Source of the DNA: a virus
Taxonomy: Duplodnaviria > Caudoviricetes
Reading direction: 5' to 3' (one strand)
Virus record (IMG/VR): IMGVR_UViG_3300031216_000035
Location: 1 to 34,284 of that record
Length of the DNA: 34,284 nt
Shown here: in pieces, positions 1 to 34,284 of the stretch
Layout: each line of letters starts with the position of its first letter
Numbering within the stretch: the stretch's first letter is position 1
Made by a program: the position numbers and the translations under genes
Notes under the pieces: model-generated
The model's input: only the letters and a program-made list of their open reading frames with translations
Database searches by the model: none
Told to the model about the DNA's origin: nothing

Positions 1-170
1 AACGGCGTTCACCACTTGCGACAAGTTTGCCCCGGAATTTATGACACCATGTGAAAATGTCCGGTCAACTGTTGCGGAAAATGGTTGTGTGATTTTAATA
101 CCATTGACCGTGCTTTCATATCTGACGGCACTTGCGGAAAATTTCGTGGTCATTTTGTCGGCAACAAGAA
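1..170. repeat. Terminal direct repeat, copy 1 (circular-assembly overlap)
   Basis: 1-170 matches 34115-34284 except G127 vs A34241; implies a unit genome of 34114 bp. Confidence 0.97.
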
Positions 171-972
171 TGGTTGATTCCAATGTGCTTTCATTTTGAA
201 TGAATTTGGTATCATCACCCGTAATTGCAACCGTGGTTGCATTGGTATCTTTTGAACCAACAATTGTGAAAACCGGGTTTGCATTTATCATTACATAAGA
301 AAAATCGACGTATTTTTCACCAAGGTATGTTCCGCCATTGTATGTCTTTATTGTGATATTTCCACCACCGGTGTTTTGACTTGTGATAATGGCACCCATA
401 TCGGCTTTGTGGTCGTTCATATTTATCACCAAACTTGTGTGGACACCGGTTGCAATTGTTTTGACTAATGCACCAAACTTCAATTGAACAGTATGTGTGA
501 ACGAACCGGACGCCCTGTTCGTATACATTGTCACATTCTGATCTGAATTCAACGTGGTATCACTCAATGTTGGTTGTGACGCACGTGGAATGGTCGGCAA
601 TGTGAAATTGGTGAATCCTGCTCCCGAACCTTGCCCGGCAACCGCAACACATGACCCACCCATGTCGAACACTTTTGAACCATCGGCATTGTGATTCACC
701 CATGTTGAACCACTTGCCAACAACATGTCTTCAAAACGAATATTTCCGGTGTAATTATAAACACGCCCCGGATTATCCCAAACATATGACCCATTGACCG
801 CACAATCACCGTTGTCCAATTGGGAATCATTACCATCGAAATGCCAATATGCTTGCCATGCAATTTGTGAACGGTTGTTTGAAATTTCTTGATTTATCAA
901 TTGCCATTGGCAAAAATAAAATGCACCAAATTCAACGGCGTTTCCGTTAATTCTTCCGCTTGTTACTGCCAT
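1..972 (-). CDS. 5' part of DUF859-like tail fibre/baseplate protein (runs across the junction to 33041; ~681 aa in total)
   Basis: Not in the ORF track. ATG at 972 follows the stop of the upstream tail gene. Translates MAVTSGRING...HNADGSK...FTLPTIPRASQPTLS...NRASGSFTHTV, motifs typical of DUF859 siphovirus proteins. In frame with ORF 33041..34267 through the terminal repeat (972-153 = 273 codons). Confidence 0.85.
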   Translation of the reverse strand, partial: MAVTSGRINGNAVEFGAFYFCQWQLINQEISNNRSQIAWQAYWHFDGNDSQLDNGDCAVNGSYVWDNPGRVYNYTGNIRFEDMLLASGSTWVNHNADGSKVFDMGGSCVAVAGQGSGAGFTNFTLPTIPRASQPTLSDTTLNSDQNVTMYTNRASGSFTHTVQLKFGALVKTIATGVHTSLVINMNDHKADMGAIITSQNTGGGNITIKTYNGGTYLGEKYVDFSYVMINANPVFTIVGSKDTNATTVAITGDDTKFIQNESTLESTILVADKMTTKFSASAVRYESTVNGIKITQPFSATVDRTFSHGVINSGANLSQVVNAV

Positions 973-973
973 A

Positions 974-3208
974 TTATTCCCCTATTCCCACAAATGCCCA
1001 ACCCTCTTGGTTGGCGTTGTTCAATGGGACAATTTTAATTGGTTCCATTGTAATTTCATCTTCCGCTTGCAACTTCTTGACTTCGGTGACGTCTTTATTT
1101 AACGTGAACACTTTTGTTAATGTTCCGTTTATTATCGCATAACCGGCAAATTCGGTTGGTGAAATAACAGTGTAGTCACCAAGAAAAATGTTTGATTTTA
1201 TTGTGATACCCTTGGAATGAATATTCACTTGGGTGTTCATCACTTCACCGTTGGCTTGTTGCCAATTGGTTTGATATTCACCCATCACCAACATCATGTC
1301 CGTAATTTCAAATTCTGACGCACTATCCCCGTACACCTTGACGGTCAATGTGTTGTTCTTTGGTAGTATTGCCGGGTGTGCTATTTCTTCCCACAACTTT
1401 GATGTTCCCGGTGCAATTTCTGTTTTCCATTCGGTTATTCCATCGGTGATAATAACGGCAATATTACCAACGGTTTCTTTTTTGATTCGGCAAGAAAATG
1501 AATAATATATTTTGTCTTCTTCATCAATGGTACCGTTGTCTTGCACCACCGCAACAATCTGTTGGAATCCAATATCATCAAGCCGGGCAATGTGACCACT
1601 AATTGAACCATATGATACGGCTTCCGGGCTTGCTGAAAATATTGCGGAACCGGCACCGGTGTATTCCGTCCAAAACTCCGGTTCATTATCATTGTTATAC
1701 GCATAAAACGCACTATTTTTAATCAAGTTGGAACCGCCGGATTGTTGCACCGTGGATATAATGTTTGAAATATCTTGGTCAACACGGGTGAAATTTTCAT
1801 TCACATACCCATCAATTGTGTCCACCTGTTCAATAATACTTGCAATTTCTTGTTTCTGTTTATCAACTACAATTTCAGTATTCTTTAAATCATTCCTGAT
1901 TCCACTTGCATATGAATAGTTTGTTTCGGGTGTGGTTGGTTCTTCACTCCACAATGTTTCTTTAATTGAACCATCAACCGTTAATTTAACACCCATCACA
2001 CGAACTTCACGGGTAATGGCTTCATCATCTGTCACCAATAGTTTGTCACCAACTTCATACCAACCCAAACCAATTGTGTCGGCTTTAAATGGGTAAAATT
2101 CTGTTCCCTCAAAATAATCAAGCATGTCTTCCGCAATTTCATCACGGCGTTTGTCGATTAATTCGTTGTTTGCAATCTTTACTTCCGTCAAATCAAATTG
2201 AACAATGGAATGTGTCCCGGTACCGGTATTTGTGATGTCAATGGCACTTGTTCCGGCAATTGCGTCCGCTTTTGTGGTATGTAATGTGAATGTATCGGCT
2301 TCCGTGTCCGTATAAACGTAATATGACGTGTCTATGGCAAGCGGTGCCGGTAATGTGTCCGTTGTTGCTAGTTTTATCAATGCACCGTCTGTGAACCCGT
2401 GTGTGACGATTTCAAGCGTGTTTGCGGTTGCGTCAACGGTTGTTATTTCATACGTTGCCGGTTCCTGACTTCTCAAAAATATATTGTCTTCTTGAGGTTG
2501 ACGGGACAACACCAAACTATTCACCGAACCGTATTTGCTTTTAACGGTCAATTTTTTTAAATCTGAATAAGTAATTGTTTCAACAGTATTGGTTGGTGTC
2601 TTAACATTTCGCAATGATATTTCACCGTTTTCATCAATCATTGCAATATTTCCACCCAACACGGCAATGTCTTCAATCATTTTTCGATATTGGGTGCCGG
2701 ATATGTTTTCATAATAATCAATATCAATGTCCAAGTCTTCAAACGGTATTGTGCTTGTTTCAACATCAACGGTGGTTGTGTCGGCAATTTGTTCATATAA
2801 TCCACCAACAGTTGTTGGATATGCAAAAAACGAACTTGTATAATCAAGTGCCGTGTAAATCATACGGTCATACCCAATTAATTTGGTTGTTTCTTTTTCC
2901 TTGTTGATTTCGCATTGTGTAACCAAGAATTCACCAACTGTGATGTATTCATAAGATGTGGACGGCAATTTGACACCGAATTTGACCGTGATAACTTGTC
3001 CAACCAAGTTTCGGGTACCAAGATAATCGGCGGTCAATTGTCGCATGACACTGTTTCCAACCTTTTTGGCTTCACCTGTGACGGTGAAACGTATCAAATC
3101 ATCACCACTTGTGATTTCATCAACACCGGGGTCAATTATAAGTTTCCCGTCAATCTGTTTAACGGGTGCTTTCATTGCGTCTTTAAAATCGGTGCTTGGA
3201 CTTCGCAT
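974..3208 (-). CDS. Tail tip/baseplate hub (Tal-like) protein with a C-terminal carbohydrate-binding-like domain
   Basis: 744 aa, directly after TMP and Dit. Central coiled coil followed by GGSNLIKNSAF, a typical start of a CBM-like domain in phage tail proteins. Confidence 0.75.
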   Translation of the reverse strand: MRSPSTDFKDAMKAPVKQIDGKLIIDPGVDEITSGDDLIRFTVTGEAKKVGNSVMRQLTADYLGTRNLVGQVITVKFGVKLPSTSYEYITVGEFLVTQCEINKEKETTKLIGYDRMIYTALDYTSSFFAYPTTVGGLYEQIADTTTVDVETSTIPFEDLDIDIDYYENISGTQYRKMIEDIAVLGGNIAMIDENGEISLRNVKTPTNTVETITYSDLKKLTVKSKYGSVNSLVLSRQPQEDNIFLRSQEPATYEITTVDATANTLEIVTHGFTDGALIKLATTDTLPAPLAIDTSYYVYTDTEADTFTLHTTKADAIAGTSAIDITNTGTGTHSIVQFDLTEVKIANNELIDKRRDEIAEDMLDYFEGTEFYPFKADTIGLGWYEVGDKLLVTDDEAITREVRVMGVKLTVDGSIKETLWSEEPTTPETNYSYASGIRNDLKNTEIVVDKQKQEIASIIEQVDTIDGYVNENFTRVDQDISNIISTVQQSGGSNLIKNSAFYAYNNDNEPEFWTEYTGAGSAIFSASPEAVSYGSISGHIARLDDIGFQQIVAVVQDNGTIDEEDKIYYSFSCRIKKETVGNIAVIITDGITEWKTEIAPGTSKLWEEIAHPAILPKNNTLTVKVYGDSASEFEITDMMLVMGEYQTNWQQANGEVMNTQVNIHSKGITIKSNIFLGDYTVISPTEFAGYAIINGTLTKVFTLNKDVTEVKKLQAEDEITMEPIKIVPLNNANQEGWAFVGIGE

Positions 3209-3579
3209 TATTGTTTACTAACTGGTATTAAATTGACACTGAATTTGTCCCACAAACCCCGTTCTTTACTCAACATTTTTGGTGCGTAATCCCCGGCATA
3301 AAAGTTTGCCGTTCTTGTACCACCAACAAACGGGTCATAATATGTGACCGCAAAATATGAAACATCAAGTAATGCACAAATCGCTTGCAAGCGGTCTTGT
3401 GTTGTCACATTGATGTTCAACTGTATTTTCGGGAATATACCAACCAATGTGGCACGTACATCACCGTTCATGTTTCTGTCGGCGTCACGCCACAATTTTG
3501 CCCGGTTGATTTCGTATTCTGTCAACTCCGGTATTGCGGTTGCTTCGATGGTCAATAGTGTTCCGCTAAAAATTGCCAT
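3208..3579 (-). CDS. Distal tail (Dit-like, DUF6711-like) protein
   Basis: 123 aa directly after TMP with stop/start overlap; motifs DADRNMNG, VTYYDP, FYAGD, VNLI. Confidence 0.7.
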   Translation of the reverse strand: MAIFSGTLLTIEATAIPELTEYEINRAKLWRDADRNMNGDVRATLVGIFPKIQLNINVTTQDRLQAICALLDVSYFAVTYYDPFVGGTRTANFYAGDYAPKMLSKERGLWDKFSVNLIPVSKQ

Positions 3580-6062
3580 TATATAAATACCCCCTGATTT
3601 GTTCTAAACTCTTGATTTTTTATGCCCTCAATGACCTTTTCAATCACGGTGTCTTCACCAATGTTGACTGTGACGTGAACCGGTTGACCCGAACCACCCA
3701 TTGCACCATCAAGTTTGCTTGCAATCATATCAATCCACCCGGTGTTGTTTTCTAGTGGAACAACGGCTTCTTTACCGGCTTCACCAACAACGGCAAGCGT
3801 TGCCCCATCAATAACACCACCACGTGCCATTCTTGGAACACTCATTTCGGTTAATTTACCGATTGATACACCCGGCATTTTGTTCACCATGTTGATTGCA
3901 CCGTTAATCAAACGAATGAATCCGTTGATTTTGTTTTCGGCAAAACCAAGTAATGCGTTCACAACGGATTTGAATGCACCACCAATTGCGTCACCTATTG
4001 TTGAACCAACACTTGTGAACTTGTTTTTTATAGTTGTCCAAATATTACTGAAAAATCCGGTCACACCACTGAACACATTTTTTATGGATTGCCATAATCG
4101 TGACGCCGTTTCTTTGATTTTATCCCAATTTTTTGTAATTGCTAGAACGGCAAGTCCAAATGGGCCGGTAATTATTGCAAGAATTGTTCCGGCATTGGAT
4201 TTCAACCATTCCCATGCTTTACTAAATAATTCCTTGATTTTATCCCAATTTCTGATGACCGCAACAACCAATAATCCAAATGGGCCGGTCAATATTCCAA
4301 CCACCAAATCAACGTTTGATTTCAACCATTCCCACACCTTGCCAATGATTTCTTTTATCTTGTCAAATGTCTTCAATGCAAATTCTTTCACCGTGTCCCA
4401 ATTCTTAATCAGTAACACACCAACGGCAATGATTCCGGCAATTGCTAGAATTACCAATCCAATTGGACTTGTAACAAACAACATCACGGCACCAAATGCG
4501 GTACCAACGGCGGTTGCCACGGTAGTTATTATTGTCCATATACCCATCACGATGTTCACAAGTGCGAATGACGCAACCAATGCACCAACAACGGTACCAA
4601 GTATTTGCATTGCAACACTGTTGTTTCCAACGGCTTCAAAGAATCCAACAACGGCGTCAAAAACAAGCGTTCCAATTGGTTTTAATACGTTTTCAAACAC
4701 CTTTTTACCAATGTCAAACAACACTTCAAATACATCTGTGAAACCTTTGACGAATGGGGAATTGACGAATGATTTGAATGCTTTTTTGATTTTATCAAGT
4801 ATTTTTGCAACTTTATCTTTTGCACTTTCAACACCGTCCAATTTCGGTTCGGGAAATTCCATTGGAACACCACCGCCACCGGCACCACCTCCGGCACCTC
4901 CACCGGCACCGCCTGAACCACTTGTGTCTTCACTCAACACGGTCATTTCATCAAATCCGGCTAGTGCTTTTTTAAGTTCTTTAGCTTTTTTGCTTGCACC
5001 ACCGATTGCATTTCCGGCACCTGTTGCACCTCCGGCAACCTTGCCCATGCTTCCGGCGGTCTTTTCAACACTGTCATTCATGGATTTTGCGTCACCACCT
5101 CCACCACCGCCACCGAACAATCGTTGTACCCAACCCACGGCAAGCATTATGGCTTGAACAAATGCAACCACATATGGAATAACCGCACCGATTGCGTTTG
5201 ATATTGCATTGAAAAATCCGGCAATGTTAGCTTGCCCGATTGCGTCCATTATGCTTGCAAGTCCACGTTGGATTGCAATTTGAACGTTTACAATAGATGT
5301 TCCAATACCGCCCGTTGCGTTTCGTGCCTGTTCTTCAAACGAACCAAACCCATCAAGTCCGGTTTTGTTTAAATTAACAACTTCATCGGCAAGTTGTTGC
5401 ATTGATACTTCACCGCTTTGGATTGCGTCTTGTAATTTATAACCGTTTGAACCGGCACCAAGTAATGATTGTGATAATTGTGACAATTGACCCGGCATAA
5501 CCTCCATCAATATCTTCCAAGATTGCATGTCGGCTTTACCAGTGGCAAGCATTTGGTTAAATTGAACCATTCCACGGCTTGACGCTTCCGCACCTTGTCC
5601 ACCGGCTAGAAATGCGTTATTTAATGCCAATGCACGTTCGGTTGCACTTGCAAGTGTTGGTGATACCGTTGCAAGTTGTTGTGTGGCGGTAACCATTGCG
5701 TCAAGTGATGTTGGTAATCCAAGAAGACGGTCACCAAGTATTTTAACGGATTTTTCGGCGTCTTCTACTGAATAACCAAGTGATGACATAACCCGTGGGT
5801 AATTCTTGATTGTATCAAGTCTTTTAATGGCACCACCCATTGAATTTGATAATGCACGGAACGCACTTGTGACAACTTTTGTGATGATATTACCAAGTAA
5901 AACGGCACCGGCACCGGCTTTTGCAAATGATTTTGGTACTCTTTTCCCGGTTTCTTCGGCGGTCTTGGAAATCTTTTCAAGTTCACGTTTAACACCTGCC
6001 ATTTCTTTTTTGAATTGGGTGCTATTTGCCGTAACTAGTACTTGCATTTCATCAATTGTCAT
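3579..6062 (-). CDS. Tail tape measure protein
   Basis: 827 aa Ala/Gly-rich helical protein with an N-terminal tape-measure domain (QFNQMLATGKADMQSW), hydrophobic stretches, NWDKIKE/WEWLK repeats and C-terminal PRMARGG...VVGEAGKEAVVPL; follows the chaperone genes. Confidence 0.95.
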   Translation of the reverse strand: MTIDEMQVLVTANSTQFKKEMAGVKRELEKISKTAEETGKRVPKSFAKAGAGAVLLGNIITKVVTSAFRALSNSMGGAIKRLDTIKNYPRVMSSLGYSVEDAEKSVKILGDRLLGLPTSLDAMVTATQQLATVSPTLASATERALALNNAFLAGGQGAEASSRGMVQFNQMLATGKADMQSWKILMEVMPGQLSQLSQSLLGAGSNGYKLQDAIQSGEVSMQQLADEVVNLNKTGLDGFGSFEEQARNATGGIGTSIVNVQIAIQRGLASIMDAIGQANIAGFFNAISNAIGAVIPYVVAFVQAIMLAVGWVQRLFGGGGGGGDAKSMNDSVEKTAGSMGKVAGGATGAGNAIGGASKKAKELKKALAGFDEMTVLSEDTSGSGGAGGGAGGGAGGGGVPMEFPEPKLDGVESAKDKVAKILDKIKKAFKSFVNSPFVKGFTDVFEVLFDIGKKVFENVLKPIGTLVFDAVVGFFEAVGNNSVAMQILGTVVGALVASFALVNIVMGIWTIITTVATAVGTAFGAVMLFVTSPIGLVILAIAGIIAVGVLLIKNWDTVKEFALKTFDKIKEIIGKVWEWLKSNVDLVVGILTGPFGLLVVAVIRNWDKIKELFSKAWEWLKSNAGTILAIITGPFGLAVLAITKNWDKIKETASRLWQSIKNVFSGVTGFFSNIWTTIKNKFTSVGSTIGDAIGGAFKSVVNALLGFAENKINGFIRLINGAINMVNKMPGVSIGKLTEMSVPRMARGGVIDGATLAVVGEAGKEAVVPLENNTGWIDMIASKLDGAMGGSGQPVHVTVNIGEDTVIEKVIEGIKNQEFRTNQGVFI
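4095..4410 (-). repeat. Intragenic TMP repeat, 120-nt (40-aa) period
   Basis: GATTTCAACCATTCCCA at 4198 and 4318; CCAAATGGGCCGGT at 4156 and 4276; protein unit NWDKIKE..WEWLKSN..ITGPFGL. Confidence 0.9.
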
Positions 6063-6333
6063 TTATTATTCCCCCCATGCGAATGGTGTTGTGTCTTGCC
6101 CGTTTTTCCATCTGTTCGTCTGTCATCACTTCAACTTCTGGTTCCTGTGATAATCTTGGATTTTTCGGGTATTTGTTTGGTTCGTTTACTCCAATTGCTA
6201 TGTAACCACCTAATATGTGATTCAACAAATCGGATTGTCGTAACCTCTGTTTTTCAATTTTAATGTGTTCTTCACGGTATGACTTGTATATGGTCGGGGT
6301 CATTTCCCAAAACTGGTGTGCGGTGATTCCCAA
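6052..6333 (-). CDS. Tail assembly chaperone, frameshifted C-terminal part (gpT-like)
   Basis: LGIT...FWEMTP motif. The frame stays open upstream to the slippery site at 6459-6465, so it is probably made only as a ~229-aa fusion. Confidence 0.8.
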   Translation of the reverse strand: MGITAHQFWEMTPTIYKSYREEHIKIEKQRLRQSDLLNHILGGYIAIGVNEPNKYPKNPRLSQEPEVEVMTDEQMEKRARHNTIRMGGIINDN

Positions 6334-6353
6334 TAGAACAACCGCTTCCGGTT

Positions 6354-6740
6354 CTATTTCTTGCCACTGTTCTCCGAATCGGCGTCCAACTTGTCCATTG
6401 CTTTCGTGGTTTCCTTTTGGATTGATTCCCTCATCTTGTCCACCTCGATTTTTCGTGATAAAAAACCACTAGTTTGCAACGCTTCCATGATGTCCATCAA
6501 TAAATCTTCTTTATCGTGGTCTTTCAAATAGGTTTCAAGAATGGTATACGATTCTTCATTGTTCACACCCACTTTTTCAGTGTCTTCATCATAATGTGCT
6601 TTTTCAATAAAAAATGCCAAATTCCGAACCGATGTATTACCAAGTAATTCTTCAATCGAAACACCATATTGGCGTTCAATTTTATCAACTACCCGTGCGG
6701 TAAACTTTAGTTTTAAATTTGACGTTGGTACATTTGCCAT
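6354..6740 (-). CDS. Tail assembly chaperone (gpG-like)
   Basis: 128 aa between tail tube and TMP genes; contains the slippery heptamer. Confidence 0.85.
   Translation of the reverse strand: MANVPTSNLKLKFTARVVDKIERQYGVSIEELLGNTSVRNLAFFIEKAHYDEDTEKVGVNNEESYTILETYLKDHDKEDLLMDIMEALQTSGFLSRKIEVDKMRESIQKETTKAMDKLDADSENSGKK
6459..6465 (-). other. Programmed -1 frameshift slippery site T-TTT-TTA
   Basis: The chaperone frame reads GGT TTT TTA. The -1 frame has TAG just upstream and then stays open (FITKNRGG...EQWQEIEPEAVVLLGITAHQFWEMTP) to 6052. Confidence 0.85.
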
Positions 6741-6770
6741 GTCTTTTTCCCTCTTTTAAATTGTCATTGT

Positions 6771-6789
6771 GCCGGGCATTTCACCCGGC
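6771..6789 (-). other. Stem-loop after the tail tube gene (no U-tract)
   Basis: Minus strand GCCGGGTG-AAA-TGCCCGGC. Confidence 0.55.
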
Positions 6790-6806
6790 TAGTTTGTCAA
6801 ATGGTT

Positions 6807-7229
6807 TTAAGCACTTGCTGTATAAACAGGTTGTCCCGAAATACGAATTGTGCCGGTGAACCCTGCTAGTCCCTCAACATTCTTTTCCGTATCTTTGAAC
6901 ATCTTGACGAATCCATCAAATACCCATGTAGCACCGGACGGATATTCAACAGTCCATTCTTCAATGGCACGTGATTCCGCTAATGCAAGCATAGCTTCAA
7001 CATTAGATTCCACTTTTATGTTCCCGGATAGTGATACTTCACCACCATCTTTTGCACCGGCTATAAACTCTTTATAGTCGTTTGCACTATCCAAATCAGT
7101 TGTGTCGATTTCATCGGATTCAATACCAATTTCACCGATTGATGTTAGATTTGCAATTACCAAGTCGGCACCCTCGGCACCTGACATTGTTTTTGTCAAT
7201 GTAGTTCCCATTGTTCGTGTTGCACTCAT
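6807..7229 (-). CDS. Major tail tube protein
   Basis: 140 aa; IDTTDLDS..YKEFIAGAKDGGEVSLSG and terminal IRISGQP, typical of siphovirus tail tubes. Confidence 0.9.
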   Translation of the reverse strand: MSATRTMGTTLTKTMSGAEGADLVIANLTSIGEIGIESDEIDTTDLDSANDYKEFIAGAKDGGEVSLSGNIKVESNVEAMLALAESRAIEEWTVEYPSGATWVFDGFVKMFKDTEKNVEGLAGFTGTIRISGQPVYTASA

Positions 7230-7260
7230 GTTTTCTATTCTCCTTTATGCTTATAGTTTA

Positions 7261-7605
7261 TCACACATTAGCTTTTCGGAAACGGCTAGTAATGTGGTAA
7301 ATATCTTTTTGTGGGTTTGGTACTTCCCCGGAAAAATCCAAGTTGTAATCCAACGCCCTCATTTTTGCTTCTACTTCAACCAATAATTCGGTTGCACGCA
7401 CACTTTTGTCCGTCCAAATGTCAATCACAACTTCAAAATCCTGACTTGCAATATCATTGTCCAAGTCACGTTCTAAACTTATATTAACCACGGTGTACGT
7501 CAACGCCGGGAATGCGGTGAACACATTTTGGTTCACAACACCAACGCTTGCCACGTTTGAAATGGTTTTAAGTTGGTTGTAAACTGTTTGGTTTGGTGTT
7601 TCCAT
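7261..7605 (-). CDS. Tail completion/terminator protein
   Basis: 114 aa; FPALTY..., IDIW and gene position. Confidence 0.7.
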   Translation of the reverse strand: METPNQTVYNQLKTISNVASVGVVNQNVFTAFPALTYTVVNISLERDLDNDIASQDFEVVIDIWTDKSVRATELLVEVEAKMRALDYNLDFSGEVPNPQKDIYHITSRFRKANV

Positions 7606-7615
7606 TTTATCCCCT

Positions 7616-8095
7616 TTATGCTATTCCGGTTGAAATTAAGCGTTCATATTCCGTTTCAAGAATCTTCTTAATCGCTTTTTTATTCTCTGATATTGCCGGG
7701 TACATGAATGGTGTTGCAACCATTCCGTTCGTAAATACCACTTCACCCAAGTCATTTTCATAACCCCATGGTGTTTGGCGGTATGTTAGCGACAACCCTT
7801 TTACTTTATGTTTGTACGTCCCTTGACCTTTTGCACCTGTACCAAATTCGATATATGGTGCATATTCAAGATTCGTGTAAACCCTACCTTGTACAACTCC
7901 ACGTCCAATTGTTTTCACATTTTTCGTGATACTACCCATCAAAATGCCCTTGTCGTAACGGGCTTTCAATTTGGCGGTACCCTGAACCAATGCAACGGCT
8001 TTATTCACGCCCTTGGTCATGTCAACGTCAACCATACGGTCAACTTTAGAAATCAAATTGTTAATACCTTTTATCGTTATGCTTGGTTGTGCCAT
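7616..8095 (-). CDS. HK97 gp10-like neck protein
   Basis: EYAPYIEFGTG and PFMYPA motifs. Confidence 0.85.
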   Translation of the reverse strand: MAQPSITIKGINNLISKVDRMVDVDMTKGVNKAVALVQGTAKLKARYDKGILMGSITKNVKTIGRGVVQGRVYTNLEYAPYIEFGTGAKGQGTYKHKVKGLSLTYRQTPWGYENDLGEVVFTNGMVATPFMYPAISENKKAIKKILETEYERLISTGIA

Positions 8096-8427
8096 TTTTC
8101 ACCCACAATCATTTGATGACTATCGAACGCAACAACATCTGTTGTTTCGTATCGAACGCCATTATATTCAAATAATATACCGGTGGTAATCGTGACATCT
8201 GTTCCACATGTAACTATGATATTAATTTCGTGGTCAAGTCCGTATTCTTCTTGGACTTGTTTGAAATTCGATAGTTTGCAATTACCTTTGAATGTGCTTG
8301 TCACGGTGTCATGTGTTTTATTAACCGCACCATCAAGTTCGGTGGTTACGGTTTCACCAAGTATTGAAATAGTTTTATCATAAAACGTACTTGCAATTTT
8401 ACTTTTAAAGTTGGTCGGAAGTTCCAA
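8077..8427 (-). CDS. Head closure (stopper) protein
   Basis: 116-aa beta-rich protein between connector and gp10-like genes; EEYGL...YNGVRYE...DSH. Confidence 0.65.
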   Translation of the reverse strand: MELPTNFKSKIASTFYDKTISILGETVTTELDGAVNKTHDTVTSTFKGNCKLSNFKQVQEEYGLDHEINIIVTCGTDVTITTGILFEYNGVRYETTDVVAFDSHQMIVGEKWHNQA

Positions 8428-8815
8428 AATTCAACCTCCTATGTGGTTTTAAAACATTTTCGACACCGGTAAACAGTTCGTCATCGTTGACCGTTGCAAA
8501 ATAATTCTTTACCTTGCTTGAATATGATACCGATTGCCCATTGTCGGAAACTCTTGACACGGTTTGTGCCACGTCTGTTTCCGTTTTTGTGCCATTGTAT
8601 TTGTGGAACAAATTACCAATTGGTTTGGCTAGTGGTTTTTCAACCAATACCGGTACATCATCACGATTCAAATATAAACGAACACGGTCAAGAATTTCAG
8701 TGACGGAAAATGCCAATAATGCAACGTCATCTTCTGTATCACCAATACTTGTGTTCAACAATTTGGCATAAGTAGTTAGTCGCACAATCTGTTGGGCTTT
8801 TTCGGCGTCTGTCAT
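8405..8815 (-). CDS. Head-tail connector (SPP1 gp15/HK97 gp6-like)
   Basis: YLNRDDVP, VSRVSDNGQSVSY, LKPHRR; follows the capsid gene. Confidence 0.8.
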   Translation of the reverse strand: MTDAEKAQQIVRLTTYAKLLNTSIGDTEDDVALLAFSVTEILDRVRLYLNRDDVPVLVEKPLAKPIGNLFHKYNGTKTETDVAQTVSRVSDNGQSVSYSSKVKNYFATVNDDELFTGVENVLKPHRRLNFGTSDQL

Positions 8816-8844
8816 GTTCTTGTTCCTTGTTTAAGTTTCCATAT

Positions 8845-8885
8845 GCCGGGGATATTCTGTTTCTTATGTTTCAACTATCCCCGGC
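8845..8885 (-). other. 10-bp inverted repeat after the capsid gene (no U-tract)
   Basis: GCCGGGGATA (8845-8854) / TATCCCCGGC (8876-8885). Confidence 0.6.
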
Positions 8886-8912
8886 GTTTGCTTCTGTTAT
8901 CTAATCGTTAGA

Positions 8913-9758
8913 CTAGGCAACGTCTGCTAGTGTAGCTTTGAAAACCAAGTCTGGTGTCAATGCTTCGGTACCCTTGCTTGCAAACAACTCAATTGCGATG
9001 TCGTTTGATAGTGGGATTTTTTCGGCGTCATACTGGTCAACCACAACTGGTTGTGCAACTGAACCAACAATTGTACAAAGTGCGTTTGATGTCTGACGGA
9101 AATTGCTTTCAACCTGAACACCGTGCCACATGCCAATTGATTCTTCACCACCGTCAATTGTTGGACGTGTGATTGTATCAATTTGGTTTCGTAACTGACT
9201 GTATATAGCAGGTTTAAGTGCTAATGCAATCATCTCACGTGGAACACCGTCCACGTAATCGTTTTGGACTGTTTCAAGTTTGACAATAAGTCCCTCTAGT
9301 TTGTCAACAAGTGCGGTAACACCACTTGCACCGGCGTGTGCGGTTGCAACGGCTTCAAGTTCCGCAAAATACTCTGTGTCGAGGTAACCGGCAAGCATTT
9401 GTGCGTGGTTAGCTTTTCGGCGGTCAACAAGTGCCGGGACACCGTACATAAGTACGTCTTTTTTCGCAACTTCTTCAACGATTTCTTTGTCATCTGTGAT
9501 GTTGACAATAACCGGGTCGGCAACGATTGCGTCACCCGCACCGGCGGTTCGTGCTGTACCGTATGCGTTTATTGTTGCGTTTACGAATCTTTTGAATTCA
9601 ACTGAACCTGATAGTGGGTCACCACTAAATACAGTTGCTTTCATTCTTTCAGAAACCGCCGTTTTACGGACGTTTTCAATTACTTGTGCGTATGATTCTG
9701 CTAGTAACGCCTCATCGTCGTTGCTGTCAATTATACTTAATGCGTCTGTTCGTGCCAT
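8913..9758 (-). CDS. Major capsid protein
   Basis: 281 aa after the scaffold; SGDPLSGSVEFKRF, IGMWHGVQV, GTEALTPDL; GGAG RBS. Confidence 0.85.
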   Translation of the reverse strand: MARTDALSIIDSNDDEALLAESYAQVIENVRKTAVSERMKATVFSGDPLSGSVEFKRFVNATINAYGTARTAGAGDAIVADPVIVNITDDKEIVEEVAKKDVLMYGVPALVDRRKANHAQMLAGYLDTEYFAELEAVATAHAGASGVTALVDKLEGLIVKLETVQNDYVDGVPREMIALALKPAIYSQLRNQIDTITRPTIDGGEESIGMWHGVQVESNFRQTSNALCTIVGSVAQPVVVDQYDAEKIPLSNDIAIELFASKGTEALTPDLVFKATLADVA

Positions 9759-9787
9759 GATTTTTTAATCTCCATGCGTTAAATTAT

Positions 9788-10336
9788 TTAAAACGCAATC
9801 TGTCCATTCGCATTCGGTTTTGGTCTACCGGCGTTTTTATTGTTGGGGTCATCGGGTGTTTTACCCTTTAGTTTGTCCGCAACACCTGTTTCCACCGCTT
9901 TTGTAAATGCTTTTTCAAGCAAGTCAACGTTTGATTTGGTTTTATCCATATCGGCGTCAACCACAAATGAAACTAAATCCGTGCTTATGCTTTTAGATTG
10001 CAATAGTTCCCTTGCTTCAATGCTAGATTCACGCAATGCAAGTTCGGTTTCCCTTGTGGATAACTGTTCCGTTGCCTTTTTTGCGTCATCTGCTTTACGT
10101 TCGTCATCTGATAACTTCGCTTTACGGTCTGCTTCGGCTTGTGCTTCGGCAACTTTGTCGGCAATAAGTTTTTCATTTTTGGCTTTTTCTTCACCCAAAC
10201 GTTTTGAAACAACTTCATCAAGTTGTTCTTGTGTGAAACTTGATGGTTTTTCTTCACTCTTTTTCTTCGCATTTGCGTCATCTTCCGCTTTTTTTGCGTC
10301 TGCTTCTGCTTTTGCTTTGGTTTCTGCTTCTGTCAT
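9788..10336 (-). CDS. Capsid scaffolding protein (DUF4355-like)
   Basis: FTQEQLDEVVSKRL motif, charged coiled coil, KLKGKTP near the C-terminus. Confidence 0.9.
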   Translation of the reverse strand: MTEAETKAKAEADAKKAEDDANAKKKSEEKPSSFTQEQLDEVVSKRLGEEKAKNEKLIADKVAEAQAEADRKAKLSDDERKADDAKKATEQLSTRETELALRESSIEARELLQSKSISTDLVSFVVDADMDKTKSNVDLLEKAFTKAVETGVADKLKGKTPDDPNNKNAGRPKPNANGQIAF

Positions 10337-10440
10337 AGAACCCCCGGTTTACGCCCCTCGGCTAGTTTAATAATATGAATTATTGTGTTATTTCTCACTG
10401 AACACAATATTTCAGTAAAGCCAAAATGCTTTATAACTAC

Positions 10441-10449
10441 AGTATATCA
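10441..10449 (-). promoter_or_regulatory. Extended -10 promoter for scaffold/capsid operon
   Basis: TGATATACT in intergenic DNA; a 9-bp inverted repeat (10381-10409) lies in the presumed leader. Confidence 0.55.
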
Positions 10450-10479
10450 AAACATTACCAATTAGCATACAAATTGTGT

Positions 10480-10761
10480 TCACGCAAGTAAATTGTTCAA
10501 TTCAAAGTAATGAAACCGGGCTTCATATCTTGCAAACATTGATTCGTCATAATAATCATCTTGAATCATGGGTGCCGGGACTTCATTAATCACACCATCG
10601 TCACCAATAGTGATGTAAAACGGTTGTTGTGCCGTGTCCATAAGATTCACGTTTGTGAAACCGAACACATAATTTACACCGTAAACACCAAGATATGAAA
10701 CATCTTGTGCGTCTTGGGTATATTTCTTGTTCACTGTAAATCGTGCGTATGTTTCCGTCAT
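10480..10761 (-). CDS. Small acidic protein, candidate immunity protein for the MuF toxin
   Basis: 93 aa; ATGA overlap with the MuF stop. Function inferred from position only. Confidence 0.55.
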   Translation of the reverse strand: MTETYARFTVNKKYTQDAQDVSYLGVYGVNYVFGFTNVNLMDTAQQPFYITIGDDGVINEVPAPMIQDDYYDESMFARYEARFHYFELNNLLA

Positions 10762-12365
10762 TTCTTCCCCTTTGGTTTTGCTATTAAATCAACAATACCC
10801 GGTTCGATGTCCCGGTTATCAAGTCGCAACAATGAAAACTTGTTCTTGCCCTTTGGGTCAAACTTGTTCGTAATTGTCCCCGGTTGTGGGTCAACGAACA
10901 TCACACCTTGTGGGTACTTGTCGGATTTGGCAACCTTTTCCACAACTATGGTGTGACCACTCCGGCGTCTGGTGTATTGGTAATTCATTTGAACCCGTGA
11001 ACCCTCCGGGAATTCACCAAGTGCTTTAATCATACCGGACAACGGTTTTGATACCACACGCCCGTTCTTGACTTCCCGTCCGTTGTAATCCATTTTCTTT
11101 TCACCCCATGCACTTGGTAATTTGCGGTCATTGTCCACAAAATGTGAATTCTTGTCACGTGGCAACGCTTCAAGATTGAATCCACGGCGTCTTAATTCGT
11201 ACACCGGAACACACTTTTGGCAATTGGTGCGGAATTTTCCACCCTCTGAATATCTTGGATTTGCTTTCACCGCACGTTCCGGGGTCATCACACGGGATTT
11301 CGGAACACCCAAATATTGTTCATTCGTGACGTTCTTGGTTTTGGCATTAGCTTTCACAATCGTGCTTGGTGCTTGATTCTGAATATCATATGCTTTTTTC
11401 CATTCGGTATATGGTATGTTTGCCACTTCAACGATGTTGCCATCACCGTCCCGTGCGTTCCGGGTCTTTGGTTCATATTCGTCACCAATAAACACCCGTG
11501 TCGATGAACGGCAATTCGGGTGCAATGGTGGGTAGTTTATACCGGTCTTTTTATCCTTGAACTTGAACTTCAATTTATCAGTGACACCACAAATGGTTGA
11601 TGTACGGGAATCCAATACGGCAATATAAATGTATTCATCAAATCCCATGTCAACATTCGCTTCAAATTCCGCTTCATTCTGAAAATAGTTTGTTTCGGTT
11701 CGTATCAGTCTATCCGCAACATGGTGTGCCACATCAAACTTTTCTTGAATGTCTTTGGTCACCCGGCGTGGTGAACGTCCGGTCAATAGTGCGGTACCAA
11801 GTTCATCACGGACATTTGTGGCAAGTCTATCCGTGTTTGACCACACACGATTTGAATAATTGGCACCCAACCAATCCCGTTTCAACATGTTGTCCACAAG
11901 TGGTTGATTCAATCCACCAAATGCAATTGGTTGTCCAACACCCTTTTGTGTATCAAAGATAGTGCGGTTGTACGCTTCATTGATTGTTTCGGTATGTGAT
12001 TTGGTTTGCAAATTGACTTCATCATTACGGATTTCGTGAATCTTTGAATACAATTCACCCTGTAATTGTTCCAATCGGTTTATGCGTGAACTGTAATTCC
12101 GGGTAATATATTCCAAGTTCCCGGATTGCTTCATCTTCAACCAAAACTTTGTGGTGTCATCGAATGATAGTTTTTCCAATAACTTTTCAGTATCAAGTCC
12201 GGCACCTTTGGCATATGTTTTATATATGCCGTTGATGTCGGATTGAATTTGTTTTTCCGCTTTAGAATATAACCGGGCAATTGCTTTTTGGTATTGTTTG
12301 GCTTCTTTTTCGGCGGTAATGGTTCGTTTGATTGAACGTTTTTTGAAGTATTTTGAACCCTCCAT
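10758..12365 (-). CDS. MuF (SPP1 gp7-like) minor head protein with C-terminal papain-fold (Tox-PL/glutamine deamidase-like) domain
   Basis: MuF motifs RLIRTE, AVLDSRTSTIC, YPPLHPNCRS. C-terminal NCQKCVPVYELRRRG...SGHTIVVE...MFVDPQ gives a Cys-His-Asp triad. Confidence 0.88.
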   Translation of the reverse strand: MEGSKYFKKRSIKRTITAEKEAKQYQKAIARLYSKAEKQIQSDINGIYKTYAKGAGLDTEKLLEKLSFDDTTKFWLKMKQSGNLEYITRNYSSRINRLEQLQGELYSKIHEIRNDEVNLQTKSHTETINEAYNRTIFDTQKGVGQPIAFGGLNQPLVDNMLKRDWLGANYSNRVWSNTDRLATNVRDELGTALLTGRSPRRVTKDIQEKFDVAHHVADRLIRTETNYFQNEAEFEANVDMGFDEYIYIAVLDSRTSTICGVTDKLKFKFKDKKTGINYPPLHPNCRSSTRVFIGDEYEPKTRNARDGDGNIVEVANIPYTEWKKAYDIQNQAPSTIVKANAKTKNVTNEQYLGVPKSRVMTPERAVKANPRYSEGGKFRTNCQKCVPVYELRRRGFNLEALPRDKNSHFVDNDRKLPSAWGEKKMDYNGREVKNGRVVSKPLSGMIKALGEFPEGSRVQMNYQYTRRRSGHTIVVEKVAKSDKYPQGVMFVDPQPGTITNKFDPKGKNKFSLLRLDNRDIEPGIVDLIAKPKGKK

Positions 12366-12375
12366 GGGTCAACCT

Positions 12376-13725
12376 CTATTCTTCCGGTTCTTTTGGTTCG
12401 TCTTCCTTGAACTGGTCGGCAAGTGCTTTCACACGTTCTTCGGCTTCGGTTTTGGCTTTTTCAATTTCCTTGCTTGCGTTCTTTATGAATGACAATTGAC
12501 CAATCAATGTTTCCTTGGACACAACACCATCAAGATTTGAAACAATGGTTGAAACTTCAACATCATTGGACGGCAAGTTACGGTTGAACACGGCGTCAAT
12601 GTCGGACACGTTAAATTCACCCTTGGTTTTTGATTTGGCTTTCAACTGATTCCAATACAGTTGGAACCGTTCCATAAGTCCACGTTCCATGAACCGTTCT
12701 TTGGTCTTGGTGTTTTGTTCAAACGCAAGTAGTTTGTACCGTATTGCAACACCGCTTGAATTACCAACGAATTCGGAATCTGTCATGTTTGGTGTCATTG
12801 AAATCTTGTGAATGTCGGCTTCAATGTTCTTGCGTAATGTATCGGCGTCTTTTTCATTGAAGTTCTTGGTCAAATAAGACACTTTTGCGTCCGCCGGTAT
12901 GCCGGAAATCACACGGTTTTCCCGTAATTCTGCCATGTTTTTATCTGTTAGTGTGGCACCGTAAACAGTCAACACGGCGTCAACAAACTGTTCTTTATCA
13001 TTAACACGGTCTGATTGAAGAATGTTATATGCGTCCATAAGCGTAATGACTTGTTCAAAGTCACCAATATAATCACTATTGTTTTTGTATTCAATCATTG
13101 GCACCAATTCAAACCCGTGTGGTGTCTTGGTCACTTCTTCAAACTTCGGAACCTTGCCCGGTGTCAATACATATTCAATAACGTTTTTACTATCCACGAA
13201 TGTCACATCATATGTGTCCGGTTTCTTGCGGTTCTTGGAATAATTGCCGGTGTACATAATTGCAAACAACTTCTTGTGGTCAAGTGATGTGTCATAAACG
13301 ATTGCCGTTGCACGGTTGTCCACATTAGATGATTTGGTTTCACCGTCTTCATTTTCATAAACATATTCATGTTGTAATCCAAATATTGAAATGTCTTTTG
13401 CAATCTCTGAATCCAAATCCGCAATGTTTTGTTTCTTGTATGCTTCGGTTACCGGGTCAATATCAACCTTGGATTCATCATTCACTTTATAATCAACCGG
13501 GCTTCCCAATAGGTAACCAATGTTTGTGTCTGTGATATATTTCGCATGATTGATGACAATACGGTTGTTGATTTCATTATCCAATCGTGTTCGTGTCAAT
13601 ACGGCGTGTTGCCCGAAATAATATTGTTCCATCTTTTTGAATCGGGGTTCCAATAAATCATTGGCGTCAATGACGTCCATTAATACTTGTGCCGTAATTT
13701 CTGTTCCCCGTTTTACTGTATACAT
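12376..13725 (-). CDS. Portal protein, SPP1 gp6-like
   Basis: 449 aa; NHAKYITD, VPMIEYKNN..GDFEQVITLMDAYN, GNSSGVAIRYKL, FNRNLP. Confidence 0.95.
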   Translation of the reverse strand: MYTVKRGTEITAQVLMDVIDANDLLEPRFKKMEQYYFGQHAVLTRTRLDNEINNRIVINHAKYITDTNIGYLLGSPVDYKVNDESKVDIDPVTEAYKKQNIADLDSEIAKDISIFGLQHEYVYENEDGETKSSNVDNRATAIVYDTSLDHKKLFAIMYTGNYSKNRKKPDTYDVTFVDSKNVIEYVLTPGKVPKFEEVTKTPHGFELVPMIEYKNNSDYIGDFEQVITLMDAYNILQSDRVNDKEQFVDAVLTVYGATLTDKNMAELRENRVISGIPADAKVSYLTKNFNEKDADTLRKNIEADIHKISMTPNMTDSEFVGNSSGVAIRYKLLAFEQNTKTKERFMERGLMERFQLYWNQLKAKSKTKGEFNVSDIDAVFNRNLPSNDVEVSTIVSNLDGVVSKETLIGQLSFIKNASKEIEKAKTEAEERVKALADQFKEDEPKEPEE

Positions 13726-13743
13726 TTTGTGTGTCCCCTCTTA

Positions 13744-15249
13744 TTATAGATTTCGCAAACTACCCTTGCGAATTTTCCGTCTTGAACTTGGTACAAGTCC
13801 AATCCCGGTTTTGCTTTGAATTGTTATTTCTAGTTTACCAGTTATTTGTTCGTAAATACTAGCTAAAACATCAACCCCGTCATCATGGGCATTTTTACCC
13901 TTGCGTTGATAACTCAATACTTCCCCGGTGAACGCCGGGAATTTGTTTTTCCAGTTATGGGGCATATATACATGTTCACCAACCCACGCACTTGACGCAA
14001 GAATTCGTGCTTCTTTATTCTTGGATTGCACAAGTGGTGTGATAACTGTTGCATTGTCATTGTATTTCGACTTCATAAGCCTTTCAATATTACGTGCAAA
14101 ACCACGTCCACCGTTGTTTGATTCAATGATTGACCGGTTTACACTTCCAGTATATAGCAAATCTACCACAAGCGGTTCCGTTATTTCCATGGCTTCATCT
14201 GTATACACGATTTCGGTAACATATGCTTCTTTATTGTGAACAAAGTAATTGATTGAACACAAATTATCTTTACCAGTGTCGGCGGTGTCCGTGTAATTCA
14301 ATGTCATCACTGGTATTTCAACCCCGTCTTTATCCCGTGGTTTGGTGTCCCACACCTTGAAATCATTGTATAAACGTCCCTTTACATCAATCGGCTTTTG
14401 GTTGTAATTGGCTTGAACAATGTCTTCTGACATCTCTTTTGTCTTCAATTTATAGTCACGTTCATTCAATACTTCTTCACATAGCATTGACCCGTCTTCT
14501 TGGATTGCGGAATATGTGATTGTTTTCACATCATCGGGGAATGCTTCAATAACACGCCCTGCCAAATCACCTTTTGCCCAACGGGTCATAATCAATATGA
14601 TTTTCCAGTCATCACCCTCCAATCGGGACATCATGGTGTTCGTGAACCAATCCCAATGCTTGTTCAAAACGTTTTCATTATATGCTTCTTCACTGTTCTT
14701 GATAATGTCATCAATCAATAACACGTTGGCACCAAATCCCGTTGCTGTACCCGATGGACTGGTTGCCAAATAACTCTTTTCTTCTGAACCCTCCAATGCC
14801 CATATTTGTGCGGACGCTTCACCTTTTTTGACTTTGGTATTTGGGAATATATCCCGGTACACCATATTGTTGCGTGATGACTTCCGGGTGTCGATGGTGT
14901 TTCGTACCTGACGGGCAAATGTCCCGGACAATGTTTCGTTATAACTACCGGTCATCAACTTCTTCCACGGGAATTTACCCAACAACCATTTTGCAAGTCC
15001 GGTTGCCGTGAATGATTTTCCGTGACGTGGTGGGACGTTGACAACCAAGATACGCTTTTCATTCTGTTCAACAAACGCTTGAATGGAATCACACATGTCT
15101 TTCAGATACGTGCGGTCAACCTTATAGAACGCCGGATAAAAGAAATTCAAAAACCAAAATAATGACCGTTGTGCCATGGATATTTTAGCACCAATTAAAA
15201 CGGACTTTTTATCTAATGCGTCACCCTCTTGGTGGTGGTTTTCTTTCAA
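13744..15249 (-). CDS. terL: Terminase large subunit
   Basis: Walker A PPRHGKS, Walker B LLIDD, IMTRW, nuclease motifs YTDTADTG, IESNNGG, HDDGVD. Start codon uncertain. Confidence 0.95.
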   Translation of the reverse strand: MKENHHQEGDALDKKSVLIGAKISMAQRSLFWFLNFFYPAFYKVDRTYLKDMCDSIQAFVEQNEKRILVVNVPPRHGKSFTATGLAKWLLGKFPWKKLMTGSYNETLSGTFARQVRNTIDTRKSSRNNMVYRDIFPNTKVKKGEASAQIWALEGSEEKSYLATSPSGTATGFGANVLLIDDIIKNSEEAYNENVLNKHWDWFTNTMMSRLEGDDWKIILIMTRWAKGDLAGRVIEAFPDDVKTITYSAIQEDGSMLCEEVLNERDYKLKTKEMSEDIVQANYNQKPIDVKGRLYNDFKVWDTKPRDKDGVEIPVMTLNYTDTADTGKDNLCSINYFVHNKEAYVTEIVYTDEAMEITEPLVVDLLYTGSVNRSIIESNNGGRGFARNIERLMKSKYNDNATVITPLVQSKNKEARILASSAWVGEHVYMPHNWKNKFPAFTGEVLSYQRKGKNAHDDGVDVLASIYEQITGKLEITIQSKTGIGLVPSSRRKIRKGSLRNL

Positions 15250-15865
15250 CGGTACTCTTTTCTTTTTCAGTGGTTATTGTTTCACTAATAATAAACGCTT
15301 CCAATGTTTCTTGTGGTACTTGGTCAAACTTCTCTGAATAAAAGTTGATGTTGGTATCACCATTTTCACCATCGAACGCACCCAATGCCCGTGCCAATAG
15401 TTCGGACGCTTTCAACCGGTCTTTCAATAGGTGCTTATTGTCCAATATAAGTTCACCCCAAAATTGATATATGCCGGTCAACTCTGTCACCACGTTGGCA
15501 ATCTCTTGCGTGTAAGAATCCATAATGTCAATCATGTCTTGGAACTTATGCTTCAAGTTGGTTCCCTGACGTGCCAATGTGGACTTTGAACCGGTATATC
15601 CTGCTAATTCCGCACTTCTTGAACCATCACGGTTGATGATATAAGCGTTGAACCAATTGGATTGCAATGTGGTCATGGTGTCATAACGTTCTTTCAACGC
15701 TAATAACTCCGGGGTAAATCCAACCTTTTTACCACCGATGTTGACCACATCACCACCAAACGGTGTTTGTGCCATCTGTTCGGCAATAGGAACAACACCC
15801 GGTGGTAACTTCCCGGCTTTTTTCGCAAGTTCTTTTTGGTGCTTGTATTTAATCTTTTTTGGCAT
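15221..15865 (-). CDS. terS: Terminase small subunit
   Basis: Directly upstream of terL; HTH-like SAELAGY and KDRLKASELLARALGAF motif. Confidence 0.8.
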   Translation of the reverse strand: MPKKIKYKHQKELAKKAGKLPPGVVPIAEQMAQTPFGGDVVNIGGKKVGFTPELLALKERYDTMTTLQSNWFNAYIINRDGSRSAELAGYTGSKSTLARQGTNLKHKFQDMIDIMDSYTQEIANVVTELTGIYQFWGELILDNKHLLKDRLKASELLARALGAFDGENGDTNINFYSEKFDQVPQETLEAFIISETITTEKEKSTVERKPPPRG

Positions 15866-15937
15866 GTTCCAAACAAAACGCCCCGTTTGCGTCCCCTGTG
15901 ACGGGTTTATTTTCGCAAGATGATATGGAACACGTCA

Positions 15938-16138
15938 TTATGATTCAACAACGTCTGTATCCATTGAATCTTCTTCAACAGGCGTTTCCACCACTTCTTC
16001 TTTGACTTCTTTTGCTTTGGTTTGTTTAACCTTGTATTCCGTGCCAAATATCTTGACCGTTTTGGCATTTCCATTCACTTTGACTTTGTGTCCATAAATT
16101 TGAACTTCATTGTTTTCATCTGGTGTTAGTGTGTGCAT
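15938..16138 (-). CDS. Hypothetical protein (66 aa, acidic tail)
   Basis: AAGGGG RBS; internal duplication VQIYGHKVKV / VKIFGTEYKV. Confidence 0.7.
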   Translation of the reverse strand: MHTLTPDENNEVQIYGHKVKVNGNAKTVKIFGTEYKVKQTKAKEVKEEVVETPVEEDSMDTDVVES

Positions 16139-16139
16139 T

Positions 16140-16493
16140 TTATCCCCTTATATTATTACGTTCGGTGTAATCCAATAGATTGTCCCGGACTTTATTGTTA
16201 TAAATACCACCCATCGTATAAAGCACAAAGTAACTGAACAGTGATTCACCTTTGGCGTTGATACCAATACAACCCAATTCGATGACCGCCCGATTCGCTT
16301 TGATGTTATAGATGAACACCCGGTTGCCGTAAACACGTGTCCACAACTCCCGGTTTAATCGGCGTTGTAACAACAAACCATTTGATTGACGGACAACCAA
16401 GTAATTCAATGTCTTTTGGTCAACCCCGGTGGTCTTCAACACTTCCAAACACACACGGTGTTCTAATTGTTGATGAAATGCCACGGTATTCAT
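16140..16493 (-). CDS. Hypothetical protein (basic, ~117 aa)
   Basis: Start moved from 16520 to ATG 16493, 6 nt after a TACAAT hexamer (possibly leaderless). No family recognised. Confidence 0.55.
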   Translation of the reverse strand: MNTVAFHQQLEHRVCLEVLKTTGVDQKTLNYLVVRQSNGLLLQRRLNRELWTRVYGNRVFIYNIKANRAVIELGCIGINAKGESLFSYFVLYTMGGIYNNKVRDNLLDYTERNNIRG

Positions 16494-16608
16494 AACCACA
16501 TTGTACAACAAAACCATCAAACCATATAACCGTTGTGTTTCCCTGATTTGTCAATCGCAAAAAGTCAACAGTAAAACACTATTTGCTATTTAAGATTTTC
16601 GATGTTCT

Positions 16609-16617
16609 AATATATCA
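16609..16617 (-). promoter_or_regulatory. Extended -10 promoter upstream of the packaging operon
   Basis: TGATATATT in intergenic DNA. Confidence 0.45.
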
Positions 16618-16628
16618 ATGCCAAAATA

Positions 16629-16913
16629 TTATTTATCGGCACGTTCCAATATAGCCATTAGAAAACCAACGGGAACACCTCCTGCCGGGTTTCCACCAAA
16701 TTGTGCGTCAAGCCATTCAACAATATCATTTGGATTATCACCCATCGAATATATTTCAAGTGTGGTTGATTCATAGTCTTCTTTTTTAAAATCCCGAACC
16801 ATACTATTTTCCGTATATGAACCAAGTCCCCAAATACAGGACAAAACAACACCATTATCGAATGTATATATTGTTTGTGCTTTAGTATTACAAGATATTT
16901 TTACAAGTGCCAT
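16629..16913 (-). CDS. Hypothetical phage protein (94 aa)
   Basis: YTFDNGVVLSC..GSY pattern; tightly packed in the minus-strand operon. Confidence 0.7.
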   Translation of the reverse strand: MALVKISCNTKAQTIYTFDNGVVLSCIWGLGSYTENSMVRDFKKEDYESTTLEIYSMGDNPNDIVEWLDAQFGGNPAGGVPVGFLMAILERADK

Positions 16914-16915
16914 CT

Positions 16916-16993
16916 TTACAACCCCATTTCTTTTGCCATTACTTCAACCCGTGCAAGTCCACCAACCCATTCGTTGAATAATTTATTGTCCAT
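16916..16993 (-). CDS. Small ORF (25 aa, MDNKLFNEWVGGLARVEVMAKEMGL)
   Basis: TAATG coupling to the upstream gene; fills the gap almost exactly. Not in the ORF track. Confidence 0.5.
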   Translation of the reverse strand: MDNKLFNEWVGGLARVEVMAKEMGL

Positions 16994-17247
16994 TATTTTG
17001 CCACGAATTTCCGGGTGCTATTTCCCTTGTGCATTTTTGTTTGAATCAAATATCCGTTCCGCTTCATCATGGTTGAAAACGTCCTTGATGTTAGTGGTTC
17101 AAATTTCTTTTTTTTACAAATATATAAATAGGATTCATACACTTCCGCAACATCGAACATATCAATTACTGTTTTAAAATCCTTGTCCGCACACAATGCT
17201 TTTATTGATTTCATACCGTCTTCCATTGCACTCCTTTTTTTAATCAT
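16993..17247 (-). CDS. Stand-alone primase-type (D5/P4 C-terminal) winged-helix protein A
   Basis: VYESYLYICKKKKFEPLTSRTFSTMMKRNGY...KMHKG aligns by eye with the primase C-terminus. Alternative start at 17226 after AAGGAG. Confidence 0.75.
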   Translation of the reverse strand: MIKKRSAMEDGMKSIKALCADKDFKTVIDMFDVAEVYESYLYICKKKKFEPLTSRTFSTMMKRNGYLIQTKMHKGNSTRKFVAK

Positions 17248-17522
17248 ATGTCCATTTTATCACAATATAAAAAGAAAACAAAAACTAGTTGTTCAAACTT
17301 TTATGTATTTTCTAGTTATTATTATTACATTAATATATATATAATAATAATAATGTTATAAATAAGAGTTCTAACTTTTACTCTTTTTTTTCTCTTTGTT
17401 TTGACCCCCGTTAAAACACCCACCATAAAAACACATAAATTGCAAATCACCAAAATTCGGTGTGTTTCCAACAAAAAAAATGTTAAAATAAAATTACAAA
17501 TGTAATTGAAAAAAGGGACAAA
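17248..17522. promoter_or_regulatory. AT-rich divergent control region, candidate replication origin
   Basis: Back-to-back extended -10 elements TGATAAAAT (-, 17254-17262) and TGTTAAAAT (+, 17481-17489); 12-bp inverted repeat 17316-17327/17342-17353; AAGAGT/ACTCTT inverted repeat 17364-17385. Confidence 0.6.
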
Positions 17523-17870
17523 ATGAACCAACACGATGAAATAATGAACGAATTGTCAAAAATAAACGATAAAATTGACCGTCTTTTGACCCCAAAAACA
17601 CCCGAAAATGACCAAAAACAAGCCACTTTCATGCGTTTTTTGAAGGCGGTTGAACCCGATGAATATATCAACCAAACCATCACGGACGCATATTTAATGT
17701 ATTGTGCAAGCACACGCACCACGTTCAAAGAATCGGACATTATGTCACGCAATATGTTTGGTCGGTTTATGAAAAAACACGGTTATATTTCCGTGAATAA
17801 AACAATAGACGGTCATTCTGAACGCATATATATTGCACTTGAAACCGAAAACATTGATGGTTCCAATTAG
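17523..17870 (+). CDS. Primase-type winged-helix protein B with N-terminal coiled coil; only credible plus-strand gene
   Basis: AAAGGGA RBS and own promoter. AYLMYC...MSRNMFGRFMKKHGY...KTIDG..RIY matches the same wHTH pattern. Confidence 0.75.
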   Translation: MNQHDEIMNELSKINDKIDRLLTPKTPENDQKQATFMRFLKAVEPDEYINQTITDAYLMYCASTRTTFKESDIMSRNMFGRFMKKHGYISVNKTIDGHSERIYIALETENIDGSN

Positions 17871-18058
17871 ACATCACGGACATATTTCATAAATGTTTCC
17901 CAATTGAATGCGTCAATCGCTTCTTCCGTAAACACACCATCAACAACATCATCACGCACCCCGTGAATACCTGTTTCACCCAAACCACGCACCACAATTG
18001 ATATGTCATGTTGACGTTTTATTTCACTCCGGGACGGGTTTTTCGGAAATTCACCCAT
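17867..18058 (-). CDS. Hypothetical protein (~63 aa)
   Basis: Start moved to ATG 18058, overlapping the upstream gene end; converges on the plus-strand gene with overlapping stops. Confidence 0.55.
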   Translation of the reverse strand: MGEFPKNPSRSEIKRQHDISIVVRGLGETGIHGVRDDVVDGVFTEEAIDAFNWETFMKYVRDV

Positions 18059-18440
18059 TGCGTCCACGCACCAATCCATCACGAATGAACGGTTTTTGCA
18101 TTTCAATGGCACCAATTACCAGTCCACCAAGGTCATATTCAATTGATTTCACCGCCGGGTGATTGCAAGCCTGTTCAATGCTTTGGAATAAGTTGTCCAT
18201 TGTTCCAAGGTAATCACCGGGAACCGCCCGGAACGTCCCCACGGTACGCACAATGGCATGATAACCCATTGCCGGGACAATCGGACAATCCCGGTGCAAT
18301 GCTTCATGCACGTCCCGGTCAAGTGGTGGAATCAACATTGTTTCTTGACGCAACTTCATCGTTTCTTTTCGGGTTGTCCACAATGCTTTTTCAAACAAGA
18401 TGTGGTGCCGGTCAAAACTTGGACGTTGCTTTTTTGCCAT
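18051..18440 (-). CDS. Hypothetical protein with HNH-like His pattern
   Basis: DRHHILF...L.RDVHEALH resembles a divergent beta-beta-alpha-metal motif. Confidence 0.55.
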   Translation of the reverse strand: MAKKQRPSFDRHHILFEKALWTTRKETMKLRQETMLIPPLDRDVHEALHRDCPIVPAMGYHAIVRTVGTFRAVPGDYLGTMDNLFQSIEQACNHPAVKSIEYDLGGLVIGAIEMQKPFIRDGLVRGRNG

Positions 18441-18508
18441 TATATTTTGAAATCAAACCAAATAAAAATGTGCTTGTGAACCCTCGCATTGTCCACAAAC
18501 ACATTCAT
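18440..18508 (-). CDS. Small ORF (22 aa, MNVFVDNARVHKHIFIWFDFKI)
   Basis: GGGGGT RBS-like sequence; TAATG coupling to the gene starting at 18440. Confidence 0.35.
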   Translation of the reverse strand: MNVFVDNARVHKHIFIWFDFKI

Positions 18509-18568
18509 ATTGACCCCCGTTTATATTTTGTTTCCGGTACTCAACCCCCGGCATAAATCTCTATATTT

Positions 18569-18577
18569 ATTTTACCA
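18569..18577 (-). promoter_or_regulatory. Extended -10 promoter
   Basis: TGGTAAAAT upstream of the 18508-17867 genes. Confidence 0.5.
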
Positions 18578-18583
18578 CAATTT

Positions 18584-18697
18584 TTATGTTTCATACTGTT
18601 TTAAATCGACAATTTCATATTTAACATTATGTTTTTTCAACCACTCAATGGTCTTGGAACATACACCGCACCCATCAACGGTGTATATTTTAATCAT
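18584..18697 (-). CDS. Half-glutaredoxin/NrdH-like CxxC peptide (37 aa), possibly a pseudogene
   Basis: MIKIYTVDGCGVCSKTIEWLKKHNVKYEIVDLKQYET; TAATG-coupled to the upstream gene; lacks the C-terminal half of the fold. Confidence 0.65.
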   Translation of the reverse strand: MIKIYTVDGCGVCSKTIEWLKKHNVKYEIVDLKQYET

Positions 18698-18996
18698 TAC
18701 AATATCCCCATCGGTTTGCCGTCACATATTACAAAATTACTTGGTTCCACAAACAGAATGTCCCCATTGAATGTTTCACCATGTCCAATATGTTTACGCC
18801 ACCATTGTTTAAACCGGTCACGCACCACTTTGTCTTCACTCCACATCACGGCGTCCATTTCGTTTTCAAAGTCCGGCACGGCTATCACCGGCGTCTTAAA
18901 TAGATACTTCAAACCAAATGCCGGGTATTTGCCCCCATTATCATCACCCCATTCCGGGTATCGTACCGTAATCAAAAATTGTAATTCGTTGTTCAT
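18697..18996 (-). CDS. Hypothetical protein (99 aa)
   Basis: ATGA coupling; GGAG RBS. Confidence 0.75.
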   Translation of the reverse strand: MNNELQFLITVRYPEWGDDNGGKYPAFGLKYLFKTPVIAVPDFENEMDAVMWSEDKVVRDRFKQWWRKHIGHGETFNGDILFVEPSNFVICDGKPMGIL

Positions 18997-19211
18997 GCTT
19001 CAAACTCCACTAACCCAACGGTCATTTGTTTGCTTAATATTACTTTCATATAACTATCATCATTTTTTGCGTCAACATACGCTTTAATCGCTTTTTTAAC
19101 ATCATTGGTTGATTGCACCATAAACCATGCACCACTTGGTGTACCCGCCGGAACTTCTCTATATGAACCGAATATCACATATGTATATTTAACCTGTATA
19201 TTTTCATTCAT
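18993..19211 (-). CDS. Hypothetical protein (72 aa)
   Basis: Overlaps both neighbours; AAGGA RBS. Confidence 0.7.
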   Translation of the reverse strand: MNENIQVKYTYVIFGSYREVPAGTPSGAWFMVQSTNDVKKAIKAYVDAKNDDSYMKVILSKQMTVGLVEFEA

Positions 19212-19545
19212 TGTATTTTTCCTTTAATGCTAGTTTACGCATGTCGTTTAAGTGTTTTGATTGTGCTTCATATAGTCCATGCACTTTACTATCTGAATCC
19301 GTTTTGATACCCATGTCACTTAATTCTTGAACCAATTGCCCAACCAATTGACGTGGTAATTGTGCAAAAATTAAACCGGCTTCTTCTTCCTTGCTTAATA
19401 TTGCACTTCTATCAATTGTTTTTGCGGTATCATCGGGTAACAATACTTCCATATTACGCCCGTCCAAATCACGTGTGATGTAAATATCAACCGTGTTTTT
19501 AAGCGGGGTCAACCGGGCTTGTACTTCCCATTCTGTTTTCAACAT
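19204..19545 (-). CDS. Conserved-looking phage hypothetical protein (113 aa)
   Basis: C-terminal G.YEAQSKHLNDMRKL; tight packing. Confidence 0.75.
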   Translation of the reverse strand: MLKTEWEVQARLTPLKNTVDIYITRDLDGRNMEVLLPDDTAKTIDRSAILSKEEEAGLIFAQLPRQLVGQLVQELSDMGIKTDSDSKVHGLYEAQSKHLNDMRKLALKEKYNE

Positions 19546-19776
19546 CTATTTATGCCTTTCATACGGGCAATATTCACATGGACACTTCGGGTTTTCATCA
19601 ACCAATTCCAAGTATTTCCCATTGTGAACCGATGGTTCGGCTTTTATCCATTCCACCGCAACAAATATTTCGTCAAAATTTACCATTATGTTTTCAACTT
19701 TACCCAAATCATGGGTGTCAACGTGCTTCACAACCCGCCCAATATCATTGACTGTGAATTTATGTTCTTTACTCAT
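19546..19776 (-). CDS. Small SH3/KOW-like protein with Cys-rich tail (76 aa)
   Basis: Start moved to ATG 19776 (AAGGGGG RBS); ends KCPCEYCPYERHK. Confidence 0.6.
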   Translation of the reverse strand: MSKEHKFTVNDIGRVVKHVDTHDLGKVENIMVNFDEIFVAVEWIKAEPSVHNGKYLELVDENPKCPCEYCPYERHK

Positions 19777-19978
19777 CGTCACCCCCTTGCGGAACCCATG
19801 CACCGTGTCCAAATTGTGCGAAAATCCAAAGTGCCAATTGTCCATCAACATCTTGTGGTTCAATTTCTTTGGCAATTTTCATTGCCGTTTCTTCAAACTT
19901 CACATTATCTTTTTGCGTGTGGTGTGCAATCAAAGACAAAACATCACCCACCGGCACGGCTATTACTAATTTACTCAC
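19769..19978 (-). CDS. Hypothetical protein (~69 aa)
   Basis: Probable GTG start at 19978 overlapping the upstream gene end. Confidence 0.55.
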   Translation of the reverse strand: MSKLVIAVPVGDVLSLIAHHTQKDNVKFEETAMKIAKEIEPQDVDGQLALWIFAQFGHGAWVPQGGDDE

Positions 19979-20255
19979 GGTGTGTACAACTCCCATCTGA
20001 ACAATCGTGACACACCCAACACGTTGTTCCACCATCGTCTTCACCAATGTTCATACACCGGCAATCAACGGGTCGTATTCTATCCACACCAACCATTAAT
20101 TCACGTGTGAACCCGGTCAAATCGTTTGGTGTTTTGTCTTTTAACTCCAATGTCACAATCTTCCCACTAACTTTTGAAATCAACCAAATGGTATCGGGGT
20201 TTAAAACTCCGGTATAATGGGCAACCGTGACTTCATCACCAATTGCATATTTCAT
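19971..20255 (-). CDS. Small SH3/KOW-like protein with Cys-rich tail (94 aa)
   Basis: KYAIGDEVTV start; ends DCRC...CWVCHDCSDGSCTH; GGAGG RBS. Confidence 0.7.
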   Translation of the reverse strand: MKYAIGDEVTVAHYTGVLNPDTIWLISKVSGKIVTLELKDKTPNDLTGFTRELMVGVDRIRPVDCRCMNIGEDDGGTTCWVCHDCSDGSCTHRE

Positions 20256-20596
20256 TTTTTGACCTCCTTTTCAATCGCACCTTTGACCACATTATGCACG
20301 GCGTCCCGGAACTTCTTGGTTCGGAAATCACCACGCTTTATTGTTTTCCAGTTCAATGACATTTCCCGAACAACGGCGTCTGTGATTTCACCGATTTCAA
20401 CATCTGAAACCGCTTGATAATCATCATCAAGAAACGATTTTTCCACAACTTCATCACCGGTGTTAATTGGTGGTTTATCCACAACTTTTCGCAAGTTATC
20501 CACAAGTGGTTTTACAATTTCCCACAAGTGTCGCACCACTCTTTTAATCTTTTCCCATGCTTCAATCAACAGTTTTTCAATATCTTCTTTTTTCAT
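20252..20596 (-). CDS. Hypothetical protein (114 aa) containing a DnaA-box-like cluster
   Basis: ATGA coupling at both ends. Confidence 0.7.
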   Translation of the reverse strand: MKKEDIEKLLIEAWEKIKRVVRHLWEIVKPLVDNLRKVVDKPPINTGDEVVEKSFLDDDYQAVSDVEIGEITDAVVREMSLNWKTIKRGDFRTKKFRDAVHNVVKGAIEKEVKK

Positions 20597-20730
20597 ATGA
20601 ATTGAACCCCATATTCCCCGAATATCATAATGGCAACATATGCCACAAACATCATGGCAACACCGAACACAAGTGTTAATGCCATCACATATAACAGATA
20701 TTCAATTGTGTGTTTAATTAGTATCATCAT
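20593..20730 (-). CDS. Small membrane protein (45 aa)
   Basis: MMILIKHTIEYLLYVMALTLVFGVAMMFVAYVAIMIFGEYGVQFI; AAGGTGG RBS. Not in the ORF track. Confidence 0.6.
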   Translation of the reverse strand: MMILIKHTIEYLLYVMALTLVFGVAMMFVAYVAIMIFGEYGVQFI

Positions 20731-20869
20731 TTCCCACCTTTATTTCTAATTTATCAACCGGGTACATGTTCCACACCATTTTAATGACGCCCCATATTCC
20801 AACCCGGATAACCCGTTTGTTTTCACCGGTTGATTTTTTAATAGTATATTTACGCTTCAATTTGTCCAT
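20714..20869 (-). CDS. Hypothetical protein (51 aa)
   Basis: Start moved to ATG 20869 (MDKLKRKY...) to avoid a long overlap. Confidence 0.5.
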   Translation of the reverse strand: MDKLKRKYTIKKSTGENKRVIRVGIWGVIKMVWNMYPVDKLEIKVGNDDTN

Positions 20870-21176
20870 CACGTACCTTGTCCAACGCCAATGACATTTC
20901 CAAGAATTCAAGCGTCTTTTCTTCATCGTGTTTTTGCAATTCCATTTTGGCTTCTTTAACCGCATACTTCATTGCGTCAAGTATCAACAACCACCCGTTC
21001 ATATAGTCAAGTTCACGCCCTGTAAAATCCCACTTCTTTTGTTTGAACGCATTGTCACCATTTCGTTCAACCAATGACGCTTTACCGGTTTGAAAATTAA
21101 GTTCAACCAAAACTTTCACACCACGGTAATCGTATGCACGAACCACAAGTAAATCTTTAGATTGCATTATTTCCAC
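20850..21176 (-). CDS. Phage hypothetical protein (108 aa)
   Basis: GGAGG RBS; FTGRELDYMNGWLLILDAM. Confidence 0.75.
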   Translation of the reverse strand: MEIMQSKDLLVVRAYDYRGVKVLVELNFQTGKASLVERNGDNAFKQKKWDFTGRELDYMNGWLLILDAMKYAVKEAKMELQKHDEEKTLEFLEMSLALDKVRDGQIEA

Positions 21177-21493
21177 CCTCCACCATTACTTTTATTATGT
21201 TCTTCTTCCATTGCAATATTGAACTTTTCCAATTCGGCGTCTTCCGCTTTAGAATAAACCGTGTCTTCCATTTTTTCATTCAACACTTGCATTCGATATA
21301 TCTTTTCAATGCCGGTTGAAAACAAACGTATATATGGACGTCTGATGTGGATTCCATTTTCCTTGCCATCATCATCAACCATTTTCTTTGAATGTCCCCA
21401 ACAATATGTAAAATCTTGCTTGTATCGTAACTTTGGAATCATGGAATTAATCCATTCTTCACTTGCTTTTCCAACTTCTGTTTCCGGTGCCAT
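21167..21493 (-). CDS. Hypothetical protein (108 aa)
   Basis: GGAGG RBS; TAATG coupling. Confidence 0.75.
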   Translation of the reverse strand: MAPETEVGKASEEWINSMIPKLRYKQDFTYCWGHSKKMVDDDGKENGIHIRRPYIRLFSTGIEKIYRMQVLNEKMEDTVYSKAEDAELEKFNIAMEEEHNKSNGGGWK

Positions 21494-21696
21494 TATTTTT
21501 TCCCTCCATCACATACTTCGATGTGTTCACTTAATATTCTTGCAACGGCGTCTATTTGGGCACCAATTGCCCCGAAATATTGTGCAACATTGCGTCCGTT
21601 GAATTCCACCATGTTGAACCGTTTGACGTCTTCTTCACAATCCTTGGATATTTGATTCAACACGGTCAATTGAATTTTCGTTTGTTGTTTGTCCAT
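21493..21696 (-). CDS. Hypothetical protein (~67 aa)
   Basis: ATG 21696 coupled (TGATG) to the upstream small ORF. Confidence 0.65.
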   Translation of the reverse strand: MDKQQTKIQLTVLNQISKDCEEDVKRFNMVEFNGRNVAQYFGAIGAQIDAVARILSEHIEVCDGGKK

Positions 21697-21821
21697 CAAT
21701 CGCACTCCATTGTTCCGTCATCGTACTTGCGTCCCCGGCAATTGTAACCCAACATTGATTTCAAACACGTGTTCCACGTTCGATGTGGGTGATTGTACCA
21801 ATCTTTAAATTTATTTATCAT
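21696..21821 (-). CDS. Small Cys/His-containing ORF (41 aa)
   Basis: MINKFKDWYNHPHRTWNTCLKSMLGYNCRGRKYDDGTMECD; GGAGG RBS inside the primase 3' end. Not in the ORF track. Confidence 0.55.
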   Translation of the reverse strand: MINKFKDWYNHPHRTWNTCLKSMLGYNCRGRKYDDGTMECD

Positions 21822-23661
21822 CGTTTTTACCCTCCTTTATTACTGTATTGACCATTTTTCCAACCATCTTTTTCCGCTTTACGTGATACCCCAATGTTTC
21901 CAATCTTCGACTGAATTTCCCGGCACCAATTGGACGCAAATTTGAATCTTCACACCATTTATCGTAAGCGTCATATACTTGTGATAATGGGTTCCCAACT
22001 AATGTTTCACTGTATTCGGTGACATATCCCAAAACGGAATCATTGTTTTTGTGGTACTCCTTGGTTGCTACTTCAATGGTTTTACTAATAGACAATTCCC
22101 ACTTGTTCTTGATGATTCTTCCAATCGCTTCCAATCCAATATTCAACAAATATGATTTGGCTTGTTCGGTTGATAGTAATTCATCAATATCGTGGCGTCT
22201 ATTTTTCACCTTATTTTCAAACGGTACAATCAACAACCGGCGTCCAATACCGTCCGATTTGTCTTTGAATGTTGGTGGTTCATTGGCGGTAAATATCAAC
22301 GTGGCGGTGTTCTTAATGGTCACCGGTTGTGAATATATTGCCCTTGCACCAACAGTGTTTCCGCTTGCCATGGTTTTCAAGTTCTTTGATTTTTCCAAAT
22401 ATATTGCGTCAACATCATCGGCAACGTTTACCACTTTACCAATCAAACTTGCCAAACTTGTGCCGTCATCAAAGTTATTGATGTCCACATGTGATGACAA
22501 TTCCCCGGTGAATTTGGTAATCATTTCAATGAACGTTGATTTTCCATTTGCCCCGGAACCCGTCAAGAAAAATATCTTGTGCGGAAACTTCTGAACCAAT
22601 AGAATGTGACCAATAATTTCTTCCAATACAATTCGCAAATCCTTGCGGTCATTGGCAATGAAATTCAAGAAGTCATCAACCTCTTTATCGTATGCTTCAC
22701 TATCAAACGAAACGTCCAAATAAAACGGTGTAAACCCATCTTCCACGTCAACCACGGTGTCCAAAACAATCGTGCCGTTGCGTAAACGTACACTGAAATT
22801 CGCTTTTGGATTAACCCGTTTTCCGTATGTGTACAACTGATGTACTAATTCCGAATGTTGCGGTTTCTTTAGTGAATTAAACGAATTGACGTTTTGTTGT
22901 AACAAAATGTGGTCACTTGAATAGTTTTTTCCCTCCTTAAAATACAATTGTTGTTGGTATATTTTGATGTCCAATTGCTTCACGATGAAACGTCCGTATG
23001 AAATCATGTCACCCGGTTTTCCGTTATATTGACCCTCTGATTCAATTTCGGCTTTTCCAACGCTTTCAACTGTTGCTTCCAATTCTCTTTTCCCAAACGG
23101 TACCCCGAACACAACATCATTGATGAATTCGGCAACCTCCGTGTAATCTTCACCGGGTAATTGTTCCCGGATTAATCGCAAGTGATAGAACAACGCATTG
23201 TTGCGTCCATCACCATCACCAAGTCCCGAAATGTTTTTTGACTTTGGTAATGGTTGTGCTAACAATGGCAAGTCGGGCAAATCTTTCAGTGTCAATTGTT
23301 TGGCACCCTCCCGAACGTTTCCATCTTTTTTAACAACCGTGTATGATGTCGCACCGGTTTTGAAATCGGCTTGAAATCCCCCAACGGTTATTTTATCCGC
23401 ACCGTTTGTAATCGTCACCCCTTTTGGAACCCTGTAATACAGATGTGTGCCACGGGTAGTTTTGACCGATTGCGTGGGAAAATGTTGCAACAAGTAATCG
23501 ACAATCTTTTGTTCATCAACGTTGTCATTATCGAAATCGACAACAACCGTTTTGCCGTTTAACAGTAACCCGGCGTTTTCATATTGGTCATACGTTAAAA
23601 CGAATGTGTCCAATTTTGTCACCGGTGTTTTGTCACCATGCAATTCGATGTACTTTAGCAT
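21811..23661 (-). CDS. Primase-helicase (AEP Prim-Pol + PriCT + D5/P4-type SF3 helicase + C-terminal winged helix)
   Basis: VVVDFD and TTRGTHLYY (AEP); GRNNALF (PriCT); GSGANGKST (Walker A); LIFTANEPP..KDKSDGIGRRL; terminal VYDAYDKWC...FSRRLETLGY. Confidence 0.93.
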   Translation of the reverse strand: MLKYIELHGDKTPVTKLDTFVLTYDQYENAGLLLNGKTVVVDFDNDNVDEQKIVDYLLQHFPTQSVKTTRGTHLYYRVPKGVTITNGADKITVGGFQADFKTGATSYTVVKKDGNVREGAKQLTLKDLPDLPLLAQPLPKSKNISGLGDGDGRNNALFYHLRLIREQLPGEDYTEVAEFINDVVFGVPFGKRELEATVESVGKAEIESEGQYNGKPGDMISYGRFIVKQLDIKIYQQQLYFKEGKNYSSDHILLQQNVNSFNSLKKPQHSELVHQLYTYGKRVNPKANFSVRLRNGTIVLDTVVDVEDGFTPFYLDVSFDSEAYDKEVDDFLNFIANDRKDLRIVLEEIIGHILLVQKFPHKIFFLTGSGANGKSTFIEMITKFTGELSSHVDINNFDDGTSLASLIGKVVNVADDVDAIYLEKSKNLKTMASGNTVGARAIYSQPVTIKNTATLIFTANEPPTFKDKSDGIGRRLLIVPFENKVKNRRHDIDELLSTEQAKSYLLNIGLEAIGRIIKNKWELSISKTIEVATKEYHKNNDSVLGYVTEYSETLVGNPLSQVYDAYDKWCEDSNLRPIGAGKFSRRLETLGYHVKRKKMVGKMVNTVIKEGKNDDK

Positions 23662-23678
23662 TTACTTTTTCCCCTCCA

Positions 23679-25391
23679 CTAATACAAATTGCTTTTAATC
23701 AAATTGATGTAGTATGTCAAATTTATTTTACTTTTATCGAACCCGTCCAATGCTTCATTCCAAACAATGTTGTTCGGTGCCGTGTTTGCAATCTTTTGGT
23801 ATGATTCACCCTTGCGTTTGAATACACCACCAAATTTCTTGTCTTTGGTTGCAAACACCCGGTTGACCTTTTGAAGTTCAACCATTTCTGATTCACCGTC
23901 AACAAATACTTCATGGAACATACCATCATAGGTTCTTCCCATTTTTGCCACAATCTGAAACGGTAACAAGTCACCTTTGGAATAACACCCAACCACGGTG
24001 TCAAATATCGAAATGTCATATATATAGTAATTCACCAACGCTTTATCAATTATGGTCAAATTGTTTTGTTCAAACCGGTCATGGTCAAATTTTGCAAAAC
24101 GCCCTTTGGCTTTCACATAACCCGTATCATATTGAATTGCGTAATTGTTCACGTCACGTTGTGCAATCTGAACAATCTTGTCGATGTCAAAACCCAAATT
24201 GAAACGTTTACCGAAATCATCAACAATCGCTTTGATTTCATCAAAGTTGTTTGTGTATTTGATAACAATACCGTCCGTATTGGATTGTATTAATTGACAA
24301 TGTTGTTCTAATTCACGAATCAATTGAATCAAAATCACTTGTCCGTTGATACAAATATTATTAGCTTGCAACGGGTCATAAAGTGAATTGTACTTTGATT
24401 TCATGGCACCAAATGTGGCGTTCAATAGAATTTTATATATGTATTCTTTTGGATTTTTTGCACGTTTTAACGCATATCGCTTGTCACGCAACTGTTCATA
24501 TAATTCCGGCTTTTGACTAGCACGGGACATGAAATTGTTGTTTATTATCAGTGACGGGTAATATGACGCAACGTCAATTTGCAAAAATGTACCCTTGGAA
24601 TTGTATTTTTCGATTGCCCCGTGTAACCCACCAAACGCAATGGTGTGCGGAACTCCGGCAACCTTTATTTTCAACTTTGTACGTTCAATTTTTTCATAGT
24701 CACCACCACCACGATATTGTGCTTCGGCGTCTTTGAAAAACTCTTGTACATCTTCCGGGATTAAATCCCAATTGATGTTTTTGTCGTACCTCATGCACAA
24801 CCGGTCACGTGGTGGTGTGAACCGTGAACACTTCAATACTTTACTTGCAAGTGTTGCACGGGTATTTTTGGCACTCATTGGGTCAAGTCCAAATTCACCA
24901 ACGATTTCAAATTTCGCTGTGAAATAATCCAATCTTTTTTTGAATAGCATTTCCGTGTCATCAACATCGTTTTTACAATAACCAATAAGCAATTGTAATT
25001 CCGAATTATTCAATGGACGGTCTGTTTCAAAATTTACGGGTGTTTCCACAATCGACATTCCCAAATTTGCTTGACTTGATTTCAAACCAACGCCCGGCAT
25101 TAATTCTTGAATCACATCAAGTGTCACCATGTTCAACCGGTAATTCAAGAATTCTTTATTTTCGATAATACGAACCGTGGTTTCAAATGGGTCTTTTCCC
25201 ATTATCAACCCGGCAAGTATTTTGTCATCATAATGATGATTGTTGAATCCAACAAGAATGTCCGCACGGTGTGTGTCCACCCATGTCTTCAACGCTTCAA
25301 CATCATTATGAATCACGTCATACGTTTTTCCACTCTTGAACACAACAATCCAGTCATGTTTTAGAACTTCAAAGTCGTATGTTATCAACAT
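23679..25391 (-). CDS. Family B DNA polymerase with 3'-5' exonuclease
   Basis: ExoI YDFEV, ExoII GFNNHHYDD, ExoIII YCKNDV; polymerase motifs DVASYYPS, KILLNATFG, QSNTDG. Confidence 0.93.
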   Translation of the reverse strand: MLITYDFEVLKHDWIVVFKSGKTYDVIHNDVEALKTWVDTHRADILVGFNNHHYDDKILAGLIMGKDPFETTVRIIENKEFLNYRLNMVTLDVIQELMPGVGLKSSQANLGMSIVETPVNFETDRPLNNSELQLLIGYCKNDVDDTEMLFKKRLDYFTAKFEIVGEFGLDPMSAKNTRATLASKVLKCSRFTPPRDRLCMRYDKNINWDLIPEDVQEFFKDAEAQYRGGGDYEKIERTKLKIKVAGVPHTIAFGGLHGAIEKYNSKGTFLQIDVASYYPSLIINNNFMSRASQKPELYEQLRDKRYALKRAKNPKEYIYKILLNATFGAMKSKYNSLYDPLQANNICINGQVILIQLIRELEQHCQLIQSNTDGIVIKYTNNFDEIKAIVDDFGKRFNLGFDIDKIVQIAQRDVNNYAIQYDTGYVKAKGRFAKFDHDRFEQNNLTIIDKALVNYYIYDISIFDTVVGCYSKGDLLPFQIVAKMGRTYDGMFHEVFVDGESEMVELQKVNRVFATKDKKFGGVFKRKGESYQKIANTAPNNIVWNEALDGFDKSKINLTYYINLIKSNLY

Positions 25392-25395
25392 CGAA

Positions 25396-25818
25396 TTATG
25401 CCAATACTATTTCAACGTTTTGGAAATCGTCTTTACTTGTTTTTGCAACAACTGTGACTTCTTCACCAACAACCGCTTCAAGTGATTTTGCAATACTTGC
25501 GTTGTCTGTAAAATCAATTTCGTTGTAATCAAATCCAAGTTGGTGTGCAATAGAAATCATTTTTTGAATATTGATTTCCATCATCTTCCCAACAAAATAG
25601 TAATTTGCCCATAAGAAACGCCCGGTGCTGTCACCCTCTGTAATTCCAACTTTGAAAAACACTGATGGTGTCCCCTTGGCTTCACTGATTCTTGAACCAA
25701 CTTCTTCAATTAATCCAGTATATTCACCGTCTGGTAAATTCGTAAAATCACGCACCTTGTCGGTTTCGGGATTAAAGTTTTTCATTACTCCATTTGCAAT
25801 TTTTAAAATATCGTCCAT
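25396..25818 (-). CDS. DUF669-like single-stranded DNA-binding protein
   Basis: LPDGEY..I..V...SEAKG...FKV...GR..W pattern; follows the AAA_24 gene. Confidence 0.75.
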   Translation of the reverse strand: MDDILKIANGVMKNFNPETDKVRDFTNLPDGEYTGLIEEVGSRISEAKGTPSVFFKVGITEGDSTGRFLWANYYFVGKMMEINIQKMISIAHQLGFDYNEIDFTDNASIAKSLEAVVGEEVTVVAKTSKDDFQNVEIVLA

Positions 25819-25862
25819 TGTAATTTTTCCTTGTTTAATTTACATATATTTAGTCGTGCGAC

Positions 25863-26720
25863 TTATTTTTTCAGTGACTTCAATTTCTTGATTCTTTTGT
25901 CGGCAACACTTGCCATCGTTTTTGTTTCCGGTTCCGCTTTTGGTTCCGGCTTCGGTTCTTCCGTCACCTCTGTTGCACTAGATTGTGCGACACGGGGTTT
26001 TTTCGTAACCTTTGATGTTGAACCCGTCTTTTTTGCAACTGGTTTTGGTGCTTCTGGTTCTTTTTCAGATATTGCACCCTTTATGCCCATCAAGATATTT
26101 GTGACCACTTTGTTTTGCATATCATCAACCGTGTACACGTCCCGTTTATCCACAACCATTTGAATGTAATTGTTTCCTAACTTCCGGCACTTGATTGACA
26201 AATCACAACGTCCCATTGTCATATTGTAAAACTTTTGTGCTAATGACGGCACTTCAATTGTCCGTGATGAATCCGATTCATCTTGCTTTTCGGTTATGTG
26301 AGAAATGAACACCACGTTATATGGCATTTGACTTAATCGAACCATTAAAGTTTTCCAAGTTGTTTTGACGTCTGAATATGCTTTTCCAAATGGTGCGTCC
26401 GCAAGTGCTTCAATGTTGTACTTCTTCATCACGTATATTTCAAGCATTGTTTGAATGTCATCAACTAAATCGACAATCACCGTTTCAAAACCGTGTCCAC
26501 CTTTTTCCATTTCGGACATTGTTTTCACAAACGTTTCAAAATCTTTGATTTCCACACTTGGTGTGTCCACCTTTTTTGCATTTCCGTCCGTGTTCAATAT
26601 GACCGGGTTCGGAAATTGTCGGGCAAGATATGTTTTGCCGGACATTGATTGACCCCAAATGAAAAACATTTTTGGTGTGATGTCTTTTTCTGTTGGTTCA
26701 TTTTTTGGTAGTAAACCCAT
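25863..26720 (-). CDS. AAA_24 (Sak4-like) NTPase/recombination protein
   Basis: WGQSMSGKT (Walker A), TVIVDLVDD, VVFISH; low-complexity K/E/P tail. Confidence 0.85.
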   Translation of the reverse strand: MGLLPKNEPTEKDITPKMFFIWGQSMSGKTYLARQFPNPVILNTDGNAKKVDTPSVEIKDFETFVKTMSEMEKGGHGFETVIVDLVDDIQTMLEIYVMKKYNIEALADAPFGKAYSDVKTTWKTLMVRLSQMPYNVVFISHITEKQDESDSSRTIEVPSLAQKFYNMTMGRCDLSIKCRKLGNNYIQMVVDKRDVYTVDDMQNKVVTNILMGIKGAISEKEPEAPKPVAKKTGSTSKVTKKPRVAQSSATEVTEEPKPEPKAEPETKTMASVADKRIKKLKSLKK

Positions 26721-26771
26721 GGTTTAAACCTCCATTTATATTAATATTCATTGACCGGGTGCAAACCGTAA

Positions 26772-27761
26772 TTATGCGTCTTTACCTCCTAATTCACGAA
26801 CATTGACCAACAAGTAATCTTTACCCTTGGTTATTTTCTTCTTGGTCGTAAATTCTTTGACAATTTTCGGGTGCTTCTTTTCAAGTTTCTTTTCATCAAG
26901 CACAAGTTTTGTGGTGGTGTCCGATTGAACACGGGTGATTCGTACACGCCCGGTGTCCAACGTCTTCACACCATACTTGTCGAACTGTTCCAACAATTGT
27001 GCTTTTGCTTCATCATGCTTGGTCTTCAATTGTTTGAAACCAACCAATTGGTCTTCCAATTTGATTAATGCGTTTTGTTTCTTCACAATGTCTTTTCCGT
27101 AAAACAACACGTTCCATTGGTCAAGTGTCATATCCGGGTTCTTTTCAAGTTCAATACATGCGTTTTGGAATGCCGTTATTCGGCTTTGAATTTTATTCCA
27201 TTCATCGGCGTCCCTGTGGACAACTTCAATCACTAATTTATCCGGGTCAAAACTCAAGTCGAAAAATTCATCACCATTTTCCAAGTCGTAATCCACGCCG
27301 GTATAAAAGTTTTCGGGACGGGGATAACCAACAAATGCAATTTCGTCTTGGTTCCAACGTTCCATATAAAACCGCCCTTGTGGTGTGTAATATGGAATGT
27401 CCAATCCTTTGGCTTCACCAAATGTTTTAACCTCAATCATTGCCGGGTATTCCGTGGTGTTTTCGTCAATGCCGTCCGTGTTCCCACGTTGTAACAAGTC
27501 TTCATCAATACACGTTGCTTCAACATAGTTGGTGCCATTTGTGGCATTCAAATATTCCCGGATAATTGGTTCCATCAATTGACCATATTTTGTATATGGA
27601 TTTCCCTTGAATTCGTTTGGAATCAACTTCATTTTCTTTTTGGCAAATGTGAACAGGGAATCACCTTGTGGATATTTTATTTCATTCAATCCCAATAGGT
27701 TTGGCAAGTCTGAACCACCAATATATTTTTTTCGTTGTAATACTACATTTTTATCCGGCAT
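26772..27761 (-). CDS. YqaJ/lambda-exonuclease-family nuclease with coiled-coil C-terminus
   Basis: RKKYIGGSD, YGQLMEP, GNTDG, IEVKT motifs. Confidence 0.85.
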   Translation of the reverse strand: MPDKNVVLQRKKYIGGSDLPNLLGLNEIKYPQGDSLFTFAKKKMKLIPNEFKGNPYTKYGQLMEPIIREYLNATNGTNYVEATCIDEDLLQRGNTDGIDENTTEYPAMIEVKTFGEAKGLDIPYYTPQGRFYMERWNQDEIAFVGYPRPENFYTGVDYDLENGDEFFDLSFDPDKLVIEVVHRDADEWNKIQSRITAFQNACIELEKNPDMTLDQWNVLFYGKDIVKKQNALIKLEDQLVGFKQLKTKHDEAKAQLLEQFDKYGVKTLDTGRVRITRVQSDTTTKLVLDEKKLEKKHPKIVKEFTTKKKITKGKDYLLVNVRELGGKDA

Positions 27762-28180
27762 TATTCTTCACACCCATCACAAGTTTCACAATCACAATTG
27801 CATTCTGTACTTGATTCCAATTCTTTTATTTGTGTCATCAATCCACCAACGAATTCTTCATGGTGACTTTCAAACGTAACTTGTGCTTTGTTCAAATCAT
27901 CTTCCAAATCTTCAATCTTGCTTTCAAGTTCTTCCACCTCTGAACGTAACGATTCGATGTCTTCCACTTCATCTTCCAAGTCTGAACCGGACATTTCACG
28001 CCCCATGAATATTGATGACCGTATTGAATCAATAGTGTCATCAATGAACAGGGAATACGAACCGGGGAATTTTAACCCGTTCAACACATTCCCGTTTTCA
28101 TTCATTTGTTTTTGACCCCATTCCAATACATCAATAATATATTCGGCGTCACTTTTATTTCCTTCAAATTCTATATACAT
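27761..28180 (-). CDS. Acidic coiled-coil protein with C-terminal Cys cluster
   Basis: Start moved to ATG 28180 (GAGG RBS); ends ECNCDCETCDGCEE. Confidence 0.65.
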   Translation of the reverse strand: MYIEFEGNKSDAEYIIDVLEWGQKQMNENGNVLNGLKFPGSYSLFIDDTIDSIRSSIFMGREMSGSDLEDEVEDIESLRSEVEELESKIEDLEDDLNKAQVTFESHHEEFVGGLMTQIKELESSTECNCDCETCDGCEE

Positions 28181-28181
28181 T

Positions 28182-29354
28182 TTAAACCTCTTGTTCCCAT
28201 AATTTAATATTAAAATCTTGCTTATTGTCCAATGCCCGGTAAATGTCCCGTTCAATTGTCGCTTGTGTAATGAACTTGTATGCCGTCACGTGGTCGGTTT
28301 GACCCATGCGGTGTGTGCGTCCGTATGACTGATAAAATTCGGTGTACGATTCGGTTGGTGAGAAATAAACAATTACTGTTGTATATGTAAATTCAACCGC
28401 TTCGGAACCTGATTTGTAATTTGCTATTGTCACACTATTTTCAACATCACCCCATTCGTTTTTCTTTGGATAATGTTTTTCGTGACCGTTGCAAACAAAT
28501 ACATTTTTACCTTTTGGAATGGACTTTTTAATTTGTTCCAATTCCAAATCATAGTTGTAAAACACAAGCACGTTTTCTTTTGTGCCGTCCAAAAACTCTT
28601 TCAAGTAATCGGATTTGTCTTTCATGTTGGTGTTGACACGCAACCCGTGACGCAATGACATCATGTTGTCCAATGGTGTGTCATCATCAAGCATTCGTGT
28701 CTTCTGAATCCGCTTGTACACTGGTGACGCTTTAAACAACACGTCTTGGAACACCAACGGTGGTAATTCAAGTGCTTCGGACTTGTTTAACCGCCGGGAT
28801 ATGGATTTCCATTGTGCTTCAATTACGTCCGTTTGGTTCCAATCGACAATTTCATTATATCCAAACCGGTTAATTGTGACGGCATGTTTCTTCAAAAATT
28901 GTGTTTTGTTTGGTGTCAATTTGAACATTTTGAAGTAATTAATCATGTCTTCCCAATTGTTTGGTGTTGGTGTGGCACTCAATAGAATGAAACCATCGGC
29001 AATTCTTGTTAGATTGAACCCGGCTTTTCCCCATTTGCCCGTTGAATTTTTCAAACGATGACATTCATCAAATATGACGAAATATCCCCGGTATTTTTGC
29101 CAATCTTTTGCAAGTTTGTTGTAACTGATTGCTTCAAACTCCACGTCATCAAGTAATTCGTCAATTGTACGGTTCCAACCCTGTTCGTTTATCTTGGACG
29201 CCGGTGCCACAATCAAAAGCGGTGATTCCGGGTAGTAATGACGCCAATGGTACAATCCCATGTACGTTTTCCCGGTTCCGGTGTCCATATCATAAACAAA
29301 GTTCCGTGTGGTGTGTTCCATGTACTCTTGTTGGTACGGTAACAACTTAATCAC
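28182..29354 (-). CDS. SNF2-like superfamily 2 helicase
   Basis: LLPYQ, MDTGTGKT, DECH, LSATP, QSYGRTHRMGQ. Confidence 0.93.
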   Translation of the reverse strand: MIKLLPYQQEYMEHTTRNFVYDMDTGTGKTYMGLYHWRHYYPESPLLIVAPASKINEQGWNRTIDELLDDVEFEAISYNKLAKDWQKYRGYFVIFDECHRLKNSTGKWGKAGFNLTRIADGFILLSATPTPNNWEDMINYFKMFKLTPNKTQFLKKHAVTINRFGYNEIVDWNQTDVIEAQWKSISRRLNKSEALELPPLVFQDVLFKASPVYKRIQKTRMLDDDTPLDNMMSLRHGLRVNTNMKDKSDYLKEFLDGTKENVLVFYNYDLELEQIKKSIPKGKNVFVCNGHEKHYPKKNEWGDVENSVTIANYKSGSEAVEFTYTTVIVYFSPTESYTEFYQSYGRTHRMGQTDHVTAYKFITQATIERDIYRALDNKQDFNIKLWEQEV

Positions 29355-29358
29355 GTAT

Positions 29359-29562
29359 TTATGCCCTTGCTTCGATTAACGTGTTTAAACGGTGTATGCG
29401 TGCTTCCGAATCGGTCATTGATTGCAATTCGGCTTCCCGTAACGCTTCCAACGATTCGGTGTCATACATTCCAACTTCCGCAACAAATTCACCCAACATT
29501 ATTTCTTGTTGGCTTGCTTGTGGGTCAACTTCCATTCTGAACAAACGTTCTTGGTCACTCAT
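29359..29562 (-). CDS. Hypothetical protein (67 aa, acidic)
   Basis: GGAGG RBS; ATGA coupling. Confidence 0.7.
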   Translation of the reverse strand: MSDQERLFRMEVDPQASQQEIMLGEFVAEVGMYDTESLEALREAELQSMTDSEARIHRLNTLIEARA

Positions 29563-29801
29563 TTTTCTTTTCCCTCCACTTTTAATTTCGTTAATTCCTG
29601 ATAGTAATAATGCTTTTCTTTGATTGCGGTGATTGATATTCCCATCAACGCTTTTTCAACGGTGCATTTCCCGGCACGTACCATGTTCAACCATGACTTC
29701 ACAACAATGTCTTTTTCATACAATACTTGTAATTCAAAGTTGTTTGCCATGATTTTGTCTAATTTGTTAATTTCTGAATCGTGCATATATGCTTTCACCA
29801 A
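29559..29801 (-). CDS. Hypothetical protein (start uncertain)
   Basis: In the ORF track; fills the operon. Confidence 0.6.
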   Translation of the reverse strand: MVKAYMHDSEINKLDKIMANNFELQVLYEKDIVVKSWLNMVRAGKCTVEKALMGISITAIKEKHYYYQELTKLKVEGKEK

Positions 29802-29952
29802 TATAGATGGTCACAACAATTGCAAGTGCCACGGGTATCGGCATGACGAACCAACGCCACGAAACCAACCCAAACAATGCAAGCACGAATCCAACCACCG
29901 TAATCGCAACCGATAATTCGGCAAGCGTTTTTGTAATCTTTTCCATGTTCAA
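29767..29952 (-). CDS. Small two-TM membrane protein
   Basis: Two hydrophobic segments around SWRWFVMP. Confidence 0.65.
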   Translation of the reverse strand: MNMEKITKTLAELSVAITVVGFVLALFGLVSWRWFVMPIPVALAIVVTIYIGESIYARFRN

Positions 29953-30227
29953 CCCCTCATGTGTTCTTTAACTTGTTCCAGTGATTCGGCAACAAATGCC
30001 ATTCCACCGGTTTCGTTAATTCGTTTTATATTCCACTTTTGTAATTCTGTTGGTTGTTCACCGGGTGCTTTGACTTCGATTCCAATGAACCGTCCCATGT
30101 GACAAACCAATATGTCCGGCACTCCGGCTTGTGAAAATTTGCTTCCGTGATATTTCACCACGTATGCACCAAGTTCATCACGTAAATACGACTTGATTTT
30201 ATTTTCAATATTCTTTTCCGTTGCCAT
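29949..30227 (-). CDS. VRR-NUC domain nuclease/resolvase
   Basis: EKNIE, AGVPDIL, GIEVKAPG...Q. Confidence 0.93.
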   Translation of the reverse strand: MATEKNIENKIKSYLRDELGAYVVKYHGSKFSQAGVPDILVCHMGRFIGIEVKAPGEQPTELQKWNIKRINETGGMAFVAESLEQVKEHMRG

Positions 30228-30481
30228 TATTTTTTTGGTTCCGTTGGCAAGTCTTGAAATTCCATTGCTTCTTTTGCAATGTCCCGTTCAACATAGAATA
30301 GATATTCCACACCAAGTTTCGGAAAAAACTTGTCACGTATCATATACATTTCATTGCGTGTGAATTGGGTTATGCCGTTTTTCTTATTCCGCATTGTGCG
30401 GTTCGTCACTCCAAGTTCTTGTGCAATGGAATCAAGTGATACATTTGAACGCTTGAATTCCGCATTTAAATTGTTAAACAT
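30227..30481 (-). CDS. XRE/Cro-like HTH regulator
   Basis: NLNAEFKR...IAQELGV...KKNG.TQFT..E...I...FFP...EYLF; first gene of the early operon. Confidence 0.85.
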   Translation of the reverse strand: MFNNLNAEFKRSNVSLDSIAQELGVTNRTMRNKKNGITQFTRNEMYMIRDKFFPKLGVEYLFYVERDIAKEAMEFQDLPTEPKK

Positions 30482-30545
30482 TTAATCCCCTTATTAGATT
30501 TGTAAATTTGTTTCCCTCCAATCACATTACATAATTGATACTACT

Positions 30546-30575
30546 ATCATACCGCTTTTGGATTGAAATATACAA
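30546..30575 (-). promoter_or_regulatory. Sigma70-type early promoter
   Basis: TTGTAT (30575-30570), 18 nt, TATGAT (30551-30546). Confidence 0.55.
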
Positions 30576-30885
30576 GCCGGTTTTTGTAAAAACTTTTCCA
30601 CATGTGGACAACATATTTTCCAACACTTGTGGTGGTCTACTGTGACCACCCCCACACGTATTGGTTGGGGCTATGGGGTGTCCCCCACCGGACACATGTT
30701 TTGCCCTGAAAAAATATTTTACACGGGGCTTGTCCCCTCCCCTACCCCGTGGGTGTGTCGGTCTTTTTTATTTTTGACCCCTGTTAAAAACGAACTAAAG
30801 ACGAACAAAACGTTGTAAGTTTGACATTTTGTCAAAATAGTGGTGGGGAAGTGAACAAAATACGAACGGGGAAGTGGTACCAATT

Positions 30886-30913
30886 AAAAAACCGCCCTTT
30901 CGGACGGTCTTTT
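30886..30913 (-). terminator. Rho-independent terminator after the lysis cassette
   Basis: GACCGTCC-GAAA-GGGCGGTT followed by Ts; also T-flanked on the plus strand, so possibly bidirectional. Confidence 0.85.
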
Positions 30914-30935
30914 GTGTGAACACATTTGTTGTGTA

Positions 30936-31136
30936 TTAGAACGGGGCAAGTCCGTTCAACTTGGTCTTGTCACTAACGTGGATTGCTTTATCAATTGCCT
31001 TTAATATAGCGGTTCCAATCAATGCCCATGCGGTTGGGTCTTGTACGTTTGCAAGTTGTGTTACAAGCACCGGCACGATGGCCAATAAAAGTAATCTTCC
31101 AAGTTCTTTTAATGCTTCAATTTTTGCTTTACTCAT
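30936..31136 (-). CDS. Putative holin (66 aa)
   Basis: Two hydrophobic helices; directly after the endolysin; AAGGGG RBS. Confidence 0.65.
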   Translation of the reverse strand: MSKAKIEALKELGRLLLLAIVPVLVTQLANVQDPTAWALIGTAILKAIDKAIHVSDKTKLNGLAPF

Positions 31137-31140
31137 TATA

Positions 31141-32064
31141 TTATTCCCCTTTATTACTATTTAAAAACGGTAAATATTTTGTTAAAAATTTACCAAGTTG
31201 ACGCATGAATGTATCGGCGGTTTCTGAATCCGCTTCATTTGCCATGGTCAATTCTTCAATTTTCGTTTGTGCTTCAATTGCCTTTTGGTTGGCAACTGTG
31301 ACGGCTTTATTCAAATCATCAAGTTGCTTTTGTGTTGGACGTTCACCCATTTCGGCAAGTTTCTTTTGAATGGCTTGCAATTCGGTGTTGGACTTCTTCA
31401 ATGCGTTTCCAAGATTAACCGCATTTTTTTCCGCATTCACCAAACGTGGGATTCTATTACGCCAATTCACACCCTCCGATGATTTGAAAAATTGCCAAAT
31501 TTTTGCATTGGTTTCTTGACCAACGTGGTTTTTATTTAAATCCCTATCACTTGCACCCGAATGTGCGTCCAACCGCCCCAATAATCCGTGTGCCAATATT
31601 CGTGCAATACTCAAATCCGTTTTACTCATTGTGCTTGACCCTCCTGTTTTTGGGGTCAACCACCCGGACACTTTTGACCAACCCCGATTTTTAATATATG
31701 CCACTCCACCGGGATTTCCCCCGTTTTGTTCCATCACTGTCATACCACTTGATGTGGCACTTAATACCAACGCCGTGTGTCCCCATGGTTGGTAAAAATC
31801 TTTACTCCAAACTACAATGTCACCTTTTTTCGGTAACTGGTTTGGATTTCCAACTTCATTCTTTACCCGTGTAAAATATTGACCAATTGGATTTGCAAAT
31901 ATTCTATAAAGTCCCTCGGCACCACCGGAACCGGTTGGAAACGATGGACACCCGTGGACTTTACGGGCATATTTGGCAACAACGTCCCAACATTGCGCCC
32001 CATAATAACCATCTTCATCAATGTGTTTTCCACTGTACTGTTCGATGTATTGATCAACTGTCAT
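31141..32064 (-). CDS. Endolysin: CHAP domain + helical domain + coiled coil
   Basis: DGYYGAQCWD (Cys), KKGDIVVW, WGHTA (His), EQN. Confidence 0.9.
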   Translation of the reverse strand: MTVDQYIEQYSGKHIDEDGYYGAQCWDVVAKYARKVHGCPSFPTGSGGAEGLYRIFANPIGQYFTRVKNEVGNPNQLPKKGDIVVWSKDFYQPWGHTALVLSATSSGMTVMEQNGGNPGGVAYIKNRGWSKVSGWLTPKTGGSSTMSKTDLSIARILAHGLLGRLDAHSGASDRDLNKNHVGQETNAKIWQFFKSSEGVNWRNRIPRLVNAEKNAVNLGNALKKSNTELQAIQKKLAEMGERPTQKQLDDLNKAVTVANQKAIEAQTKIEELTMANEADSETADTFMRQLGKFLTKYLPFLNSNKGE

Positions 32065-32082
32065 GGCGTCCCCTTTGTGGTT

Positions 32083-32091
32083 ATTATATCA
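32083..32091 (-). promoter_or_regulatory. Extended -10 promoter for the endolysin
   Basis: Perfect TGATATAAT followed by AAAGGGG RBS. Confidence 0.6.
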
Positions 32092-32646
32092 CTATTGTAA
32101 TTCGGGTGCTGGTTTCGGCTTCACTTCCAATATATCAAACCGATTGTTGCTTTGAACTTCTTGGGTTTTGGTGTTGCCAAATTCATCAATTATTGTGATA
32201 AACGATTCAACATAGCAATCACGTTGTGGTTTGTCTATTGTGATCGGTTCAAATTTGGTTCCCTGTTCAAAATTACCAAACACCCATTTCGATGTTTCGA
32301 TTTTTCCGTCCGTGTTTTTTATGGAACCACGGGAAAATGCAGTTGCCACAAGTGATTTTGGTTCGGTTGGGCAAAATATTTTGTCAATGTAACTTGCTGG
32401 GTATGAACCAAACCCACGCCGTATACTTTGGAACACAATTTGTTCACCAACAAAATATGTCGGTTCAACGACAATATCTTCATATTCAAAAAAATCTGAT
32501 GATGGTGCTTTTCTTGCAATTTCGGCGTCATTGCGATCACTAGATTGTTGACGAAATTCAACAAAATTTGTAATGGCTATCGACGCCACTGCAAAGAACG
32601 TGAAAAAAACCATTGCGTCGAAAAAAAATTGTCGATATATCTTCAT
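32092..32646 (-). CDS. Membrane-anchored protein (N-terminal TM, beta-rich domain with two Cys)
   Basis: Hydrophobic residues ~7-30; no lipobox; in the lysis cassette. Confidence 0.7.
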   Translation of the reverse strand: MKIYRQFFFDAMVFFTFFAVASIAITNFVEFRQQSSDRNDAEIARKAPSSDFFEYEDIVVEPTYFVGEQIVFQSIRRGFGSYPASYIDKIFCPTEPKSLVATAFSRGSIKNTDGKIETSKWVFGNFEQGTKFEPITIDKPQRDCYVESFITIIDEFGNTKTQEVQSNNRFDILEVKPKPAPELQ

Positions 32647-32855
32647 TATTTTTTGCCCCTATTGAACATTTCAGAAACGTTGAATTCAGCAGAAACACCA
32701 ACACCGAAGAAACCACCAATGACCCACCACGGAATGTCTGCGTCTGGTAGTGCAAACAATTTGATTCCTATCAAAACGAATGCAAAACCGAAACCAATGA
32801 TTTGAACAGTTCTTTTTGCAAGTTTTTCTTCTTTTCTATCTTGTTTTTGTGACAT
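32646..32855 (-). CDS. Small two-TM membrane protein (holin-like)
   Basis: Two hydrophobic segments and basic termini; TAATG coupling. Confidence 0.65.
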   Translation of the reverse strand: MSQKQDRKEEKLAKRTVQIIGFGFAFVLIGIKLFALPDADIPWWVIGGFFGVGVSAEFNVSEMFNRGKK

Positions 32856-32943
32856 GAATTATACCCTTTATTATTGTGTATAAAAACCAACCAATCGGTA
32901 TGCCAATCATAAGTCCGTAAATGAATGGTGTAACAGATTCCAT
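32836..32943 (-). CDS. Single-TM peptide (35 aa)
   Basis: MESVTPFIYGLMIGIPIGWFLYTIIKGIIHVTKTR; AAGGGG RBS. Not in the ORF track. Confidence 0.55.
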   Translation of the reverse strand: MESVTPFIYGLMIGIPIGWFLYTIIKGIIHVTKTR

Positions 32944-33012
32944 TTTGCTATTGTACCCCTTTGGTTGATTTAAGTTTGTTCGATTTAATACACGTTTGTA
33001 TATTTCTTTTAT

Positions 33013-33021
33013 ATTTTAACA
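33013..33021 (-). promoter_or_regulatory. Extended -10 promoter for lysis cassette membrane genes
   Basis: TGTTAAAAT in intergenic DNA. Confidence 0.5.
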
Positions 33022-33040
33022 TGTTTGTGCTTTTAAATTT

Positions 33041-34284
33041 TTAAAAATATTCTTTTATTATTACAATACCATCGGCACCATCACCACCACTTGCACTTGT
33101 GACATTACCCCAACCACCATTTCCACCACCACCGGGTGCAAAACCATCTATACCGGCAACAGAGTTTCCACCCTGACGTCCTGAACGTTGTTCTTGTGCA
33201 TAAAATGACGCACCACCACCCCCGGCGTCCGCACTACCGTTGAAATAATGACCACCTTTTCCACCGCTTAATAAAAAGTCACCAGTGGTACCCACTCCGG
33301 CGTCACCCCCTGTTCTGTCATCGGTGGTTGCACCACCACCAGTTGCAACAACAAGACTTCCAAAACTACTTGTACCCCCTGCACTTCCTGCATTATTTCC
33401 TGCTGAACCACCCGAACCACCTGCACCAACGGTTACCGATTCGGTACTTGATAAATTGTCTTCCATTATTCTTGCTTTAGCATATCCACCACCGCCACCA
33501 CCGTTTGCCACACGTCCACCGCTTTGTGAACCACGTCCACCACCGCCACCACCAACAACTTCAACATCAACATATTTCAGATTATCTGGTTTTGTCCATG
33601 TTGATGATGATGTTGCATAAATAGTGTTCCCAAGTACACCCAATACACGCCCGTTTATTTCAAAACCATTTTCAACAGTGGGTATATTACCAACGGCAAC
33701 ACTATTTCTTTTTTTATCAATATAAAATATTGGTTTCCCGGCACTCATGGTAAACGCCGTTGTGGTGGTATTCAATTCATCGGTTGCACGTGCTTCAAAA
33801 TCAACCGAAACCGAATTGTCCAAACTCAATGCAATATCGGTTGTGTCGAACGTTCCTGTTCCAACGGTGCGTGTCATGGTTGTCCATGCCGTCCATGTTC
33901 CACCATTTAATTTGTATCTATATTCAACCGCACTTGTACCAACCGTGTTTTTATCAACACCACCAATGGTCAATCTTGAAAATGAACCGGACACTTCCAA
34001 TGTTGTGTCATTTTCAAATCCGTTCAAACGGGTTGCCATCACGTTCACACTTGGTTTTGCATATGGAATCATTGTCAATGTTTTGTTGACCGTGGCAACA
34101 TTTCCACGACTATCAACGGCGTTCACCACTTGCGACAAGTTTGCCCCGGAATTTATGACACCATGTGAAAATGTCCGGTCAACTGTTGCGGAAAATGGTT
34201 GTGTGATTTTAATACCATTGACCGTGCTTTCATATCTGACAGCACTTGCGGAAAATTTCGTGGTCATTTTGTCGGCAACAAGAA
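33041..34284 (-). CDS. 3' part of DUF859-like tail fibre with glycine-rich C-terminal domain
   Basis: Continuation of the gene starting at 972; WTKP...VEVVGGGGGG...GGTSSFG...GADGIVIIKEYF glycine-rich tail module. Confidence 0.85.
   Translation of the reverse strand, partial: LVADKMTTKFSASAVRYESTVNGIKITQPFSATVDRTFSHGVINSGANLSQVVNAVDSRGNVATVNKTLTMIPYAKPSVNVMATRLNGFENDTTLEVSGSFSRLTIGGVDKNTVGTSAVEYRYKLNGGTWTAWTTMTRTVGTGTFDTTDIALSLDNSVSVDFEARATDELNTTTTAFTMSAGKPIFYIDKKRNSVAVGNIPTVENGFEINGRVLGVLGNTIYATSSSTWTKPDNLKYVDVEVVGGGGGGRGSQSGGRVANGGGGGGYAKARIMEDNLSSTESVTVGAGGSGGSAGNNAGSAGGTSSFGSLVVATGGGATTDDRTGGDAGVGTTGDFLLSGGKGGHYFNGSADAGGGGASFYAQEQRSGRQGGNSVAGIDGFAPGGGGNGGWGNVTSASGGDGADGIVIIKEYF
34115..34284. 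repeat. Terminal direct repeat, copy 2
   Basis: 169/170 identical to 1-170. Confidence 0.97.

What the first reader, a model, noticed from the sequence alone, without database searches (positions are those of the whole stretch)
16993..17870. Divergent pair of stand-alone primase winged-helix paralogs around an origin-like spacer: candidate replication or lifestyle switch
Seen: three proteins share one pattern. The primase C-terminus reads VYDAYDKWC..LRPIGAGKFSRRLETLGYHVKRKKMVG; ORF 16993-17247(-) reads VYESYLYIC..FEPLTSRTFSTMMKRNGYLIQTKMHKG; ORF 17523-17870(+) reads AYLMYC...IMSRNMFGRFMKKHGYISVNKTIDG. The two small genes are back to back, each with its own extended -10, like cI/cro, and the second is the only credible plus-strand gene and carries a short coiled coil. 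Known: in phage P4 alpha the C-terminal winged helix is the origin-binding domain and the target of the copy-number regulator Cnr. Inference: free copies of this domain may compete with or load the primase-helicase at the origin between them. That could give copy-number control, a plasmid-like carrier state, or exclusion of related phages, in a genome where I see no integrase or CI. I do not know of a described system with this layout.
Basis: partly seen in the sequence, partly recalled or inferred. Interest (0 to 1): 0.82.

Follow-up and report, generated by a model that had tools for sequence, protein, structure and literature searches.

The report
Two free helicase-type DNA-binding genes
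An uncultured phage carries two small back-to-back genes that resemble the DNA-binding tail of its replication helicase; they likely act as gene regulators rather than a replication switch, and the pair was not found in related phages.

Summary
The protein observation holds. In a complete 34,114-bp circular phage (host probably Saccharibacteria), ORFs 16993-17247(-) and 17523-17870(+) are D5/RFX-type winged helices. A profile built only from relatives' primase tails ranks them next after the primase among 286 window ORFs, and both models fold as winged helices closest to RFX.

Both are only 16% identical to this phage's primase tail, so they are old family members, not fresh duplicates. The spacer is the most AT-rich stretch of the genome but lacks the 7-11-copy inverted iteron array seen at relatives' origins. 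No second winged helix was found in 8 related records searched whole; the closest relative's contig stops just short of the locus. Neither ORF resembles P4 Cnr.

Best reading (0.45): two DNA-binding regulators at divergent extended -10 promoters, the plus-strand one likely repressing itself at a palindrome over its predicted start site. Solo domains of this kind are common (Atlas clusters, phiAsp2 Pas1), and this scan noted single solo copies near origins in eight earlier findings on other genomes. Two copies back to back is the new part. The boldest open reading is that origin recognition moved to the free domains (0.1).

The parts
16993..17247 (-). Solo winged-helix gene 1 (P0001; 84 aa as called, probably 77 aa from ATG 17226); very basic core; one ortholog at 46% identity
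17523..17870 (+). Solo winged-helix gene 2 (P0002, 115 aa) with an N-terminal amphipathic helix (candidate dimerisation zipper); no homolog found
17248..17522 (.). Spacer: most AT-rich stretch of the genome (22.5% GC; 26-nt A/T run from 17329); two divergent promoters; no iteron array; unproven origin candidate
17254..17262 (-). Extended -10 (TGATAAAAT) of gene 1
17481..17489 (+). Extended -10 (TGTTAAAAT) of gene 2
17492..17507 (.). Palindrome AATTACA-AA-TGTAATT over the predicted +1 of gene 2; candidate autorepression operator; half-sites match the GTAAT/ATTAC repeats seen after the primase in L030-L034
17402..17414 (+). 13-bp box TGACCCCYGTTWA, copy 1 of 3 (all intergenic, same strand; 0.15 expected by chance)
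18511..18523 (+). 13-bp box, copy 2, about 40-50 nt downstream of the predicted start of the extended -10 promoter at 18577(-)
30775..30787 (+). 13-bp box, copy 3, inside the main early control region
17291..17380 (+). One 13-nt direct repeat pair (starts 17291 and 17368) flanking the A/T core; not significant (12 of 150 shuffles)
21811..23661 (-). AEP primase-SF3 helicase (TIGR01613, PF09250, PF19263) with C-terminal Pox_D5 winged helix at residues 539-612; wing Arg replaced by Asn; no origin-like gap behind it
30482..30935 (.). Main intergenic region with an inverted TCCCC/GGGGA array conserved in L001; rival origin candidate or operator field of the HTH gene 30227-30481

Best explanation
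The two genes encode predicted free-standing D5/RFX-type winged-helix proteins, distant relatives of the primase tail rather than recent copies, that likely act as DNA-binding transcription regulators from two back-to-back promoters. SHOWN: the ORFs, profile homology, predicted fold, the divergence, promoter motifs, palindrome and 13-bp box. INFERRED: P0002 would dimerise through its N-terminal helix and sit on the palindrome over its own start site, limiting its own synthesis. P0001 (or P0002) would bind the 13-bp box in the spacer, ahead of the neighbouring early operon and in the main early control region, and so would time early expression before the terminase genes downstream. Any effect on replication would be indirect.
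For: Fold and family. Not recent copies: 16% identity to the own primase tail against 42-50% between that tail and six of seven relatives' tails (23% for L015); P0001 and P0002 share only 20%; the tree puts both outside the clade of 11 clade primases (82/80 support). P0001 is a real gene, since an ortholog with its own start keeps 46% identity. Solo domains occur with no primase origin next door: phiAsp2 Pas1, 100 aa, annotated as an RFX1-like DNA-binding protein and the top viral fold hit for both models; a 170-aa chromosomal ORF near a uvrB-like gene in G471; Atlas clusters of 87-133 aa with 52-131 members. The palindrome is the only match to the pattern in the genome and lies between the -10 and the ribosome site of P0002; 6 of 2000 spacer shuffles contain that pattern. 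The 13-bp box occurs 3 times, always intergenic; 0 of 100 shuffles reach 3. Both ORFs keep a basic core and the wing Arg.
Against: No binding or expression data. The palindrome pattern was set after the palindrome was seen; 0.82 matches are expected genome-wide, and some 7-bp palindrome turns up in 932 of 2000 spacer shuffles. The 13-bp box has no fixed distance to promoters, was also defined after inspection, and is only partly present in L001 (2 mismatches, reversed orientation). The tree does not reject either ORF grouping with the own primase (p-AU 0.079 and 0.093). The spacer is AT-richer than promoters require and holds the longest A/T run, as do the origins of 6 of 8 relatives with an iteron array. 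One relative, L015, has a winged-helix-bearing ORF directly behind its origin.
Confidence: 0.45

Rival explanations
1. One reading: the spacer is the origin and the free domains compete with the primase-helicase tail for it, or pair with that tail as Cnr does, setting copy number or a carrier state.
For: Lowest GC and longest A/T run of the genome. No origin-like gap behind the primase here or in L001, unlike the gut relatives. L001's 28 kb holds no A/T core, and the part missing from it covers the spacer's position. D5-family tails are the origin-binding domains (PMC4889955, passages). L015 has primase, origin, then a winged-helix ORF.
Against: No 5-mer with two or more copies in both orientations in the spacer, against 8-11 copies in 4 of 4 relative origins counted. 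Helix 3 and wing sequences differ among the three domains. No similarity to Cnr. No second winged helix in 8 related records searched whole, 3 of them at least 90% complete. A rival repeat array lies at 30680-30880.
Confidence: 0.2
2. Accessory cargo: two solo winged-helix genes were picked up separately in the variable region between primase and terminase, each with its own promoter. They act on host or foreign-phage DNA, and their adjacency has no joint function.
For: The primase-to-terminase interval has different small genes in each relative. The two proteins share only 20% identity and are not sisters in the best tree. P0002 has no homolog among 5.8 billion proteins (word-limited search) and P0001 has one among 1.84 billion representatives.
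Against: Two members of a family otherwise present once per genome in 7 of 8 records lie 275 nt apart, which chance recruitment explains poorly. GC and codon use are like the rest of the genome. The 13-bp box links the spacer to two other control regions. One clade for P0001, P0007 and P0002 is not rejected (p-AU 0.32).
Confidence: 0.2
3. Handover: the primase tail has lost origin specificity, and the two free domains are the origin-recognition proteins that mark and open the A/T-rich spacer and recruit the hexamer.
For: The wing Arg is present in 13 of 14 other primase tails with an in-frame wing but is Asn in this phage's primase; both free domains and P0007 keep it. The window primase tail has a long branch (0.72) among its close relatives. 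The iteron array is missing.
Against: It rests on one residue. One other tail (P0014) also lacks the Arg. L001, the closest relative, keeps it. The free domains would also need repeated sites, and the spacer has few.
Confidence: 0.1

Closest known systems
C-terminal winged helix of D5/P4-alpha/SaPI PriRep SF3 primase-helicases (PF03288 Pox_D5; PDB 1ka8)
   Same: Same domain family by profile and predicted fold; conserved Y-x3-C, F and G positions.
   Different: Free-standing, with no ATPase; below the Pfam cut-off (P0001 17.2 against 21.4 bits, P0002 no hit); two copies; no SaPI-type iteron array beside them (layout from PMC9371898 passages; test).
RFX DNA-binding domain (PDB 1dp7, 8zjr; PF02257)
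   Same: Best structural match for both models (Z 7.0 at rmsd 3.1 over 73 residues; Z 7.8 at rmsd 2.2 over 72); weak Pfam hit for P0001 (E 0.0018); a 14-bp palindrome of X-box-like geometry at the P0002 promoter (X-box letters recalled; 14-bp length from PMC3245922 passages).
   Different: Z under 8 can reflect a common fold; 12-18% identity; the palindrome departs from the recalled X-box at four positions; phage rather than eukaryote.
Pas1 of Actinoplanes phage phiAsp2 (YP_024787.1)
   Same: 100-aa solo protein annotated as a putative RFX1-like DNA-binding protein; top viral fold hit for both models (E 1.2e-3 and 2.2e-3).
   Different: Single copy, co-oriented with head genes, no divergent partner; no functional data in the record.
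Phage P4 Cnr (ORF106, DUF5375) acting on alpha
   Same: A small protein controlling copy number of a D5-type replicon (PMC8628076 passages). The title of Yeo et al. 2002 (PMID 11929537; title only) refers to regulation by homo- and heterodimerisation of winged-helix proteins; that it models Cnr as a winged helix is my recall.
   Different: Cnr does not match the winged-helix profile or either ORF. It is encoded directly upstream of alpha, whereas these genes lie 4 kb downstream of the primase.
Lambdoid cI/cro divergent switch (recalled)
   Same: Two small DNA-binding genes back to back with divergent promoters.
   Different: Winged helices rather than HTH_3; no S24 peptidase domain; no multiple shared operators found in the spacer; no integrase detected.

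Membership tests
Pox_D5/RFX-type winged helix (PF03288 family) | Profile homology to primase C-terminal winged helices | tested here: met
   (E 4e-6 and 0.0045; 0 of 2000 shuffles each)
Pox_D5/RFX-type winged helix (PF03288 family) | Score above the Pfam gathering cut-off | tested here: not met
   P0001 17.2 bits against 21.4; P0002 no hit; primase 30.5
Pox_D5/RFX-type winged helix (PF03288 family) | Three helices plus beta-hairpin wing | tested here: met
   predicted models only:
Pox_D5/RFX-type winged helix (PF03288 family) | Sequence-specific DNA binding | not testable with these tools
   basic core and wing Arg kept; no assay
SaPI/P4-type origin of a self-loading SF3 helicase | Central A/T-rich core | tested here: met
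SaPI/P4-type origin of a self-loading SF3 helicase | 6-12 iterons, at least two on each side in opposite orientation | tested here: not met
   none in the spacer; 8-11 in 4 of 4 relative origins; degenerate iterons would be missed
SaPI/P4-type origin of a self-loading SF3 helicase | Directly downstream of the helicase gene (SaPI rule; P4's own ori is remote) | tested here: not met
   spacer is 4.3 kb downstream of the primase
P4 Cnr (DUF5375) | Sequence homology to Cnr | tested here: not met
   no DUF5375 hit
P4 Cnr (DUF5375) | Binds the helicase's origin-binding domain | not tested
   no complex prediction was obtained
cI/cro-type lysis-lysogeny switch | Divergent regulator genes with divergent promoters | tested here: met
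cI/cro-type lysis-lysogeny switch | Several shared operators between the promoters | tested here: inconclusive
   one palindrome, one 13-bp box and one non-significant direct repeat
cI/cro-type lysis-lysogeny switch | Integrase or partition genes for a latent state | tested here: not met
   no hit among 30 proteins in Pfam/PHROG and 16 in NCBIfam; head and tail genes were not scanned
Conserved two-gene system | Pair kept in related phages | tested here: inconclusive
   0 of 8 records searched whole, but the closest relative's record lacks the interval

The most novel reading that the evidence does not exclude
Origin recognition has been split off from a self-loading primase-helicase. The enzyme's own winged helix has lost its wing arginine and its iteron array, and two free winged-helix proteins encoded back to back around the A/T-rich origin act as a two-part initiator or switch, one licensing and one braking replication in a phage of Saccharibacteria.
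Probability: 0.1. Interest if true: 0.75.

Novelty: new variant of a known kind. Interest (0 to 1): 0.36.

Why it matters
Free D5/RFX-type winged helices are widespread in phages (Atlas clusters; eight earlier scan notes), yet my searches found no functional study of one. This genome offers two of them with concrete candidate sites (a 16-bp palindrome, a 13-bp box in three control regions, a conserved GGGGA/TCCCC array), so binding can be tested with small proteins and short DNAs. If they are transcription factors, they would be a prokaryotic parallel to RFX arising from a helicase tail. If they control the origin, they would show a modular route from self-loading helicases to separate initiators. 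As it stands, the layout rests on one genome.

Tried and rejected
(1) Relatives of P0001 and P0002 in IMG/VR: none. JGI metagenomes returned only the window's own contig, L005. (2) tblastn of both ORFs against 50,697 GenBank phages: only weak hits (E 0.3-9); those for P0002 and the best for P0001 fall in primase genes, others in Streptomyces head genes. (3) The profile search with A6 gave 11 hits: P0004 plus 10 others; the 7 of those I read look like primase C-terminal pieces. (4) Prophage search: 2 of 401 genomes in the class and 3 of 401 in the phylum of G006 matched, one of them a solo domain; none of these genomes was at least 90% complete. Primase scan of genome contigs: none. (5) The sigma-70 scan found 7 sites against 8.7 expected, so it is uninformative. 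(6) GC skew is monotonic at 1-kb scale and gives no origin signal. (7) Rfam: no match. The fold of 30630-30790 is not significant (z -1.4). (8) Sequencing runs: no RNA holder listed. Contigs of 4 runs showed no variants, joints or inversion; X2 bridges 17065-18462 in one identical piece; X1 may be the source. (9) The scan of IMG/VR with the conserved control-region pattern found only G001. (10) The generic two-orientation test is not significant for the main control region (418 of 500 and 201 of 500); only the specific GGGGA/TCCCC count is (0 of 500 here, chosen after inspection; 1 of 500 in L001). (11) A P0002 homodimer prediction was never queued because the queue was full, so there is no verdict. 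(12) Rejected: remnant of an old primase 3' end, because both genes point away from the spacer and have their own start signals; recent duplication of the own primase tail (16% identity); Cnr homology. (13) L035:6211-6507 scored E 0.0042 on A6 and was not followed up.

Full report
GENOME. The window is a complete circular phage of 34,114 bp (170-nt terminal overlap; one contig). Nearly all genes lie on the minus strand: an early module (HTH, VRR-NUC-type nuclease, SF2 helicase, RecE, Sak4, SSB, DNA polymerase, AEP primase-SF3 helicase), about 20 small ORFs, then terminase, head, tail and CHAP lysin (head and tail genes read from the translations and from matches to relatives). Runs holding it are labelled salt lake metagenome. 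The host is probably Saccharibacteria. This rests on one neighbouring gene (18051-18440) having a chromosomal homolog in a Saccharibacteria MAG (34% over 70 aa, E 3e-11); the other of the 2 hits was a short match in an Acidobacteria MAG.

OBSERVATION. The ORFs and quoted motifs are as described. Pairwise BLAST to the primase fails; P0001 against P0002 gives E 4e-5. An HMM from 7 relatives' primase tails picks both ORFs from 286 window ORFs (E 4e-6 and 0.0045; next 0.41), and 0 of 2000 shuffles reach either score. PHROG primase profiles hit both on C-terminal columns, and the Atlas's own models match Pox_D5 domains (TM up to 0.78 and 0.66). My AF2 models, made from 5-row alignments that included primase tails, are winged helices. 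RFX5 ranks first for both (Z 7.0 and 7.8) and the P4 origin-binding domain lower (Z 5.6 and 5.7); Foldseek gave no PDB hit at E 0.001 or better for P0001. Each gene has a TGnTAAAAT; this motif occurs 8 times in the genome, 4 of them intergenic. P0001 probably starts at Met8. One ortholog, P0007 (46%, 76 aa, on a 621-nt contig), shows it is a maintained gene.

NOT RECENT COPIES. Over 73 core columns each ORF is 16% identical to the own primase tail and 9-24% to other tails, while the own tail is 42-50% identical to six of seven relatives' tails; P0001 and P0002 share 20%. A tree of 18 rows separates the 11 clade primases from the solo proteins, P4 alpha and Patience gp109 (82/80, no starred branch). 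Grouping either ORF with the own primase is not rejected (p-AU 0.079 and 0.093). Helix 3 and wing residues, which make most DNA contacts in RFX (PMC2777425, passages), differ among all three.

SOLO DOMAINS ARE COMMON. Atlas clusters of 87-133 aa with Pox_D5 on 18-79% of members; phiAsp2 Pas1, annotated as RFX1-like; an N-terminal winged helix in a 242-aa ORF right after the origin in L015; a 170-aa chromosomal ORF in G471. The scan's notes list eight similar cases on other genomes (unchecked, leads only) and none for a divergent pair.

CONSERVATION OF THE PAIR. Twenty loci with related primases were fetched; several are near-duplicates (L007/L008, L009/L016, L010/L011, L033/L034). A profile scan of 1323 ORFs in these plus L003 found, besides primases, only the L015 ORF (itself in the alignment) and a weak L035 hit. 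Whole-record searches of 8 records found no second winged helix; 3 were at least 90% complete, and L015, L032 and L034 were not held. These records are mostly more distant phages. The only close relative, G001 (primase 70%), ends 110 nt after the homolog of 18051-18440, behind a terminator-like hairpin, so the locus is missing. Conservation is therefore unsupported but not excluded.

IS THE SPACER THE ORIGIN? SaPI-type origins have 6-12 iterons in opposite orientation around an A/T core, right behind the helicase gene (PMC9371898, passages; bioRxiv 10.64898/2026.10.17.759575, part 1 of 5 read). Relatives show this plainly: 8-11 copies in 4 of 4 origins counted, and 0 of 500 shuffles for the two tested. 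The spacer has the A/T core (14% GC; longest A/T run, as in 6 of 8 relatives' origins) but no such array; its one 13-nt direct repeat is reached by 12 of 150 shuffles. The main intergenic region 30482-30935 has two TCCCC followed by three GGGGA in opposite orientation, the densest in the genome (5 in 250 nt against 0.31) and conserved in L001 (5 against 0.17; 1 of 500 shuffles). It could be the origin or the operator field of the HTH gene. For the spacer: G001's 28 kb has no A/T core, and its missing part covers the spacer's position. My odds (inference): spacer 0.4, main region 0.25, elsewhere 0.35.

CANDIDATE SITES. AATTACA-AA-TGTAATT (17492-17507) starts 3 nt after the -10 of P0002 and covers its predicted +1. 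Its half-sites equal the repeats behind the primase in L030-L034, and its geometry recalls the RFX X-box (letters recalled; 14-bp length from PMC3245922, passages). It is the sole genome match to my pattern (0.82 expected) and occurs in 6 of 2000 spacer shuffles, but the pattern was set afterwards and any 7-bp palindrome occurs in 932 of 2000. TGACCCCYGTTWA occurs at 17402, 18511 and 30775, all intergenic (0.15 expected; also defined after inspection).

MECHANISM. Most likely (0.45): two regulators, P0002 a zipper-assisted dimer repressing itself at the palindrome, and one of the two acting at the three boxes to time early expression. All binding steps are inferred. Rivals: origin competitor or Cnr-like partner (0.2), unrelated cargo (0.2), handover of origin recognition (0.1). 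The last rests on the primase's wing Arg, present in 13 of 14 other tails with an in-frame wing and in both free domains but Asn here. Cnr itself shows no similarity. No complex prediction was obtained.

LITERATURE. Searches (listings and abstract openings only, apart from the passages named) showed no paper on a solo or paired D5-type winged helix in a phage. The library lacks most subscription papers, including Yeo et al. 2002, of which I saw only the title. PMC4889955 and PMC8628076 were read as passages. No supplements were read; domain tables in supplements (for example of PMC4889955) could list such solo genes.

VERDICT. Real domains in an unusual two-copy divergent layout, in one genome, with the origin and switch claims unsupported so far. 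New variant of a known kind; interest 0.36.

Noticed in passing
L029:5749, L030:7705, L031:11137, L032:8956, L033:11788, L034:11788 (primase stop codons): In 6 of 6 loci of this subgroup the primase frame stops at the start of the wing (TTT-TGA in 5, ATT-TAA in 1), and the wing sequence continues in the +1 frame for about 20 codons. Candidate programmed +1 frameshift giving wingless and winged primase from one gene.
   Followed up: partly
window 30482-30935 and L001:2390-2900: Conserved non-coding region: terminator hairpin, two CTTCCCC direct repeats, then inverted GGGGA copies and a TATGAT promoter-like site; origin or operator candidate. Only G001 shares the pattern in IMG/VR.
   Followed up: partly
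window 17402, 18511, 30775: 13-bp box TGACCCCYGTTWA three times, all intergenic and on one strand; looser copies at about 18540-18549 and inside P0002 near 17586.
   Followed up: partly
window 21814-21860 (primase wing): The conserved wing Arg of D5-type tails is Asn in this phage's primase, while both free domains keep it.
   Followed up: partly
window 18051-18440(-): 129-aa protein with an RHH motif and further His residues; no Pfam, PHROG or NCBIfam hit; homologs in L001 (43%) and in a Saccharibacteria chromosome (L024). Possible host-linked family.
   Followed up: partly
L015:12266-12994: 242-aa ORF right behind the origin, with an N-terminal D5-type winged helix followed by an unrelated domain that I did not scan.
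   Followed up: no
L042:1318-1830 (G471): Chromosomal 170-aa ORF with a D5-type winged helix near a uvrB-like gene, with no primase in the 3-kb locus.
   Followed up: no
L012:1712-3417 and L013:5279-6984: The DNA polymerase is in three consecutive ORFs at the same places in two contigs; real split, frameshifts or shared assembly error not resolved.
   Followed up: no
L006, L008, L009, L012, L015, L035 origins: Iteron sequence changes between relatives (GTGTAAC, GCTGTAAC, CTACAC, AGGGATA, TGTAACA) along with wing residues; a natural set for a recognition code.
   Followed up: no
window 31141-32064(-): CHAP endolysin with a long C-terminal coiled-coil-like region and no cell-wall-binding domain detected.
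   Followed up: no
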